In this document: positions 1-64,000 of the stretch, in pieces | How positions within the stretch are numbered: the stretch's first letter is position 1 | Layout: every line of letters starts with the position of its first letter | Source: Nautiliaceae bacterium | GTDB taxonomy: Bacteria; Campylobacterota; Campylobacteria; Campylobacterales; Nautiliaceae | DNA: 64,000 nt | Reading direction: 5' to 3' | NCBI GenBank assembly: GCA_027062285.1 | Contig: JAMOTL010000111.1 | Location: 167-64,166, forward strand | Notes under the pieces: model-generated | What the model saw: only the letters and a program-made list of their open reading frames with translations | The model's database searches: none | Told to the model about the DNA's origin: nothing | Program-made: the position numbers and the translations under genes

Positions 1-108
1 AGATAATTAATAATAATATTTCATGTCAAACTTCTTTTCTTTTCCTATTCCCTCATAAGTTCATTTTGGCTTTTTTCTCATTTTCAAATCTTCATTATCA
101 ATGTTAAT

Positions 109-1950
109 GTTGCAATCCCCTTGAATCGAGTCGGTGTTTCAATCAACGATAGATGCGATTTCAGGTGCTCTATTTTGGGTCGCAATCCCCTTAAGTCGGG
201 TCGGTATTTCAATTCAGATATCATCTTACCTCTAAAATATCTTTTAAAGTCGCAATCCCCTTAAGTCGGGTCGGTATTTCAATAAGAAAACCTTCACTAT
301 CATGTAGATAGTTTATAGTCGCAATCCCCTTAAGTCGGGTCGGTATTTCAATTCAGATATCATCTTACCTCTAAAATATCTTTTAAAGTCGCAATCCCCT
401 TAAGTCGGGTCGGTATTTCAATCCATTATCATTGACTCACTGACAAGATACGGTGAAATGGTCGCAATCCCCTTAAGTCGGGTCGGTATTTCAATGTAGA
501 AGCTACGACGTTCAAGCAGCCTGGTACCTTGATGTCGCAATCCCCTTAAGTCGGGTCGGTGTTTCAATGAAGATGAAATAGCGTTCAGCTCAGTAGCGAG
601 TTCGCTGTCGCAATCCCCTTAAATCGGGTCGGTGTTTCAATATAATTTGTACGATATTTAAGAGAACCACTATTTTTAGTCGCAATCCCCTTAAATCGGG
701 TCGGTGTTTCAATTTAACATCAAATATGTTCAACATTCAATTGGAAGGGTTACGGTCGCAATCCCCTTAAATCGGGTCGGTGTTTCAATATCTTAATGAT
801 TTTTATTCATTGCTTAGTGTGAAGGTGAGTCGCAATCCCCTTAAGTCGGGTCGGTGTTTCAATAGATATATAGATGTGAAAGAAGGGGTGGTTCTGATAT
901 GTCGCAATCCCCTTAAATCGGGTCGGTGTTTCAATAATCCATGCTGACGATGTAATGGTTGTAGCGCTTATTAGGTCGCAATCCCCTTAAATCGGGTCGG
1001 TGTTTCAATATACAGTTATTTTATTTTTTAATTCTTCAATTGTATGTCGCAATCCCCTTAAATCGGGTCGGTGTTTCAATAAAAAATTTAAAAAAACAAA
1101 TAGAAACTTATTTAGGTCGCAATCCCCTTAAATCGGGTCGGTGTTTCAATGACAAAAATGGGAAAGAGTTAAAATAAAATTGAGTGTCGCAATCCCCTTA
1201 AATCGGGTCGGTGTTTCAATATAATTTGTACGATATTTAAGAGAACCACTATTTTTAGTCGCAATCCCCTTAAATCGGGTCGGTGTTTCAATTTAACATC
1301 AAATATGTTCAACATTCAATTGGAAGGGTTACGGTCGCAATCCCCTTAAATCGGGTCGGTGTTTCAATATCTTAATGATTTTTATTCATTGCTTAGTGTG
1401 AAGGTGAGTCGCAATCCCCTTAAGTCGGGTCGGTGTTTCAATAGATATATAGATGTGAAAGAAGGGGTGGTTCTGATATGTCGCAATCCCCTTAAATCGG
1501 GTCGGTGTTTCAATAATCCATGCTGACGATGTAATGGTTGTAGCGCTTATTAGGTCGCAATCCCCTTAAATCGGGTCGGTGTTTCAATATACAGTTATTT
1601 TATTTTTTAATTCTTCAATTGTATGTCGCAATCCCCTTAAATCGGGTCGGTGTTTCAATGACAAAAATGGGAAAGAGTTAAAATAAAATTGAGTGTCGCA
1701 ATCCCCTTAAATCGGGTCGGTGTTTCAATAAAACCACAAAACAACTACAAACCAACAGAGGTAGTCGCAATCCCCTTAAATCGGGTCGGTGTTTCAATAC
1801 AGAGTTGATGGGCAAGACAGTTGTTATCAAAGAATTGTCGCAATCCCCTTAAATCGGGTCGGTGTTTCAATTAATACTGATGTATTAAAAATAACATTTA
1901 CACAGAACCCTTATAGTCGCAATCCCCTTAAATCGGGTCGGTGTTTCAAT
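109..1950 (-). CRISPR. CRISPR array 1: 26 copies of a 35-nt repeat (+ strand GTCGCAATCCCCTTAAATCGGGTCGGTGTTTCAAT), 25 spacers of 34-44 nt (17 unique)
   Basis: I mapped the repeats by eye at 109, 179, 249, 318, 388, 461, 534, 607, 679, 755, 829, 901, 975, 1046, 1116, 1186, 1258, 1334, 1408, 1480, 1554, 1625, 1695, 1764, 1837 and 1916. The leftmost copy (109-143) has 3 substitutions. Copies 2-6 carry an AAG/GTA variant. The strand call is inferred from the degenerate repeat on the left, the leader on the right, and the minus-strand repeat ending in ATTGCGAC. Confidence 0.97.
642..1729. repeat. Tandem segmental duplication inside array 1 (unit about 579 bp; the second copy lacks one spacer-repeat unit)
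   Basis: Six spacers with their repeats at 642-1080 recur identically at 1221-1659, including the AAG repeat variant (829-863 equals 1408-1442). Spacer 1151-1185 recurs at 1660-1694. Spacer 1081-1115 is present only in the first copy. Confidence 0.9.
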
Positions 1951-2160
1951 AGTCCTAAATTTCGGACTTTTGAAAGCAAATATTAAATTAACATTAAAAA
2001 TTTTTAATGCGACTTTTTGCAACAAAATGCCTAAATTTCGGGTTTTCAAAGAACTTTTTTAAATTCGGCAAAAAATGCTAAAATTGTATAAAATTTATAA
2101 AAAAAGCAATATTTTACCTGATTTAAAATCTATTAATATTATACCAAAAAGGAATAAAAA
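1951..2160 (-). promoter_or_regulatory. Putative leader of array 1 (also the divergent promoter region toward cas1)
   Basis: This is an AT-rich 210-bp non-coding stretch next to the non-degenerate end of the array. It contains a 24-nt motif, ATTTCGGGTTTTCAAAGAACTTTT (2035-2058), that is 23/24 identical to 12723-12746 beside array 2. A second motif-like copy lies at 1954-1976, and an 18-bp perfect palindrome, CATTAAAAATTTTTAATG, at 1992-2009. Confidence 0.6.
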
Positions 2161-3015
2161 TTGAAAGATTTATTTATAACCCGTCCCGTTAAAATATCAA
2201 GAGATGCTAAAAGTTTAAAAATAGATGAGGGAAACTTCAAAAAAATTCCCGTTTCTTTGATAAGAAGTGTTTATATTTTCGGAAATGCAGAATTAAACAA
2301 TAGTGCGAGGAATTTATTGTTAGAGTATTCAAGACCTATTTATCTTTTTTCTTCAAAAGGAGAGTTTAGAGGGATTATCCATAATGCAAAATTAAAAAGC
2401 AATTATAAAAACAGGATTTTGCAGTATAAAAATATAGATAACTTAGATATTGCAAAATTTATTGTAAAAAAGAAAATCGAAACAATAGAACATTATACAA
2501 AAAGATCTTTAAACAGATATAAAGAAAAACTTGAAAGTGCAGAAAAATTAAATGAAATTTTAGGAGTTGAGGGGAGTTGTAGCAGATATATGTTTGAAAA
2601 GATAAAAAAAGAGCTTGAAAAAGCAGGTATAGAATTTAAAGGTAGAGAGTTTAGACCCGTTAAAGACAGGGTGAATTCTCTTTTGAGTTTTACTTATTCT
2701 CTTTATTATATGTTTTTGCATACTGTCATCTTAGAAGAAGGGTTTGACCCGTATATTGGTTTTTTGCATAAAAAAAGAGGTACTCATATGGCGTTTGTAA
2801 GCGATGTGATGGAGGGATACAGGGTTTATTTGAGTGCTTTTGTTGTTAAGATTTTGAAAAGAGGAATAATGAAAGATGAGGATTTTAAAGACGGGATTTT
2901 TTTAAACTATGAAGGGAAAAAGAAGTTTATAAGTTATTATTTGGACTTTATAAAAATCCTTGATAATTACTATTTTCTTGAAGAGATAAAGACTAAATTA
3001 AACGCTCACTTATAA
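2161..3015 (+). CDS. cas1: CRISPR-associated endonuclease Cas1 (locus 1), TTG start
   Basis: The 284-aa translation has Cas1 hallmarks: GVEG (catalytic Glu), GFDPYIGFLH (His) and SDVMEGYR (Asp/Glu). It is about 40% identical by eye to the second Cas1 at 8938-9765 and lies adjacent to the array. Confidence 0.9.
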   Translation: MKDLFITRPVKISRDAKSLKIDEGNFKKIPVSLIRSVYIFGNAELNNSARNLLLEYSRPIYLFSSKGEFRGIIHNAKLKSNYKNRILQYKNIDNLDIAKFIVKKKIETIEHYTKRSLNRYKEKLESAEKLNEILGVEGSCSRYMFEKIKKELEKAGIEFKGREFRPVKDRVNSLLSFTYSLYYMFLHTVILEEGFDPYIGFLHKKRGTHMAFVSDVMEGYRVYLSAFVVKILKRGIMKDEDFKDGIFLNYEGKKKFISYYLDFIKILDNYYFLEEIKTKLNAHL

Positions 3016-4102
3016 AAGTTTTATCTAAGTTGCCATTTATTAAGAGTTCGTTTATATCTTTTCCGTATTTTGCATCCCAGTTTAAAAATTTTACATTTAC
3101 ATCATATTCTCTTACTTTTTTAGCAAGGTTTAAGCTTCCTTGAAGTCCGGCTTTATCTTTGTCAAATGCTAAAATTATGGTTTTACCTTTAAAATATGAA
3201 AAATTTATAGGGTTAAAGCTTCCAATTCCCTCAACTCCCACTACATTGATTTTTTTTAGTGACAGTGCGTCGATATGTCCTTCTGTGAAATAAAAAGTGT
3301 CGAATTTTTTAAGTTTGTTTAGTGTTAGCGGGTATGGAAGTGGGTTTAAAAATCTTTTGTTTGACATTTCAAGCTCTTTGAATTTTCCCGGGTATATGTT
3401 TCTGAATCTAAGAGCCGTTAGTAAATTTGAATATAAATCAAAAGAGGGTATTACCGTAAATGAAGAAAAACTGAATTTAAATTTTCCTTTGTGCAATATT
3501 CCGAATTGATTTAGGTATTTGTAATCAAAAAGATTTAAAAGTTTATCCGTTAAATTAAAAGAGTCTTCTTTTGATAAAGAGCCTATGTTTTTGAAATAAG
3601 TGATTTTTCTGTTTAGATAGTAAGCGTTTTTTAGAGTTTGGTCGGTTTTTAGTGAAAAGCTGTAAATATAAGAGATAATGGTTTGGAATTTTTCTTCTAA
3701 ATCAAGATATTTAAAGTTTTTTATATTTTCGCTAAGGGAATAGATTTTTTGTTTTTCGGGGATTTTTAGAGGTTTTAGAATTATTTTTATTTTAATTTTT
3801 GTGGATTTGTTGTTTGAGGGTATTTTATAGTTTTCTTCGTAACCGTTTAAGAGGTTAAAAATATCTTTGTTGCTAAGCCCTCTAAATTCTTTTAAATAAG
3901 TCCAAATAGGGATAATTTCTCCACATTTGTTTTTTCTGTTGCATATAATGATTGGTTTTAGTTCTGTTTTGTTTGGAATGTATGCTTCTTTTTTATGGCA
4001 AAAAGGACATCTTAAATGATAATACGTAGCACGTTTTTTAGGTTCGAGTTCTGGGAGTAAAAGTTCTATGTCTATATTTTGAAAAAGTTTATTTAAATCC
4101 AT
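2993..4102 (-). CDS. DnaG-like protein: N-terminal CHC2-type zinc finger plus C-terminal TOPRIM domain, inverted between cas1 and cas2
   Basis: The 369-aa protein has CPFCH...C(x5)C at residues 32-60, resembling the DnaG zinc-binding domain. FTEGHIDALS (TOPRIM Glu) and ILAFDKDKAGLQG (DxD) closely resemble DnaG motifs IV and V. No helicase-binding C-terminal domain is present. The gene overlaps the cas1 3' end by 23 nt in convergent orientation. Confidence 0.65.
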   Translation of the reverse strand: MDLNKLFQNIDIELLLPELEPKKRATYYHLRCPFCHKKEAYIPNKTELKPIIICNRKNKCGEIIPIWTYLKEFRGLSNKDIFNLLNGYEENYKIPSNNKSTKIKIKIILKPLKIPEKQKIYSLSENIKNFKYLDLEEKFQTIISYIYSFSLKTDQTLKNAYYLNRKITYFKNIGSLSKEDSFNLTDKLLNLFDYKYLNQFGILHKGKFKFSFSSFTVIPSFDLYSNLLTALRFRNIYPGKFKELEMSNKRFLNPLPYPLTLNKLKKFDTFYFTEGHIDALSLKKINVVGVEGIGSFNPINFSYFKGKTIILAFDKDKAGLQGSLNLAKKVREYDVNVKFLNWDAKYGKDINELLINGNLDKTFISERLI

Positions 4103-4110
4103 CGAGCCTC

Positions 4111-4134
4111 TTTTTTGTATAATTATACAAAAAA
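4111..4134. promoter_or_regulatory. 24-bp perfect palindrome carrying TATAAT on both strands, in the 41-bp gap between the divergent TOPRIM gene and cas2
   Basis: TTTTTTGTATAATTATACAAAAAA is its own reverse complement and sits between the start codons at 4102 (-) and 4144 (+). Confidence 0.4.
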
Positions 4135-4143
4135 GGATAAAAA

Positions 4144-4389
4144 TTGCGTTTTGTTGTGGCGTATGATGTCGAAGATGACAGAAAAAGGGTAAAAATTCAA
4201 AAATTTATTTCATCTTTTAGCGATGATTTTCAAAAATCGGTGTATGAAATTGATGTGAGTAAATCCCAAATTAAAGAGATTTTTAAGTTTTTAAATGAAA
4301 TTTGTGAAGAAGATGATAAATTTTTAATATTTCCGGTTATTGAAAGTTTTAGTTTTGGTAAGAAAAACAGAGTGGAGTTTATTATATGA
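4144..4389 (+). CDS. cas2: Cas2 family protein (first of a tandem pair, locus 1), TTG start
   Basis: The 81-aa protein begins MRFVVAYDV (beta1 with the conserved Asp) and has QKSVYEID. Its size is typical of Cas2. Confidence 0.85.
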   Translation: MRFVVAYDVEDDRKRVKIQKFISSFSDDFQKSVYEIDVSKSQIKEIFKFLNEICEEDDKFLIFPVIESFSFGKKNRVEFII

Positions 4390-4634
4390 ATTTAATAATT
4401 TCATATGATATCAGCGATGAAAAAAGATTAAGAAAAGTCGCTAAATATTTAGAAAAAGTTAGTTTTAGAGTGCAGTATTCCGTTTTTTTGTTTCCTAATC
4501 CTAAAAGAGAGCATTTACAAAAAGTTATAAGTGATTTAGTTAAAATGATAGGGGAAGAAGACAGTATTAAGGTGTATAAATTCAGTATGAAGTATGCTAT
4601 TTCAAATTATGAAATCGAAAAATTTATAGTATAG
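4386..4634 (+). CDS. cas2: Cas2 family protein (second of the tandem pair, locus 1)
   Basis: The 82-aa protein begins MNLIISYDISDEKRLRKVAKYL and has QYSVF. Its start overlaps the previous cas2 stop in an ATGA. Confidence 0.85.
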   Translation: MNLIISYDISDEKRLRKVAKYLEKVSFRVQYSVFLFPNPKREHLQKVISDLVKMIGEEDSIKVYKFSMKYAISNYEIEKFIV

Positions 4635-4642
4635 GGATAAAG

Positions 4643-4996
4643 ATGGATGATATTTTTGTAAAAATTGATGAAATGTTTGAAAATGAAAATGTGGCAAAAG
4701 AGATTTTGAATGAGCTTAGAAATATTAAATTTGTTTTGACATCGGGGAGGGAAATTCAAAAAGAAGAAAAAAGAAAATTAAATAAGGCTTATTATAAGTT
4801 TTATTATGAATTCAGAGAAAGAATGAAAGAAAGACCAAGGGAGGGGTATTTTCCGGAATTTGAAATAGATTGTAAAACATACGCCATTAATAAAAACGGA
4901 CTTTTATATGAGAAAACTTCTAATAAAGTTTTGCCAAAATCAGAAGCATTTAAAATTTATGAAAAGATATTTTATGAAGGATATTTTATAATGTGA
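4643..4996 (+). CDS. Hypothetical protein (117 aa) in the cas operon
   Basis: This ORF starts 9 nt after cas2b on the same strand. I recognise no motif. It is rich in charged residues and Tyr. Confidence 0.55.
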   Translation: MDDIFVKIDEMFENENVAKEILNELRNIKFVLTSGREIQKEEKRKLNKAYYKFYYEFRERMKERPREGYFPEFEIDCKTYAINKNGLLYEKTSNKVLPKSEAFKIYEKIFYEGYFIM

Positions 4997-5043
4997 CAAA
5001 TTTTGTCGCAAGAATTTATTATTATTTCAGAAAAAGGACTGAT

Positions 5044-5421
5044 ATGAAAAGAATGTTTTTACTTTTTTCACATAAATTAACTGATGAGCAAATTGAAGAT
5101 GCAAAGAAAAGTTTTGGTGTTGATGAGTTTATATATTTGCCACAGAACCTTCAAGAAATATGGTCGAATATTCCGCCTGAAGTTGAGGATATAAAGCCGT
5201 TGCTTGAAGATATCAAACAGTTTTTAAAAGAAAATGCAAAAACGGGAGATATTGTTTTGATTCAAGGTGATTTTGGTGCTGTTGTTGAGATGGTTGAGTT
5301 TATAAGGTTTTGGCTTTTGCCTGTGTATGCCACTACTAAAAGAATCTCAAAAGAGATTGAAAAAGATGGTAAAATCGTAAAGGTGAGTGAATTTAGGCAT
5401 GTGAGATTTAGAAAATATTAA
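5044..5421 (+). CDS. Small Rossmann-like CRISPR-linked protein, possibly Csx20-like (family assignment from memory only)
   Basis: I prefer the ATG at 5044 because AAAGGA lies 5-6 nt upstream; the track's GTG at 4993 is the alternative. The beta-alpha-beta pattern is MFLLFSHKLTDEQIEDAKKSFGV ... GDIVLIQGDFGAVVE. The gene sits directly upstream of the CARF-HEPN gene. Confidence 0.45.
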   Translation: MKRMFLLFSHKLTDEQIEDAKKSFGVDEFIYLPQNLQEIWSNIPPEVEDIKPLLEDIKQFLKENAKTGDIVLIQGDFGAVVEMVEFIRFWLLPVYATTKRISKEIEKDGKIVKVSEFRHVRFRKY

Positions 5422-5430
5422 GGAGAAGGA

Positions 5431-6732
5431 ATGAAAAGGGGGGTTATTACTGTTTTGGGAGCGATTAGTTGTTGGAATAATGAAACAAAAAAATATGATG
5501 TTAATAAAAAAGCCGAATATAAAGTGGATGAAAAATTGCAAAACATTTTTTCTTTCAAAAAGAAAAAATATACTAATATGTTACCTCTTTTGATAGAAAA
5601 TTTTTCTTCGAATTATGAACTTGTGCCTATATATACTCTAAAAGCAAAAGATATACAAACAAATGTTTTGGAAAAATGTGAAAATTTAAAAATTGATATT
5701 GAAAAGTTGTTTGAAAGAGGTGTTTTAATTGAAAATGAAAATGATTTTAAAAGTATTCTAAAGGATATAGATAAAAAAATAAAAGAATATGATGAAGTAA
5801 TTATTGATGTAAGTCATGGTTTTAGACATTTTCCTATTCTTATGACCATTGACTTAATTATTACATCTTTAAAAAATGACAGTGTTAATAAAATAAAGCA
5901 TATTCTTTTTGCGGAAGAAATTCAACCAATGCATTATTATAAGATAATTGATTTAAAAGAATATCTTGAACTTGCTAATTTAGCAGTTATTTTTAATATT
6001 TTTAAAGAAAATTACAGCATTTCAAATCATATTAAGATTAAAAATAAAGAATATGTTGAAATATTAAATCTTATGAAAAAATTTTCAAAAGATTTAATGG
6101 CCTTGTCTATTGATAATTTGCTTTTTAAAGTTGTGCCAACATTAAAAAAAGATTTAAAAGATTTGTTAGAAAAAGATTTTATTTTATTTCAAGATGAAAT
6201 AAACAATATTTTAAGACTTTTAGATGATATTTATACACCTAAAAATCATAGGTATCAAACATTTTATTACATAGCAGATGATGTTTCAAAAGATGAAAAA
6301 GGATATTTAGCCGTTGCTATTTCTTTAATTTTTGAGGGAGTTTCTTTTTATTTTTATACTCAGTTTAAAAAATCTCCAAAATTAAAGGAATTTTTTGAAA
6401 AATTAAAAAAAGATAATTTAAATGATTATGATATTTTGAATTTGTGTAGAGGTGTAATTGATAGAAATAAAGATGACTTAATAGTTTCAAAGAAGATTGC
6501 TAAATATTTTAATGATGAGATTAAAAATGAATTTTATAAAAAAAAAGAAGAAATTTTAAAACCTTTTTATAGAGGTAAATATAATCATTTATTGAGTCTT
6601 TTTTATAAATCAAGAAAATTAAGAAATAATTTATTGCATGCTAATAGTGGAGAGAGAGTTGAGAAAGTACATAAGGAAGTTAGAAACTTAATAAAAGCTT
6701 ATAAAAGAACTTTAATCAAAGGTAAAAAATGA
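5431..6732 (+). CDS. CARF-HEPN protein of the Csx1/Csm6 type (predicted cyclic-oligoadenylate-activated RNase)
   Basis: The N-terminus has VITVLG plus DVSHGFRHFP, which is CARF-like. The C-terminus has RNNLLH, matching the HEPN Rx4-6H motif. Length is 433 aa. Confidence 0.8.
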   Translation: MKRGVITVLGAISCWNNETKKYDVNKKAEYKVDEKLQNIFSFKKKKYTNMLPLLIENFSSNYELVPIYTLKAKDIQTNVLEKCENLKIDIEKLFERGVLIENENDFKSILKDIDKKIKEYDEVIIDVSHGFRHFPILMTIDLIITSLKNDSVNKIKHILFAEEIQPMHYYKIIDLKEYLELANLAVIFNIFKENYSISNHIKIKNKEYVEILNLMKKFSKDLMALSIDNLLFKVVPTLKKDLKDLLEKDFILFQDEINNILRLLDDIYTPKNHRYQTFYYIADDVSKDEKGYLAVAISLIFEGVSFYFYTQFKKSPKLKEFFEKLKKDNLNDYDILNLCRGVIDRNKDDLIVSKKIAKYFNDEIKNEFYKKKEEILKPFYRGKYNHLLSLFYKSRKLRNNLLHANSGERVEKVHKEVRNLIKAYKRTLIKGKK

Positions 6733-7967
6733 AAGGAGTGGTTGTAAGGTATAAAACACTCTCAAATCCGGAAAAATTAAAAAAATATGAAAAAGAGTAT
6801 GACTTAGTATTGCCTCAAAAGATGGGAGGGAGTGGAAATAATATTTTAAATAAAGAAATAAAAGAAATAAAAAAGTGGGTTAATAAACATAATATAAAAG
6901 AACTTTTTATAACCAATTTATCTAAAAAAGAAGCCGAGAAACTTCAAAAAGAGCTTGGTATAGACGTGGAGATAATAAAAAACAATAAAAATATTTCAGA
7001 TAAAATCTTTGCTCTTTTGTTACTTTTAAAAAGACTCTCCATAAAAGGAAACTTAAAAGTAAAAGAAGATTTTGAGTGGTTAAAAGAAAAATTACAAAAA
7101 AATATAACAAAAGCTACATTTTTAAATTATTTAAAAGATATCGAAATTATTTTAAATGATGACAGGTTTAACAAAAGAGAAGTTGTTGAAGTTAAAAATA
7201 TTAATAAATCTGAAATAGAACTTAATCTTATCAGAAAAGGTGATTTGATATTAAAGATATTTAATGAAATAGATGATGTTGAAAAATTAAGCGAATATTT
7301 AGTTGAAATAGATGATGAAACAATGCATATGTTAGATGAAATTACTAAAAAAAGAGTTAAATCATTAAAAGAAAAAATTATCTATAAACAAAAGCCTTTT
7401 GAAAATTTGGATAATATAAGAGATATTTTTCTAGAATTTGAAGAAGCAATAAAAAACAGAAAAATTATTGAATTTATAGAGAAAGAAGATGGAGTTATCC
7501 ATTATAATATAATTCCCCTAAAACTTGTTTTTATGGAAAATAACTGGTATTTAGCAGGTGTGGATAAAAATAAAGTTAAGTTTTTCAGACTTAATTTTAT
7601 AGATGATTTTAAAATAGGTAAAAAAGAATTTAGCAAAAATAGTTTAAAGAAAGAATATTTTAGATTCTTAGAGGAGTTTGAAACCCCTTTTACTGAGTTT
7701 GGTAAAAAATGGAAAAAGCTTGTTTTAAAAGTGGATAAAAGTAAAAAACATTATTTTGAAAAAAAAGTTCATTTTCCAAGAGAAAAAGATAAAGAAACTG
7801 ATAAAGACGGTAACTTGATAATTGAATGTGCCTATACACAGCCGCTTGAAGTGCTTCCAATTATTAAAAAATGGCTTCCGTTTGTTGAGGTTATTGAAAG
7901 TGAAGACGGAAGTGTGGAAGAAGAGCTAAAAAAAGACCTGCTGTTAGCCCTAAATAAACTTTCTTAA
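6729..7967 (+). CDS. WYL-domain transcriptional regulator (wHTH-WYL-WCX-like) with an extra N-terminal domain of about 90 aa
   Basis: The NNWYLAG motif sits in a beta-rich segment (HYNIIPLKLVFMENNWYLAGVDKNKVKFFRLNFI). An HTH-like segment lies upstream and a conserved-looking C-terminal extension follows. The start overlaps the csx1 stop in an ATGA. Confidence 0.75.
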   Translation: MKGVVVRYKTLSNPEKLKKYEKEYDLVLPQKMGGSGNNILNKEIKEIKKWVNKHNIKELFITNLSKKEAEKLQKELGIDVEIIKNNKNISDKIFALLLLLKRLSIKGNLKVKEDFEWLKEKLQKNITKATFLNYLKDIEIILNDDRFNKREVVEVKNINKSEIELNLIRKGDLILKIFNEIDDVEKLSEYLVEIDDETMHMLDEITKKRVKSLKEKIIYKQKPFENLDNIRDIFLEFEEAIKNRKIIEFIEKEDGVIHYNIIPLKLVFMENNWYLAGVDKNKVKFFRLNFIDDFKIGKKEFSKNSLKKEYFRFLEEFETPFTEFGKKWKKLVLKVDKSKKHYFEKKVHFPREKDKETDKDGNLIIECAYTQPLEVLPIIKKWLPFVEVIESEDGSVEEELKKDLLLALNKLS

Positions 7968-8112
7968 CTCTTCTTTTTCTAAAATCAAAACTTTGAATAA
8001 AAATATGTTGTTTAATTTCACAAATCAAAGAAAGGAGGTGCTATGGAAGGTTTTAGCGAAATAATCTGGGGAAAATAAGCCAGATTAAAATAAAAACTTT
8101 TAAGGAGGATGA

Positions 8113-8552
8113 ATGGAAAAAAGTTTTTGTATCGATATGGATAATGTTTTGGTTGATTTTCCTTCAGCGTTTGAATATTTAAATGAAGATGCTTTAAAAA
8201 AATATGAAGGAAAACTTGATGAAGTGCCTGGAATTTTTGCTTTAATGAAGCCGGTGGATGGAGCGATGGAGGCATTTAAAAAGTTAAGTCAAAAATGTGA
8301 TGCTTATATTCTTTCCACATCTACTTGGAACAATCCAACTGCATGGAGTGATAAGCTTGAGTGGGTTAAAAAATATTTAGAATATGTAGTTTATAAAAGA
8401 CTTATTTTAACTCATCATAAAAACTTAAATAAAGGTGATTATTTAATAGATGACAGGACAAAAAAGGGACAGGAGATTTTGAGGGAGAGCTTATTTTATT
8501 TGGAACTGATAAATTTCAAAACTGGCAAAGCATTTTGAATTATCTTCTTTAA
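8113..8552 (+). pseudogene. NT5C-family (HAD) 5'(3')-deoxyribonucleotidase, interrupted by a -1 frame change at 8460-8466
   Basis: IDMDNVLVDF (DxDxV) and LIDD motifs lie in frame 0. After ...DDRTKK the family-typical tail GTGDFEGELILFGTDKFQNWQSILNYLL continues in the -1 frame from 8466 to the stop at 8550-8552. The frame-0 ORF ends at 8538 with a non-conserved tail. Confidence 0.7.
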
Positions 8553-8634
8553 TAAATATTTTCTAAAATAAAAAGTTAGATCTGTTTTGGAAGTTAAAAC
8601 TATATAAAAGAGAATAGCAACAAAAGGAGAAAAA

Positions 8635-8829
8635 ATGAAAAAGTTTGAAAAATGTGTAATTTCTATAGCTTTATTGGGAGCTAAGATAGGGGGAGAAATA
8701 GGTAAAAAAATTGATAAGGAAAAAGGTGAAACTATTGGCAGTGTTATTGGAGGAGTTGTTGGAGGAGCATTAGGAGTAGCTGTGTGTATTAAAACAGATG
8801 AAAGCATAGAAAGGGAGCAGCTTAAATGA
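8635..8829 (+). CDS. Small glycine-zipper membrane protein (64 aa)
   Basis: A strong RBS (AAAGGAGAAAAA-ATG) precedes it. GSVIGGVVGGALGVAV contains GxxxG repeats. The N-terminus, MKKFEKCVISIALLGAKIGG, ends in Gly-Gly. Confidence 0.5.
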   Translation: MKKFEKCVISIALLGAKIGGEIGKKIDKEKGETIGSVIGGVVGGALGVAVCIKTDESIEREQLK

Positions 8830-8937
8830 GAGATATAAATATCCTAAAAAGTTATCAAAGAGAAGTGGATATGAAAGAAAAAAAAGTCGAATCAAAAAAA
8901 AGATATTCAAGAAAAATAAAACATAAGAAGGCTTTAT

Positions 8938-9765
8938 ATGAAAAAGAATTTATATATTAATGAAGGTGAAATAAAAAGAGATTGTAATGTTTTAAAAATA
9001 GCTAATAAAAAAATTCCTATTAGTATGATTGATAACGTTTTTGTGTTTGAAAAAGTTAAAATGAGTATTAGCGCCAGGAACTTACTTTTGAAAAATAAAA
9101 GAAATATTATTTTTTTAAATAAGAGATATGAATTTGTTGGGATTTTATTGCCTGAATTTTTAAGAAGTGATTTTGGTAATCGGTTGTGGCAGTATGAGAA
9201 TAGGAATAATTTGGATTGTGCTAAATTTATTGTTTTTAAAAAAATAGAAGAAATTGAGAAAAATATTAATAAAAATTTGGATTTTATGAAATTGAAACTC
9301 AAACAAGCTAAAACGTTAAATGAAACTTTAGGAATAGAAGGGCAAGCAAGTAGGCTTATGTTTGATAATCTTAAAAAGAAACTTAGAAAAAAAGGTATCA
9401 CTGAATTTGAAAAAAGAGCATATAATCCTGCGACCGATAGAATAAACGGGGTTTTGAGTTTTTTATATACCCTTTATTACAGTTATGTAATTAGTGAGAT
9501 AATTTCTATCGGGTTTGATCCTTATATCGGGTTTTTACATCAAAAAAGAGGAAAACATGCAGTTTTTGCAAGTGATGTTATGGAAGAAGCAAGGGTAAAA
9601 CTTACATTTTTATGTTTAGAGGTTTTAGATGAAGTTTATCCTGATATGTTTGAGGATAGATATTTGACACGTGAAGGGAGAAAAAAAGTTTTAAAAAAAT
9701 TTGATGAGTTTTTATTAGAATATGATAACTCTATTTTAAAGAATTTTAAGGAGAAGAAATGTTAG
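8938..9765 (+). CDS. cas1: CRISPR-associated endonuclease Cas1 (locus 2)
   Basis: The 275-aa protein has the motifs GIEG, GFDPYIGFLH and SDVMEEAR. It is a paralog of the cas1 at 2161. Confidence 0.9.
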   Translation: MKKNLYINEGEIKRDCNVLKIANKKIPISMIDNVFVFEKVKMSISARNLLLKNKRNIIFLNKRYEFVGILLPEFLRSDFGNRLWQYENRNNLDCAKFIVFKKIEEIEKNINKNLDFMKLKLKQAKTLNETLGIEGQASRLMFDNLKKKLRKKGITEFEKRAYNPATDRINGVLSFLYTLYYSYVISEIISIGFDPYIGFLHQKRGKHAVFASDVMEEARVKLTFLCLEVLDEVYPDMFEDRYLTREGRKKVLKKFDEFLLEYDNSILKNFKEKKC

Positions 9766-10499
9766 TGTTTATAACTCATCCCAAATATTTTGATAAAAGA
9801 AAAATAGCAAGAAAGAAAATAGATCTTATTTATATTTTCAATTCTAAAAAGCTTTACAGTCAATTAAGTGAAAAATATAAGTGTGTAAACATAGGGAAAG
9901 ACGGAAAAATTAAACAAGAAAATTTTTTTCCTCAAGCAAAAAAATACAAACGTATTACAAAAGAAAAATTCATTGATTTAAAAATAGGTATCGTAAAATA
10001 TTTTGCAAAGAAGAAACATTCAGTACAAAGAAAATATTATGTTATGTTGAAAGGACCTTACTCTGATCCTTTGATGCATTATGGTTTTCATAAAGCAAAA
10101 AAAAGTGAATTCAACGAAGGAACAATGATATTAGATGCTATGATAGTAAATTATATAGCTGAAATATTTAGATTGGAAAAAGGTGAAGAGTTTACCAATA
10201 AAAATAAAAGATACATTGAATTACTCCTAAATTTTTCTCATAGTTTTTATAGGGCGTATGTTTATTCTCTGGGATATGAAAGGGGTATGGAAATTTTTTC
10301 TGAAGTTTTTAAATTTAACTATTTTAAAAAAGTTAGTCTGTACTATACATTTAATAAATTCGATCTTTATCAAGATAGGTTTCATTTTAATTATTTAAAA
10401 GTTTTAAGCAGACTTTTTGTTGAAGACATTCATAATAACAATATTGAGGAATTTATACAAAAAAATATCACTTATTATAAGGAGAATGGATGGTTGTAA
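9759..10499 (+). CDS. Uncharacterised 246-aa protein embedded between cas1 and cas2 (locus 2)
   Basis: An AAGGAG RBS lies 5 nt upstream. The ORF overlaps the cas1 stop by 7 nt and the cas2 start by 10 nt, suggesting translational coupling. I recognise no Cas4, Cas6, Csn2, RT or nuclease motif. It contains only one Cys. Confidence 0.7.
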   Translation: MLVFITHPKYFDKRKIARKKIDLIYIFNSKKLYSQLSEKYKCVNIGKDGKIKQENFFPQAKKYKRITKEKFIDLKIGIVKYFAKKKHSVQRKYYVMLKGPYSDPLMHYGFHKAKKSEFNEGTMILDAMIVNYIAEIFRLEKGEEFTNKNKRYIELLLNFSHSFYRAYVYSLGYERGMEIFSEVFKFNYFKKVSLYYTFNKFDLYQDRFHFNYLKVLSRLFVEDIHNNNIEEFIQKNITYYKENGWL

Positions 10500-10732
10500 T
10501 AGCTTATGATATTAGAGACAATAAAAGATTAAAAAAAATAGCTAAATATCTTGAATCTCATGGTATTAGAGCACAAAGAAGTGTTTTTGAAATAGATATT
10601 AGTCCTAGAAAAGCTAAAAAAATTTTTCAGGGATTAAAGAATATTATAGGTGAGGGAGATAAATGTTTTTTATTTGAAATAAAAGATAAAGAAGATATTC
10701 AGGCAAATACAGATATTGAAAGGATATTGTAA
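10490..10732 (+). CDS. cas2: Cas2 family protein (first of the tandem pair, locus 2)
   Basis: The 80-aa protein begins MVVIAYDIRDNKRLKKIAKYL and has QRSVFEIDI. An AAGGAG RBS precedes it. Confidence 0.85.
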   Translation: MVVIAYDIRDNKRLKKIAKYLESHGIRAQRSVFEIDISPRKAKKIFQGLKNIIGEGDKCFLFEIKDKEDIQANTDIERIL

Positions 10733-10986
10733 TGTATATAGTAGTAACCTATGATATTTCAAATAACAAACAAAGAAATAAATTAGCTAAAGAATTGCTT
10801 GTATTTGGAATAAGAACTCAAAAGAGTTTTTTCGAATGTGAAGTGACTGAAAAAGAACTTAAAGTAATTAAAAAAATTCTAAAAAGATATTCTCAAAGTG
10901 ATGATTTTGTAACAATTTATAAAATAAAAGTGTTAGAAAGAGTAGGTGATGTTGAGTATCTTGAAATAGATGATTTGATTTTTTAA
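10732..10986 (+). CDS. cas2: Cas2 family protein (second of the tandem pair, locus 2)
   Basis: The 84-aa protein begins MYIVVTYDISNNKQRNKLAKEL and has QKSFFECEV. Its start overlaps the previous stop in a TAATG. Confidence 0.85.
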   Translation: MYIVVTYDISNNKQRNKLAKELLVFGIRTQKSFFECEVTEKELKVIKKILKRYSQSDDFVTIYKIKVLERVGDVEYLEIDDLIF

Positions 10987-11084
10987 TCTCTTTAATTTTC
11001 TACAAAATTTTTCCTTCCTATTTTTTTATAAATCTATCTCAGGATAAATAGCCTTGTGTAATCTCAAATAATAATATTTATAAT

Positions 11085-12638
11085 GTCAATCCTTTAAATC
11101 GGGTCATTGGTTAAACCTCCATTTTCAGGGGCGAAAAATGTCTCTATGTATTAGGTCGCAATCCCCTTAAATCGGGTCATTGGTTAAACCTTCAAGATGT
11201 GGCAGATGCTAAAGTGGCCGGGTTCTGTCGCAATCCCCTTAAATCGGGTCATTGGTTAAACTGGTACAACCGAAGATAACTTAAGACCTACTGAAGGTCG
11301 CAATCCCCTTAAATCGGGTCATTGGTTAAACAATATGGCGTCCGGGACTTTGGAGGTCAAAATGGTAAAGTCGCAATCCCCTTAAATCGGGTCATTGGTT
11401 AAACCTAGTGCGGCACCTACCATTAGAACTCAATTACCGTATGGGTCGCAATCCCCTTAAATCGGGTCATTGGTTAAACTTAAAATTTAGAAAAGGTGAG
11501 AGCGAAAAGCTCTCAATAGAGTCGCAATCCCCTTAAATCGGGTCATTGGTTAAACCCTCTGATGAAGTAGAAATAGATTTAGATGCGCTTTTCCGTCGCA
11601 ATCCCCTTAAATCGGGTCATTGGTTAAACATCCTCGGCGACCTGCAGGACATTATAGCATGCGGAGGAAAGTCGCAATCCCCTTAAATCGGGTCATTGGT
11701 TAAACAGACCGGCAGCTGAAAAACTATTTAACGCACAATGGGTCGCAATCCCCTTAAATCGGGTCATTGGTTAAACAAAGTACAAAAAAAAATAAAAGAA
11801 GTAAGAGAGTTGTTAGTCGCAATCCCCTTAAATCGGGTCATTGGTTAAACCATTTGGAAGAGAAAAAAATTCCAATTACATATAAAAATGTCGCAATCCC
11901 CTTAAATCGGGTCATTGGTTAAACTGAGCGGAGCGGTGAAAGCCGCACCTGGAGTAGCGTCGCAATCCCCTTAAATCGGGTCATTGGTTAAACGCAGTAA
12001 TAGGTGCTACTCTGATGGTAGCATCATATGTGTCGCAATCCCCTTAAATCGGGTCATTGGTTAAACACAAAACAGTGTAGTTAAAGGTCAAAATGCAAAA
12101 GTTAGTCGCAATCCCCTTAAATCGGGTCATTGGTTAAACCGAGATCAATCCATATGATATGTTGATATATTTTATGTCGCAATCCCCTTAAATCGGGTCA
12201 TTGGTTAAACTGAAGTAATGTTGAATGCGATGTTTGAGGCCGGCTACAACGGTCGCAATCCCCTTAAATCGGGTCATTGGTTAAACGGAAATTTTTGGGG
12301 AGAAGGGAGCGAAAATCTCGGTCGCAATCCCCTTAAATCGGGTCATTGGTTAAACTCCCAGTGGAAGTTGTGATGTATAGCCTCTACGAGGGTCGCAATC
12401 CCCTTAAATCGGGTCATTGGTTAAACCTCTTATAATTTTAAAAAACGATGAGGAAGCAATTAGTCGCAATCCCCTTAAATCGGGTCATTGGTTAAACATT
12501 GGTCACGCATGAAAATCGAAGGCGACAAGGGGTCGCAATCCCCTTAAATCGGGTCATTGGTTAAACCTACGTTTAGCACCGCTGCAAAGGAACTTGCCAC
12601 TGAGTCGCAATCCCCTTAAATCGGGTCATTGGTTAAAC
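11085..12638 (-). CRISPR. CRISPR array 2: 22 copies of a 35-nt repeat (+ strand GTCGCAATCCCCTTAAATCGGGTCATTGGTTAAAC), 21 unique spacers of 33-41 nt
   Basis: The repeats are regularly spaced. The leftmost copy (11085-11116) is degenerate at 32 nt, with deletions and a substitution. All other copies look identical by eye. The strand is inferred as for array 1. Confidence 0.97.
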
Positions 12639-12830
12639 CCATCGAACTTTCTATGTTTTTGCGACTTTTTAAAGCTTAAAGTTTGCTTAAGCGACTTTGG
12701 GCAAAGTCTTAAAAATATCAATATTTCGGATTTTCAAAGAACTTTTAATTTTTCACAAAGTTTAACAAAAAATTGCTTTTTTTGCAAATTTTGAAAATTT
12801 TGTGAAAAAAATAATTAATTTTAAAAGCGA
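12639..12830 (-). promoter_or_regulatory. Putative leader of array 2
   Basis: This AT-rich non-coding stretch lies next to the intact end of the array. It contains ATTTCGGATTTTCAAAGAACTTTT (12723-12746), which is 23/24 identical to 2035-2058. GCGACTTT elements occur at 12661 and 12691, matching one at 2009 in leader 1. Confidence 0.6.
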
Positions 12831-13112
12831 TTCCTATCCTCCACCCTTAAATGATAGGGTTTTCAAAAAGCTTTATTAAAGGAATCATATTTATATATTA
12901 TAACATATTTTCATATACTTTCTATGTCAGAAAATAAAAATTTAAGGGGAAAGTATAAAAAGATTAGCGAAAATTATTACGGCAATAAGTGTAGCGGCGG
13001 TTTTATCGATGAGTGCGAGTGCGTTTGAGCCTGTTAAAAAATCTTATATTGATATAGCTTTTAAGTAAATTCCTCCTTTTTTTTAGGTTATAATAAATAA
13101 AAAGGAGAGAGA

Positions 13113-13667
13113 ATGTGGTATTTGATAGGAGGGGTTTTATTTATTCTTTTTTTACTTGTACTTATGTACAATTCACTAATCTACAGAAAAAATCAGATAG
13201 AGAATATGGAAGGTGCCATTGATGCTTATCTGAAACAGAGATATGATTTGATTCCAAATCTGGTTGAGAGCGTAAAAGCGTATATGGAGCATGAAAAAAG
13301 CGTTCTTGAAGAGATAACAAAACTCAGAACTCTTGCAATGAGCGCAAAAAGTTTTGACGAAAAAATAGAATACGAAAGCAGACTCTCCGAACTTCTTGAT
13401 AAGTTACTGCTGAATGTAGAAAACTACCCTCAGTTAAGAGCGAGTGAAAACTTCTTACAGCTTCAAGAGACTTTAACGGAACTCGAAGAAAATATAGCAG
13501 CGGCGAGAAGGGCGTACAACCAGGCGGTTACTGACTACAACAACGCAATAGAAATGTTTCCTACAAACATAATGGCTTCATGGATGGGACTTAAAAGAAG
13601 AAAAGTGTTTGAAATACCTGAAAATGAAAGAAAGAATATAGATGTCGGTAAATTATTCAGAAATTAA
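13113..13667 (+). CDS. lemA: LemA family membrane protein
   Basis: It has an N-terminal TM helix followed by YNSLIYRKNQIENMEGAIDAYLKQRYDLIPNLVE ... ENYPQLRASENFLQLQ ... ARRAYNQAVTDYNNAIEMFP, a typical LemA pattern. Confidence 0.85.
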   Translation: MWYLIGGVLFILFLLVLMYNSLIYRKNQIENMEGAIDAYLKQRYDLIPNLVESVKAYMEHEKSVLEEITKLRTLAMSAKSFDEKIEYESRLSELLDKLLLNVENYPQLRASENFLQLQETLTELEENIAAARRAYNQAVTDYNNAIEMFPTNIMASWMGLKRRKVFEIPENERKNIDVGKLFRN

Positions 13668-14484
13668 CAGAATAAGAAAAAGATATATTGAAAAATTTTT
13701 TGGGTATCTGCTGGTTTTTATTCTTCTTGAGACGGGACTTTTTTTTCTTTTGAGAGGCTCTGAATATTTTTTGATAATTTTTCCCGTGGGTTTTTTAGGT
13801 TTGTTTTTTTTAACCTCTGTTCCTGATGCTTACAAAAATTTTTTGAAAGAGAATATTTATAAACCTTTTCTTGAAGAATTAGGAATAGAATATAAGCCTG
13901 AGAGAGGTTTTGATGAAGAAATAGTTAAAAACTGTGTTCTTCTCCCGGGTTATGACGACTATGAATCAAAAAACTACATAAAAGGCGGAAATTTCGAAGC
14001 TGCTGAAATAAAGCTCAGCGAAGAGTACTATGACAGTGATGAAAAAAGATATGAGTCAAGGACTGTTTTTGAAGGGGTATTACTTATTGTTTATTCAAAA
14101 AAAACGCTCACTCCTCTTTTAATAACCAAAAACTCTTTTCATTTGAGCGATATACTCCCTATATTTACCGATAAATACAGACAGAAAATGGATGATTTGG
14201 AGTTTGAGAAAATGTTTGATGTTTACGCAGCCGACCCGATAGAAGCCAGGAAAATACTCACACACAATGTTATGAGAGAGCTTATAAAACTGAAAAAAGA
14301 GACTGATTTTTATGAAATGTTTTTTGAGGGTACGCTGCGTTTTGTGACATTTAAAGATTTAAAATTGGTAGACATTTCTTCTATGTTTACTGAAATGAAT
14401 GAAGAGAGGTTTTTGTTAAACATATTTGGAGTAATAAAAATTTTTAAAGTAGTAGAGTTTTTAAATGAAAAAGCAGAGGCTTAA
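13642..14484 (+). CDS. Two-TM membrane protein, LemA-associated (possibly DUF3137-like; family from memory)
   Basis: The 280-aa ORF overlaps the lemA end by 26 nt. Two hydrophobic helices lie near the N-terminus. I see no catalytic motif. Confidence 0.55.
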
Positions 14485-16337
14485 GAGTTAAGCGCCTCTA
14501 CTGCTTTTAACATCATAAGACCAGCTTCGTTTACGCTGTTTCTTCCTAGATATTTTGCTTCTCTTGCTGCGATATACGCTTTATCAAAACTTTCTTTGCT
14601 AAGTCCTGAAGCTTTAATAGCTTTTTTGATGTTTTCAGGTAAGATTCTTACTTTTTGTTCTTTTACATACATGCTACCGGTATTCGCGATAGCTTTTACC
14701 ACTCTGTAAATAGTTGGGTTGATTGGTGCTCCAAATCCTTCAGGAACCCCGCTCATAGCTTCATCCATCATTTTTCCGTATTCTGTTTCTATGATATGAC
14801 CGTCAGGTAATACTTCGATAAATCCTTTTGCTTCAAGTTTGTCAACAGCTTCAAGGATTTTTCTTCTTTCGTCTTCGTCTTTGCCTTCAAGAATGTTTTC
14901 ACAGGCAATTCCGGCATCAGGAATCATTTTGAAAATATCCATTTCATATCTTGTCATGAATGGAAGTTTTGGATGAGTTGCTAATTCTTCATACATTAGA
15001 CCGGATTTGCTAGGTTCGTATGTTCCAAGAATTCTTTCACGTCTTGCTTCTTCTACCCACTCTCTATTTGGAGCGCTGAATATTTTATTTGAGATTGCTA
15101 GAGTTTTTACTGACCAGCTGTGAATTGGTCTTTCGTCATAGTTTTGGTCTTCAATTACTTTCTCACCGTCAGGAGTTACGAAATAAACAGCTTTACCTTT
15201 TTCATCAACACCTTCAGTAATAAGACCGAATGCTTCTAAGCTGTATAGGTATTCTCTTAAGTCGAAGTTTTCATCAAACCATTTTTTCTTATCAGCTAAA
15301 TCAGCGAATTTCTTAGCGATTTCTTGTTTTTTCTTAGGCATTTCATCAAGTCTTCTACCGTATTTTTCAAGAAGCTTTTTGTATTCTCTGATTTTTCTCT
15401 CAAGTAATTCTGCTTTGATTTCATCAAAAGTAGGTGTTTCTTCAGGGTTTTCAGGAACTTTTTCATCCCAGATTTTTTTGATTGTTTTTAGAGTTTCTAC
15501 TTCTTCTTGTTCGATTGCGAATGTTTTTAGAGGTTTTTCGGTTTTATCTTTGTAAATTCTGTAAACTTCAAGAGCTTTTTCACCGGCTTTTGTTAATTGG
15601 TCTACATCAGCTACATATCCAAGCATTTCAAGATTCGCTAAACTGTCAAGGTCGATTTCTTCACCGTCAGCTACTTTTGCGATATCTTCTAAGATAGATA
15701 AATCAAGTACGCTTCCTTCATTTGCCCATCCACCGTAAGTTAGTGTATCTTTTACTGCTTGTCCAAGTTCTGTAAACGTGAAAAATTCGCCTGTAGGGAT
15801 AGAATATGCGATAAGTCTCATAGCTTCAAGTAAATCTTTTTTGTTTCCTTCTACCGGAAGATAGTGTGAATCAGTAGGACCCATAGGAGATTTTCTGATA
15901 TAATCAGCAAGTTCTGCGTCAATAACCAATTCAGGGTTCATGATTTTGTAAGCTTCGTATAAATCAATAGCTTCCTGAGTCAATTCTCCATTTTGGGCAA
16001 ATCCTCTTTTTTCAAGTTCGTCATTTGAGATTTTAGTAGTTTTGTTTTTGTTTTTTACAGCTGCGTCTATCATTGCTATAACTTCACTGCTTACCCATTT
16101 GAAATTATCTTTCCAATCGTCAATGTTTTCGATTTTGTCTTTTACTCTGTTTAAAACATCTGCTACAATTTTACCTGCATATGTAAATTCAGCTACCGCC
16201 GGCATAGGGAATCTTATAACACCGCCTAAATTCAATTCTTCTACAGCTTCGTTGTTTAACGCTTCTGTTTTAATAGTGTGTGTGTCACTGTTTAACAGTT
16301 CCAGGATAATTTTTGCCGCTTCTTTTTTTATAATCAT
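14481..16337 (-). CDS. Large acidic conserved-hypothetical protein (618 aa) with repeated short helix-turn-like segments
   Basis: This is a long clean ORF with a strong RBS (AAGAGGAGG). Segments of the type [24 protein letters not shown] and [12 protein letters not shown] recur. I recognise no family. Confidence 0.8.
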
Positions 16338-16365
16338 TTGCGCGCCTCCTCTTTATTTTTTTGTA

Positions 16366-16404
16366 ATTATATCAAATCATTTTTATTTAGTCAATATGAC
16401 TAAA
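16366..16404 (-). promoter_or_regulatory. Candidate promoter of the 618-aa gene: extended -10 TGATATAAT (16366-16374, minus strand) plus an 8-bp-arm inverted repeat TTTAGTCA-N3-TGACTAAA (16386-16404)
   Basis: Read directly from the sequence. The -10 lies about 29 nt upstream of the ATG at 16337, and the inverted repeat overlaps the -35 region. Confidence 0.3.
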
Positions 16405-16486
16405 CTTTTGCTTGGCTAGAGCTGGTCGGGGGATTAAGCTGAAATATTATCCAAAAAAAGAAAAAAAAGGAATGAAGTTTAAGAAA

Positions 16487-17236
16487 TTACTCTTTTTCTT
16501 CTTTTTTGATTTCTTCTTCAGGTTTTTCAGGATTAACCATTTTGGCTATTAAAATAGATACTCCGTATAAAATAAGAAGGGGTGCCGCCATTGCCAGCTG
16601 AGAGAATAAATCAGGAGGAGTTAATACCGCTGCCAATATGAATATAATAACTATCGCATATCTTGAAAACTCTTTTAATGTTTTGTCCGTTACAAGACCG
16701 AGTTTTGCCAAAAAGTATGTAACGACCGGCATTTCAAAAGCTATTCCGAATCCAAGCATTAATTTTCCAAAAAAACTTACGTATTCGCTCATTCTAGGCA
16801 TTGCCGTAAATTCACTGCCTCCGAATGTTATGAGCATTTTAAATCCGACAGGGAATACTACATAATAGGCAAAAGCAGCTCCTACTATAAACATTACGGT
16901 ACCCCAAAATACGAATGGAATAACCAGTTTTTTTTCATGTTCGTATAGTCCCGGAGCTATAAACGCCCATATTTGATATAAGATAAACGGAAGTGCCATA
17001 AAAAGTCCGGCAAACAGTGATATTTTAACTGCCGTAAAAAAAGGTTCGGCCAGTCCGGTAAATATTATTTTGCTGTCTTTTTTAAGTTGTAGCGCTTCTA
17101 AAAGCGGCTCGCTCATCCATTGGAAAATATCTTTCCAGAATACAAATGCCAAAAAGAAAAACAGAAAATAAATTAATACAATCTTTATAAGCCGAGAGCG
17201 CAGCTCGGCTATATGAGGCTTAATTTCTTCAAGCAT
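16487..17236 (-). CDS. tatC: Twin-arginine translocase subunit TatC
   Basis: The 249-aa polytopic protein begins [13 protein letters not shown] and shows a six-TM pattern typical of TatC. It follows tatA directly. Confidence 0.9.
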
Positions 17237-17471
17237 TTTTTTCTTGTTCTTTTGTGGTCTCTGTAGAATTTGTAGAAGTTGTTTGATTTTCTATTTTTTC
17301 AGTTTTTTCCGTAGCTTTTATATCAGCTCCTTCTTCACCTTCTTTTAACGCATCTTTGAAATTTTTGATACCTTTTCCAAGTCCGCTTGCCAGTTCAGGA
17401 ATTTTTTTACCTCCGAAAAGTAGTAATACTACCAATAATATAACGACGATTTGCCATGTACTTACACCCAT
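17229..17471 (-). CDS. tatA: Twin-arginine translocase TatA/E family protein
   Basis: [42 protein letters not shown] matches the family pattern. I prefer the ATG at 17471 (AAGGA RBS) over the track start at 17501. Confidence 0.85.
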
Positions 17472-17548
17472 TGTGAATCCTTTTTTAGAGAATTTTAGCA
17501 TAAATTAAAGAAATGGAAGTATTCTTTGATAAAATTTTATAAAAAAGG

Positions 17549-18181
17549 ATGCTGATGAGCCTGAAACTTGCTGTATTTGATTTTGATTCTACTCTTATGG
17601 ACGGAGAAACGATAGATTTTTTAGCTGAGCCTCTAGGGCTTAAAGATAAGGTGGCTTCGATTACAGAGATGGCAATGAAAGGAGAGATAGATTTTTTTGA
17701 AAGTCTAATTATGAGAGTAAAACTGCTTGAAGGACTTGAAGAAAAAAAAGTGGATGAAATATGTCATAATCTGCCGTTGATGCCGGGAGCAGATGAGACT
17801 GTAAAGGCACTTAAAAAAGACGGAATGAAAGTAATGGTATTTAGCGGCGGATTTAGAAACGCCACGAGTTATTTTAAAGAAATATTAGGATATGACGCCG
17901 ATTTTAGTAATATTCTTCACAGTAAAAACGGAATTCTTACAGGTTTGGTAGGCGGTGAGATGATGTTTAGTCATTCAAAAGGCGATATGCTAAAAAGAAT
18001 TCAAAATGTTTTGGGTGTTACACCTGAAGAGACTATGGTAATAGGTGACGGGGCGAATGATTTGAGTATGTTTAAATATGCCGGAACAAGGGTTGCTTTT
18101 TGTGCGAAAGAAATTCTTAAAAAGAATGCCAACATTATTATAGAAGAAAAAGATTTGACGAAAATTTTAGAATTTATATAA
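17549..18181 (+). CDS. serB: Phosphoserine phosphatase (HAD-IB)
   Basis: It carries the FDFDSTL (DxDST) and GDGANDLSMF motifs. Confidence 0.85.
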   Translation: MLMSLKLAVFDFDSTLMDGETIDFLAEPLGLKDKVASITEMAMKGEIDFFESLIMRVKLLEGLEEKKVDEICHNLPLMPGADETVKALKKDGMKVMVFSGGFRNATSYFKEILGYDADFSNILHSKNGILTGLVGGEMMFSHSKGDMLKRIQNVLGVTPEETMVIGDGANDLSMFKYAGTRVAFCAKEILKKNANIIIEEKDLTKILEFI

Positions 18182-18191
18182 AGGAGAGAAA

Positions 18192-19145
18192 ATGAATACA
18201 AGTATTTGGGTTGATTATTTAGACAGAGAATTTTTAGATACTAAATTTAAAGAATGGGTAAATAGCGGATTGGTTAACGGTCTTACAAGTAATCCTGCAA
18301 TTTTTGCAAACGCATTGAAAAAAAATGTTTATAAAGAAGATTTTGAAAAATTGAGGGGAAAATCCCCGAAAGAAATTTACGAGGAAATAGCGGTAAAAGA
18401 CATTCAAAAGGCGTGTGATATTTTAGCTCCTTTATATGATGAGGGAGAGGATGGGTACGCGAGTATAGAAGTGGACCCGAGGCTTATTAATGATGCAAAA
18501 GGAACAATCGAAGAAGCTTTAAGACTTTATGATAAAATTGAAAGAGATAACGTTATGATAAAAATCCCTGCAAACGAAGCCGGGTATAAAGCTATGGAAG
18601 AGCTTGCCAAAAGAGGTATAAACATTAACGCAACTTTAGTTTTTTCACCTAATCAGGCGATGAGAGCACTAGAAGCTATCAGTAAGGGACCTAGAACGAT
18701 TGACGGAGTTATTTCGGTATTCGTTAGTAGATTTGATAGAAAATTAAATCCTGTCTTAGCTCAGCAAAACTTGGCAAAAGACAGAGTCGGGTTTTTTAAT
18801 GCGATTAAAATCTATAATCAAATAGAAGAAGCGGGATTTCCTAATATCAGAACGCTTTTTGCTTCCACAGGTGTAAAACAGGAATATCTGCCAAAAGATT
18901 ATTATGTTCAAAATCTATATTTGCCTCACAGTGTATTAACTCTTCCTCTTGATGTTATCGAAGAGATAAAAAATAAAGAATTAGAAGACAGTTTTCATTT
19001 TCAAACGAAACATATTGATGCGTTTTTCAGTTTTTTGGCACCTGCCGGGATAAGTATGCAAAAAGTATATCAGGAACTGTTTGATGAGGGTGTGGAAGCT
19101 TTTGAAAAAGCGTTTGAGGATATGCTAAATTCGATTAAGGCGTAA
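18192..19145 (+). CDS. tal: Transaldolase
   Basis: It has LTSNPAIF and MIKIPAN (Schiff-base Lys region). Length is 317 aa. Confidence 0.9.
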   Translation: MNTSIWVDYLDREFLDTKFKEWVNSGLVNGLTSNPAIFANALKKNVYKEDFEKLRGKSPKEIYEEIAVKDIQKACDILAPLYDEGEDGYASIEVDPRLINDAKGTIEEALRLYDKIERDNVMIKIPANEAGYKAMEELAKRGININATLVFSPNQAMRALEAISKGPRTIDGVISVFVSRFDRKLNPVLAQQNLAKDRVGFFNAIKIYNQIEEAGFPNIRTLFASTGVKQEYLPKDYYVQNLYLPHSVLTLPLDVIEEIKNKELEDSFHFQTKHIDAFFSFLAPAGISMQKVYQELFDEGVEAFEKAFEDMLNSIKA

Positions 19146-19147
19146 AA

Positions 19148-20263
19148 ATGACAAGAGAAGAATTAAATAAATATCTTTATACATTGATTAAGCATGAAGG
19201 AAGTGACCTTCATATAAAATCGGGGCATGGAATAAGAGCGAGAATTCACGGTACTCTTCATAAAGTTGAATCTCCTCAACTTACCCGTGAAAGTGTGGTT
19301 AATTTATTAAAAGAACTGCTTAGAAGCAGGTTTGAAGATATGGTTAAAAATAAAGAGATAGATTTTTCTTATAAACTTGATGAAAATTACCGTTTCAGGG
19401 CCAACGCTTTTTTCCAGGTAGACGGTCCATCTATCGTATTTAGGGTAATTCCTTTAAAAATTCCTACTTTGGATGAGCTTAATTTTCCGGAGTCCGTTAA
19501 AAAATTTACTGAAATAGAAAGAGGACTTGTGCTTGTGACCGGGGTTACGGGAAGCGGGAAATCTACTACGCTTGCGGCTATTATCAATGAAATAAATGAA
19601 AAAAAAGCCAAACATATCATTACGATTGAAGACCCCGTCGAATTTATCCACAAAGATAAAAAATCGTTAATAAACCAAAGAAGCCTTGGAGAAGATACTA
19701 AAAGTTTTACAAGCGCTTTAAGAGCCGCTCTTCGTGAAGACCCGGATATTATTTTGGTAGGTGAGATGAGAGACAGGGAAACGATAGAAATAGCCCTTCA
19801 TGCCGCAGAAACAGGGCATCTTGTATTTTCCACCCTGCATACTTTGGATGCTAAAGAAACGATAAACAGAATTATAGGTGTTTTTCCACCGGAAGAACAG
19901 CCGAGAATACGTCTTGTTTTATCTTCGGTTTTAAAAGGAATAATATCTCAAAGGCTGGTGCCGACTCTTGATGGGAAAAGAACGGCGGCTATGGAAATAA
20001 TGGTTTCTACTCCTAGAATCAGTGATATGATTTTACAAAACAGAGACCAGGAAATAAAAGATGCGCTTGAAGAAGGAAAACTAATTTACGGGACTCAAAG
20101 TTTCGACCAGCATCTTGTGGATTTGGTAATTGAAGGTAAAATCTCTGAAAAGACGGCGCTTGAATATGCCACAAGCAAAGATGATTTAAGACTAAAACTC
20201 AAATATCAAAAAGCAAAAAGCGGAGAGAGTTCGAAAACTTCCGCAATTCCGCTTAAAAATTGA
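19148..20263 (+). CDS. pilT: PilT-type type IV pilus retraction ATPase
   Basis: Walker A is GVTGSGKSTT. ILVGEMRD and TGHLVFSTLHT are PilT signature segments. Confidence 0.9.
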   Translation: MTREELNKYLYTLIKHEGSDLHIKSGHGIRARIHGTLHKVESPQLTRESVVNLLKELLRSRFEDMVKNKEIDFSYKLDENYRFRANAFFQVDGPSIVFRVIPLKIPTLDELNFPESVKKFTEIERGLVLVTGVTGSGKSTTLAAIINEINEKKAKHIITIEDPVEFIHKDKKSLINQRSLGEDTKSFTSALRAALREDPDIILVGEMRDRETIEIALHAAETGHLVFSTLHTLDAKETINRIIGVFPPEEQPRIRLVLSSVLKGIISQRLVPTLDGKRTAAMEIMVSTPRISDMILQNRDQEIKDALEEGKLIYGTQSFDQHLVDLVIEGKISEKTALEYATSKDDLRLKLKYQKAKSGESSKTSAIPLKN

Positions 20264-20278
20264 TTTATTTGGTTTTTA

Positions 20279-20287
20279 TGATATAAT
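20279..20287 (+). promoter_or_regulatory. Candidate extended -10 promoter element TGATATAAT upstream of rplY
   Basis: This is an exact TGnTATAAT match 31 nt upstream of the rplY ATG, in a 54-bp intergenic gap. Confidence 0.3.
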
Positions 20288-20317
20288 TTCGGTTCGAAAA
20301 AAATTTAAGGAGACAAT

Positions 20318-20854
20318 ATGTTAGAAGGTATAATCAGAGAGAGTACTTCTAAGTCTGCGACTAAAAAACTTAGAAGAGATGGTTATCTGATTGCCAACAT
20401 TTATGGAAAAGGTCAAGAAAACATAAATGCGGCATTCAAAAAAGGTGACTTTATTAAATATATGAGAAACAAAGAGCATTTAATTTTCCCGGTAAAAGTT
20501 GGTGACAAAGAATTTAACGTTGTAGTTCAAGAATATCAAAAAGACCCTGTAACAGGTGACTTATTACATGTGGACTTATTAATGGCTCAGCCTGGTGTAA
20601 AACAATACTTTTATGTTCCTATCAAAATCAAAGGTACACCTATCGGACTTAAAAACAAAGGTGTTTTAGTATATCACAGAAGAAGAATTAAAGTTAAATC
20701 TACTCCTGAAAATCTACCTGATTACTTTGAAATTGATGTAAGTGATCTTGATGTTGGAGATAACGTACTTATCAGAGACATTCAAATGCCAGAAGGCGTT
20801 GAGTGTTATCTAAACCCTTCAATTCCTGTAGTCGGTGTAATTAAAGCGAAATAA
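20318..20854 (+). CDS. rplY: 50S ribosomal protein L25/Ctc
   Basis: The N-terminus contains [16 protein letters not shown]. Length is 178 aa, and the gene sits upstream of pth in conserved order. Confidence 0.9.
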
Positions 20855-20899
20855 TCCCAAAAAGCTTCTCGCTTTTTGGCGAGATTTTAAAGAGGCGAG

Positions 20900-21439
20900 A
20901 TGAAACTAATTGTCGGACTTGGCAATCCCGGTCAAAAATATGAAAAGAACAGACATAACGTAGGATTTTTAGCAATTGATTATTTAATAGATAAATTTAA
21001 CGCTTCAAAAGTGTCTTCCAAATTCAAAGGTGATCTTTATAAAGCCGGAGAATATCTTTTTTTGAAACCTACAACCTATATGAATCTCTCAGGTGAAGCC
21101 GTAAGAGTGGTAAAAGACTTTTATAAAATTCCAAATGAAGAAATTATTGTCATTCATGACGATATAGATTTGAAACTAGGAGCTCTTAAATTCAAAAGAG
21201 GCGGTGGAAGCGGAGGTCATAACGGTCTTAAGTCTATAGATTCGCATATAGGGAACGATTATTGGCGGATAAGAGTGGGTGTCGGAAGACCGGAGAGAAA
21301 AGAAGAAGTGGTGAATTATGTATTAAGTGATTTCAAAGATAATGAGATGGAATGTATAAAAGGACTTTTCCCGATAATTGCTAAAGCTGTCGGAAATATA
21401 CAAGAGGCTCCGAGCCGTTATTCTAAAAAAGGCTGTTAG
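20900..21439 (+). CDS. pth: Peptidyl-tRNA hydrolase
   Basis: MKLIVGLGNPGQKYEKNRHNVGF and HNGLKS are canonical Pth motifs. Confidence 0.95.
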   Translation: MKLIVGLGNPGQKYEKNRHNVGFLAIDYLIDKFNASKVSSKFKGDLYKAGEYLFLKPTTYMNLSGEAVRVVKDFYKIPNEEIIVIHDDIDLKLGALKFKRGGGSGGHNGLKSIDSHIGNDYWRIRVGVGRPERKEEVVNYVLSDFKDNEMECIKGLFPIIAKAVGNIQEAPSRYSKKGC

Positions 21440-22461
21440 TGTATTTTTGGTACATACTTAAAAAATATCTAAAAAATTTTTTAACAGTACTTTTCGGACT
21501 TGCCTTTTTATTCGTAATTGTCGATTTTTCATTTAATTTTCAAAAATTACCGAATTCTTCAAACCTTCAGGTTTTATATGCTTTTTATATTTTTATTTAT
21601 TCTATTTTCGTTATATATCCGTTGGCCGTTATTTTTTCTTTTTTGATAACCTTAAACGGTATGATAAAATTTAACGAACTGGTAAGTTTTTATTCTTTGG
21701 GTTTTTCTCCCGGAAAATTAATCAAGCCTATAATTTTAAGTGCTTTTTTTATATTTGTTTTAATGAGTGTCGCTCAGACTACGAAACTTTCATATGCTAA
21801 TCAATATGCCCAAGCTATAAAAAATAATATGAATCTAAAAAATAAGAATCTTTTTTTAAAGTTTGAAGATAATATCGTTTATATTAAAGAACTCGAACCT
21901 ATTTTGAAAAGAGCCAAAAATATTACTGTATTTAAAATAAAAAACGGTTCATTATATAAAATTATCCATGCTGATGAAGCTGTATTTAAAGATAAAAAAT
22001 GGATAGCTCAAAAAGCTGAGATATTTACTATTACCTCTGAGAAATGGATGAAAAAAACACAAAATATCGAATTTTTAGTAAATTTTAAACCCAAAATTCT
22101 TTCAAATCTTAAAACTCTTGACAATATTTCATTTTATGATGCCTATTTGGCGGTTAAGTATTTTAAAGAGCTGGATTTGAATAAAATTATGTCCATCGTA
22201 TTTTTTAAAATATTTACGCCTCTTTGTATGATTTTGCTTATTTGGCTTATTTTTGTAACGGCTCCTATTCACGTGAGAATTGCCAACGTCGCTTTTTTTA
22301 TGGTAAAATCCGTAACTTTTTCTATTTTAATATGGGCAAGCGAACTGCTTTTGTATAAATTTACCAAACAAGGTGTGCTTCCTTATTGGGTACTGGCTAT
22401 ACCTTTTTTTGTAATGTTAATAATCGATATATATATATTAAGGAGACGTAATGAATTTTAA
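21439..22461 (+). CDS. LptF/LptG (YjgP/YjgQ) family permease, GTG start
   Basis: The 340-aa protein has multiple TM helices flanking a soluble beta-rich middle domain, an architecture typical of LptF/G. Confidence 0.7.
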   Translation: MYFWYILKKYLKNFLTVLFGLAFLFVIVDFSFNFQKLPNSSNLQVLYAFYIFIYSIFVIYPLAVIFSFLITLNGMIKFNELVSFYSLGFSPGKLIKPIILSAFFIFVLMSVAQTTKLSYANQYAQAIKNNMNLKNKNLFLKFEDNIVYIKELEPILKRAKNITVFKIKNGSLYKIIHADEAVFKDKKWIAQKAEIFTITSEKWMKKTQNIEFLVNFKPKILSNLKTLDNISFYDAYLAVKYFKELDLNKIMSIVFFKIFTPLCMILLIWLIFVTAPIHVRIANVAFFMVKSVTFSILIWASELLLYKFTKQGVLPYWVLAIPFFVMLIIDIYILRRRNEF

Positions 22462-23659
22462 AGAATTGGCGAAAAAATATAATACACCTCTTTATGTTTA
22501 TGATTTTAATCATTTTGAAAATCAGTATAAAAAATTGAAAAATGCTTTTAAAGCAAGAAAAAGCATTATATCATATGCCATAAAAGCAAATTCGAATCTA
22601 TCGGTTATAAGAAAATTCGCATCTCTTGGAAGCGGAGCGGACTGTGTCAGTATCGGTGAAGTGAAAAGAGCTCTCTTAGCGGGAGTAGATAAATATAAAA
22701 TTATTTTCAGCGGTGTAGGTAAAAGAGACGATGAAATAAAAGAAGCTCTTGAAAAAGATATTCTGATGATAAACGTCGAGAGTGATGCTGAGCTTAAAAG
22801 AGTGGATGCTATAGCGAAAGAGCTTGGAAAAGTTGCCAGAATTTCTATAAGGGTAAATCCTAATATCGACCCGAAAACCCATCCTTATATTTCTACAGGA
22901 CTTCACGAGAACAAATTCGGAGTGGATATCGAAACGGCAAAGGGTATGTATATTTTTGCTAAAAAATCACCGAATCTAAATCCGGTGGGAATACATTTTC
23001 ATATTGGGAGTCAATTAACGGAGCTTGAGCCTATCCGTGAAGCGTCACAAATTGTTGCGGATTTAGTCAGAAGTTTAAAAGCAATCAATATCGATATTAA
23101 GTTTTTTGATGTAGGAGGAGGGCTCGGAATTAAATATAAAGATGAAGTGACTATAGAGCCTTATGATTACGCTCAGGCGATTTTGAGTACTCTTAGCGGA
23201 CTTGATGTAACTATTGTATGTGAACCGGGAAGATTTTTAGTAGGAAACGGAGGATGGTTTTTGACAAGAGTACTTTACGAAAAAGTAAACGGAGATAAAA
23301 GATTCGTAATCGTGGACGGTGCTATGAACGATTTAATCAGACCAAGCCTTTATAACGCTTATCATAAAATAGAAATATTAAGTACAAAAGAGAATCCTAA
23401 AATATCAAAAGCCAACATTGTAGGACCGATATGTGAAAGCGGAGACTTTTTTGCCAAGGATATTGAAGTTCCGGAAACTAATCCAGGGGATTTGGTAATT
23501 ATTCACAGTGCGGGTGCTTACGGATTTACTATGTCGAGTAATTACAATACCCGTCCTCGCCCGGCTGAAGTAGCTGTAGAAGATGGAAAAGACAGACTTA
23601 TCAGAAGAAGAGAAACGTTTGAGGATTTGATAGCTCAGGAGATAGATTATTTGATATAA
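22451..23659 (+). CDS. lysA: Diaminopimelate decarboxylase
   Basis: It has YAIKANSN (PLP Lys), GGGLGI, CESGD and SAGAYG motifs. Confidence 0.95.
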   Translation: MNFKELAKKYNTPLYVYDFNHFENQYKKLKNAFKARKSIISYAIKANSNLSVIRKFASLGSGADCVSIGEVKRALLAGVDKYKIIFSGVGKRDDEIKEALEKDILMINVESDAELKRVDAIAKELGKVARISIRVNPNIDPKTHPYISTGLHENKFGVDIETAKGMYIFAKKSPNLNPVGIHFHIGSQLTELEPIREASQIVADLVRSLKAINIDIKFFDVGGGLGIKYKDEVTIEPYDYAQAILSTLSGLDVTIVCEPGRFLVGNGGWFLTRVLYEKVNGDKRFVIVDGAMNDLIRPSLYNAYHKIEILSTKENPKISKANIVGPICESGDFFAKDIEVPETNPGDLVIIHSAGAYGFTMSSNYNTRPRPAEVAVEDGKDRLIRRRETFEDLIAQEIDYLI

Positions 23660-23667
23660 GGATAAAA

Positions 23668-24420
23668 ATGAGGGGGTATTTTATTGATGTTCAGGGAACT
23701 TTGATAGACGATAAAGAATTCAAACCCCTTCCCGGGGCTTTGGAATTCGTTCACTTTCTTAATAAAAAAAAAGTTCCTTTTATTCTTTTGACGAATAACA
23801 CCAAAAAACCTTCGGAAGAGTTTAAAAATTATTTAAAAAAACTCGGATTTGAATTTGAAAATTACCTTGACCCTCTTATGGTACTCGATGAAGTGATACA
23901 AACTCCCGTAGCGGCATACGGAAATGATAAATTTGTAGAAATTATAAAAAATAAATATAAAACGGATTATGAAAATCCAACAAACATAGTGCTCGGAATA
24001 AAACTTTATTCCAATGACGAATTAGCGGATATTATAGAAAAAATTTTAAACGGTTCTAAATTGATAGGAATGCATAAGACGTCTTTGTATCACAAAAACA
24101 ACAAACGTTATCCGGGACTTGGTGCTGTTCTTGAGATGTTGAAATATGCTACGCATAAAGATTATGAAGTGGTGGGAAAACCGAGTATAAAGTTTTTTCA
24201 GCGTGCGAGTGATATACTCGGAGTTAATTTTGATAAAATAACCATTATCAGTGACGATTTATATGGAGATTTGGTTCCTGCTATGGAGCTTGGAATGGAA
24301 AGCGTTTTGGTTTTGAGCGGCAAGATAAAAAGTGAAAAAGAGATAACCAAAAAACCTCATAAAATATTCAAAAATATAGGAGAGTACCTTGGATTTATTA
24401 AAACTAAGACAAGAAATTGA
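23668..24420 (+). CDS. HAD-IIA family hydrolase
   Basis: It has FIDVQGTL (motif I), LLTNNT and a GKP motif. Length is 250 aa. Confidence 0.7.
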   Translation: MRGYFIDVQGTLIDDKEFKPLPGALEFVHFLNKKKVPFILLTNNTKKPSEEFKNYLKKLGFEFENYLDPLMVLDEVIQTPVAAYGNDKFVEIIKNKYKTDYENPTNIVLGIKLYSNDELADIIEKILNGSKLIGMHKTSLYHKNNKRYPGLGAVLEMLKYATHKDYEVVGKPSIKFFQRASDILGVNFDKITIISDDLYGDLVPAMELGMESVLVLSGKIKSEKEITKKPHKIFKNIGEYLGFIKTKTRN

Positions 24421-25450
24421 TAATATAGACAATGAAATAATCAGACTTTTAAATAAAAGAATGGAGATTGTAAAAAAAGTTGGTGAACTTAAAAACACTA
24501 TAAACGCTCCTATTTACAGACCTGAGAGAGAAAAAGAGATAATAGAAAGACTTAGTGAAATTTCAAAAAAAGAGGGCGGAATTTTAACAAAAGAAGAGAT
24601 TGAAGCAATTTTTTTAGAAATATTCGCAATCAGCAGGGCACTTGAGAGAAAAGAGAGAATAGCCTTTTTAGGACCTGTGGGAACGTATACTCATCAAGCC
24701 GCTGAGAGCAGATTCGGGGCTAATGCCAAATATCTGCCTGTAATGAATATTGAAGGGGTTTTTAAAGCTGTTCATTCAAAAGAAGCAAAATACGGAGTAG
24801 TGCCTATTGAAAACAACACTGAAGGGGTGGTGGGGATTACGCTTGATAGCTTAAAAAAATACGATGTTAAAATAGTGGCCGAAATCTGTATGGAAATTCA
24901 CCACTCTTTTGCTTCGATGTGTGAGGATGTAAGCAAAATAAAAAGAATATATTCACATCCTCAAGGATATAATCAGTGTCTTGGTTTTTTAGAGACTTAC
25001 GGTCTTTTGGAAGCTGAATTCATACCTACGAAATCTACGGCGGAAGCTGCTAAAATAGCTTCAAAAGATCCCGAAGGTGGTGCAATTTGTTCAAAAATAG
25101 CAGCAAAACTTTATAACGTACCGCTTTTGTTTGAAAAAATAGAAGACAATAAGGCAAACAGAACAAGATTTATTATAATAAGCGATTTTAAAACAAATCC
25201 TTCAGGCAATGATAAAACAAGCGTAATTGCTAAAACATCTCATAAATCAGGAGCTTTGTTCGAGTTACTTAAAAAATTTAAAGAAAAAGAGATAAATCTT
25301 TTAAAAATTGAATCTCGACCTATGAAAGACGATACTTTTAATACGCTTTTTTATATAGATTTTGAAGGTCATATAAACGAGCCGAAAGTAAAAGAGATAA
25401 TAGAAAATGAAAATATGATTTGGCTTGGAAGCTATCTCAGAGACTGTTGA
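24389..25450 (+). CDS. pheA: Bifunctional chorismate mutase / prephenate dehydratase, TTG start
   Basis: The N-terminal CM helix is LRQEIDNIDNEIIRLLNKRMEI. The PDT region has IAFLGPVGTYTHQAA. The ACT region has TRF and ESRP. Confidence 0.9.
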   Translation: MDLLKLRQEIDNIDNEIIRLLNKRMEIVKKVGELKNTINAPIYRPEREKEIIERLSEISKKEGGILTKEEIEAIFLEIFAISRALERKERIAFLGPVGTYTHQAAESRFGANAKYLPVMNIEGVFKAVHSKEAKYGVVPIENNTEGVVGITLDSLKKYDVKIVAEICMEIHHSFASMCEDVSKIKRIYSHPQGYNQCLGFLETYGLLEAEFIPTKSTAEAAKIASKDPEGGAICSKIAAKLYNVPLLFEKIEDNKANRTRFIIISDFKTNPSGNDKTSVIAKTSHKSGALFELLKKFKEKEINLLKIESRPMKDDTFNTLFYIDFEGHINEPKVKEIIENENMIWLGSYLRDC

Positions 25451-25460
25451 AAGGATAGAG

Positions 25461-26531
25461 ATGTTTGAGAAATTAAAAAATTTAAAAACCTATGAAGCGG
25501 GAAAACCTATTGAGCTTGTTGTAAGAGAATATGGAATAAAACCGGAAGAGATTATAAAACTCGCGAGTAATGAAAATCCCTACGGACCTTCTCCTAAAGT
25601 AATTGAAGCTGTTAAAAAAAATGCGAAAAACATGCATAGATATCCTGATGACAGTTTTTATGAATTAAAAGAAGGTTTGAGTCAAAAATTTGGAGTGGAA
25701 CCTAAAAATATCGTAATCGGAGCAGGTAGTGACCAAGTGTTGGAATTTGCTATTCACGGGATAGCTCCGAAAAAAGTTTTGATGGCGGGAATTACATTTG
25801 CGATGTATGAAATTTATTCAAAACAGGTTGGAGCGGAAATTATAAAAACTCCTTCGATTACCCATAATCTTGATGAGTTTTATGAACTTTATAAAAAACA
25901 CAAACCCGAGATAATTTTTCTGTGCGTACCTAATAATCCTCTTGGGGAGTGTTTAGATGCCAAAGCCGTTTATGATTTTATAGAAAAAATAGATAATGAC
26001 ACTCTTATAATTATTGACGGAGCTTATCAGGAATTCGCTTCATATAAAGATAAAAATAAAGAGATAAAACCTAAAGATATTTTAAAATACAAAAATGTCC
26101 TTTATACGGGAACTTTTAGTAAAGCTTACGGGCTTGGAGGTATGCGTGTAGGATATGGAATAGCTAATGAATACATAATTCAAAACCTTCATAAATTAAG
26201 ACCTCCTTTTAATATCACCACATTGTCACTTACTGCTGCTATAAATGCATTAAAAGACCAAGAGTGGGTGGAAATGGGAATAAAAAATAATTTTATCGAA
26301 ATGGAAAAATACATTTCTTTTGCCGAAGAAAGAGGCATAAAGTATTTTGATTCGTTTACAAATTTTATAGTTTTGTTTATCGAGAATTCGACTGAAATAG
26401 CAAAAGCTTTATTAAAAAAAGGTATAATTATAAGAGATATGGCAAGTTATGGCTTTTCGGCGATAAGAATTACAATAGGAAAACCTGAAGAAAATGATAA
26501 ATTATTAAAAATATTAAGGGAAATTAGTTGA
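25461..26531 (+). CDS. hisC: Histidinol-phosphate aminotransferase
   Basis: It has LASNENPYGPSP and FSKAYGLGGMRVGY (PLP Lys). I prefer the ATG at 25461 (AAAGGA RBS, just after the pheA stop) over the track's TTG at 25425. Confidence 0.9.
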   Translation: MFEKLKNLKTYEAGKPIELVVREYGIKPEEIIKLASNENPYGPSPKVIEAVKKNAKNMHRYPDDSFYELKEGLSQKFGVEPKNIVIGAGSDQVLEFAIHGIAPKKVLMAGITFAMYEIYSKQVGAEIIKTPSITHNLDEFYELYKKHKPEIIFLCVPNNPLGECLDAKAVYDFIEKIDNDTLIIIDGAYQEFASYKDKNKEIKPKDILKYKNVLYTGTFSKAYGLGGMRVGYGIANEYIIQNLHKLRPPFNITTLSLTAAINALKDQEWVEMGIKNNFIEMEKYISFAEERGIKYFDSFTNFIVLFIENSTEIAKALLKKGIIIRDMASYGFSAIRITIGKPEENDKLLKILREIS

Positions 26532-28210
26532 ATTTTGAAGCTCTTTTTAAACAGATAATTGAATTTTTCAATCATCTAAATAAACGCCAGAGATATATTA
26601 TTATCGGCTCGGTGGTAGCCGTTATTTTGATAATCACCTTTTTGGTGGTTTTTAATACTACTTCTTCTAAAAAAGAACCCGGATATGCCATTTTATTTGA
26701 AAATCTAAAACCCCAGGACGCCGCTTTAATCGTCCAGTATCTTGACAAAAAACAGATCCCTTACGTTATCCCTGAAAACGGAGTGATTGAAGTACCAAAA
26801 GAGATGGTTCAAAAAGTAAGACTTGACGTAGCGGCTCAGGGACTTCCGAAATCAAGCAAAGTGGGCTTTGAAATATTTGATAAAAGTTCTTTTGGTGCGA
26901 CCGATTTCGAACAGAATATCAAATATTTAAGAGCCCTTGAGGGAGAGCTTGCTAAAACTATAGAGTCTATTGCGGCGGTGGAAGAGGCCAAAGTAAATAT
27001 CGCTATTCCTAAAGAATCTGTTTTTGCCGATAAAAAAGTAGAACCAACGGCATCCGTTTTATTAAAACTAAGACCTAATATGATACTTACTCCAAAACAG
27101 ATACAGGGTATAAAATGGCTTGTAGCTGCTGCTGTTCCGAAATTAAAACCGGAAAACGTAAAAATAATCGACCAGTATGGAAATCCTCTTGGTGAAAATG
27201 ACGAAATTACTCAAAACAACGAACTTTTAAAAGCAGAACTTTTATATAGAAAAAAAGTCGAAAAAGCTCTTGAAGAAAAAATATCATCGCTGATAGCACC
27301 TATTGTAGGCGGTAAGAACAAAGTAGTGGCAAAGGTAAGTGTGGATATAGATTTTTCAAAAGTAAAATCAAAATCTACGATTTATTCACCGGATAATGTT
27401 GTAAGAAGCGAACAGGTTTTGGAAGAGAGCAGAATAGGAACAAAACCCAAAGAAGTGGGCGGAGTTCCAGGAGCGGTAAGCAACATAGGTCCCGTACAAG
27501 GTACGAAAAACGGACAAATAGTCGATAAATACAATAAAAGCGAAACTACTACGAATTATGAAATTTCAACTACAATAAAAGACGTAAAAGACAATTATCC
27601 TAAAATCAAAAGAATTACCGCAGCAGTAGTGGTGGACGGGCATTACCAAAAAGATAAAGACGGAAAAATCAAATTCGTACCCTTAAGTGAACTTGAAATA
27701 AAAAATATTGAAAATCTTGTAAAAAATGCGATTGGTTTTGATCCCAGAAGAGGTGACAGCGTAAGTGTCAGCAGTTTTAGATTTAATCAAATAAAATCAA
27801 GCGGACCTCAAACGCAAGTAGGAAAAATTATGAGTATGGTGGAAATGTATTTGGGACCGGTGGCGCCGATTGTGAAATATCTTTTCTTAGCTGTTGTTTT
27901 ATTCGTTTTTTACAAAAAAGTTATTACTCCTTTTACACAGAAAATGCTTGAAACGCCTGTAGTTGAAGAAGAACCGGCTAAAGAAGAAATCGTAATAAAT
28001 GAAGAAGAAATAGAATCAACTTATGATAAAATAAAAGAATTAAAAGAAAAAGTGGAACAGCAGCTTGGTATTTCGGGAGAAATAAACGAAGAAGAGTTAA
28101 AGTACGAAGTATTACTCGAAAGAGTTACAAAAATGGTAGAAGAACATCCCGATCAGGTTGCAAAAGTGCTTGAGAATTTATTAAAAGAAGAGCACCCCGA
28201 GACACCTTAA
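26528..28210 (+). CDS. fliF: Flagellar M-ring protein FliF, TTG start
   Basis: The 560-aa protein has an N-terminal TM helix, LKPQDAALIVQYLDKKQIPY and a second TM helix near residue 440. Confidence 0.9.
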   Translation: MNFEALFKQIIEFFNHLNKRQRYIIIGSVVAVILIITFLVVFNTTSSKKEPGYAILFENLKPQDAALIVQYLDKKQIPYVIPENGVIEVPKEMVQKVRLDVAAQGLPKSSKVGFEIFDKSSFGATDFEQNIKYLRALEGELAKTIESIAAVEEAKVNIAIPKESVFADKKVEPTASVLLKLRPNMILTPKQIQGIKWLVAAAVPKLKPENVKIIDQYGNPLGENDEITQNNELLKAELLYRKKVEKALEEKISSLIAPIVGGKNKVVAKVSVDIDFSKVKSKSTIYSPDNVVRSEQVLEESRIGTKPKEVGGVPGAVSNIGPVQGTKNGQIVDKYNKSETTTNYEISTTIKDVKDNYPKIKRITAAVVVDGHYQKDKDGKIKFVPLSELEIKNIENLVKNAIGFDPRRGDSVSVSSFRFNQIKSSGPQTQVGKIMSMVEMYLGPVAPIVKYLFLAVVLFVFYKKVITPFTQKMLETPVVEEEPAKEEIVINEEEIESTYDKIKELKEKVEQQLGISGEINEEELKYEVLLERVTKMVEEHPDQVAKVLENLLKEEHPETP

Positions 28211-28220
28211 AGGATAAATA

Positions 28221-29246
28221 ATGGCACTTTCACCTCAACAACAGGCGATTTTAGAAGAATTGTCAATGGCTGAAAAAATAGCGATTCTTTTGATTCAGCT
28301 GGGAGAAGATCTTACTGCACAGATTTTTTCTTATATGGATGTGGATACTATTACTGAAATTTCAAAGTATATTGCTACTGCTAAGGCTATTGATAAAGCG
28401 ATTGCAGCGGCGGTTTTAGAAGAATTTTATGTAATTTTCCAATCTAATCAGTATATCGCAAGCGGCGGGCTTGATTATGCTAAAGAAATTTTATATAAAG
28501 CCCTCGGTCCCGAAGAAGCTAAAAAAGTACTTGATAAACTTGCCAAATCATTACAAAGCGAACAGACTTTCGGTTTTTTACAAAAAGTAAAACCGCAGCA
28601 ACTTGCAGACTTTATCGTTAATGAACATCCTCAGACTATTGCTCTTATTTTGGCTCATATGGATCCAAGCAGTGCTGCTGAAACACTTAGTTATTTTCCT
28701 GATGAAGTAAGAGCCGAAGTACTGATGAGAATGAGTAACCTTGGTGATATTTCACCTCAGGTAATCAAAAAAGTAAGCGCAATACTTGAAACGAAACTCG
28801 AATCACTCACAGGATACAAAGTAGAAATAGGCGGTGTCAGGTTTGTTGCGGAAATATTTAACAGACTGGGGCAAAAGGCTGCCAAATCAACTCTTAAATA
28901 TATTGAACAGATAAATAATCAACTTGCAGAAGAGATAAAAGAAAAGATGTTTACTTTTGAAGATATATTAAAGCTCGATAATACGGCAATTCGTGAAATC
29001 TTAAAAGAAGTCGATAAAAATACTCTGATGATAGCTCTAAAAGGTGCACCTGAAGAGCTTAAACAAAAATTCTTAGCCAATATGTCACAAAGAGCGGCAG
29101 CGGCGTTTGAGGAAGAGATGCAGTTTTTAGGTCCCGTAAAAGTAAAAGAAGTGGAAGCGGCACAGAGAAAAGTAATAGAAATAGTTCAGAAACTGGCTGA
29201 AGAAGGTAAAGTAAGTATCGGAGCAGAGGAAGAGATAATTGAGTAG
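28221..29246 (+). CDS. fliG: Flagellar motor switch protein FliG
   Basis: It has AILLIQLGEDLTAQIF, an MFTFEDI (MFxF) motif and EHPQTIALILAHM. Confidence 0.95.
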   Translation: MALSPQQQAILEELSMAEKIAILLIQLGEDLTAQIFSYMDVDTITEISKYIATAKAIDKAIAAAVLEEFYVIFQSNQYIASGGLDYAKEILYKALGPEEAKKVLDKLAKSLQSEQTFGFLQKVKPQQLADFIVNEHPQTIALILAHMDPSSAAETLSYFPDEVRAEVLMRMSNLGDISPQVIKKVSAILETKLESLTGYKVEIGGVRFVAEIFNRLGQKAAKSTLKYIEQINNQLAEEIKEKMFTFEDILKLDNTAIREILKEVDKNTLMIALKGAPEELKQKFLANMSQRAAAAFEEEMQFLGPVKVKEVEAAQRKVIEIVQKLAEEGKVSIGAEEEIIE

Positions 29247-30012
29247 GATAATTAACGGAGGAAAAAGCGACAAGCATATTATTAAACCATATAAATTTAA
29301 GTCATTAACAGAAATAGAAAATGATTTTAAACCGGGATTTTCTTCTTTTTCTAATGTGAAGGACGAAATTGATAAAAATGATAAAATAATCGCTACCGAA
29401 AATACGCAAGAGAGTGAAAAAAATGATAAAGTAATCGAAAGTCTTTTGGAAAAAATCGAAGAACTTTCCAATAATATTATAAAATCACAAATGGAATATG
29501 AAAAAGAGATAAAAAAATGTCATGAAGAATCTCAGCAAAAAATAAAAGAGGCATTTGAAGAAGGGTATCAAAAAGGCTTGAAAGAAGCGAATGAAAATTG
29601 TGAAAAGCAACTTAGTGAAACCCAAAAACTATATGAAGATTCGATAAAAAAATTAGAAGAAATAACGCAAATTTTCAATAAACAGATTGAAAATATAGAA
29701 AAAGAGTTAATTTCGGTAGCACTTGATATAGCAAAAGAGGTAATTCAAAAAGAACTTAATGAAAATTCTAAGGAAATTGCTTATAATCTTGCAAAATCTT
29801 TGATGGAAGATTTAAAAGAAGCATCAAGTGTAAAAATAAAAGTCAATCCTGAAGATGCGGAATTTTTAAAAGAAAAAATAACAGGTGTAGAGATTATTCC
29901 GGACAGTGCCGTTAAAAAAGGCGGGATAGTTATAATGAGTGATGTGGGAAATATTGACGGAAAAATTGAAGAAAGATTTAAAGCCGTAAAAGAAGCGGTG
30001 CTTAATAAATAA
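29239..30012 (+). CDS. fliH: Flagellar assembly protein FliH
   Basis: Its position after fliG, the coiled-coil middle region and the C-terminal GGIVIMSDVGNIDGKIEERF support the call. Confidence 0.7.
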   Translation: MSRIINGGKSDKHIIKPYKFKSLTEIENDFKPGFSSFSNVKDEIDKNDKIIATENTQESEKNDKVIESLLEKIEELSNNIIKSQMEYEKEIKKCHEESQQKIKEAFEEGYQKGLKEANENCEKQLSETQKLYEDSIKKLEEITQIFNKQIENIEKELISVALDIAKEVIQKELNENSKEIAYNLAKSLMEDLKEASSVKIKVNPEDAEFLKEKITGVEIIPDSAVKKGGIVIMSDVGNIDGKIEERFKAVKEAVLNK

Positions 30013-30031
30013 TGTTTAATTTAAGGGTTTT

Positions 30032-31858
30032 GTGATGGATAGAATCGATGTTAAAAAAATGAGTTTGGATGAACTAAACGAACTTGCCGAGAAAATTAGA
30101 AAACGAATACTTGAAGTCGTTTCGGCAAAAGGAGGACATTTAAGTTCGACTTTAGGAGCTGTCGAGCTGATAATTGGGATGCATTATGTTTTTGATGTGG
30201 AAAAAGACCCTTTTATTTTTGATGTATCCCATCAGGCTTATGCTCATAAATTATTGACTGGCAGATGGGAAGCGTTTGAAACATTAAGGCAATTCGGGGG
30301 GATAAGCGGATATACAAAACCCAGTGAGAGTAAATATGATTATTTCAGTGCCGGCCATTCATCAACATCCATTTCAATAGCTGTTGGAGCGGCAAAAGCA
30401 ATAAAACTTAAAAAAGAAAACAGAACGCCTGTGGTGCTTATTGGTGACGGGGCTATGAGTGCGGGAATGGTTTATGAAGCTTTAAACGAACTTGGAGATT
30501 TGAAACTGCCTGTTGTTATTATACTTAACGATAATGAAATGAGTATCGGAAAGCCTATCGGAGCTATCAGTAAATATCTTACGAAACTGAAAGCGGGAAA
30601 ATTTTATCAGGGATTTAAAGAAAAATTTAAAAAGTTTTTAGATCAGGCGCCCGGAGATATAAAATATGCGGCTAAAAAATTTGAAGAAATTTTTAGTGTA
30701 AACGGGGTGTTTTTTGAAGAAATGGGACTTGAATATATAGGCCCTATCGACGGGCATAATCTTGAAGAAATTATTGAAGTTTTAAAAATAGCAAAAGAGC
30801 TTAAAAAACCGGTGGTCGTTCATGCTAAAACGATAAAAGGAAAAGGTTATAAACAGGCTGAGGGTTATTATGAACATTGGCATGGAGTCGGGCCTTTTGA
30901 TTTAAAAACAGGAGAGCCTCTTAAAAAAAGTTCACTCTCGGCTACTAAGGTTTATGCTAAAAAACTTCTTGAAATAGCAAAAAAAGATGAAAAAGTGGTG
31001 GGAGTAACCGCTGCTATGCCGAGCGGCACCGGTATGAAAGATTTGATGGAAGAGTTTCCTGAGAGGTTTTGGGATGTTGGAATTGCCGAGCAGCATGCCG
31101 TAACATCCATGGCTCCTATGGCAAAAGAAGGATTTAAACCTTTTGTAGCTATTTATTCGACGTTTTTACAAAGAGGATATGATCAAATAATTCATGACGT
31201 ATGTCTTGATAATTATCCTGTAAGATTTGCGATAGACAGGGCCGGTATAGTAGGAGCGGATGGTGAAACCCATCAGGGTGTTTTTGATATAGGGTATTTA
31301 AGAATTATTCCAAATATAACCCTTTTTGCGCCGAGGGATTTTGAAACGCTGAAAAAAGCGGTGGAATTTGCTTATAAGTTTGACAAAGGCCCTAGTGCTT
31401 TTAGATATCCGAGGGGAGCTTTTAAGCTTCCGGACGGAATTTTTGAAGCTAAAGATTTTGAGCTTGGAAAAGGTGAAATTTTAATAAATAATGAAAATAT
31501 TATGCTTATCGCATATGGAAACGGGGTAGGAAAAGCGTACAGGGTTTATGAAATTCTTAAAAAAAGAGGAATTGATACCGGTCTTTTGGATTTAAGATTT
31601 GTAAAACCATTTGATAAAGAACTTTTAAAATCTTTAAAAGCCAAAAAATGGTATGTAATAAGTGACAATGCTAAAGAAGGCGGCATTGTCGAAATGCTTG
31701 AGAGATTTGCCGATGAAGAAAATTTAGACGTAAAAATAAAAAGTTTTGAATATCCTGATAAATTCATACCTCACGGGAACGTTGAAGAAGTTGAAAAGTT
31801 TTTGGGTGTGGATGAAGAAAGTATTGCCGGAATTATAGAAAATGAAAATAGGGTTTAA
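30032..31858 (+). CDS. dxs: 1-deoxy-D-xylulose-5-phosphate synthase
   Basis: It has GGHLSSTLGAVEL, GDGAMSAGMVYEALN (TPP motif) and AEQHAVT. Confidence 0.95.
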   Translation: MMDRIDVKKMSLDELNELAEKIRKRILEVVSAKGGHLSSTLGAVELIIGMHYVFDVEKDPFIFDVSHQAYAHKLLTGRWEAFETLRQFGGISGYTKPSESKYDYFSAGHSSTSISIAVGAAKAIKLKKENRTPVVLIGDGAMSAGMVYEALNELGDLKLPVVIILNDNEMSIGKPIGAISKYLTKLKAGKFYQGFKEKFKKFLDQAPGDIKYAAKKFEEIFSVNGVFFEEMGLEYIGPIDGHNLEEIIEVLKIAKELKKPVVVHAKTIKGKGYKQAEGYYEHWHGVGPFDLKTGEPLKKSSLSATKVYAKKLLEIAKKDEKVVGVTAAMPSGTGMKDLMEEFPERFWDVGIAEQHAVTSMAPMAKEGFKPFVAIYSTFLQRGYDQIIHDVCLDNYPVRFAIDRAGIVGADGETHQGVFDIGYLRIIPNITLFAPRDFETLKKAVEFAYKFDKGPSAFRYPRGAFKLPDGIFEAKDFELGKGEILINNENIMLIAYGNGVGKAYRVYEILKKRGIDTGLLDLRFVKPFDKELLKSLKAKKWYVISDNAKEGGIVEMLERFADEENLDVKIKSFEYPDKFIPHGNVEEVEKFLGVDEESIAGIIENENRV

Positions 31859-32636
31859 AAGCGATATTCATCTGGATTTTTGGATAGGAAGTGAAACAAA
31901 AGATTCAATTATAGAAAAATTTATTGAAGAAAAACTATCTCCCAAAAAAATGGATGTTTTAATACTGGCGGGAGATTTAGGGCATTTTAATGAGCAAAAT
32001 GTAAAACTGATAAAAGTACTTAAAAGATATGCCGAAGTTATTTTAATTGTTTTTGGAAATCATGATTACTATCTAATAACACAAGAGCAATTTTTGAAAT
32101 ATAAAAATTCGTTTAATAGAATCAAAGAACTTAAGACGGCTTTAAGAGAAATAAACGGAGTCTTTGTACTTGAGGGCGATCTTTTTAATATAAACGGTAT
32201 CTCTTTTTTAGGAACGGGAGGATGGTATGATTTTTCTTATGCTATCAAACACGGTTATTCTTTAGAATACATTCAAGAAGCATGGGATGAGATAATGAAC
32301 GATGCCAAAAAAATCGTTCCTAAAATAAATCCTGTAAATTTTTCACTGTTGGAAAAAGAAAAATTAAGAAAAAATATAAACAGAGCCGAAATTGTTTTTA
32401 CGCATGTACCGCCTCTTTATATAAGTTGTCATGGAGATGTTATTATGGACAGTTTTTACAGTTTTTACGGATATGATTTATTTACGGATAATATAAAGTA
32501 TTGGATTTTCGGGCATTGTCACAAACCTTATGATTTTTATGAAGGGCATATCAGGTTTTTAAGTTCACCCCTTGGATATCCGTATATGAGAACCGGCAAA
32601 TTTAATATAGATTATTTAAATTATAAGGAAAGATAA
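31842..32636 (+). CDS. Metallophosphoesterase family protein
   Basis: It has SDIHLD, GDLGH, GNHDYY and GHCH motifs. Confidence 0.7.
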   Translation: MKIGFKSDIHLDFWIGSETKDSIIEKFIEEKLSPKKMDVLILAGDLGHFNEQNVKLIKVLKRYAEVILIVFGNHDYYLITQEQFLKYKNSFNRIKELKTALREINGVFVLEGDLFNINGISFLGTGGWYDFSYAIKHGYSLEYIQEAWDEIMNDAKKIVPKINPVNFSLLEKEKLRKNINRAEIVFTHVPPLYISCHGDVIMDSFYSFYGYDLFTDNIKYWIFGHCHKPYDFYEGHIRFLSSPLGYPYMRTGKFNIDYLNYKER

Positions 32637-33172
32637 TGGCAAAAGCGGTATTTGGGGGAGGATGTTTTTGGTGTCTGGATGCGGTTTTTAGAAAAGTTAA
32701 AGGTATAAAAGACGTCACAGTCGGATATGCGGGCGGCAGACGCCCGAATCCTACATATGAACAGGTATGTACCGGTGTTACGGGACATGCTGAAGTTGTA
32801 ATGATTGATTATGATGAAAATCAAATAACTTATGATGAGCTTTTGGATATATTTTTTACTATACACGATCCGACTCAGCTTAATCGTCAGGGGAATGACG
32901 TTGGAACGCAATACCGTTCTATTATTTTGTATCTGGATGAAGAGCAGAGAAAAAAAGCAATAAATAAAATAAATGAACTAAAAGCTGAGGGAATAGACGT
33001 AGTGACGGAGGTTAAGCCGCTTAAAGTGTTTTATCAGGCCGAAAATTATCATCAAAATTATTTTGATAAAAACCCGAATCAGCCTTATTGTGCGTATGTA
33101 GTTGCGCCAAAAGTAATCAAGTTTTTTGAAAATTTTTCAAGAAAAAGTCAAAAAATAGTGTATAATAAATAA
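32636..33172 (+). CDS. msrA: Peptide methionine (S)-sulfoxide reductase MsrA
   Basis: It has the GGGCFWC active-site motif and HDPTQLNRQGNDVGTQYRS. Confidence 0.95.
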   Translation: MAKAVFGGGCFWCLDAVFRKVKGIKDVTVGYAGGRRPNPTYEQVCTGVTGHAEVVMIDYDENQITYDELLDIFFTIHDPTQLNRQGNDVGTQYRSIILYLDEEQRKKAINKINELKAEGIDVVTEVKPLKVFYQAENYHQNYFDKNPNQPYCAYVVAPKVIKFFENFSRKSQKIVYNK

Positions 33173-33187
33173 AAAAAGGAGGGGATT

Positions 33188-33499
33188 ATGATTAAGATCG
33201 ACGAACTAATAAAAGTCGGAATCGGAAGTGCTTTATTAGCGAAAGAAAAATTGGAAGAATTTATTGAAGAAGCTAAAAAAAGAGGAGAACTTTCAGAAAC
33301 TGAAGCTCAACAACTTATAGAAGAACTTAAACAAGAATCGGAAAAAAAAGTCAATGAACTTAAAAAAATGATAGAAGAAGAGGTTAGACGTCAGTTAAAT
33401 GAATTAGGACTTGCTACCAAAGAAGATATTGAGAATATCAAAAAAGATATTGAAGAAATTAAGAGATTATTGAGATCTCAAAATAATGATAAAAAATAG
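33188..33499 (+). CDS. Coiled-coil protein, phasin-like (weak call)
   Basis: The 103-aa helical protein is highly charged. It overlaps the ubiB start by 14 nt. Confidence 0.4.
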   Translation: MIKIDELIKVGIGSALLAKEKLEEFIEEAKKRGELSETEAQQLIEELKQESEKKVNELKKMIEEEVRRQLNELGLATKEDIENIKKDIEEIKRLLRSQNNDKK

Positions 33500-35105
33500 T
33501 ATTTACGAATTAAAAAGAACTCAGCAGATTATTTTAATTCTTGCTAAATACGGATTTGGTGATATTGTTGAATCCATAGGGCTTCCCGTACCTTATAAAA
33601 AAAAACCTAATCTCAGTAGAAGCGAGAGAATAAGACGGGCGATTGAAGAACTTGGGCCTACTTTTATAAAACTAGCCCAGGTCCTTTCTCTTAGACCTGA
33701 TCTGGTTCCCCTTGAGCTTGCTAAAGAATTGGAAAAACTTCAGGACAGGGTAGAACCTCTGCCTTTTGAGAAAATGAAAACGGTTTTAGAAGAAGAATTT
33801 GAAAAACCTTATACCGAAATTTTTGAAGAAAATTTTGAATTGCTTGCCAGTGCATCCATAGGTCAGGTTTATAAGGCGCGGTTAAAAACCGGAGAGGTTG
33901 TGGCGGTAAAAATTTTAAAACCGGGTATCGAAGAGAAAATATTTGCTGATATTGCTATTCTTCAAAGACTTGCAAAACTTCTTAGAGAAAAATTTTTAGT
34001 ATATGGTATTGATTTGGTAAGAATAGTCGAAGAGTTTGCCAAATCTATAAAAAAAGAGCTTGACTTTCATATAGAAGCTCTGAATTTAAAAAGATTTGCG
34101 GGAAATTTTAAAAATAATCCTAATATAAAAGTTCCGAAACTGTATGAAGAATATTCCACGAGACGAGTTTTAACGATGGAATATATAAACGGAATAAAAA
34201 TATCCGATATTGAAAAACTAAAAGAAAACGGATATGATTTAAAAGATATTACAAAAAAAAGTTTTAATCTTTTATGTGAACAGATTTTTATTCATCGTTT
34301 CTTTCACGCCGATCCCCATCCCGGTAATTTAATGGTGTATGAAGGAAAAATCGTTTTTATTGATTTTGGAATAATGGGAAGACTTAGTGAGGAAGACAGA
34401 GAAAACATTATAGAAATGATTTATTATATTACAAAAGGGGAGGAAGAAAAGGCCGCTTTATATATATTAAAATTATCAAAAGTGGAAAATGAGATTGATA
34501 TATCATCTTTTAAAAAAGAGATGGCTGATATCATTTCAACTTATATCAATACTTCACTCAAAAACGTAGAACTCAAAAGTCTTCTGAATGATATTTTAAA
34601 AGTTATGCATAGATATAGGATATATTTTAAAGAAGATAATTATCTTTTGGCAAAAGCCCTGGTCACAACAGAAGGTATCAGTAAAAAACTTTATCCCGAT
34701 TTTAACGGGATTGAAGAGATAAAACCTTTTATAATAAAGCTATATAAACAAATAATGTCACCTTTTAGTCTTATTAAAAAATCTCATGAACTTAATAAAG
34801 CGGTTATGGAATTTATATCAAATGCTCCGAGTGATATTAATGAAATTATAAAAAAAATAAAAACAGGAAAACTTAAAATAGAATTTGAGCATGTCGGGCT
34901 TGAAGAATTTGAAGAATCTATTGAAAAATCTTTTAACAGATTATCAACCGCTATTGTTATAGCAGCTATTTTAATCGGTTCATCAATGCTTTTAAGTTCG
35001 AAAATTCCACCTACTATACATGAGATTTCCCTTTTAGGTATTTTAGGGTTTGTGTTTGCATCGGTTATTGGAATAATTTTGATTTTTACTGTATTAAGGA
35101 AATGA
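33486..35105 (+). CDS. ubiB: UbiB/ABC1 (AarF) atypical kinase family protein
   Basis: It has ASASIGQVYKA, VAVKILKPG and HADPHPGNL, plus C-terminal TM helices. Confidence 0.85.
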   Translation: MIKNSIYELKRTQQIILILAKYGFGDIVESIGLPVPYKKKPNLSRSERIRRAIEELGPTFIKLAQVLSLRPDLVPLELAKELEKLQDRVEPLPFEKMKTVLEEEFEKPYTEIFEENFELLASASIGQVYKARLKTGEVVAVKILKPGIEEKIFADIAILQRLAKLLREKFLVYGIDLVRIVEEFAKSIKKELDFHIEALNLKRFAGNFKNNPNIKVPKLYEEYSTRRVLTMEYINGIKISDIEKLKENGYDLKDITKKSFNLLCEQIFIHRFFHADPHPGNLMVYEGKIVFIDFGIMGRLSEEDRENIIEMIYYITKGEEEKAALYILKLSKVENEIDISSFKKEMADIISTYINTSLKNVELKSLLNDILKVMHRYRIYFKEDNYLLAKALVTTEGISKKLYPDFNGIEEIKPFIIKLYKQIMSPFSLIKKSHELNKAVMEFISNAPSDINEIIKKIKTGKLKIEFEHVGLEEFEESIEKSFNRLSTAIVIAAILIGSSMLLSSKIPPTIHEISLLGILGFVFASVIGIILIFTVLRK

Positions 35106-35106
35106 G

Positions 35107-36951
35107 ATGGAAGCCAAAATTTTAAAAAATCTTAAAAAACGGGTTACTGCATTTGGTAGTGACGGAAATTTTTTATTTTTGGTTGATGAAGTAAACAGAG
35201 TGCTTATTTTTTCAAAAAATATGATAATGATGAAAGGTTTTAGATTAAAAGCGCCAAATAACAGACCTGATGAAAACTCTACTAAATTTTCAAAAGATTT
35301 AAAATATCTGGCAATTACTACCGGAAATATTATTACGCTTTGGGATTTGGAAAATAAAAAACATATAGCAAATTTCGTAAACACTATGGATGTTTTGGCG
35401 GTAAATTTTGATGAAAAATCAAGATATTTGGCAAGCGGGGATATCAACGGAGAGATAAAGCTTTATAATCTGAAAATAAAGAAAAAAACGGCTCTTTTAG
35501 CAAAACATAAAGATTTTATAACCGATATTGAATTTTGCGATGAGGTTAATGAAGTGGTTGGGGGATGTTATGATAAGTGTGTGCTTTTTGTAAATACCGC
35601 CGATTTTTCAAAAAAAGAAAGATATCTTCATATAAAACCGGTAAAAAAAGTAAAAAACTCTTCATATTTAGTAAGTGCTGATGCGATAAGCGATATAGTG
35701 AAATGGGATATTTTAAAAAACAGTGAAAAAGACAGGGTGGATTTTTATAAAGAGTTCAAAGATTTCTTTATAGATGAAAATATTTTGTCCGTGTTGACTT
35801 CCAGAGGTGTTATTTTGTATGACCTAGAGAGTGAAGTTATTCTTAATGATAAATTTTTGGAATTCGAAGGTGGTGATAAGATAGCGGTTTTTGGAAATTA
35901 TATGATAATAAGTGATGATAAGGGAGTTGTGTGGTATTATGATTTGTTTGAGGAAGAAAAAAAACTTCTTGAATATATTTTAGCTGAAGATTTTAAAAAA
36001 GCTTACGAATTAATAGACAAAAATCCGTTTTTAAAACGCTCGCGCGGTTTTGAGAGACTTGAGAGGATGGTGGAGCTTTATATTAAAAAAGCTAAGGCAC
36101 ATTTTGAAATAGACCCTTTTAAAGCGGCTGCTGAACTTCAAAAGCTTCTCGAAGTTCCTCGGCTTCGCCAAAGAGTGGAAGAAATAATAAAACATTATAC
36201 CAATCTTGTAAAATTTAAAAATGCGGTATTAAAAAATAATTTTGCCCTTGCTTACCAGCTGGCAAATCAATATCCTCTTTTAAAAGAGACTAAATATTAT
36301 AAACTTCTTGAAAAAAAATGGGAACTCGCTTTTGAAAAAGCTTTAAAATTGATAAAGGAGGGGAAAATCAGTGAAGCCAAAGAAATTTTGGTGCCTTTTA
36401 TGGCTGTTCCTGAAAAACTGGAGCTTATTGAATTTGTGCTTAAAAAGGGTGAGCTTATTTTTCTTTTAAGAGAAAAACTCGCAAAAAGAGATTTTAAAGG
36501 ATTTTTTGCTCTTATAAAAGAACATCCGGAGCTTAAAGGTACCAATGAATATAAAAAAGTAATGGAATACGCACAGAGATTATATGAAAAAGCTCAGGAA
36601 CTTCTAAAAAAAGAAGAGTTTGACAAAGCGAAAAAAGCCGCTGCTCTTTTAACGGAATTTCCTGGATTTGAAGAAAAAGCGGAGAAAATTTTAAGAAAAA
36701 TTGAAATCGCTCTTAAATTTTTAAACTATTTAAGTGAGAAAAATTATGAAAAGGCTCTAGAACTTGTAAATCTTCACCCGTTTTTAAAAGAATTAAAAGC
36801 ATATAAAGAGTTTATAAAAGAGTGGAACGAAAAATTATATAAAGCTGAAATTCTTATGAATGAAGGCAAATCACAAGAAGCGTATGAACTTTTAAAAGAA
36901 TATGAAAACAAATATCAAATAAACAGAATTAATGAGGTAATGAAGATATGA
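35107..36951 (+). CDS. Hypothetical protein with a WD40-like N-terminal region and a helical-repeat C-terminal region
   Basis: Segments such as LAVNFDEKSRYLASGDINGEIKLYNL look WD-like. The C-terminal half contains repeated helical units of about 34 aa. Confidence 0.5.
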   Translation: MEAKILKNLKKRVTAFGSDGNFLFLVDEVNRVLIFSKNMIMMKGFRLKAPNNRPDENSTKFSKDLKYLAITTGNIITLWDLENKKHIANFVNTMDVLAVNFDEKSRYLASGDINGEIKLYNLKIKKKTALLAKHKDFITDIEFCDEVNEVVGGCYDKCVLFVNTADFSKKERYLHIKPVKKVKNSSYLVSADAISDIVKWDILKNSEKDRVDFYKEFKDFFIDENILSVLTSRGVILYDLESEVILNDKFLEFEGGDKIAVFGNYMIISDDKGVVWYYDLFEEEKKLLEYILAEDFKKAYELIDKNPFLKRSRGFERLERMVELYIKKAKAHFEIDPFKAAAELQKLLEVPRLRQRVEEIIKHYTNLVKFKNAVLKNNFALAYQLANQYPLLKETKYYKLLEKKWELAFEKALKLIKEGKISEAKEILVPFMAVPEKLELIEFVLKKGELIFLLREKLAKRDFKGFFALIKEHPELKGTNEYKKVMEYAQRLYEKAQELLKKEEFDKAKKAAALLTEFPGFEEKAEKILRKIEIALKFLNYLSEKNYEKALELVNLHPFLKELKAYKEFIKEWNEKLYKAEILMNEGKSQEAYELLKEYENKYQINRINEVMKI

Positions 36952-37006
36952 TTTTTAATTATTGGTATTTTATTTCAGGTTTTGGAAAGTTTTAATATAT
37001 GTAAAG

Positions 37007-37092
37007 TGGTACCGGCGGTGGGACTCGAACCCACATGAGCAGAGCTCACCGGATTTTGAGTCCGGCGCGTCTACCAGTTCCGCCACGCCGGC
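37007..37092 (-). tRNA. tRNA-Leu (anticodon CAA), CCA encoded
   Basis: I folded the reverse complement by hand. The acceptor stem is GCCGGCG/CGCCGGT. The anticodon stem CCGGA/TCCGG has loop CTCAAAA. A long variable arm and a T-arm GGTTCGAGTCC are present, and the 3' end is ACCA. Confidence 0.95.
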
Positions 37093-37122
37093 AGGGAATG
37101 GAATTATATATAAAAAGTGATG

Positions 37123-37153
37123 AAAAAATCAAGACGCAAAAAAAAAGCGTCTT
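37123..37153 (-). terminator. Candidate rho-independent terminator after hup
   Basis: The minus strand reads AAGACGC-TTTTTTTTT-GCGTCTT-GA-TTTTTT. That gives a 7-bp stem, a 9-nt loop and a U6 tract. The stem overlaps the hup stop codon. Confidence 0.4.
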
Positions 37154-37427
37154 ATGAATTAACTAATTCTTTTAATTTTTTACCAACTTTAAATTTAACA
37201 GATTTGCTCTCAGGAATTTTAACTTCTTTTCCTGTACCTGGCACTCTTGCTACTCTAGCAGCTCTTTTAACTACTTCAAAGCTTCCAAATCCGATGAAAC
37301 TTACTTTTTCCCCGTTTTTAAGAGCTTCTTCGATAGTTTCGACTGTAGCATCGATTACTGCCGCTACATCTTTTTTGCTAAGACCCGTTTTTTCAGCCAC
37401 TGCTGCTATTAAATCCGACTTTTTCAT
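37152..37427 (-). CDS. hup: HU family DNA-binding protein
   Basis: MKKSDLIAAVAEKTGLSKKDVAAVIDA ... FGSFEVVKRAARVARVPGTGKEVKIP matches the HU pattern. I prefer the ATG at 37427 (AAGGAGG RBS) over the track start at 37451. Confidence 0.9.
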   Translation of the reverse strand: MKKSDLIAAVAEKTGLSKKDVAAVIDATVETIEEALKNGEKVSFIGFGSFEVVKRAARVARVPGTGKEVKIPESKSVKFKVGKKLKELVNS

Positions 37428-37530
37428 TTTTCCTCCTTTTTTGTGCTTCAAAAAATTTTACTCTTTTTTATCTTTAAAAATCAAGTGTTTTAGGTATTTT
37501 TTGTTATAATTTTGGCAAAAAAGGTAAAAA

Positions 37531-37977
37531 ATGGAAGCTTGCGAACTCCCTGGCGCACAAAAGGCCGATCCTAAGCTATGTGAAATTCTAAAAAAATCAA
37601 AAACCATAGTTGTCGTAGGACTTTCTCCGAAAGAACACAGAGCTTCTAATCAGGTGGCAAAATATATGCAGGAAAACGGATATAAAATTATTCCGGTATA
37701 TCCAAGAGAAGAAAAAATTTTAGGTGAAAAAGTATATAGAAGTTTAGATGAAATAGATTTTGAAGTGGATATAGTGGATATTTTCAGAAAAGGAGAAGAT
37801 ACTCCTCCTATAGTCGAAAAAGCAGTAAAACTTCCGGGAATAAAATGTGTGTTTTTACAAGAAGGCGTAGTTAACGAAAAATCTAAAGAAATAGCAAAAA
37901 AAGCGGGTGTTTTTTATGTAGAGGATAAATGCCTCATGGTAGAACATAAAAGATGTGAGAGCGAGGGTCTCGTATGA
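37531..37977 (+). CDS. CoA-binding domain protein (YccU/YneT-like)
   Basis: It has a KTIVVVGLSPKEHRASNQVAKYMQENGYKIIPVYP pattern. Confidence 0.75.
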   Translation: MEACELPGAQKADPKLCEILKKSKTIVVVGLSPKEHRASNQVAKYMQENGYKIIPVYPREEKILGEKVYRSLDEIDFEVDIVDIFRKGEDTPPIVEKAVKLPGIKCVFLQEGVVNEKSKEIAKKAGVFYVEDKCLMVEHKRCESEGLV

Positions 37978-39182
37978 TACCTCTTGAAAAAATACAAGAA
38001 GCTCATAAAAGAGTTAAAAAAGTTATTTACAAAACACCTTTTGCTTATGCGCCGGTTCTTTCGCAAAAAGTAGGAAACGAAATTTTTTTAAAAAAAGAAA
38101 ACCTTCAAACTACAGGAGCTTTCAAATTAAGAGGAGCGTTTAACAAGATTGCTTCACTTCCGGAAGATAAAAGAAAAAAAGGTGTAATAGCGGCAAGTGC
38201 CGGAAATCATGCTCAAGGTGTTGCTTTCAGTGCCAATTATTTTAATATTCCTTCTATTATCGTTATGCCTGAGGCCACACCTCTTACAAAAGTCAGCGGT
38301 GTTAAAGAATATGGCGGCGAAGTTGTCTTAGCCGGCAATAATTATGATGAGGCTTATGAATATGCCGTAAATCTTGCAAAAGAAAAAGGGCTTGAGTTTA
38401 TTCATCCTTTTGCCGATGAAGATGTGATGGCCGGACAGGGTACGATTGCTCTTGAAATGCTTGAAAGCGTGCCGGATTTGGATTACATAATTGTTCCCGT
38501 AGGAGGGGGAGGGCTTATCAGCGGAATAGCCAGTGCGGCTAAACAGATTAATCCTCATATTAAAGTAATAGGTGTTACCGCAGCCGGAGCACCTGCCATG
38601 AGGCTCAGTTTCTTATCAGGAAGCGTACAGGATACCACTTATGTAAAAACTATAGCCGACGGAATTGCCGTAAGGGATACGTCTCCTATTACTTTTGAAA
38701 TTATTAAAGAAACGGTTGACGATATAGTTGAAGTGGACGACGAAGAAATAGCAAATGCTATTTTGTTTTTGATGGAAAGACAAAAAGTTGTGGTAGAGGG
38801 AGCAGGAGCTGTCGGAATAGCGGCGCTTTTACATCAGAAGATAAAATTCGGAGCTCCTAAAAAAGTAGGAGTAGTGTTAAGCGGCGGTAATATTGATGTT
38901 ACTATGATAAATCTTATTATAGAAAAAGGTCTTTTAAAATCCCATAGAAAAATGAAGCTGGTAATTACACTTGTAGATAAGCCGGGAGCTCTTATGAAAC
39001 TTACCGAAATTTTGGCTGAAGAGAGAGCCAATATTGTTTCTATCGGTTATGACAGAACGGATTTGAATTTGGCAATCGGTGATGCGAATGTATCAATAGC
39101 TCTTGAAACAAGAGGTTTGGAACATCAAGAATCAATTAAAAGAGCTTTACATAAACACGGGTTTAGATTCGTAGTAGAATAA
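37974..39182 (+). CDS. ilvA: Threonine ammonia-lyase (short form with one ACT-like domain)
   Basis: It has TGAFKLRGA (PLP Lys), SAGNHAQGVA and VPVGGGGLISG. Confidence 0.85.
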   Translation: MIPLEKIQEAHKRVKKVIYKTPFAYAPVLSQKVGNEIFLKKENLQTTGAFKLRGAFNKIASLPEDKRKKGVIAASAGNHAQGVAFSANYFNIPSIIVMPEATPLTKVSGVKEYGGEVVLAGNNYDEAYEYAVNLAKEKGLEFIHPFADEDVMAGQGTIALEMLESVPDLDYIIVPVGGGGLISGIASAAKQINPHIKVIGVTAAGAPAMRLSFLSGSVQDTTYVKTIADGIAVRDTSPITFEIIKETVDDIVEVDDEEIANAILFLMERQKVVVEGAGAVGIAALLHQKIKFGAPKKVGVVLSGGNIDVTMINLIIEKGLLKSHRKMKLVITLVDKPGALMKLTEILAEERANIVSIGYDRTDLNLAIGDANVSIALETRGLEHQESIKRALHKHGFRFVVE

Positions 39183-39196
39183 AAAAAGGAGAATAA

Positions 39197-40624
39197 ATGA
39201 GTAAAAATTATGAAGTTGTAATAGGTTTGGAAGTTCACGTTCAGTTAAATACAAAAACAAAAATTTTTTGTAGCTGTCCTACGAGTTTCGGAGATGAGCC
39301 GAATACCAATACATGTCCTACGTGTCTTGGACTTCCAGGAGCGCTTCCGGTTATGAATAAAGAAGCCGTAAAAAAAGCTGTAATGTTTGGAAAAGCGGTA
39401 AATGCTACAATAAATAAAAGAAGTACGTTTGAAAGAAAAAACTATTTTTATCCCGACCTTCCAAAAGGTTATCAAATTTCTCAGTTTGTAGTACCAATTG
39501 TTGAAAACGGAGAGCTTTTTATCGATACTAAAGACGGAAAGAAAAAAATAGGAATTACAAGAGCTCACTTAGAAGAAGATGCGGGTAAAAATATTCATGA
39601 AGGTGAATATTCAAAAGTAGATTTAAATAGAGCAGGAACCCCTCTTCTTGAAATAGTAAGCGAACCTGATATGAGAAGCAGCGATGAAGCTATTGCTTAC
39701 CTTAAAAAACTTCATGCAATTGTCAAATATCTTGGAATTAGTGATGCTAATATGCAGGAAGGAAGCTTCAGGGTTGATGCAAATGTTTCGGTAAGACCTA
39801 AAGGACAAAAAGAGTTTGGGACTAGAGTTGAGATTAAAAATATTAATTCATTTAAATTTATCAAACAGGCGATAGAATATGAAGTTGAAAGACATATTGA
39901 AGCATACGAATATGATGAATATGAGGATGAGGTAGTTCAGGAAACAAGACTTTTTGATTCAAAGACGGGCGAAACTAGGAGTATGAGGGGAAAAGAAGAG
40001 AGTGCTGATTACAGATATTTTCCGGATCCTGACTTACTTCCTCTAGAAGTCCCTGAAGAGTTTTATGAAATTAAAATTCCTGAACTTCCTGATGAGAAAA
40101 AAGAGCGTTATATAAAAGAATTCGGTCTTAAAGAGTATGATGCCGGAGTACTTACGGCTGAGCCTGAACTTGCGGAATTTTTTGAGCGTATGATAGCACT
40201 TGGAGTTGAACCTGCCGCTGCGAACAGATGGCTGGCAATTGAGCTTCTTGGAAGACTTAATAAAGCGGGACTTGATATTACCACTTCTCCTGTTTCTCCG
40301 GAAAAACTGGCACTTATTGCCAAAAGAGAAAAAGAAGCGGTAATTAGTGGAGCCGGAGGTAAAAAAGTTCTTGATTTATTGATGGAGGAAGATATTGAGG
40401 TGGACATTGCTATTGATAAACTTGGACTTAAACAGGTAAGTGACGAAGGTGCTATTGAAAAAATAGTAGATGAAGTGCTTGCGGCAAATGCCGATAAAGT
40501 AGAAGAATATAAAGCCGGGAAAGAAAAACTGTTCGGATTTTTCGTAGGTCAGGTTATGAAAGCTAGTCGTGGTAAAGCAAACCCTCAAATAGTAAATAAA
40601 ATATTAAAAAGTAAACTTTCTTGA
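39197..40624 (+). CDS. gatB: Asp-tRNA(Asn)/Glu-tRNA(Gln) amidotransferase subunit B
   Basis: It has [28 protein letters not shown] and a C-terminal YqeY-like tail. Confidence 0.95.
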
Positions 40625-42222
40625 GACTCAAACAGATTATTATTAAGGCTCTTGTAGCCTTTGCTTATTATCTTGATTCAAATAAGACTTATAAAAAAAT
40701 CAAATACTTTTTCTGGCGACTTATGAATGATGATTCTTTCCCTCCAAAAAGAATTTTTGATTTTTTTATGTTCTTTTTGGTTTTAATTAGTGTTGGTATT
40801 TTACTTTATGATATAAAGCATAAGGTTCATCCGATATTGGAGGATTTTGATTTTTATTTCGTTACCAGTGTGTTTGCGATAGAATATTTGATAAGACTTT
40901 GGGTATATAATGATATTCACAAAATAATCATTCAGGAATATGAAGAAGCTCATTTTGTAGGACGTGAATTCAATTTATGGAAAGTAATTAAAGAAATTAT
41001 TGCAAAAAAATGGGAATATATAAAATCACCGTTTGCGATCATTGATTTTTTAGCGATTCTTCCGAGCTACAGGGCACTTAGAATTTTTAGAATTTTTGTT
41101 ATTTTCAGACTGTTTAAACTTTTGCGTTATACTAAAAGCATAAATACTTTTATAGAAGTTTTAGCAAATAAAAAGTTTGAACTTTTTATATTATTGATTG
41201 CTGTCGGTTTCGTAACGTTTATCGGAGGGGCCGTAATATATGTTTTCGAAGCTCATGCCAATCCTAAAATAGAAAATCTTTTTGATGCTATATACTGGTC
41301 TCTTATAACTGTATCTACAGTAGGATACGGAGACATTACTCCTGTCACCCATGAGGGTAGAGTTCTTACGATGATATTAATTATTTTCGGTATCGGTTTT
41401 ATTTCTTTTGCGACTTCAATTATAGCTACAGCTTTTACCGAAAAACTTGAAGAACTGAAAGCGGAAAGAATTGTAAGACTAATAAAAGGAATGAATGACG
41501 TATATCTTTTATGCGGATATTCGAATGAAGCCGAAATTCTTTGTGAAAGATTTAAAAAAGAAAATCAGGATTTTGTTGTAGTGGATATAGATGAAAAAAG
41601 AGTTCAAAAAGCTACTATGAAAGGATATTTGGCGATAAAAGGCGATATTACCCAAAAAGATTTTTTAAAAAATCTGGATTTTGAAAAAATTACTAAAGTT
41701 TTCGTTTTGACTAACAACGATATTAACAACTCTTTTATGATATTGAGTATAAAAGCATATTGTAAAGATTCGGATATTCAAATTATAGCATTGGCTAACA
41801 GTGAAGAAAACGTATCGAAAATGCAAAAAGCAGGTGCTGAATTTGTGGTTGTGCCTACTACGGTAACATCTCTTCTTATGGCGGAATATATCGGACATCC
41901 CATTACTTTCGAAGTTATAGATGCTATTTTGACTGAAAAAAGAAATGCCGTTATAGACGAAATTATAGTTCTTAAAAATTCAATTCTTGATGGAAAACTT
42001 GTAGGTGAAATAGATTTTGATAAATATAAACTTGTACTATTCGGAGTATTAAAGAAAAACGAATCGCCGCTTTTAAACGAAACATTAAAGATTAAAGACG
42101 GACATTTTTATTTTAATCCTCCTTTTGATTTAAAACTCGAATCGGGTGATATTTTGGTAGTGATGGGATATAGTGTTAGCGTAAATTATTTCAAATATCT
42201 TGTCGAAAGAAGTAGTATATGA
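40621..42222 (+). CDS. Voltage-gated-type K+ channel with C-terminal RCK (TrkA-N/TrkA-C) domains, TTG start
   Basis: The selectivity filter is TVSTVGYGD. An S4-like segment [20 protein letters not shown] has Arg at every third position. An RCK fold follows. Confidence 0.85.
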
Positions 42223-42905
42223 AAATATTATTATTTGGATTTGATGATTTTGGCGAAAGAGTGGCAAAGTTTATAGGTAAAAAAGATTTGACGGTAGTTG
42301 TTTTGGATGAAAAAGAAGAAGAAAGAGCAAAAGAGCGATATTATGATGTAATAAGAATAAAAGAAATTAATGATTCTGAAATTCAAAATATAGGAGATTA
42401 TGATATAGCGTTGGCGGTTTTAAGAGATGAAGATAAAAATCTCTTTTTGTCTTTAACGCTGAAAGATTTATATCCTGATAAAAGGGTAGTTGCCAAAGTG
42501 GCGGATAAAGATAACGAATACAAATATAAACTGGCCGGTGTAGATAAGACAATTAATCCTTATGAAGTTACGGCTAACAGAATAATGACTATTTTAAAAA
42601 AACCTCTTACTTTAAAAGTTATAGAAGAGATTATTTTTGAAGACAACAATCTTTCATTTGCCGAGATTGAAATACCTCAGGGATCTTTTTTGGACGGCAG
42701 ATATATAAAAGATATTTATAAAGAAATTTCGGCAAATTATAATATATTGATAATCGCTATCGTAGATAAAGAGATGAGTGAAAACGTTCAATTCGTTACA
42801 AAAGGAATAAATCATAAAATCGATGCGGGAGATATTTTAATAGTAGTCGGTGATAAAGATGATATAGAAAGATTTAAACAAGATCTTGAAATGATAAAAT
42901 TGTAA
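42219..42905 (+). CDS. RCK/TrkA-domain protein (soluble channel partner)
   Basis: The N-terminus is Rossmann-like. The C-terminal TrkA-C pattern is AEIEIPQGSFLDGRYIKDI ... GDILIVVGDKDDIERF. The start overlaps the channel gene in an ATGA. Confidence 0.7.
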   Translation: MKILLFGFDDFGERVAKFIGKKDLTVVVLDEKEEERAKERYYDVIRIKEINDSEIQNIGDYDIALAVLRDEDKNLFLSLTLKDLYPDKRVVAKVADKDNEYKYKLAGVDKTINPYEVTANRIMTILKKPLTLKVIEEIIFEDNNLSFAEIEIPQGSFLDGRYIKDIYKEISANYNILIIAIVDKEMSENVQFVTKGINHKIDAGDILIVVGDKDDIERFKQDLEMIKL

Positions 42906-42914
42906 AGGATTGAG

Positions 42915-43805
42915 ATGGTAAGTGTAATAGGAGCGGGTGCCTGGGGAAGCGCTTTATATCACGCAATAAAACAAAAAATTCCTGGTGCAGTTATTACTTC
43001 AAGACATAAAAGAGATATAGAAGGATTCGTTGGTTTTGATGAAGCTTTACAAAATGAATATATCATTATCGTGATAGCAGCGCAGGCTATAAGGGAATTT
43101 TTAGACAAACACGGAGAAAAACTTAAAAATAAAAAAATTCTTGTAGCCAGTAAAGGGATTGATAATAAAAGTTATAAATTTTTAAACGAAATTTTTGAAG
43201 AATGGGTAGATAAAAAACATCTCGGGTTTGTTTCCGGACCTTCTTTTGCTAAAGAAGTAAAACAAAATAAACCTACCGCTCTTGTTATTGCCAGTAAAAA
43301 TTTAGAACTTGCAAAAGAATTCGGAAAATTTTTCCCTGATTTTATAAAAATATATATTGATGACGATGTAGAAGGTGTTGAAGTAGCAGGGGCTTATAAA
43401 AACGTAATAGCAATAGCCGCAGGTATTTGCGAAGGACTTGATTTGGGTAATAATGCTAAAGCGGCACTTATTGCGAGGGGTCTTGTGGAAATGGATAGGT
43501 TCGGAGAATATTTCGGGGCTAAAAAGGATACTTTCTTAGGTGTGGCGGGAGCAGGTGATCTGTTTTTGACTGCTAATTCTACTATGAGTAGAAATTACAG
43601 AGTAGGACTAAATTTAGCCAAGGGCAAAATTCTCGAAGATATTTTAGCTGAGCTTGGTGAGGTTGCCGAAGGGGTTTATACTACAAAAGCTATTTATGAA
43701 CTAGCTAAGAGATACAAAATTTATACGCCAATTGCTTATGAAGTTTATAAAATAATTTATGAAGGAAAGAAGCCTGTAGCTTCTTTAAGAGATTTGCTCT
43801 CTTAA
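42915..43805 (+). CDS. gpsA: NAD(P)H-dependent glycerol-3-phosphate dehydrogenase
   Basis: It has VIGAGAWGSAL, SGPSFAKEV and YKNVIAIAAGI. Confidence 0.9.
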   Translation: MVSVIGAGAWGSALYHAIKQKIPGAVITSRHKRDIEGFVGFDEALQNEYIIIVIAAQAIREFLDKHGEKLKNKKILVASKGIDNKSYKFLNEIFEEWVDKKHLGFVSGPSFAKEVKQNKPTALVIASKNLELAKEFGKFFPDFIKIYIDDDVEGVEVAGAYKNVIAIAAGICEGLDLGNNAKAALIARGLVEMDRFGEYFGAKKDTFLGVAGAGDLFLTANSTMSRNYRVGLNLAKGKILEDILAELGEVAEGVYTTKAIYELAKRYKIYTPIAYEVYKIIYEGKKPVASLRDLLS

Positions 43806-43906
43806 TCTGCTATTGGAGATTTTTTTATTGCGTCTATTGCTAAGTAAAGAATTGCTCCTGTAGCTATTACACAAAGTGCTATTGCTAAAAATCCACTGAA
43901 TCCCAT
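43802..43906 (-). CDS. Small hydrophobic protein (34 aa), below the ORF-track size cutoff
   Basis: The minus strand reads AAAAGGAGAAAAA-ATG followed by MGFSGFLAIALCVIATGAILYLAIDAIKKSPIAD. That is one TM helix with a strong RBS, in an otherwise empty 190-bp gap. Confidence 0.4.
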   Translation of the reverse strand: MGFSGFLAIALCVIATGAILYLAIDAIKKSPIAD

Positions 43907-43999
43907 TTTTTCTCCTTTTATATTTGTTTGAATTATTATAGCAATAATATGTGAATATGTGAATAAAATTTGATAAAATTTATATAAAAAAGGGTAATT

Positions 44000-44719
44000 T
44001 TGAGGCTCGATGAAGCAATTGTGAATAGGGGTTTACTTGATTCACGTAATAAAGCAAAAGAACTTATAAAAAAATCAAAAGTAAAAGTCAATAACAAAAT
44101 CATAATAAAACCTTCATTTAACGTATCGGATGAAGATAAAATCGAAATTCTTGAAAATAAAGTTTATGTAAGTAGGGCTGCGTGGAAACTAAAAAATTAT
44201 CTGGACAAATATGATATTGATTTTACGGATAAAAGTGTTTTGGATATAGGAAGTTCTACCGGTGGGTTTAGTGAAGTTTCCTTGGAAAAAGGGGCAAGGA
44301 AAGTAGTGTGCGTTGATGTCGGTTCAAATCAGCTTCATCCGAAAATCAAAAAACATTCAAAAGTGGAAAGTTATGAAAATACCGATATAAGGGATTTTGA
44401 TTATCCGGAAAAATTTGATATCGTAGTTAGTGATGTAAGTTTTATATCTTTATTAAAAATAATAAATAAAATTAACGAATTGGCTAAAAATGATATTATT
44501 TTGCTTTTTAAACCGCAATTTGAAGTCGGAAAAAATGTAAAAAGAGATAAAAAGGGTGTAGTGACTGACAAAGGCGCTATAGAAAAAGCCAGAGAAAATT
44601 TTGAAAATGAAACACGCAGACTCGGATGGAATTTAAAAAGATGCGAAGAATCTAGTATAAAAGGAAAAGAAGGTAACACCGAATATATCTATCATTTCAT
44701 AAAGGAAAAGAATGATTAA
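44000..44719 (+). CDS. tlyA: TlyA family rRNA 2'-O-methyltransferase, TTG start
   Basis: It has an S4-like N-terminus ([23 protein letters not shown]) and the SAM motif [12 protein letters not shown]. Confidence 0.85.
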
Positions 44720-45761
44720 AAGATATCCCACAAGAAAAATAAAAGTTGGAAATGTAGAAATTGGGGGAGACGCTCCAATCTCTGTCCAGTCTATGACATT
44801 TTCCAAGACAAAAGATATAAATTCAACGCTTGAGCAGATAAACAGACTTTATTTTGCTGGAGCGGATATTGTAAGAGTAGCTGTTTTAGACGAAGAAGAC
44901 GCAAATGCTTTGAAAGAAATAAAAGAAAAATCCCCACTTCCTATAATAGCCGATATCCATTTTAATTATCGTTTAGGTCTTAAAGCCGCCGAAATAGTTG
45001 ACGGACTTAGAATAAATCCGGGGAATATTGGTGGCAAGGAGAGAGTAAAAGAAATAGTAAAAGTATGTAAAGAACGCTCAATTCCTATTAGAATAGGAGT
45101 AAACGCCGGAAGTTTGGAAGAACATCTTGAAAACAAATACGGCCAAACACCAAAAGCTATGGTTGAGAGCGCTCTTTGGCATATAAAGTTTTTGGAGGAT
45201 TTGGATTTTAGGGATATAAAGGTTTCTCTTAAAGCCAGTGACGTTATAAGAACAGTAAAAGCGTATAGAATGTTAAGACCTCTTGTGGAGTATCCTTTTC
45301 ATTTGGGTGTTACGGAAGCTGGAACTAAATTTCACGCCACTATTAAATCAGCGGCTGCTTTTGGGGCTTTACTTTTAGATGGAATAGGGGATACTTTAAG
45401 AGTTTCGATAACGGGTGAGCTTGAAGAAGAGATAAGAGTAGGAAAAGCGATTTTACAGGATTTGGGATTGAAAGAGGGTGTAAATATAATTTCTTGTCCG
45501 ACATGCGGAAGGATAGAAGTAGATTTGCCGCCAATTGTAGAAGCGGTGGAAGAAGCGGTTAAAGATATAAAAAAACCTCTTAATTTATCAGTTATGGGAT
45601 GTGTGGTAAATGCCATAGGTGAAGCAAAAGAAGCGGATTTGGCAATAGCATGCGGTAAAGGATACGGACTTATACTCAAAAAAGGTGAAATTATCGGTAA
45701 ATATAAAGAAGATGAACTGCTTCCTAAGTTTCTTGAAGAGATTAAAAAAATAGCCGAGTAA
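44712..45761 (+). CDS. ispG: 4-hydroxy-3-methylbut-2-en-1-yl diphosphate synthase
   Basis: It has [30 protein letters not shown], and the CPTCGR and [10 protein letters not shown] cysteines. Confidence 0.95.
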
Positions 45762-45788
45762 TTTGATATAATATTTATAAAAAGGAGA

Positions 45789-46079
45789 TTGATGAGCGCT
45801 ACCACACTTATTTATATTGTAGGATTGTCTATAGCGTCTATAGCATTTATATTTATGTTTTTGATATTAAAACCCAGTAAAGTTACTAAAGAAAAGCTTG
45901 AAAAAGTATTGGGACAAGATGCCGTAGAAAAAATAAAACAGGCAAAAGACGATGAAGAGATAAAAACAATTATACGCTCTTTACCAAAACTCAGAAAAGC
46001 TAAATTAAAAACGTTAATGGAATCACAAGACATCAGAGACGTATTAAAAGCAATACACGAACATATTTTAAAGGATTAA
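45789..46079 (+). CDS. Small membrane-anchored hypothetical protein
   Basis: It has one N-terminal TM helix and a charged C-terminal tail. I recognise no family. Confidence 0.45.
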   Translation: MMSATTLIYIVGLSIASIAFIFMFLILKPSKVTKEKLEKVLGQDAVEKIKQAKDDEEIKTIIRSLPKLRKAKLKTLMESQDIRDVLKAIHEHILKD

Positions 46080-46082
46080 TAG

Positions 46083-47483
46083 TTGAATCTTTATAATTTA
46101 GATATAGAAAGAGGAATACTCAGTGCTATTTTGTTTGATGGAAAAGTGTATGAAGATGTAGCGGCTATTTTAAAACCGAGTGATTTTTATCTACCTTTTC
46201 ATCAGTATGTATTTGAAACGATGGAGGAGCTTTATAAAAAAGACCTTCCGATTGATGAGATTTTTTTAAGAGACGAACTTAAAAAAAAGGGAAAATACGA
46301 CGAAGAGCTGTTTTTAGAAATTTTAGGAACGGCACCTGTAGAAGCGGTAGAAGCGTATGCCAGGGAAATTAAAGATTTGGCTACAAAAAGAGAGCTTATT
46401 CATCTATCAAATGAAATTAAAAAAATAGTTTTAGAAGAAGATAAAAGAGCTATTGAGGAAGTTGAAGAAATTCAAAGCAAACTATTTTCTATTGCTACTT
46501 CTAATTTATCGGGAGATTTTAAAAATTCAAGCATTATTATCAGTGATACTTTAGAATTTATTAAAAAACAGGCTGCTAAAAAGAATAAAATCGTTACAGG
46601 TCTTGATACGGGATTTGTAGAACTTAACAGAATGACAAGCGGCTTTGGAGAAGGGGATTTGATAATTATCGCAGCCAGACCTTCAATGGGGAAAACTGCT
46701 TTTGCTTTAAATATTGCCCTAAACGTATTAAAACAGGATAAAGGGGTGGCGGTTTTTTCTTTGGAAATGCCCGCAGAACAGCTGATGCTAAGAATGATGA
46801 GTGCGGCCGGTAAAATTCCTTTACAGGATATCAGAAGAGGTAATTTAAATGATGAAGAGTGGAGTAAACTCTCCGCCGTGGCTGATGAGCTCTCAAGCAA
46901 ACCTCTTTTTGTTGATGATGAAGGAAATATTAACATTCATACGATTAGAGCGAAACTTAGAAAATTAAAAGCTCAAAATCCGGAGCTTTCTTTGGCTATT
47001 ATCGATTATTTACAGCTGATTTCATCTGACCAAAGAGAAAGACATCTTGCTATTGCTGAAATTAGTAGGAGTCTTAAGCTTTTAGCCCGTGAACTTCAAA
47101 TACCTATTATCGCTCTGTCTCAGCTAAACAGAGCGCTTGAGAGCAGACCGAATAAAAGACCGATGCTCAGTGACCTTAGAGAATCAGGAGCTATTGAGCA
47201 AGATGCCGATATTATTATGTTTATTTATAGAGACGACGTATATAAAGCAATGGAGGCAAAACAAAAACAAAAAGAGGCTCTTGAAAAAGGTAAAGCTGTT
47301 GAAATAGATTTCCAAGAAAAAGAAGTAGAAGATGCTGAAATTATTATAGGAAAACAAAGAAACGGTCCTACAGGTACTGTGGATATGCTCTTCCATAAAA
47401 AATATACACTATTTACCGATAAAGTAAGCGAAGTAAATGAAATAGCCCCTACAGAAGCCACTATTGAAATGCCTACGATTTGA
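46083..47483 (+). CDS. dnaB: Replicative DNA helicase DnaB, TTG start
   Basis: The N-terminus is DIERGILSAILFD. Walker A is ARPSMGKTAF. It also has IIDYLQL and GKQRNGPTG. Confidence 0.95.
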   Translation: MNLYNLDIERGILSAILFDGKVYEDVAAILKPSDFYLPFHQYVFETMEELYKKDLPIDEIFLRDELKKKGKYDEELFLEILGTAPVEAVEAYAREIKDLATKRELIHLSNEIKKIVLEEDKRAIEEVEEIQSKLFSIATSNLSGDFKNSSIIISDTLEFIKKQAAKKNKIVTGLDTGFVELNRMTSGFGEGDLIIIAARPSMGKTAFALNIALNVLKQDKGVAVFSLEMPAEQLMLRMMSAAGKIPLQDIRRGNLNDEEWSKLSAVADELSSKPLFVDDEGNINIHTIRAKLRKLKAQNPELSLAIIDYLQLISSDQRERHLAIAEISRSLKLLARELQIPIIALSQLNRALESRPNKRPMLSDLRESGAIEQDADIIMFIYRDDVYKAMEAKQKQKEALEKGKAVEIDFQEKEVEDAEIIIGKQRNGPTGTVDMLFHKKYTLFTDKVSEVNEIAPTEATIEMPTI

Positions 47484-48664
47484 GGGTTGTAGTAGTTTTT
47501 TGGATTTTACTTTTAATAGTTTTTAGACTTCAGTTCTCTTTTTTGGGCTTTTTAGATTTTAAATATAAACCTTCTCAGACACTTGATGTGAAAGTGGTGA
47601 ATCAATATAAAAAGAAAAATTATTTTGTTTTAAAAATAAAAAATGAAACATTAACTTTTTATACCACCTCAAAAGAAAACTTAAAAAATCTCCTAAATGA
47701 AAACATTTCTTTAACGATTCTAACAAAAAACGTCGGTTTTTGGGGATATCTGACTACATTTTATGCCTTTTCTTATAATATGAAATTAAAGCCGATAAGT
47801 TTTTTAGAAGAAAAAATAGAAAAACAGCACCAAAGTATCAAAATATCTAATCTGTTTAAAGCGCTTTTTCTTGGCTCTTCCATTGATTTTGATACAAGAA
47901 AACAGTTGGCTGCTCTTGGGGTTTCACATCTTTTTGCGCTTAGTGGGTTACATTTGGGGTTTATCAGTTTTATTTTATTTATGATTATTTCCCCGGTTTA
48001 TCGATTTTTTCATAAAAAATTTCCTTACAGGAATAAACTTGTAGATATAGGAATAGTGGTTTTGATTATGGAATTTTTATATTTAAAATTTACTTCTTTT
48101 CCTCCTTCGTTAATCAGGGCGTATGTATTGGAAGTGGTTGTATTTTTTTTCTTTTTTACTTTGCGAGATATTTTAAATATAAAAATTTTGATTTATACTT
48201 TTTTTATAGCGTTTTTTGTATTTTTTACAAAAATTTTTAGTATTGGATTTTTGCTGAGTATGGTTGGAGTTTATTATATCTATCTTTTTTTTAATTATTA
48301 TAAGGCAAATTTATATACTTCTTTTTTACTGAGTTTTTATATGTTTTTAGTTATGTTTATTTGGGGGCACTGTTTTTTTGGATATATGAATAATTATCAG
48401 CTTTTGTCTCCTATTATAAATATTTTGTTTTCTGTTTTTTATCCTTTGGAAGTTGTGTTACATTTCTTGGGGTTAGGCGGTATTTTTGATGGAATAATTT
48501 TAAAATATCTCAGTTTTGGAGGGAAATATTATTATGTTAATATTTCACTTTGGTTTTTGATTTTTTTTATATTGCTTTCGTTTATAGCAATAAAGAAAAA
48601 ATGGGCTTTTTATGGTATAAATTTATTAGCGTTTATAATATTGATTTCAAGTGTAAAAATTTAG
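47480..48664 (+). CDS. comEC: ComEC/Rec2 family competence channel (no metallo-beta-lactamase domain)
   Basis: The polytopic protein has LAALGVSHLFALSGLHLGF, a ComEC signature segment. Length is 394 aa. Confidence 0.8.
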   Translation: MRVVVVFWILLLIVFRLQFSFLGFLDFKYKPSQTLDVKVVNQYKKKNYFVLKIKNETLTFYTTSKENLKNLLNENISLTILTKNVGFWGYLTTFYAFSYNMKLKPISFLEEKIEKQHQSIKISNLFKALFLGSSIDFDTRKQLAALGVSHLFALSGLHLGFISFILFMIISPVYRFFHKKFPYRNKLVDIGIVVLIMEFLYLKFTSFPPSLIRAYVLEVVVFFFFFTLRDILNIKILIYTFFIAFFVFFTKIFSIGFLLSMVGVYYIYLFFNYYKANLYTSFLLSFYMFLVMFIWGHCFFGYMNNYQLLSPIINILFSVFYPLEVVLHFLGLGGIFDGIILKYLSFGGKYYYVNISLWFLIFFILLSFIAIKKKWAFYGINLLAFIILISSVKI

Positions 48665-48672
48665 GAGGGGTA

Positions 48673-50604
48673 ATGATTAAATATAAATTTAAAGACGAAA
48701 ACGAATATTATGAATATTTTGCCGAGCTTATCGAAAAAGAAAGAAAAGCGGAAATGGAGTTTCATCTTGAAGAGATTAAACGTTTAAGCGGAGTTGAAAG
48801 ACAAAAAAGAGGAAGAGCCGTTTTAGGGCTCAGGATGAGATTTGTAGGTGAATTTTTAGATTTTAAAATTTATAGATTCAATAGAAACAATATGCCCGAA
48901 CACCAGATAAAAGTAGGAGATATCGTATTAGTTAGTAAAGGCGAACCTCTAAAATTCGCCCAAGAAGCAACAGTCAGTGCCGTTGGTAAAAACTTTATAG
49001 AAGTTTATTCAAAAGAGCCGATTTTCAGAAGCAAACTATATAGGCTTGATTTATATGTAAATGATATTACTTTTAAAAGAATGCTAAAAGCGCTAGAGGG
49101 TGTAAAAAATAAAGAAAGCAGATTTAGTAATGAAATTTTGCTTGGTCATAAAAAACCTCAGATAGAAGAGGCGGACGTTTTTAGTGAAAATTTAAACGAA
49201 TCGCAAAATAAGGCTCTTAAATTCAGTATAAATTCAGAGACATTTCTAATCCACGGCCCTCCGGGTACCGGTAAAACCACCACGCTTGCTGAAGTTATAA
49301 AAAAACATATCGAACTTAAGAAAAAAATACTGGTGAGTGCCGATAGTAATGTGGCAGTAGATAATATAATGGAAAAACTAAAAGATTATAACATTGTAAG
49401 AATAGGACATCCGGCAAAAATAGAAAGTTCACTTATGAAATACTCTTTGGATGTAAAAATAAGACGTGATAAAAGATATAAAGAGGTAGAAAAAATTATA
49501 AAAAAAATAGATGATTTAAAGTATTTACAGGAAAAAAGAACAAAAAAACCGACTCCCGCCAGAAGAAGGGGTATGAGCGATGAGGAGATTTTAAAACTTG
49601 CAAAAGAAGGAAAAGGCAAAAGAGGCGTAAAAGCAGAATGGGTTAGAGAAATGGCAGAATGGATAAAAATCCAGCAAAAAATAAATAAACTATACGATGA
49701 AAGAAATAAAATAACTGAAGAAATAATGGAAGATATTTTAAATAACGCCGATGCCGTGTTTGCTACGAATTCAGGAGCCGGGAGTGAATTTTTGGAAGGA
49801 AAGGAATTTGACGTAGTGTTTTTGGATGAAGCGGCGCAGGCTATGGAGCCAAGCACCCTCATTCCTTTAATTAAAGCGCCTCAGGCTATATTTGCTGGAG
49901 ACCATAAACAACTTCCTCCGACTATTTTAAGTAATGACGAAAGACTTAGAATCAGTATGTTTGAGAGATTTTCACATCTTTATTCGGATGCTTTACATAC
50001 TCTTGAAATCCAGTACAGAATGAACGAAAAAATAAATAATTTTCCAAGCTGTGAGTTTTATGAATGTAAGGTAAAAACATATGAAAAGATTAAAAATATA
50101 ACAATAAAAGATTTGGGAATAAAAGACGATGAATTTTATGGAGGGTTTGAGCCGTATGTATTTTTTGATACGCAAGGGAAATTTCTTGAAGCGGTAAAAA
50201 AAGGCTCACCTTCAAAATATAATCCAAAAGAAGCTGAATTTGTAAAAGAACTGGTGGATAGATTTATTTTAAACGGAGCAAAAGAAGAACATATCGGGGT
50301 TATTACACCTTACAAAGACCATGAAGAGTATATGAAAAAAATAATAGAACATAATATTGAAATAAAATCGGTTGACGGATTTCAAGGACGTGAAAAAGAG
50401 ATAATAATCGTAAGTTTAGTAAGGGCAAACGATAAAGAAGAAATCGGATTTTTAAGTGATATCAGAAGATTAAACGTAGCAATAACAAGACCTAAAAGAA
50501 AACTGTTGATAATAGGGGATGCTAAGACGCTTTCAAGTAACAAAACTTATGCCGATTTGATACAATATGTTAAAAAGAACGGAATTTATAAAGAGGCGGT
50601 ATGA
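48673..50604 (+). CDS. Superfamily 1 helicase of the Upf1/IGHMBP2/Dna2-like (AAA_11/AAA_12) type
   Basis: It has Walker A GPPGTGKTTT, FLDEAAQA, GDHKQLPPT, VDGFQGREKE and RRLNVAITRPK. I prefer the ATG at 48673 (GGAGGGG RBS); the track start at 48550 lies inside comEC. Confidence 0.85.
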   Translation: MIKYKFKDENEYYEYFAELIEKERKAEMEFHLEEIKRLSGVERQKRGRAVLGLRMRFVGEFLDFKIYRFNRNNMPEHQIKVGDIVLVSKGEPLKFAQEATVSAVGKNFIEVYSKEPIFRSKLYRLDLYVNDITFKRMLKALEGVKNKESRFSNEILLGHKKPQIEEADVFSENLNESQNKALKFSINSETFLIHGPPGTGKTTTLAEVIKKHIELKKKILVSADSNVAVDNIMEKLKDYNIVRIGHPAKIESSLMKYSLDVKIRRDKRYKEVEKIIKKIDDLKYLQEKRTKKPTPARRRGMSDEEILKLAKEGKGKRGVKAEWVREMAEWIKIQQKINKLYDERNKITEEIMEDILNNADAVFATNSGAGSEFLEGKEFDVVFLDEAAQAMEPSTLIPLIKAPQAIFAGDHKQLPPTILSNDERLRISMFERFSHLYSDALHTLEIQYRMNEKINNFPSCEFYECKVKTYEKIKNITIKDLGIKDDEFYGGFEPYVFFDTQGKFLEAVKKGSPSKYNPKEAEFVKELVDRFILNGAKEEHIGVITPYKDHEEYMKKIIEHNIEIKSVDGFQGREKEIIIVSLVRANDKEEIGFLSDIRRLNVAITRPKRKLLIIGDAKTLSSNKTYADLIQYVKKNGIYKEAV

Positions 50605-51740
50605 AAATAGAAATAACAAAACAAGGGTATGAGAAACTTAAAAAAAGAGCTCCCTGGCTTTATCAAAACGAACTGAAAATTATTCCTAAATGCGACCCCG
50701 GAACTATTGCCGATTTGATATATAAGGGAGAATATGTAGCCACCGCGTTTATTAACCCTATCAGTAAAATTACGGCTAGGATCGTGAGTTTTGAAAAAAC
50801 TAATATCGATAAAGAATTTTTTAAAAACAGAATTGAAAAAGCTGTAAAAAAAAGAGAAAAACTTTGGAATATCACAAATTCTATGCGACTTATCCATTCT
50901 GAAGCCGATTTTCTTCCAGGCCTTATAGTCGATATGTATCAAAATAATATTATAGTAAGTTTTACTACTGCCGGAATGGATAATTTTAAGGGTATTATTA
51001 TCGAATTGTTAATAGAACTTTTAAATCCTAAAGGCATATATGAAAAAGGTGACAAAATCCGTCAAAAAGAGGGTCTTGAAATAGCATCGCAGACTCTTTA
51101 CGGAGAAGTCGATGATGAGTTTATTATTTTAGAAAACAATAAAAAGTTTTATACTCGTTTAAAAGAAGGGCAAAAAACGGGATTTTTTCTTGACCAGAGA
51201 AAAAACAGAAAAATTGTAGGAGAATACGGAAATAAAAGAACGCTTGATTTATTCGCAAACGCCGGCGGTTTTGGGATTTACGCCAGAGCTGAGTTTACAA
51301 AGTTTGTAGAAATTTCGGCACTTGCCTGTTCTTTGATAGAAAAAAACTGTGAGCTTAACGGTATTGAAAATTATGAAATAGTAAAATCTGATGTTTTTAA
51401 ATTTTTAGAAAAAGAAAAAAATACTTATGATTTAATAATAATCGATCCTCCGGCTTTTGCCAAAAATAAAAGCGCCAGAAAAGGTGCCATTAAGGGATGG
51501 AAATATTTGATAGTAAATTCTTTAAAAATCTTAGAAGAAGGGGGATATTTAGCGCTTTTTAGCTGTTCGCATTCCATTACTTCAAAAGACCTTTTGGATT
51601 TAGCTCTTAGCAGCAGTATTATTGACAATTCATATCTGGAAGTAATAGAATTTATGAAGCAAGATATTGACCATCCGTATTTGTTAAACATACCGAATTC
51701 CTTATATCTTACCGGAGTTTTATTAAGGAAGGAAAAATGA
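50601..51740 (+). CDS. Class I SAM-dependent rRNA methyltransferase with N-terminal PUA-like domain (RlmI-like)
   Basis: It has the motifs DLFANAGGFG and IIDPPAFAK. Length is 379 aa. Confidence 0.75.
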   Translation: MKIEITKQGYEKLKKRAPWLYQNELKIIPKCDPGTIADLIYKGEYVATAFINPISKITARIVSFEKTNIDKEFFKNRIEKAVKKREKLWNITNSMRLIHSEADFLPGLIVDMYQNNIIVSFTTAGMDNFKGIIIELLIELLNPKGIYEKGDKIRQKEGLEIASQTLYGEVDDEFIILENNKKFYTRLKEGQKTGFFLDQRKNRKIVGEYGNKRTLDLFANAGGFGIYARAEFTKFVEISALACSLIEKNCELNGIENYEIVKSDVFKFLEKEKNTYDLIIIDPPAFAKNKSARKGAIKGWKYLIVNSLKILEEGGYLALFSCSHSITSKDLLDLALSSSIIDNSYLEVIEFMKQDIDHPYLLNIPNSLYLTGVLLRKEK

Positions 51741-52219
51741 AAATCTTATTTATAAGACATTCGCTTGCTATGGAAAGAAATGAATTTCTAGGACATGATT
51801 TTGATCGACCTTTGACCCGTAGGGGAGTTAAAAGGGCATTCAGATTTTTTAATGTTATTAAGATTATTTATCCGAAAATAGACTACATAATTACATCTCA
51901 GGCTCTGCGTGCCAAACAGACTGCTGAAGTTCTTAAAAAATTTTATAAAAATGCCAACTACGAAGAGAGTTCACTTTTACTGCCGGGAAGCGGTATAAAC
52001 GAATTAAAAAAAATTCTGGACGGCAAAAGTGGTGTTGTGGCAATCGTAGGACATGAACCTGATTTAAGCAATATGATAAAAGAGATTATGCATGCTCCAA
52101 ATCTAAAATTAAAACTTTCAAAACCGTCTCTTGCCGAAGTGGAAGAAGGAGTTTTAAAAGGATTATTTCAGTATAAACAGATAAAGGCCGTTTATGAAAA
52201 CACTTTTAAAAATCATTGA
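51737..52219 (+). CDS. sixA: Phosphohistidine phosphatase SixA-like (histidine phosphatase superfamily)
   Basis: It has ILFIRHS and VGHEPDLS motifs. Length is 160 aa. Confidence 0.7.
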   Translation: MKILFIRHSLAMERNEFLGHDFDRPLTRRGVKRAFRFFNVIKIIYPKIDYIITSQALRAKQTAEVLKKFYKNANYEESSLLLPGSGINELKKILDGKSGVVAIVGHEPDLSNMIKEIMHAPNLKLKLSKPSLAEVEEGVLKGLFQYKQIKAVYENTFKNH

Positions 52220-52724
52220 TAAGATAGCAAAAAAACAAGGTAGTGATATTTTTGAGGTTTTTGCGGTGTATTTAGCGAATCTGACAAGCTGGTATGACAA
52301 TTTTGAAAAAATAACTTCAACTATTTTTGATTTAAATGAACTTAATGAAAAAGAGATTGAGGCGCTTAAAAATTTTTTTGAGATGTTAAAAAATGAAGAT
52401 TTACATGAAGATTTTGTAGAAGATATGAGTAAATTTATAGAAGATGAAAAAGAAGTTGCGAAAAAACTTGCTATGTATTTTGTAACTTTTTTGCCCCCGG
52501 ATGCTTTGGAATCACAAGACGCTGAGAAAATCAGAGAATCCCTGAAACATTATCCGCAAGAGATATCCGAAATAATCATTAAAGCGCTTGAGAGTTTAAG
52601 CATTGTTGAAATTGATGAAATAGATAAGAAATATAAAAGAGAAATATTAAAAAACGTAATTAAAATGATAGTGATTTTATATCAGGTTATGAAAATATTA
52701 GGAGAAAAAAATGAATCTTTCTGA
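52194..52724 (+). CDS. Hypothetical acidic helical protein
   Basis: The 176-aa ORF is tightly packed between sixA and ubiD. I recognise no motif. Confidence 0.5.
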   Translation: MKTLLKIIDKIAKKQGSDIFEVFAVYLANLTSWYDNFEKITSTIFDLNELNEKEIEALKNFFEMLKNEDLHEDFVEDMSKFIEDEKEVAKKLAMYFVTFLPPDALESQDAEKIRESLKHYPQEISEIIIKALESLSIVEIDEIDKKYKREILKNVIKMIVILYQVMKILGEKNESF

Positions 52725-54501
52725 TTTACAAAAATATATAAAAATAATAGATACTCCGCTTGATGTAAATCTTGAAATTCCACATCTCGCATATATAGAA
52801 GCAAAAAAGAAAAATCCAAAAATTTTAATGTTTACAAACCCGGTTGAAGGCGAAAAAAAGTTTGATATGCCGGTTGTTATGAATATTTTTGCAAATGATG
52901 AAGTGGTAAGGGAAATTTTTGGAAAAGATTTAGAAGAAATTGCCTTAGAGATTGAAAATCTTATAAAAATGAAGCCTCCTAAGACTCTTAGTGAAAAATT
53001 AAAAGCTTTCGGAAAACTTTTTGCCATTAAAAATACAATACCAAAAAGCGTAACATCAGGAGATTGTCAATATCATATTTATGAAGGCGAAGCTGCAAAA
53101 CTCAGCCGACTGCCGATTCTTAAAACCTGGGAACTTGACGGCGGCAAATTTATTACAATGGGACAGGTTTATACTAAAAGCCTTGACGGCTCGATTAGGA
53201 ATGTGGGAATGTATCGTCTTCAGGTATATGACGATAAAAGGCTCGGACTTCACTGGCAAATACATAAAGACAGCGCTCATCTTTTTTGGGAATATAAAAA
53301 AGCAGGGCTAAAAATGCCAGTAGCCGTTGCTATAGGCGGAGACCCTCTGTGGACCTGGTGTGCGACTGCGCCGATGCCTCCAGGGATATTTGAAGTAATG
53401 TTATACGGATTTATAAGAGGAAAAAATCCTCGTCTTGTGAAATGCGTTTCAAACGACCTTGAAGTGCCGGCGGATGCGGATATAGTAATTGAAGGGTGGT
53501 GTGATCCTGAAGAGATGGAAATAGAAGGAATGTTTGGTGACCATACGGGATATTATACGCTTAAAAAGCCTTTTCCGGTTATGCATGTTGATACCATTAC
53601 TACAAAAAAAGACCCTGTTTATTACGCTACGGTTGTAGGAAAACCGCCTTTGGAAGATAAATATATGGGATATGCTACTGAGAGAATTTTTCTGCCGCTT
53701 CTTAAAACTACATCTCCTGATTTAATTGATTATGCAATGCCTGAAAATGGTGTGTTTCATAATCTGATTTTATGTAAAATCGCTCCGAGGTATCCGGGAC
53801 ACAGTTTGCAAATAATGCACAGTCTCTGGGGAGTCGGGCAGATGAGTTTTGTAAAACATGCAATATTTGTAAATGAAGACGCCCCAAAGCTTAGGGATTA
53901 TGAAAAAATTACCGAATATATTTTAAATCATTTCAATCCACGAAATATATTAATCTCAAAAGGTATTGTCGATGAGCTTGACCATTCAAGTATTGAAGAG
54001 CTTGTAGGCGGTAAGCTTGGCATTGATGCTACTTCAGAAAGTGATAGTAAAAAAATTGAGCTGTTAAGTGATGAAGAACTGTCTGAAAAATTAAAAGAGC
54101 TTGATGAAAGTATAGAAGAGATTAAACAGTATATGACCCATACCAAAAATCCTATATGTGTGATTAAATATAATAAAACTAAAAAAGCAAAAGAGGTTTT
54201 TGAGAGAATAAAAATACTTAAAAATCATTTAAGAATTGTTGTTTTTATTAACACGCCGGAAACTTTTAATCCTTATATGCTTATGTGGAGGGTTACAAAC
54301 AATATTGATGCTCTAAGAGATGTCTGGATTGAAGATATCATCGGTATTGACGGGACTAATAAAGATAAAAACATTGATGATTTTGACAGAGAATGGCCGC
54401 CTGATGTCGATACTACGAAAGAAATAATTGAAAAATTGAAAAATCTGGGATTGATTGAAGGGATAAGCGAAGAGGAACTGAAAAAATATCAGATTATATA
54501 A
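52711..54501 (+). CDS. ubiD: UbiD family decarboxylase (long form)
   Basis: It has NVGMYRLQVYDDKRLGLHWQIHKD and GGDP, plus an extended C-terminus of the kind I recall in Campylobacter ubiD homologues. Confidence 0.85.
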   Translation: MNLSDLQKYIKIIDTPLDVNLEIPHLAYIEAKKKNPKILMFTNPVEGEKKFDMPVVMNIFANDEVVREIFGKDLEEIALEIENLIKMKPPKTLSEKLKAFGKLFAIKNTIPKSVTSGDCQYHIYEGEAAKLSRLPILKTWELDGGKFITMGQVYTKSLDGSIRNVGMYRLQVYDDKRLGLHWQIHKDSAHLFWEYKKAGLKMPVAVAIGGDPLWTWCATAPMPPGIFEVMLYGFIRGKNPRLVKCVSNDLEVPADADIVIEGWCDPEEMEIEGMFGDHTGYYTLKKPFPVMHVDTITTKKDPVYYATVVGKPPLEDKYMGYATERIFLPLLKTTSPDLIDYAMPENGVFHNLILCKIAPRYPGHSLQIMHSLWGVGQMSFVKHAIFVNEDAPKLRDYEKITEYILNHFNPRNILISKGIVDELDHSSIEELVGGKLGIDATSESDSKKIELLSDEELSEKLKELDESIEEIKQYMTHTKNPICVIKYNKTKKAKEVFERIKILKNHLRIVVFINTPETFNPYMLMWRVTNNIDALRDVWIEDIIGIDGTNKDKNIDDFDREWPPDVDTTKEIIEKLKNLGLIEGISEEELKKYQII

Positions 54502-54793
54502 TAATGGATTTTACGTATTCTTCAAGCTCTTTTAACTCCGTTTTTTTGTCGCTTTCAAAAATAACTTCTATTGTTGCGTTGTTTGCCGTATAAATTAAAA
54601 TTGTAAATTCAGGTTTTATGGGATTGTCATAATTTTTTGATACGGTAAAAAATAATACGGCGTCTTTTTTTATTTTCATTTCCTGGATTTCTTTGTCGTT
54701 TATTTTAACTATCGAATTTATTTCCCCTTCGAATCTTTTTAAAATAACGGCGTTTGCCGGAACGTCAAGTTCAATCATATCAACAAAACTCAT
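54494..54793 (-). CDS. Hypothetical protein (99 aa)
   Basis: This is a clean ORF convergent with ubiD (8-nt overlap). I recognise no motif. Confidence 0.45.
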   Translation of the reverse strand: MSFVDMIELDVPANAVILKRFEGEINSIVKINDKEIQEMKIKKDAVLFFTVSKNYDNPIKPEFTILIYTANNATIEVIFESDKKTELKELEEYVKSIII

Positions 54794-54993
54794 ATCAAAT
54801 CCTTTTTTTCAAATTATATAATAAATCGCAAAATATAAAGAAAATTTATTATTTATCTAAAAATACATTCAAAATTTAGGTTCCTTTTATGTTTTGTTGA
54901 TATAATAAAAAAATAATTTTTATTTTCTGCCAGGTCTCTTGATAAATTAACTATCCTGTGTTATCGCATTTATAAAAAACTAATTAAAGGAGT

Positions 54994-56262
54994 TTGATGA
55001 ATTATAAAGCATATAATATTAAAACTTTTAAAGAATTGAACGAAAAGGAAAAATTTTTACCTGATAACGAAATGAAAGAGATTGAAATAGCGTCTTTGGT
55101 TTTTCCTTTTAAAGTAAATAGTTACGTACTTAGTTTAATTGATTGGAAAAATTTTAAACACGATCCTATTTTTAGATTGGTTTTTCCTCAAAAAGAAATG
55201 CTAAAACCTGAACATTACGAAAAACTCATTAAAAATTTAGATAAAAAAGAAGCGTTACAAAAAGCTGTTTATGAAATAAGAATGAGCTTAAATCCTCATC
55301 CTGCGGGACAAAAAGAAAATATTCCTGAAATTAACGGAAAAAAACTCGAAGGCAGTCAGCATAAATATAAAGAGACGATTTTATTTTTCCCAAAACAGGG
55401 GCAAACTTGTCATGCGTATTGTAGTTTTTGTTTCAGATGGCCTCAGTTTACCGGTATTAATGAACTTAAGTTTGCCAGTCGAGAGGTGGAGGTTTTAATT
55501 GAATACATAAAAGCAAATCCTACAATTACAGACATTTTATTTACAGGCGGTGATCCTTTAGTTATGAGTTCGAAACTTCTAAGAGCGTATATTGAACCGA
55601 TTTTAAAAGCGAAAATACCTCATCTTAGAAATATTCGTTTTGGAAGTAAAGTTTTAGGATTTTGGCCGTATAGGTTCGTAAGTGATGCTGATAGCGAAGA
55701 TTTATTGAATTTATTTAAAGAAATAATAGACAGCGGCTATAATTTGGCATTTATGGCGCATTTTAATCATTATAAAGAGCTTGAAAGTGAAGTTTTAGAA
55801 AAAGCCGTAGAAAATATTAGAAAGACAGGAGCTATAATTAGAACTCAGGCTCCGGTATTAAGACATATTAATGCCAGTAGCGAGGTATGGGAAAATATGT
55901 GGAAAAGACAGGTGGCTTTAGGAATGATTCCGTATTATATGTTTATACCTCGTGATACCGGGGCTAAACATTATTTTGAAATTCCATTATACGAAGCATG
56001 GAAAATTTATAAAAATGCCATAAGAAATGTCAGCGGACTTGCTAGAACGGTTAGAGGCCCTAGTATGAGTGCGACTCCCGGCAAAGTGGCAGTAACAGGG
56101 GTTAGTGAAATAAACGGAGAAAAAGTGTTCGTATTAAATATGCTTCAAGCTAAAAATGATGAATATGTAGATATTCCATTTTTTGCCAAGTTTGACGAAA
56201 AGGCGACTTGGCTTGACGAACTAAAGCCAGCTTTTGCTGAAAAATTTATATTTGAGCGTTAA
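54994..56262 (+). CDS. KamA family radical SAM protein (lysine 2,3-aminomutase-like)
   Basis: It has the CHAYCSFCFR CxxxCxxC cluster, and LFTGGDPLVM follows. Length is 422 aa. Confidence 0.8.
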   Translation: MMNYKAYNIKTFKELNEKEKFLPDNEMKEIEIASLVFPFKVNSYVLSLIDWKNFKHDPIFRLVFPQKEMLKPEHYEKLIKNLDKKEALQKAVYEIRMSLNPHPAGQKENIPEINGKKLEGSQHKYKETILFFPKQGQTCHAYCSFCFRWPQFTGINELKFASREVEVLIEYIKANPTITDILFTGGDPLVMSSKLLRAYIEPILKAKIPHLRNIRFGSKVLGFWPYRFVSDADSEDLLNLFKEIIDSGYNLAFMAHFNHYKELESEVLEKAVENIRKTGAIIRTQAPVLRHINASSEVWENMWKRQVALGMIPYYMFIPRDTGAKHYFEIPLYEAWKIYKNAIRNVSGLARTVRGPSMSATPGKVAVTGVSEINGEKVFVLNMLQAKNDEYVDIPFFAKFDEKATWLDELKPAFAEKFIFER

Positions 56263-56629
56263 TCATATTAAAAAAGCCGCCTGTTACAGTATCCATTGTT
56301 GCTATATGATTGTCCAGCCATGGAAGGAAATGCTCTTGAAAATATTTTTTAAGCAGATCATAATTACTCAGCTCTTTTTTGAGCTCTTCAAGCTCATTTA
56401 TAATTCTTGTATGTTCCATTTTATGTGGTATTTTGGCAAAAAAATCATATTTATCCATCAATTTTTCTTCAAATGCGAAATGATTTTTAACGTCATTTAG
56501 AAATTCTTCATAAATCTCTTCCAATGATTCTTTTTTTTCTATTTTTTCAATTAATTTTTCTAAAATTTTAGTTTCGTTTTCATGAATTTCATTCATAGGT
56601 TCAAACGCAACTTTTTTTATTTCTATCAT
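56246..56629 (-). CDS. Hemerythrin-like metal-binding protein
   Basis: It has the His/Glu ligand pattern MNEIHENE ... HFAFEEKLM ... HKMEH ... WLDNHIATMD. I prefer the ATG at 56629 because the predicted -10 at 56657-56662 lies downstream of the longer track start at 56671. Confidence 0.8.
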   Translation of the reverse strand: MIEIKKVAFEPMNEIHENETKILEKLIEKIEKKESLEEIYEEFLNDVKNHFAFEEKLMDKYDFFAKIPHKMEHTRIINELEELKKELSNYDLLKKYFQEHFLPWLDNHIATMDTVTGGFFNMINAQI

Positions 56630-56656
56630 TTTATTCCTTTTTACTAAGTTTATTCG

Positions 56657-56698
56657 ATTATAACTAAACATATGATAAAATTAATTGACTCAAATCAA
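56657..56698 (-). promoter_or_regulatory. FNR/CRP-type box TTGATTTGAGTCAA (56685-56698) with TATAAT (56657-56662) exactly 22 nt downstream on the minus strand; a class II-type promoter for the hemerythrin gene
   Basis: Read directly from the sequence. The palindromic half-sites are TTGAT/GTCAA with a 4-nt spacer. The distance from box centre to the -10 matches a -41.5 geometry. Confidence 0.45.
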
Positions 56699-56755
56699 AA
56701 TATTAATTTTTTTTTGTTAAAATAGGATAAAAATTATTTGAAATAAGAGGTCGGT

Positions 56756-57391
56756 ATGGATTTGAAAAATATATTTATTTTCAGAAATTTAAGCGATGAT
56801 GAAATTAAAAAGATTTCGAGTTTTACAATTATTAAAAAGCTAAAAAAAGACGAAATAATTTTTTATGAAAAAGAAACACCCTCATATTTACATATAATTT
56901 ATAAAGGCACTGCTAGAGTTTATAAAGTGGATCCTAAAGGAAATGAATTAATAATTCATAAATTTAAGCCGGTATCTTTAATCGCAGAAAGAGCGAACAT
57001 CGAAAATATCCCGTATCCGGCCAATTGTGCAATGGATACCGACGGAATAGTTATAAAAATAGAATTTGAAAAATTTAAAGAATTTATGAAAAAGGGAGAT
57101 ATCTGTTTTAATATAATGAGTTCTCTTTTAAAAAAGATGGATTATCTTGATAATATGATACACAATAATTTAATTTTAGATACCAAAACTAAAATAGCAA
57201 AATTCATTTATGAAAACAGTGAATTGTTTGAAGATTTAAAACAGCATAATATTGCCAGTCTTTTGAATATAAAACCTGAAACATTAAGTAGAAAATTAAA
57301 AGAATTTAAAAATCTGGGTATTATTGAAAATAAAGACAGCAAGCTAATAATTAAGGATAAAGAAAAAATTAAAAAATATTTTAGTTGGTAA
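56756..57391 (+). CDS. Crp/Fnr family transcriptional regulator
   Basis: It has an N-terminal cNMP-binding-like beta-roll and a C-terminal HTH (IASLLNIKPETLSRKLKEFKNLGII). Confidence 0.85.
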   Translation: MDLKNIFIFRNLSDDEIKKISSFTIIKKLKKDEIIFYEKETPSYLHIIYKGTARVYKVDPKGNELIIHKFKPVSLIAERANIENIPYPANCAMDTDGIVIKIEFEKFKEFMKKGDICFNIMSSLLKKMDYLDNMIHNNLILDTKTKIAKFIYENSELFEDLKQHNIASLLNIKPETLSRKLKEFKNLGIIENKDSKLIIKDKEKIKKYFSW

Positions 57392-57394
57392 AAA

Positions 57395-59728
57395 ATGGAT
57401 AGTGTCATATTTGTAGAAGTTGAAAATGGAATAATAAAAAAAGTTTCCGAAAATTTAAAAAGTATTTTTGGTGTAAATATAGAAGGAAAAAGATTTAATA
57501 ACCTTTTTGTTAATATAAGCGGGAATGTTTATGAAACGGTATGTAACGATCAAAAATATTATTATAAAATCGTTAAAGATAAAAAAAAGTATTTTTTGTG
57601 TGATATTACTGATGAGTATAAGTCGAATAAAATTTTAAATCTTTTACAAATCAGTGCAGATGTTTTAATAAATGCTAAAAATGAAGATGATATTTTTAGC
57701 GGACTTATGGATGTTTTTTCAAATTATACGCTTTTTTCTTGTTTTTTAAAGAAAAACGAAAACAAACTTCAATTTCACATTTGCCCTAAAATAGTGGGAA
57801 AGTACAAAGAAATAGAGACATTGTTTTATTTGAAAAATAATGAGTGTCAAATTATTAATACTTTTTTAAAGAATAGAATTTTAATTTTTAAAGATATTGA
57901 AAAGGAAAATTGTCTTTCAAAAAAACTAAAAGAATTTCTACAAAAATTTTCAATCAAATATTTGATTGTAATACCAATTTATAAACGTAATATTCCTTAC
58001 GGAGTTGTTTTATTGGTTTCAAAATATAAAAATGAATTTAAAAATGAGTTGTTTTTTTTCGATAAATTGAAAAAACTAATTGAATTTAGCCTTGAAAAAC
58101 TTGATGAACTCTCAATGCTTACTCTTATAAAAAACGCAATAGATAAAGAATATTCCTGGATTGTGATAACTGATGAAAAAGCGAATATAATATATGCCAA
58201 TAAAGCTGTTTCAGATATAAGCGGATACAAATTGGAGGAGTTATTAGGCAAAAATCCGAGAGTTTTTAAATCAGGTATCCAATCTAAAAAATTTTATGAT
58301 TATTTTTGGAAAAAACTTACAAAAGGAGAGATATTTGAAGGGGTCTTTATAAATAAGAAAAAAAATGGAGAACTCTTTTATTTAAAAGATAAAATTTTTC
58401 CGGTTAGGACCCCCGATGGAAAAAAATATTATATGTCTATTGCCACTGATATTTCAAATGAATATAAACTAAAGCGAAAAATTACGAAAATCAAATATTA
58501 TGATACATTAACCGGACTTTTAAATAGAGATGGTTTTATTGATAAGCTTTCCGTATTTTTAAACCCTGATGAAAAATATGCTATAGCGGTGATAGATATA
58601 AAAGATTTTAAGGTAATAAATCAGGTTTTTTCTAAAGATATCGGGGATAATGTACTTTTAAAAATTTCGGATACATTAAAGAAAAATTTTCCTGATAATT
58701 TAATAGCCCGAGTCGGAGCGGATGATTTTGCCGTTTGTATCCAATATGACGATTTATCAAAGTTATATCACTGTATCGAAAAAATATTATATATTTTTAA
58801 TAACATACATTTGGACGGAATTGATTTAAGTGTCAATATAGGAATTTCTCTATTCCCAAAAGATGATATTGATTCTTTGGGTTTATTGGAAAAAGCTTTT
58901 ATAGCATTGGAGTATGCTCGACAAAAAGGGGAAAACGAATTTGATTTTTATAACAGAAATATTTATAAATTACTTTTAAAATATCAAGAAGGGAGAAAAA
59001 TCATTTCATATGCCCTAAAAAATAATGATTTTATTTATTATTTTCATCCTTATGTAGATTCTAAAAGCGGTAAGATAGTTGGTGCTGAAAGTCTATTAAG
59101 AGCAAGATATAAAAACAGAATCGTTTTACCGGAGGAGTTTATTGATTATGCGGAAAAAAGCGGTAAGATAAAAGAAATAGAAAAGAAAATGTTTTGTGAG
59201 CTTGTGAAAATAGTAAAAGAAATAAATATACCTTTGTCATTTAATATTTCAGGCAAGTCTTTAAATGACAAAAAACATATCTTTAACCTTTTTAAAAATG
59301 TCAAAAATTTACCTATTTTGATTGAACTTACTGAAAGGGAAATAGTGTTGAATCTTGAATATTCTAAAAAACTTTTTGAGTTTTTTAAGGCAAAAGATTT
59401 AAAAATTTCTATTGATGATTTTGGAACCGGTTATTCTTCTTTAGCTTATATCAAAGATATTCCTGCGGAATATTTAAAAATAGACACTTCTTTTGTAAAA
59501 AATTTAGAACATTCATCAAAGGATGTGGTAATAGTGGAAACTATAATAAACTTTGCCCATAAACTTGGAATGAAAACTATAGTTGAGGGTGTCGAAAATG
59601 CTAAACAAGTAGAAATTTTAAAAAAAATAGGTTGTGATTATTTGCAAGGATTTTACTTTTATGAGCCGATGCCTTTTGAACAATTAAAAAAAGTAGTGAG
59701 GCAAAGCCTCGAAGGAGGGAGGGGTTAA
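57395..59728 (+). CDS. Signalling protein: N-terminal sensory region, PAS, degenerate GGDEF, and EAL
   Basis: The PAS segment is IVITDEKANIIYANKAVSDISGY. The GGDEF site reads GADDF. EAL-domain residues are present: ESLLR, N, ELTERE, DDFGTGYSSL, KID, EGVE and QGFYF. Confidence 0.85.
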   Translation: MDSVIFVEVENGIIKKVSENLKSIFGVNIEGKRFNNLFVNISGNVYETVCNDQKYYYKIVKDKKKYFLCDITDEYKSNKILNLLQISADVLINAKNEDDIFSGLMDVFSNYTLFSCFLKKNENKLQFHICPKIVGKYKEIETLFYLKNNECQIINTFLKNRILIFKDIEKENCLSKKLKEFLQKFSIKYLIVIPIYKRNIPYGVVLLVSKYKNEFKNELFFFDKLKKLIEFSLEKLDELSMLTLIKNAIDKEYSWIVITDEKANIIYANKAVSDISGYKLEELLGKNPRVFKSGIQSKKFYDYFWKKLTKGEIFEGVFINKKKNGELFYLKDKIFPVRTPDGKKYYMSIATDISNEYKLKRKITKIKYYDTLTGLLNRDGFIDKLSVFLNPDEKYAIAVIDIKDFKVINQVFSKDIGDNVLLKISDTLKKNFPDNLIARVGADDFAVCIQYDDLSKLYHCIEKILYIFNNIHLDGIDLSVNIGISLFPKDDIDSLGLLEKAFIALEYARQKGENEFDFYNRNIYKLLLKYQEGRKIISYALKNNDFIYYFHPYVDSKSGKIVGAESLLRARYKNRIVLPEEFIDYAEKSGKIKEIEKKMFCELVKIVKEINIPLSFNISGKSLNDKKHIFNLFKNVKNLPILIELTEREIVLNLEYSKKLFEFFKAKDLKISIDDFGTGYSSLAYIKDIPAEYLKIDTSFVKNLEHSSKDVVIVETIINFAHKLGMKTIVEGVENAKQVEILKKIGCDYLQGFYFYEPMPFEQLKKVVRQSLEGGRG

Positions 59729-59734
59729 AACGAA

Positions 59735-61162
59735 TTAACTAGCTAGTTCTTTACCGAAATCTTTGTGAATATCTCCGGAAATTACTCCTAGATTGAATGT
59801 TTCTTTTAAGAAATTGTAAATATCCTCGTTTATGAATTGAGGAGCGTTTGGTCCGATATAAATATCTTTTATTCCAAGGCTAAGCAGTGCTAAAAGAATA
59901 ATAATAGCTTTTTGCTCCATCCACATAAGTGCGATTGATACAGGAAGTTCATTTACATCTTCGATTCCAAGAGCGTTAGCTACTGCTAATGCTATATGTA
60001 CCGCACCGTTAGAATCATTACATTGTCCAAGGTCGATATATCTTGGAATGTCAGTACCAGGTACAGTTCCGAAATCTACGTCGTTGAATCTAAATTTACC
60101 ACAGCTTGATGTGATAATAATGTGGTCTTTTGGAATCGCAAGTGCCAATTCTCTAAAGTAATCTCTTTTTCTACCAGGTGCGTCACATCCGGCAATTACC
60201 CAAACTCTTTTTAGTTTTCCTTCTTTGATAGCATCAAGTACTTTTGCTCCGTATGCTTCAAGAACTGTTTTATAGTGATGTCCTGTTTTGATTTTTTCAT
60301 CGCTGTCAAATCCCGTTACATCAGGAAGTTCTAAAGTATGATCGATTAATGGATCGAAATTATCATTTTCTATTTTTTTAGCGCCTTCCACACCTGTGAT
60401 TTTGTAAGTATAAAGTCTGTCAATATATTTTTTAACTTTAGGTGATTTTTCAGGTGGTACGATACAGTTAGTGTTTACTACACATGTTCCGTTCCATTTG
60501 CTGAAAATATCAGTCTGGTCAAACCAAGCTTTACCTATGTTACCTTTTAAGTTTTTGAATTTTCTAAGATGTGGATATCCGTGAGCCGGAAGCATTTCAG
60601 AATGAGTATATACGTTGATTTTATCACTTAAGCCTCTTTCTTCTATTCTTTTAAGAAGTTTTTCAAGCATATCAAGGTTGTGTCCTGAAACTAAAATACC
60701 TTTTCCTTCCGCTTTATTTTGAGTAACTTCAATAGGAGTTGGGATACCAAGTGCTTTTGTATGTAAATCACTTAATAAATCCATAACTTTTACACCCGCA
60801 TTTCCTACTTTCATAAGTTGTGCGATATGTTCGTCAAAATTAAAGTTTACGTTTGTTAGAGTAAAATATAAAGTTTCAGCATTTACATCATCTATTTCTT
60901 TAAGTACTTTTTTAGCTTCTTCATCTCCAAGATCGTTTATTAGTTCATTGGCATGTTCTCTATATGCGCTAAGACCTTTAAGACCGAATATCATAGTATC
61001 TTGAAGTCTTGATTTTGTAGCGTCTTTACCACAAACACCTTTGCTTTCTCCATGACTTCCGCATCCGCCTGGTGCGCTCATTTCACATTGCCAGCATAAA
61101 AATGGTAAATCACAAGCTTGAGGTTTTTTACTTTCATTTTTGTTTCCGAATAATCCGAACAT
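59735..61162 (-). CDS. hcp: Hybrid cluster protein / hydroxylamine reductase (short class)
   Basis: The N-terminal Cys cluster CWQCEMSAPGGCGSHGESKGVCGKDATKSRLQD parallels E. coli Hcp as I recall it. I prefer the ATG at 61162 (AAGGAG RBS) over the track start at 61219. Confidence 0.85.
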   Translation of the reverse strand: MFGLFGNKNESKKPQACDLPFLCWQCEMSAPGGCGSHGESKGVCGKDATKSRLQDTMIFGLKGLSAYREHANELINDLGDEEAKKVLKEIDDVNAETLYFTLTNVNFNFDEHIAQLMKVGNAGVKVMDLLSDLHTKALGIPTPIEVTQNKAEGKGILVSGHNLDMLEKLLKRIEERGLSDKINVYTHSEMLPAHGYPHLRKFKNLKGNIGKAWFDQTDIFSKWNGTCVVNTNCIVPPEKSPKVKKYIDRLYTYKITGVEGAKKIENDNFDPLIDHTLELPDVTGFDSDEKIKTGHHYKTVLEAYGAKVLDAIKEGKLKRVWVIAGCDAPGRKRDYFRELALAIPKDHIIITSSCGKFRFNDVDFGTVPGTDIPRYIDLGQCNDSNGAVHIALAVANALGIEDVNELPVSIALMWMEQKAIIILLALLSLGIKDIYIGPNAPQFINEDIYNFLKETFNLGVISGDIHKDFGKELAS

Positions 61163-61190
61163 TTTTTTTCTCCTTTTGTTGTTTTGAAGT

Positions 61191-61232
61191 ATTTTAGTTA
61201 TTATTTTGTTAGTTTTCATTGACTATGGTCAA
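61191..61232 (-). promoter_or_regulatory. FNR/CRP-type box TTGACCATAGTCAA (61219-61232) with TAAAAT (61191-61196) exactly 22 nt downstream on the minus strand; a class II-type promoter for hcp
   Basis: Read directly from the sequence. It is a perfect 5-4-5 palindrome TTGAC-N4-GTCAA with the same geometry as the box at 56685-56698. Confidence 0.5.
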
Positions 61233-61274
61233 TTGATGTAATTTTTGAATAAAATTTTTGTATAAAGGCAAAAA

Positions 61275-64000
61275 ATGGGAGTTTTGGAAACAATTTATAA
61301 AAACAGATGTCCAAGGTGCTATGGCGATATTTCATCGATAAGATTAGACAGGGGAGAATTTTGCGATAAATGTATGGAAGAGATTGAAAATTTTGAATTG
61401 TGCGAAGAACTCGAAAATTTTGAAAAATTTTGTGAAGCGGATAAAAAATTAAAATCGTTTAATGAATTTTTCAAATCAAAAACAGGGAATGAACTAAGTT
61501 CCATTCAAAAAATGTGGGCAAAGAGATTTTTTTTAGATAACTCTTTTGCTCTTTTAGCGCCAACCGGAATTGGAAAAACAACATTTGGATTGTTACTTAG
61601 CGCATTTGTAAAAAATACCTATATTATATTTCCCACAAAACTTCTTGTACTTCAAGCACTTGAGAAATTTAAAGAGTGGGGTATAGATGTCTTGGCTTAT
61701 ACAGGTAAAAAGAAAGAAAAAGAGCTTATAGAAAAAGGCGAATATGATATTTTAATTACAACTACTCAGTTTTTATATAAAAACAAAGATATTATCAATA
61801 AAACATTTGAGCTGGTTTTTGTAGATGATGTTGATTCTATATTAAAAAGCGGTAGAAAGATAACGGATGTTTTAGGTCTTCTTGGGTTTAGCGAAGAAGA
61901 TTTGGAATATGCTTTAAAACTTATTGAAAATAAAGAGTATGAAAAACTCGAAAAACTTTCAAAAAAGAAAAAAGGGAATCTCATTGTCTCATCAGCTACC
62001 GCAAATCCGCGCTCAAAAAGAATTTTACTGTTTAGGTATCTTTTGGGGTTTGAGGTAAGCCGTCCGAATCTTAATTTGAGAAATATAGAAGATTTATATG
62101 ATGAAAATTATTCTTGGCAAAAATCTATTGAGTGGATAAAAAAACTAGGACGTGGGGGACTTCTGTTTTTACCGGGAAATGAAACAAAGGAAACATTGTA
62201 TGAATATACGGAATTTTTAAATACAAACGGAATAAAAGCTTATACTTATGAGGAGTTTGAGGAACATTTGGAAGAATTTAAAAAAGGGGAATGTTATTTT
62301 GTCGGGTTTGCCAGCTACAGAAATCCCCTGGCAAGAGGCATAGATTTACCGGAAGCCGTAAGATATACGCTTTTTGTAGGTGTTCCTAAAATGGAATTTA
62401 ATTTAAAAGAAGAAAATTACAGAAATTTATATTTTATAACTTTAGCGGTTTTTCCTTATTTAATGAAAAATAAAATTTTAGACACCAAAGAAGCGATAGA
62501 AATCCAAAATTATATTAACTTTATGAAAAAATATGTGTTTTTTACCCAGCTTCATCCAAAAGTGGAAGAAAAATTAAAAGAAATTTCCGAAAAACTAAAA
62601 GAGCTTATTAAAAGATATGAAAATGAAATAAAAAACTCCCCTGAAATTAGTTTTGACGGGGAAAAGATAATTACAGCCGACATTACGGGATATATTCAGG
62701 CAAGCGGGAGAGCCAGCAGGTTTTATAAAGGGCATTTGACAAAAGGTATAGCTTTAACGCTTGTTGATAATCAAAAAGCTTTTTATTCTTTAAGAAAAAA
62801 ACTAAGATGGTTTAGCGAAGCAGAATTTAAAAGAGTAGATGAGATAGATTTGGATACTCTTTTAAAAGAAGTGGATGAGAGTAGAAAAACTAATGAAAAA
62901 ATAAACCTTAAAACTACTTTTGTGGTAGTTGAATCTCCTACAAAAGCCAAAACGATTAGTTCGTTTTTCGGACGTCCAAGCAGAAGAATAATTGACGGGA
63001 TTAGCGTATATGAAATTTTACTTGAAGATAGGGTGTTGGTAATTACGGCAAGTATCGGGCATGATTTTGATTTAGTTGAAAATGAGGGAGTTTGGGGAGT
63101 TGTTAATAAGTATATTCCGATATTTAAAGTATTAGAAGATAAAGATAAAATCCTTAAAGCTCTTAATCTCTCTTCAAGCGAGGTAGAAGAGGTTTTTATA
63201 GCTACCGATCCTGATAGAGAAGGCGAGAAAATAGCGTTTGATTTAAGTTTAAACAATAAGCCTTATAACTTTAATATAAAAAGAGCAGAATTTCACGAAA
63301 TAACAAAATATGCTTTTGAAGAGGCTATGAATAATCCAAGAAGTGTTGATATGAATTTAGTCGCCGCTCAGTTTGTAAGAAGAATAGCTGACAGGTGGGT
63401 AGGATTTAAAGTATCTCAATATTTACAAAAACTTTTAAATAACGCACATCTCTCCGCCGGACGGGTTCAAACTCCCGTGCTTAAATGGATATGCGAAAGA
63501 ACAGAAAAGTTAAAAGAAAAAGTTTATGTAGTAAGAGTGGAGTTTGATGAGGTTAAAGTGGATTTTGAATTTGAAGATAAGAAAAAAGCTATTGAATTTT
63601 ATGAAAGTATTCCTGAAGTAATAGAAATTAAAAAAATATCCCAAAAAGAAGAAAGTTTAATAGAAAAACCATTTAATACATCTGATTTATTAAAAGAATC
63701 GGCTATGAAGCTTAGATTTTCTCCTCAAAAGACCATGCAATTAGCACAAGAGCTTTTTGAGCTGGGATTTATTACCTATCACAGGACTGATTCCCACAGA
63801 ATTTCTCCTCTTGGCAAGAGCATTGCAAAAGAGTATATCATCGAAAATTTCGGGCAAGAATATATAAAACTTAGAAGTTTTGAAGAAGGCGGGGCTCATG
63901 AGGCGATTAGGGCTACGACTTCAATGGATAAAGAGGATTTAAAAAGTTTTGTACTTACAAAAAATATGGAAATAAGCGGTGAACATTTAAGGTTGTATGA
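61275..64000 (+). CDS. rgy: Reverse gyrase (partial; runs off the right edge of the window)
   Basis: The frame is open from the ATG at 61275 to the window end. It has an N-terminal zinc finger CPRCYG...CDKC, helicase motifs APTGIGKT and VDDVD, and topoisomerase IA TOPRIM motifs VESPTKAKTI and IATDPDREGEKIA. Confidence 0.95.
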   Translation, partial: MGVLETIYKNRCPRCYGDISSIRLDRGEFCDKCMEEIENFELCEELENFEKFCEADKKLKSFNEFFKSKTGNELSSIQKMWAKRFFLDNSFALLAPTGIGKTTFGLLLSAFVKNTYIIFPTKLLVLQALEKFKEWGIDVLAYTGKKKEKELIEKGEYDILITTTQFLYKNKDIINKTFELVFVDDVDSILKSGRKITDVLGLLGFSEEDLEYALKLIENKEYEKLEKLSKKKKGNLIVSSATANPRSKRILLFRYLLGFEVSRPNLNLRNIEDLYDENYSWQKSIEWIKKLGRGGLLFLPGNETKETLYEYTEFLNTNGIKAYTYEEFEEHLEEFKKGECYFVGFASYRNPLARGIDLPEAVRYTLFVGVPKMEFNLKEENYRNLYFITLAVFPYLMKNKILDTKEAIEIQNYINFMKKYVFFTQLHPKVEEKLKEISEKLKELIKRYENEIKNSPEISFDGEKIITADITGYIQASGRASRFYKGHLTKGIALTLVDNQKAFYSLRKKLRWFSEAEFKRVDEIDLDTLLKEVDESRKTNEKINLKTTFVVVESPTKAKTISSFFGRPSRRIIDGISVYEILLEDRVLVITASIGHDFDLVENEGVWGVVNKYIPIFKVLEDKDKILKALNLSSSEVEEVFIATDPDREGEKIAFDLSLNNKPYNFNIKRAEFHEITKYAFEEAMNNPRSVDMNLVAAQFVRRIADRWVGFKVSQYLQKLLNNAHLSAGRVQTPVLKWICERTEKLKEKVYVVRVEFDEVKVDFEFEDKKKAIEFYESIPEVIEIKKISQKEESLIEKPFNTSDLLKESAMKLRFSPQKTMQLAQELFELGFITYHRTDSHRISPLGKSIAKEYIIENFGQEYIKLRSFEEGGAHEAIRATTSMDKEDLKSFVLTKNMEISGEHLRLY

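Follow-up and report, generated by a model that had tools for sequence, protein, structure and literature searches.

A cas1/cas2-linked gene for a minimal DnaG-type primase-like protein in a type III-A CRISPR locus of a Nautiliaceae bacterium

Introduction

What is a gene for a primase-like protein doing between cas1 and a tandem pair of cas2 genes? We addressed this question in a 64,000-nucleotide stretch of DNA from a Nautiliaceae bacterium (contig JAMOTL010000111.1; hereafter the window). The locus bears on where double-stranded prespacers come from when invaders leave single-stranded debris, and on how the gapped product of integration is finished. To our knowledge, the only dedicated synthesis enzymes studied so far are AEP-type CAPPs and RT-Cas1 fusions. 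A primase of the DnaG type, linked as here to Cas1, a pair of Cas2 proteins and a small partner, would add a third solution, recruited independently of the other two. With lengths of 369, 284, 81, 82 and 117 aa, the proteins concerned are small enough for direct expression and testing.

Organisation of the CRISPR locus

The adaptation genes lie beside a CRISPR array, in the order cas1 > < primase-like gene, cas2 > cas2 > u117 >:

109 to 1950, minus strand: CRISPR array 1, 26 repeats of 35 nt
1951 to 2160, minus strand: probable leader of array 1, A+T-rich, with a motif (2024-2058) common to the region beyond array 2 (12712-12746)
2161 to 3015, plus strand: cas1 (Pfam Cas_Cas1, 5.1e-52; TIGR00287, 3.7e-48)
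2993 to 4102, minus strand: cas-associated DnaG-type primase-like gene (UAS-18 'toprim' family), 369 aa
4103 to 4143, no strand: divergent intergenic region of 41 nt, with the perfect palindrome TTGTATAATTATACAA at 4115-4130
4144 to 4389, plus strand: cas2a, first tandem cas2 (Pfam CRISPR_Cas2, 5.5e-13)
4386 to 4634, plus strand: cas2b, second tandem cas2 (Pfam CRISPR_Cas2, 5e-17)
4643 to 4996, plus strand: u117, encoding a 117-aa protein, co-conserved with the primase-like gene and cas2 in both architectures described below

The primase-like gene starts with ATG, 5 nt downstream of a ribosome-binding site (AAGAGG). It is convergent with cas1, their 3' ends overlapping by 23 nt, and divergent from cas2a, with 41 nt between the two starts. 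The palindrome TTGTATAATTATACAA in this gap puts TATAAT on both strands, and TATAATTATA recurs 5' of the primase-like gene in loci L003, L007, L023, L032 and L033. A generic promoter and terminator scan of 1900-5000 found no terminators and no promoter signal beyond that expected from shuffled sequence, and it is the conserved TATAATTATA palindrome by itself that suggests divergent promoters. The palindrome is likely to represent back-to-back promoters or an operator, and a common divergent promoter probably serves to co-regulate the primase-like gene with the cas2/u117 operon.

Spacers are 34-44 nt long across both arrays of the window. Array 1 is probably transcribed on the minus strand. The motif pair in its leader and beyond array 2 (repeat family D14, 86% identity) lies at an equal distance from the last repeat of each array, and degenerate repeats occur at the opposite ends of both. 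The host CRISPR system is type III-A. The csm genes were seen in a 99% identical contig (L016), the window sequence itself beginning at the array: L016 carries csm1-5 beyond array 1 (Csm1, 4.7e-59; Csm2, 5.9e-7; Csm3, 2e-51; Csm4, 3.2e-20; Csm5, 8e-12), and the repeat that adjoins csm genes there is identical to that of the window. The two contigs have this repeat in common and no spacers in common, which fits an actively acquiring module. The 45 window spacers gave self matches only when searched against all fetched loci, including mobile elements with related primases. No cas4 or dnaQ gene was visible at the locus in the ORF list or in Pfam and NCBIfam searches. A defence island surrounds the locus (Csx1, Csx20, WYL, DarTG), with PDC-M16 inserted in some loci.

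Domain structure and primase kinship of the protein

The protein has a zinc-binding domain, a linker and an RNA-polymerase domain that ends in a TOPRIM fold:

3833 to 4102, minus strand: zinc-binding domain, residues 1-90, Cys4 (C32/C35/C54/C60), the four Cys invariant in 25 homologues
3749 to 3832, minus strand: flexible linker, residues 91-118, with pLDDT below 50 at 91-106 and varying length and sequence in the alignment
3323 to 3748, minus strand: N-terminal subdomain of the RNA-polymerase domain, residues 119-260, delimited by invariant columns and by profile and Foldseek alignments
2996 to 3322, minus strand: TOPRIM fold, residues 261-369, with E274-G-H-I-D278, D314-x-D316-x-A-G and D349-I-N351-E352 invariant or nearly so

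The initial annotation had described a 369-aa inverted ORF between cas1 and the cas2 pair, with a finger like the CHC2 finger of DnaG, TOPRIM motifs of the forms EGxxD and DxDxAG, and no DnaB-binding C-terminal domain, and had called for profile or structure searches for a DnaG-type fold. ORF calling and Pfam matches to the neighbouring genes agree with the first point. The zinc finger is present (C32-P-F-C35-H ... C54-x5-C60; in the AF2 model a beta-ribbon at 27-65 followed by two helices), but its likeness to CHC2 did not hold: it is a Cys4 finger, as in T7-type phage primases, and Pfam zf-CHC2 did not match the protein. Both TOPRIM motifs are found in the translation (FTEGHIDALS, with E274 and D278; ILAFDKDKAG, with D314 and D316) and align residue for residue with the DnaG proteins of Bacillus subtilis, Staphylococcus aureus, Pseudomonas aeruginosa and Aquifex and with T7 gp4. 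A helicase-binding C-terminal domain is indeed missing: DnaB_bind was unmatched and only about 15 residues follow the last TOPRIM motif. Nor is a helicase gene encoded at the window locus.

E274, D314, D316 and D349 are, like the four Cys, invariant in the 25 homologues; D278 is replaced by N in one homologue (P0018). In the N-terminal subdomain of the RNA-polymerase domain, R232, R234, K242, E243, E245, S247 and R250 are invariant. The counterpart of the DnaG motif KYxNSPET in this family is, by profile alignment, K-E-[IL]-E-x-S, and this departure means that NTP or template handling may differ.

The significant matches of the protein in Pfam, NCBIfam, PHROGs and Foldseek were all of TOPRIM/DnaG type, and the same four resources gave no match to an AEP/PrimPol fold. 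Pfam Toprim_2 matched at 8e-9, above the family cutoff, and PHROG_47 ('DNA primase') at 7.8e-17 over residues 6-355. A partial match to PADLOC PDLC03800 ('RTasDnaG-like', 7.9e-9) covered residues 162-358. The protein is not a housekeeping DnaG, as its score against NCBIfam dnaG TIGR01391 (32.8 bits) is far below the equivalog cutoff of 283.6 and this partial match covers profile positions 252-347, the TOPRIM part only. A search of the PDB with the single protein sequence found no match; searches with the family profile and with the fold succeeded. In the profile alignment, residues 224-339 correspond to residues 184-307 of Aquifex DnaG. The AF2 model (pLDDT 88.6, pTM 0.70) had 24 Foldseek matches in the PDB at E ≤ 1e-3, every one a DnaG, T7 gp4 or Twinkle primase, so the fold expected in the initial annotation was recovered. 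The top match, the zinc-binding and RNA-polymerase domains of Aquifex DnaG (2au3, 8.6e-11), spans the whole protein over 404 columns. DnaG RNA-polymerase domains (5guj, 4edg, 5w33, 1eqn, 5vaz and 3b39) aligned over approximately 265-288 columns, and such structures had target-normalised TM-scores of 0.50-0.55 to the model (E of 1e-8 to 5e-5). In BFVD, a library of predicted viral structures, there were 85 matches at E ≤ 1e-3; among the 50 matches listed, every named one was a primase, a primase-helicase or another replication protein. With its zinc-binding domain, RNA-polymerase domain with TOPRIM fold and acidic motifs, the window protein is, by structure and sequence, a member of the DnaG-type (TOPRIM) primase superfamily.

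TOPRIM domains act as nucleases in OLD, GajA, AriB and RNase M5, and the TOPRIM centre could instead be a metal-dependent nuclease that trims or generates prespacers, in a role like that of Cas4 or DnaQ, with the zinc finger recognising DNA. The lack of a visible cas4 or dnaQ at the locus and the departure from KYxNSPET would suit such an enzyme, as would a weak match to RNase M5 in the structure search (E of approximately 0.03). We nevertheless consider it unlikely. The full primase architecture, including the DnaG-specific N-terminal subdomain, is kept and conserved, and the significant structural matches are all primases, aligned over 265-404 columns, whereas RNase M5 and small TOPRIM proteins align only over a core of about 110 residues, with E > 0.02. 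An ATPase domain is absent from the protein, and the PADLOC models for Gabija, PARIS and OLD were unmatched.

Linkage to cas1 and cas2

Among loci scanned at 39% identity or more, cas2-cas2 or cas2-cas1-cas2 lies immediately divergent from the primase-like gene in 26 of 27, with cas1 usually convergent; the sole exception is a truncated contig. Every clade locus with sequence on that side has cas2a beside the gene, and cas2b is co-conserved across the CRISPR-linked clade. After clustering at 90% identity, all clusters with retrievable context are cas-adjacent (17/17). A neighbour-joining tree groups the CRISPR-linked sequences together in a single clade. This clade has a narrow range (Nautiliales-like vent metagenomes), and part of the linkage could therefore reflect shared ancestry. 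However, there are two gene orders: that of the window, and a second (architecture B) in which the gene lies outside a cas2-cas1-cas2 block. In architecture B, Cas1 is only 31-33% identical to the window Cas1, while the primase-like protein is 45-47% identical to that of the window, and the existence of two architectures and two Cas1 lineages argues against mere shared ancestry.

The primase-like gene is under strong purifying selection, with dN/dS of 0.046-0.066 at dS of up to ~2, values equal to or below those of cas1, cas2 and u117. This bears on whether the gene is simply what is left of a mobile element that inserted between an ancestral cas1 and cas2 and has hitch-hiked with the locus since, as its inversion relative to both, its mobile-element ancestry (see below) and the narrow range of the clade might suggest. 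A remnant would not be expected to keep a dN/dS of about 0.05 over such distances, to hold its catalytic residues invariant among homologues 40-80% identical to the window protein, or to stay with cas genes in every cluster through two gene orders and with Cas1 lineages that share only about 32% identity. We regard this explanation as disfavoured and highly improbable. The initial annotation would have been refuted by the lack of a TOPRIM/DnaG match in profile or structure searches, or by homologues that are never near cas genes; on both counts the results favour its reading.

A second argument in the initial annotation, that a different gene fills the same cas1-X-cas2-cas2 slot at locus 2 of the window, found no support. 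The occupant there (9759-10499) is co-directional, with an hhalign probability of 0.2% to the primase-like family. This gene, u246, was also considered as a divergent primase and ruled out on the same value. In architecture B the primase-like gene is outside cas2-cas1-cas2, and conservation thus extends to which genes are present and to the divergent junction, but not to a cas1-X-cas2 slot. That locus 2 of the same genome and the majority of type III-A systems function in the absence of such a gene counts against the adaptation role proposed below.

Correspondence to UAS-18

The initial annotation had implied that a DnaG/TOPRIM-type association with the adaptation module was new. In fact it is already catalogued: the supplement of Altae-Tran et al. 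2023, Science (PMC10910872) includes a CRISPR-linked module 'UAS-18 (toprim)', whose representative is IMG 3300026546, Ga0256913_10022199, 462-1617, minus strand. This representative corresponds exactly to the ORF at 1727-2881 of locus L024, retrieved independently here (contig positions 463-1617, minus strand); the ORF product shares 46% identity with the window protein over 354 aa (phmmer E of 2.3e-87), falls in the CRISPR-linked neighbour-joining clade and has cas2, cas1, cas2 and u117 as neighbours. By homology and CRISPR adjacency, the window protein belongs to the UAS-18 family. The representative locus has the cas2-cas1-cas2 architecture and the window the other one. The entry in the supplement gives the label 'toprim', the class 'Auxiliary', a score of 4/6.6 and a locus picture only, and the catalogue text searched is silent on the zinc-finger and RNA-polymerase-domain architecture, u117, the two architectures and a mobile-element origin (PMC10910872). 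The same catalogue has a second entry with this kind of label, UAS-107 '(Toprim)'. To the catalogued association the present analysis adds a clear picture of the anatomy, a delimited clade, a small protein as candidate partner, and predictions that can be tested. We know of no published mechanism for the UAS-18 toprim family.

Relatives in mobile elements

Where identity falls to 38% or below, the relatives are found in phage- or plasmid-like replication modules without cas genes. The sister group (profile E of 1e-56 to 1e-70) and other relatives sit among genes for RecT, YqaJ, SSB, beta-clamp, ParA, ArdC and methylases. Outside the CRISPR-linked clade, the closest relatives are primases of Campylobacterota mobile elements (for example P0191 from Poseidonibacter ostreae, P0188 and P0031). 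They share the core domains of the window protein, but they are 490-580 aa long, with extra N- and C-terminal regions that it does not have, and they are never beside cas genes in the loci examined. A scan of viral contigs gave distant partial matches only, none of them in the CRISPR clade. To judge from these relationships, the gene for the window protein apparently came from replication modules carried by Campylobacterota mobile elements. Nearest relatives in replication modules are consistent with replicative primases, a further point against a prespacer nuclease.

The same ancestry could be read differently, the protein being a defence or decoy factor: a shortened copy of a mobile-element primase that interferes with, or senses, the replication of related Campylobacterota phages and plasmids and has no role in acquisition. 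The extra terminal regions of its closest non-CRISPR relatives fit a shortened copy, a DnaG-like family is tied to defence reverse transcriptases (the PADLOC 'RTasDnaG-like' match), and the neighbourhood is a defence island. Linkage is nevertheless specific to cas1, cas2 and u117, while effectors and other defence genes vary among loci; it has outlasted a change of gene order and the exchange of one Cas1 lineage for another, and the gene invariably retains its divergent junction with the cas2/u117 operon. This makes a decoy without a part in acquisition distinctly unlikely.

Candidate partners

The small protein u117 is the candidate partner. It has phmmer matches in L001, L002, L005-L007, L024, L026, L028, L029, L031-L033 and L049, and its dN/dS is 0.03-0.15; a word-indexed search found 8 close homologues. 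No match to u117 was found in Pfam, NCBIfam or PADLOC; in PHROGs the only hit, phrog_36288 (E of 0.016), was non-significant, and the AF2 model (pLDDT 77.6) had no Foldseek match at E < 1. An SF1 helicase encoded 3' of the primase-like gene in L002, L021 and L025 was also considered and dropped. Together with the next gene it matches the candidate defence pair PDC-M16A/B (2.5e-225; TPR-OB, 1.1e-38; TOTE-type domains), and, being confined to one subclade, the pair looks like an inserted separate system.

A possible role in adaptation

The product of the window gene is very probably a functional DnaG-type primase-like enzyme that derives from a mobile element and is linked to adaptation. We propose that a minimal primase of the DnaG/T7 type, once recruited, may have become a dedicated accessory of the type III-A adaptation module, which is made up of Cas1, two Cas2 proteins that differ from each other, and u117. 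The zinc finger of the primase would recognise a short motif when invader DNA is in single-stranded form; such DNA might be supplied as degradation products of nucleases or of the Cas10 HD domain, or as replication or R-loop intermediates. The primase would lay down a short primer there, a host polymerase would extend it, and the extension would convert single strands into the duplex prespacers that Cas1-Cas2 needs. Priming of the prespacer second strand as the specific mechanism is a tentative suggestion, to which we give somewhat less than an even chance; it counts against this mechanism that primases of the DnaG type normally act only weakly in the absence of their helicase. The broader proposal, a minimal mobile-element-derived primase serving as a dedicated type III-A adaptation accessory with a priming role included, seems to us evenly balanced as a compromise.

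After integration, the primase may also assist in priming or repair at the gapped repeat, as proposed for CAPPs. Integration intermediates already expose 3'-OH ends, and the primase is therefore not strictly required for gap repair. A more elaborate version, in which it is an integral, bound subunit of a five-part machine with Cas1, a Cas2a/Cas2b heterodimer and u117, and in which its priming, directed by the zinc finger on invader ssDNA, makes the prespacer second strand and also sets where spacers start, strikes us as rather doubtful. If true, it would mean that a DnaG-type prespacer route evolved independently of AEP-type CAPPs and RT-Cas1, and that type III adaptation repeatedly calls for de novo priming.

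Comparison with known systems

DnaG and T7 gp4, the best structural matches, share with the window protein the domain order (zinc-binding domain, linker, RNA-polymerase domain) and the TOPRIM acidic motifs. The finger is Cys4 in the window protein, as in T7 gp4, whereas cellular DnaG has CHC2. DnaG carries a DnaB-binding C-terminal domain and gp4 a fused helicase; the window protein has neither. The TOPRIM nucleases (OLD/GajA/AriB and RNase M5), whether joined to an ABC-ATPase (OLD class) or alone (RNase M5), are without the primase zinc finger and N-terminal subdomain, and the window protein is not a member of that class. 'RTasDnaG-like' is another DnaG-type primase domain recruited to defence, but the likeness is limited to the catalytic core and there is no reverse transcriptase at the window locus. 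In genetic setting there is a parallel with CAPPs, which are also of the primase class and have a genetic link to Cas1-Cas2, for the most part in type III loci; the jobs proposed for them are making duplex prespacers from single-stranded DNA and resolving or repairing the integration intermediate (Zabrady et al. 2021, PMC8211822). CAPPs have an AEP/PrimPol fold and are also DNA polymerases, whereas the window protein, whose TOPRIM/DnaG fold is unrelated to theirs, lacks a polymerase domain and would therefore need a host polymerase. By this analogy the window protein is a possible functional analogue of CAPPs, not a relative.

Organisation of the locus

The 369-aa ORF that the initial annotation had placed between cas1 and cas2 on the opposite strand (2993-4102) is real and positioned as claimed, with an ATG start and a ribosome-binding site (AAGAGG) 5 nt upstream of it. 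Its 3' end overlaps that of cas1 (2161-3015) by 23 nt, and 41 nt lie between its start and that of the nearer of two cas2 genes arranged in tandem (4144-4389 and 4386-4634).

Features of the CRISPR locus (coordinates, strand, identity and supporting match)
109-1950, CRISPR array 1, 26 repeats of 35 nt
1951-2160, probable leader of array 1, A+T-rich
2161-3015, +, cas1 (identity backed by Pfam and NCBIfam)
2993-4102, -, primase-like gene
4144-4634, +, cas2a and cas2b (both backed by Pfam and NCBIfam)
4643-4996, +, u117, 117-aa protein
4993-5421, +, Csx20 (2.4e-48)
5431-6732, +, Csx1/Csm6-type CARF-HEPN protein (PADLOC, 1.1e-86)
6729-7967, +, WYL protein, 412 aa
8113-8538, +, NT5C-family 5'(3')-deoxyribonucleotidase, between the two adaptation modules (7e-16)
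8938-10986, +, second module: cas1, u246, cas2, cas2
11155-12638, array 2
from ~13100, housekeeping genes LemA, TatC, transaldolase, L25 and Pth

This layout, with its housekeeping genes, indicates that the locus is chromosomal. The source is a Nautiliaceae (Campylobacterota) metagenome-assembled genome, and contigs L003 and L004 show 97-99% identity. Csx20, the Csx1/Csm6-type protein and the WYL protein form a cluster of type III accessory genes (4993-7967, +). Effector genes lie outside the window because it begins at array 1; in a 99%-identical contig (L016), csm5, csm4, csm3, csm2 and cas10/csm1 are found just past the same array, and the system is type III-A.

A ~35-nt motif is common to both arrays, 74 nt past the last repeat (2024-2058 and 12712-12746), and degenerate repeats are located at the opposite array ends (near 108 and 11081). 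This implies that the leaders are at 1951-2160 and after 12638 and that both arrays are transcribed on the minus strand, in which orientation the repeat ends ...GGGGATTGCGAC. Within array 1, a 300-nt stretch is duplicated exactly (606-905 and 1185-1484), with a block of seven spacers present in two copies (s8-13 and s15 = s16-22); spacers 2 and 4 are also identical. The 41 nt between the divergent genes hold a perfect 16-nt palindrome, TTGTATAATTATACAA (4115-4130), which puts TATAAT on both strands; in several of the homologous loci the palindrome core, TATAATTATA, again lies 5' of the primase gene. The palindrome may be a bidirectional promoter or operator.

A minimal DnaG/T7-type primase core

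The protein matches Pfam Toprim_2 above the cutoff (8e-9) and PHROG_47 'DNA primase' over residues 6-355 (7.8e-17), while its NCBIfam dnaG match covers the TOPRIM part only and is far under the equivalog cutoff. Every zinc-finger and TOPRIM motif quoted in the initial annotation was found in the translation. The zinc finger itself stands, but not its likeness to the CHC2 finger of cellular DnaG: it is a Cys4 finger (C32, C35, C54, C60), as in T7-type phage primases. In an alignment of 25 homologues (40-80% identical to the window primase), the four cysteines, a basic/acidic cluster (R232, R234, K242, E243, E245, S247, R250) and the TOPRIM motifs (E274-G-H-I-(D278), D314-x-D316-x-A-G and D349-x-N351) are invariant. 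The chain stops ~15 residues past the last motif and therefore has neither a DnaB-binding C-terminal domain, as had been noted, nor a fused helicase.

An AlphaFold2 model built on this alignment was confident (pLDDT 88.6, pTM 0.70), with a zinc ribbon and two helices (residues 1-90), a disordered linker (~91-118) and a catalytic domain in two parts (119-369). A Foldseek search against the PDB yielded 24 matches at E<=1e-3, all of them primases, including the Aquifex DnaG zinc-binding and RNA-polymerase domains (2au3, E 8.6e-11), the RNA-polymerase domains of B. subtilis, S. aureus, M. tuberculosis, E. coli and P. aeruginosa DnaG, the T7 gp4 primase fragment and human Twinkle. Alignments to the DnaG RNA-polymerase domains spanned 265-288 columns (target-normalised TM-score 0.50-0.55). 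Among viral predicted structures there were 85 matches at E<=1e-3, and the named entries among the 50 listed are all primases, primase-helicases or other replication proteins. In a profile search against PDB sequences, each residue of EGxxD and DxDxAG aligned with its counterpart in DnaG and T7 gp4. Matches to nuclease-type TOPRIM proteins (RNase M5 and small TOPRIM proteins) and to RecR covered ~110 residues only (E>0.02). We consider it unlikely, if conceivable, that the protein is a TOPRIM nuclease that processes prespacers. The structural reading as a DnaG-type primase was correct, and sequence and model together predict a minimal yet complete DnaG/T7-type primase core.

Conservation with adaptation modules

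Homologues were collected from 185,579 species genomes, JGI metagenomes and IMG/VR, and six-frame ORFs of each locus were searched with the window Cas1, Cas2 and u117 proteins. Where the primase is at least 39% identical, 26 of 27 scanned loci are in CRISPR contexts. The exception (L025) is a 3.3-kb contig that begins inside the primase gene and is 98.7% identical to L002, a longer contig that carries cas2-cas2 and cas1. With exact-protein look-ups included, 17/17 90%-identity clusters with retrievable context adjoin cas genes; the proposed association with cas1/cas2 is thus conserved. Among relatives at most 38% identical, cas1/cas2 were undetected in ~50 loci with the window's own Cas proteins as the only probes, and Cas1 was absent from a Pfam census of 67 larger neighbours.

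Two gene orders were observed. In architecture A, that of the window, cas1 and the primase gene converge and are followed by divergent cas2a, cas2b and u117. In architecture B (L001, L024, L028, L083-L086), the primase gene is followed by divergent u117, cas2, cas1 and cas2. Both retain a short junction at which the primase gene and the cas2-u117 operon diverge. Architecture B Cas1 proteins are only 31-33% identical to that of the window, and the primases 45-47%. Neither rearrangement nor the wide divergence of the Cas1 lineages has therefore parted the primase-u117 pair from adaptation modules.

When the window primase was compared with orthologues sharing 97%, 95% and 81% of the protein sequence, dN/dS was 0.046, 0.066 and 0.059, with cas1, cas2a, cas2b and u117 equal to or above these values in the same comparisons. 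The L016 array (12153-13691, 22 repeat copies) has the same repeat as window array 1 (109-1950) and no spacers in common with it, and the Cas proteins are 99% identical. This indicates full spacer turnover between very close strains and fits active acquisition. Because of selection, linkage, the two architectures and active acquisition, we regard the primase as a component; hitch-hiking, raised as an alternative in the initial annotation, is very improbable. As an accessory of CRISPR adaptation modules, the gene is both genuine and conserved.

It had also been argued that the cas1-X-cas2-cas2 slot itself has functional meaning. In architecture B the primase lies outside the cas1-cas2 interval, so the in-between position is not needed, and no similarity was detected between the primase family and u246, the 246-aa protein of the second module; the slot argument is therefore unsupported. 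u246 (9759-10499, +) is co-directional with, and overlaps, cas1 (8938-9765) and cas2 (10490-10732), has zero matches in Pfam, NCBIfam, PHROG and PADLOC, and has a fragmentary homologue in L006. It is an unexplained adaptation-linked gene in its own right.

Several neighbouring genes were also recorded. Family and fold searches gave no match for u117 (4643-4996, +). Both architectures retain it alongside the primase and the two cas2 genes, purifying selection acts on it (dN/dS 0.03-0.15), and it is a candidate for a new accessory or adaptor protein in adaptation. Two different cas2 genes are present in both window modules (4144-4634 and 10490-10986) and in every primase-linked module elsewhere, which suggests that Cas2 is heterodimeric where this Cas1 lineage occurs. 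Directly 3' of cas2-cas2-u117 are a DarT-Macro (DarTG) pair and an MYG1-family exonuclease in L082 (4183-5544) and an MYG1-family exonuclease in L088 (346-1131). One subclade carries an insertion between the primase gene and cas1 (L002 9550-12683; L021 1224-4393; L025 984-2951). It encodes an SF1 helicase with a TBP-TOTE domain and a TPR-OB/DUF7017 protein, a pair that matches the TOTE-like PADLOC candidate system PDC-M16A/B.

Origin and previous cataloguing

The CRISPR-linked primases form one clade in a neighbour-joining tree. A whole-library HMM search recovered 3,054 relatives at E<=1e-3 and 69 at E<=1e-30; the CRISPR-linked clade is rare, as it collapses to ~three 50%-identity representatives. 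Its sister group comprises Campylobacterota proteins of 490-580 aa (one from Poseidonibacter ostreae) with additional N- and C-terminal regions, encoded in stretches of small genes that share one direction, together with RecT, YqaJ, SSB, beta-clamp and ParA. The neighbours of more distant relatives, which come from Sulfurimonas, Helicobacter and vent metagenomes, include RecT, beta-clamp, ArdC/polyvalent-protein, methylase and SNF2 genes. On the simplest interpretation, a replicative primase from a mobile element was exapted and pared down to its catalytic core.

In the open-access literature that we searched, DnaG-type primases have not been studied in adaptation. The supplement of Altae-Tran et al. 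2023 lists 'UAS-18, Auxiliary, 4 / 6.6, (toprim)', represented by IMG_3300026546 Ga0256913_10022199 (462-1617, minus strand), and a second entry, UAS-107 '(Toprim)' (PMC10910872). The UAS-18 representative contig is locus L024, and its coordinates are exactly those of the L024 primase ORF, which has architecture B and shares 46% identity with the window protein. The association was therefore already known at catalogue level, and the view that no DnaG/TOPRIM adaptation-linked family had been described gives way to UAS-18; the text that we read on UAS-18 does not describe the full primase anatomy, the u117 partner, the two architectures, selection or mobile-element ancestry (PMC10910872). The window gene is a new member, with the other gene order, of a catalogued but uncharacterised family. 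It is of moderate interest, less a discovery than a well-defined system in which spacer acquisition could be approached by experiment.

Possible role in spacer acquisition

Judged from sequence, the primase core is conserved, under selection and apparently catalytically intact, and in type III loci it is dedicated to the Cas1-Cas2 modules. We infer that it primes DNA synthesis for adaptation. The polymerase activity of DnaG-type enzymes is limited to short primers; a host polymerase would be needed to extend them, and the zinc finger would impose an initiation motif on the template. Against priming, both a helicase partner and a helicase-binding domain are lacking, gap repair does not strictly require priming, the motif III equivalent is unlike that of DnaG, and locus 2 and most type III-A systems have no such gene. 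An autonomous decoy or defence role of the primase seems quite improbable. For priming, the best-supported analogy is with the CRISPR-associated primase-polymerases (CAPPs), which are of the archaeo-eukaryotic primase type, are likewise tied to Cas1-Cas2 in type III loci, and have been proposed to prime synthesis on short ssDNA, copying it to form duplex prespacers, and also to help resolve the integration intermediate (PMC8211822).

Follow-up and report, generated by a model that had tools for sequence, protein, structure and literature searches.

Gene organisation at the locus

The window, by which is meant the whole 64,000-nucleotide stretch of Nautiliaceae DNA that was analysed, carries two CRISPR adaptation loci. 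In the second of these, a cas1 gene, a gene for a 246-aa protein (designated X) and two different cas2 genes follow one another on the plus strand, with a CRISPR array beyond them. The features of the locus are as follows.

8938..9765, plus strand: cas1, short (275 aa); matches Pfam PF01867 (Cas_Cas1), E 1.8e-42, and TIGR00287, E 2.1e-39
9748..9753, plus strand: AAGGAG ribosome-binding site of X, read from the sequence, within the 3' end of cas1
9759..10499, plus strand: gene X ('Cas1-prime'), 246-aa ORF with a predicted Cas1 fold and without a conserved catalytic His
10490..10732, plus strand: cas2a, 80 aa, first-position Cas2 lineage; matches Pfam PF09827 (CRISPR_Cas2), E 1.5e-18
10732..10986, plus strand: cas2b, 84 aa, second-position Cas2 lineage; matches Pfam PF09827 (CRISPR_Cas2), E 1.9e-17
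11082..12638, minus strand: CRISPR array B, 21 perfect 35-nt repeats and one degenerate repeat at the cas2-proximal end
12639..12850, minus strand: putative leader of array B, from an alignment of the right flanks of arrays A and B

The ATG start codon of X (nt 9759) follows its AAGGAG motif at a spacing of 5 nt and precedes the stop codon of cas1 (TAG, nt 9763-9765), giving an overlap of 7 nt between the two genes. At its other end, X (stop codon TAA, nt 10497-10499) overlaps the start of cas2a (nt 10490) by 10 nt, and cas2a is preceded by an AAGGAG of its own. The ribosome-binding site of X and both overlaps had been described in the original prediction and are confirmed from the sequence, as is the Lys/Tyr/Phe-rich composition of the protein (K 15.0%, F 9.3%, Y 9.3%), which has a single Cys (C42). 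The catalytic set of the cas1 product is intact, and its four residues (E134, H201, D213 and E216) occupy invariant alignment columns, each being 100% conserved in the Cas1 of the window and in all of its relatives. The two Cas2 proteins share 34% identity, and the product of cas2b carries the C-terminal motif GDVEYLEIDDLIF.

Array B is probably transcribed from the minus strand, judging from the degenerate repeat at its left end and the leader motifs in its right flank. Its putative leader and the right flank of array A have in common the motifs GCGACTTT and ATTTCGGrTTTTCAAAGAACTTTT, and the differences between the repeats of the two arrays are confined to the 11 leader-proximal bases. Genes for Csx20, a CARF-HEPN Csx1 and a WYL protein lie upstream of the X operon, a context that points to a type III setting. 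An effector module was sought elsewhere in the window, and the genes at 44-56 kb were found to be housekeeping genes.

Locus 1 of the window includes a TOPRIM gene (2993..4102, minus strand), to which X had been thought equivalent in position. This equivalence is loose, as the TOPRIM gene lies on the opposite strand and hence outside the transcription unit of the locus-1 cas1 and cas2 genes. The two genes are, as had also been proposed, unrelated in sequence.

Conservation of the operon among related genomes

A gene-neighbourhood census was made of 50 loci, and their ORFs were classified by HMMs. The order cas1-X-cas2a-cas2b, on one strand and with overlapping or nearly abutting genes, was found at nearly all of the loci with intact flanks, which bears out the view that X is an integral member of a cas1-X-cas2-cas2 operon and that the cas1-X-cas2 arrangement is conserved in relatives. 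The module is present in Nautiliaceae and Nitratifractor MAGs, and the genomes of the X-bearing clade that have names are all Campylobacterota MAGs. One MAG with the same module has a Cas1 87% identical to that of the window, which is named in NCBI as from Caminibacter pacificus. The same module also occurs in remote branches (L045, L046, L047, L049 and L050), with X proteins of 256-269 aa and an identity of only about 40% in Cas1. Throughout the census X stands beside an intact Cas1 and never replaces it. The exceptions to the usual arrangement are a locus in which two different X genes flank one cas1 (L028), a locus where a decayed X adjoins an array of 61 repeats and both cas1 and cas2 are missing (L035), and a frameshifted copy of X (L010). 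In the window and at seven other loci (L001, L003, L006, L012, L026, L043 and L047), the module is flanked by arrays whose repeats belong to one family. Among the loci examined no casposon-like setting was seen, only cas1, cas2 and CRISPR arrays.

In a neighbour-joining tree of the Cas2 proteins, the first-position copies form one clade and the second-position copies another, and this holds across every X-bearing branch. It follows that the split between Cas2a and Cas2b is old and that the four genes travel together. Related modules without X (locus 1 of the window, L010 and L044) likewise have one Cas2 of each kind; the pairing of two Cas2s in locus 1 and L044 means that a Cas2 pair does not in itself depend on X. 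In a rough tree of Cas1 (neighbour-joining, without support values), the X-less modules associated with TOPRIM are nested among those that have X, which suggests that X is ancestral to the clade of short Cas1 proteins and was lost in some lines.

Comparison with three close relatives gave dN/dS values of 0.07-0.08 for X; the ratio was 0.14 in cas1 and lay in the range 0.08-0.17 in the cas2 genes. X is under strong purifying selection and is a functional gene. The low ratio (about 0.07) and the existence of a family of homologues rule out a chance ORF: X is a real, translationally coupled gene, conserved in evolution within the cas1-X-cas2-cas2 operon. Over longer distances X diverges faster than its partners: at an identity of 38% in Cas1, X has fallen to 25%, with the Cas2s at 46-50%. 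Such a pattern is that expected of a non-catalytic subunit kept for its surfaces.

Sequence similarity searches

Neither X alone nor the profile of its family gave a significant match in Pfam, NCBIfam, PADLOC, PHROGs or the sequences of the PDB; the best match, Herpes_UL49_1 at E 0.15, is noise. The curated Cas1 models of Pfam, NCBIfam and PADLOC did not match X even at E <= 1, and Pfam searches with 10 distant members of the family, and likewise with three further variants, returned no Cas1 match. The original prediction had reported no signature of Cas4, Cas6, Csn2, RT, DEDD or TOPRIM, and none of these matched X in Pfam, NCBIfam or PADLOC. Copies of X in public databases that carry any name are all called "hypothetical protein". 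The family has few members: 28 clusters of homologues came from a word-indexed search of 5.8 billion proteins, and 40 matches, nearly all of them 230-300 aa in length, from an exhaustive profile search that covered 1.84 billion representatives.

Profile-profile comparison (hhalign) of the close-family X profile with Cas1 gave only a 28-column match (E 0.27). With a broad X profile (42 sequences) and a Cas1 profile of 25 sequences the E-value was 0.02-0.04, and the alignment was collinear over the full length of the proteins, from the first strand to the last helix. Such improvement came only with the broader family and with the X variant of L050, which matched the Cas1 profile at E 0.009; the hhalign probabilities for X and Cas1 were 1-4%. 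Two segments of the L050 variant resemble motifs of Cas1, with 'RVPIEKIDFIF' matching 'KIPISMIDNVF' and 'FLSDDITED' matching 'FASDVMEEA', and this variant looks like an intermediate between X and Cas1. At the level of sequence, the signal of homology between X and Cas1 is weak, faint but consistent with the fold described below.

Predicted structure

The AlphaFold2 model of X, built from an alignment of 28 sequences (pLDDT 94.8, pTM 0.91), shows two domains, a small one of beta structure at the N-terminus (residues 1-57) and, after it, one made up entirely of helices. Foldseek comparison of this model with the PDB returned chains of Cas1 or casposase as all of the best 50 matches. The top match was chain B of Thermotoga maritima TM1797 (4xtk_B), with an E-value of 1.2e-4, a probability of 1.00 and a query TM of 0.64 over 309 aligned columns, and the alignments to Cas1 covered both domains of X. 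A search of a viral structure library gave no meaningful match. A second member of the family, P0169 from L045, is 18% identical to X and was modelled with a pLDDT of 92.8; its best 32 matches in the PDB were again all Cas1 or casposase, a replication that is only partly independent because the alignments behind the two models are mostly shared. In these models the protein has the two-domain fold of Cas1.

A confident match to a known Cas family, which the original prediction had named as something that would count against it, is found by structure (Foldseek, Cas1), though not by sequence profile. Cas1 is a Cas family that this prediction had not considered. Divergent forms of Cas6 or Cas4 were also entertained for X and were rejected, having neither profile nor structural support; no Cas4, Cas6, Csn2, RT, DEDD or TOPRIM protein was among the Foldseek matches of the two family models.

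It is scarcely credible that the resemblance to Cas1 is an artefact of structure prediction and that X is an unrelated helical protein. The absence of a significant Cas1 match by sequence profiles would agree with such a reading, as would the modest E-values (1e-4) and the rmsd of 6-8 A in the structural matches of X and P0169. An artefact would, however, have to account for the uniform Cas1 or casposase identity of the best 50 and best 32 matches, with a probability of 1.00 at the top, for structural alignments that span both domains, for the full-length collinearity found by hhalign and for the recognisable Cas1 motifs of the L050 variant, all in a protein whose gene adjoins cas1.

Active site and pattern of conservation

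No catalytic His is conserved in the X family. The best His column among the 42 X sequences reaches only 67%, a result that is independent of how X is aligned with Cas1. The remaining positions can be mapped through the low-confidence profile alignments, by which the X column corresponding to E134 of Cas1 is 64% D/E, E178 (aligned to D213) is 64% acidic and E182 (aligned to E216) is 83% acidic. The loop that bears the His in Cas1 also appears to be shorter in X, by some 13-15 residues, and the same low-confidence alignment gives X a shortened N-terminal hairpin.

The distribution of conservation along the two proteins differs. In Cas1 the His loop and D/E helix score highest (0.48), with values of 0.27 for the N-terminal domain and 0.28 for the C-terminal hairpin and helix. 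In X the helices equivalent to the active site score lowest (0.16-0.23), while the N-terminal domain reaches 0.38 and the C-terminal hairpin and helix (residues 197-226, including D202, F220 and E222) reach 0.42. By these alignments the pattern in X is the inverse of that in Cas1. With its His lost and the conservation of its active site largely gone, X is probably catalytically inactive.

Two acidic residues of X, D202 and E222, are nevertheless conserved as such in 98% of the sequences. Together with E182 they might form a remodelled site, which would make X an active second integrase or nuclease; a dN/dS below that of cas1 and the retention of the 'SDDITED' motif in the L050 variant would be in keeping with an enzyme. 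We regard this as improbable, as there is no conserved His anywhere in the family, the helices equivalent to the catalytic pocket of Cas1 are its least conserved part, and hhalign places D202 and E222 away from the active site of Cas1, in the C-terminal hairpin and helix.

An inactive paralogue could also have a dominant-negative role, and the architecture of X is compatible with a built-in brake, that is, a dead Cas1 that limits the uptake of self-targeting spacers by poisoning or titrating Cas1 or Cas2. Little weight can be given to this possibility, less than to the remodelled enzyme: in a brake one would expect neither the fixed, coupled position between cas1 and cas2a, maintained down to about 40% identity in Cas1, nor a tighter constraint on X than on cas1.

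Proposed role of X

Dimerisation of Cas1 takes place through its N-terminal domain. The predicted Cas1 fold of X, the lost His, an N-terminal domain that is among its best-kept parts and the coupled translation between cas1 and cas2a are the reasons for considering it a non-catalytic partner of Cas1. On balance we think it somewhat likely that X is a highly diverged, non-catalytic paralogue of Cas1, built into a heteromeric integrase as a structural subunit. It would have kept the two-domain architecture of Cas1 while losing the catalytic His and most of the active-site conservation. The E. coli Cas1-Cas2 complex consists of two asymmetric Cas1 dimers on a Cas2 dimer, with one catalytic Cas1 in each Cas1 dimer (PMC10011333).

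By the proposed mechanism, a single message would give rise, through translational coupling, to intact Cas1, X and two different Cas2s. X would pair with the catalytic Cas1 through their N-terminal beta domains and would, as a permanent partner, stand in for the non-catalytic Cas1 protomer of known Cas1-Cas2 integrases. Two such Cas1-X pairs would then sit on a Cas2a-Cas2b heterodimer, giving (Cas1·X)2(Cas2a·Cas2b), a heteromeric integrase without two-fold symmetry, by which the adjacent array would receive its new spacers at the leader end. The pairing of Cas1 with X and of Cas2a with Cas2b, the stoichiometry and the effect on integration are what we infer.

The full form of this proposal, an intrinsically asymmetric integrase of four polypeptides with (Cas1·Cas1-prime)2 on Cas2a·Cas2b and with ends that are non-equivalent by construction, is put forward more tentatively, as a possibility that we would not yet call likely. 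If true, such a design could determine, with no need for a PAM, which end of the prespacer is placed on the leader side, and each integrase could in this way be suited to its own repeat 'address'. Adaptation in type III systems has been reported to be PAM-independent (PMC9048733).

A different role for a protein of Cas1 descent is also conceivable, although we consider it rather unlikely. X might be a separate accessory factor that acts by itself, probably as a homodimer, outside the Cas1 dimer. Other CRISPR integrases are assisted by IHF, Csn2 or Cas4, and X might in a comparable way bind the leader or the leader-proximal end of the repeat, or capture and measure prespacers. Strict membership of the operon and purifying selection fit any essential role in adaptation, and relatives with the same pair of Cas2s manage without X. 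The two copies of X around the one cas1 of L028 suit an accessory factor better than a partner in fixed 1:1 ratio, and since the repeats of the arrays differ in 11 leader-proximal bases, some component must read that difference. On the other side, a complete Cas1 architecture with a strongly conserved N-terminal domain is what would be expected of a protomer that dimerises in the manner of Cas1, and the coupling on both sides of X suggests that it is made in a constant ratio to Cas1 and Cas2a.

The original prediction of a novel accessory factor stands in so far as X is almost certainly a component of the adaptation module. As to its kind, which that prediction had left unassigned, X is no protein of unknown type, since Foldseek places both modelled family members in the Cas1 fold, and the non-catalytic Cas1 partner described above is the role that we prefer.

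Comparison with known adaptation systems

Its fold and its context place X in the Cas1 superfamily. The protein has the two-domain architecture of Cas1 (PF01867/TIGR00287; structures include TM1797, 4XTK; Aquifex aeolicus, 2YZS; and Pyrococcus, 4WJ0 and 7EI1), with the same collinear order of elements, and like Cas1 it is encoded beside cas2 and a CRISPR array. Unlike Cas1, it has no profile match and no conserved catalytic His, and the position of the first catalytic Glu is variable. As it lacks both the Cas1 profile match and the catalytic residues, X is classified here as a new, inactivated Cas1-like family and not as Cas1 itself. Casposases, the Cas1 homologues of casposons (PDB 6OPM), are among its structural matches, but these are active integrases with the catalytic set, while X is without a conserved His.

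Additional subunits of CRISPR integrases are known. In the Cas4-Cas1-Cas2 complexes of types I-C and I-B, the integrase owes its asymmetry, and the spacer its orientation, to an added subunit. Like Cas4, X is a further component of the adaptation machinery encoded in the operon, and it too could make the integrase asymmetric. Cas4 belongs to the RecB family of nucleases, carries an Fe-S cluster and recognises the PAM, whereas X has one Cys and no profile match.

To our knowledge, both Cas1 protomers are products of the same gene in all described Cas1-Cas2 systems, and the CRISPR integrases described so far are all symmetric Cas1(4)-Cas2(2) complexes in which a single cas1 gene and a single cas2 gene supply every subunit. 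What silences half of the Cas1 protomers in these integrases is their position only. The closest parallel to X is the Cas1b protomer of E. coli, which is non-catalytic and has a structural role (PMC10011333), and X looks like a dedicated gene for this role. The difference is that Cas1b and the catalytic Cas1 are products of one gene, while X has a gene of its own and its role would be hard-wired. A search of the literature, comprising the 2025 CRISPR classification update and papers available in full text (a set that excludes many subscription papers), found neither an inactivated Cas1 paralogue nor paired cas2 genes in one adaptation operon.

The operon described here provides four kinds of subunit, namely Cas1, a Cas1-like protein and two Cas2s that differ from each other. 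A dedicated, inactivated Cas1 working with two specialised Cas2s would separate genetically the catalytic and structural roles, and what the non-catalytic protomer does could then be tested directly. The X module would provide a model for the loss of symmetry in an integrase, and it bears on how the insertion site and the polarity of spacers are set in PAM-independent adaptation associated with type III systems. For sequence-based studies more generally, some 40 clusters now annotated as "hypothetical protein" would become a definable Cas family, one that is missed by the current profile libraries.

Cas2 pairs and variants of X

In every examined adaptation module of the short-Cas1 clade, a rule that leaves out truncated or decayed loci, two divergent Cas2 genes are found, each belonging to a different one of two old lineages. 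Such pairs include:

Window 4144-4634, Cas2 pair of locus 1 (the X-less module)
Window 10490-10986, Cas2 pair of locus 2 (cas1-X-cas2a-cas2b)
L044 65-1463, Cas2 pair of a related locus

The order of the two lineages is swapped in locus 1, where the paired proteins share only 17% identity, and in L044 cas1 lies between them (Cas2-Cas1-Cas2).

X (Cas1-prime), the Cas1-fold protein without the conserved catalytic His, also varies among related loci:

L028 784-1545 and 2613-3332, two X-family genes
L050 6046-6855, X-family variant of 269 aa
L035 15-4362, array of 61 repeats
L035 5074-5802, X gene with an internal deletion, following the array

In the metagenomic locus L028, cas1 is flanked on both sides by different X-family genes (X-cas1-X-cas2a-cas2b). 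The L050 variant retains recognisable Cas1 motifs (RVPIEKIDFIF and SDDITED) and a longer, Cas1-like N-terminal hairpin; in evolutionary terms it appears intermediate between Cas1 and X. No cas1 or cas2 was detectable in L035, which is probably a decaying module.

Genes accompanying the adaptation modules

Locus 1 consists of cas1, an opposite-strand Toprim gene and then two cas2 genes. The Toprim protein carries a Cys-rich, zinc-finger-like motif at its N-terminus and the Toprim domain at its C-terminus.

Window 2161-3015, cas1
Window 2993-4102, minus strand (opposite to cas1), Toprim protein of 369 aa
Window 4144-4389 and 4386-4634, two cas2 genes
Window 4643-4996, ORF of 117 aa between the cas2 pair and csx20
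L048 9081-10247, region grouped with the Toprim gene
L010 1591-2717, gap grouped with the Toprim gene

L048 encodes a related Cas1 and, after it on the other strand, DUF7017, a PIF1-type helicase and a similar Toprim protein; this arrangement and that of locus 1 may represent a primase/helicase-associated adaptation variant. The 117-aa ORF gave no Pfam match; since its 3' end overlaps the start of csx20, it may be a further CRISPR-linked gene.

Just upstream of cas1, both locus 2 and the close relative L043 carry a gene resembling NT5C-type 5'(3')-deoxyribonucleotidases and a small Gly-rich ORF of 64 aa; a called 44-aa ORF overlaps the cas1 start in L043 and L003.

Window 8113-8538 and 8635-8829, genes upstream of cas1
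L043 9176-9616, 9698-9892 and 9889-10023, ORFs at cas1

CRISPR arrays and a possible type III association

Window 109-1950, array A (right flank 1951-2160)
Window 11082-12638, array B (right flank 12639-12850)

The repeats of arrays A and B share 24 identical nt (GTCGCAATCCCCTTAAATCGGGTC), whereas the remaining 11 differ (GGTGTTTCAAT versus ATTGGTTAAAC). Both arrays have degenerate repeat copies at the left end and two motifs common to their right flanks, GCGACTTT and ATTTCGGrTTTTCAAAGAACTTTT (the latter ~86 nt away from the last repeat). These features point to probable minus-strand transcription of both arrays, which would give a handle of ...AUUGCGAC. The half that differs between the arrays lies next to the leader. 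The pattern looks as though the two Cas1 modules shared crRNA processing but were each assigned a repeat 'address' of their own.

Two distant Cas1-X-Cas2-Cas2 modules adjoin a 702-aa RAMP-family protein (L049) and a Cas_APE2256 protein (L050):

L049 1-1981, region with the RAMP-family neighbour
L050 1433-2953, region with the Cas_APE2256 neighbour

These neighbours fit a type III association of the whole clade.
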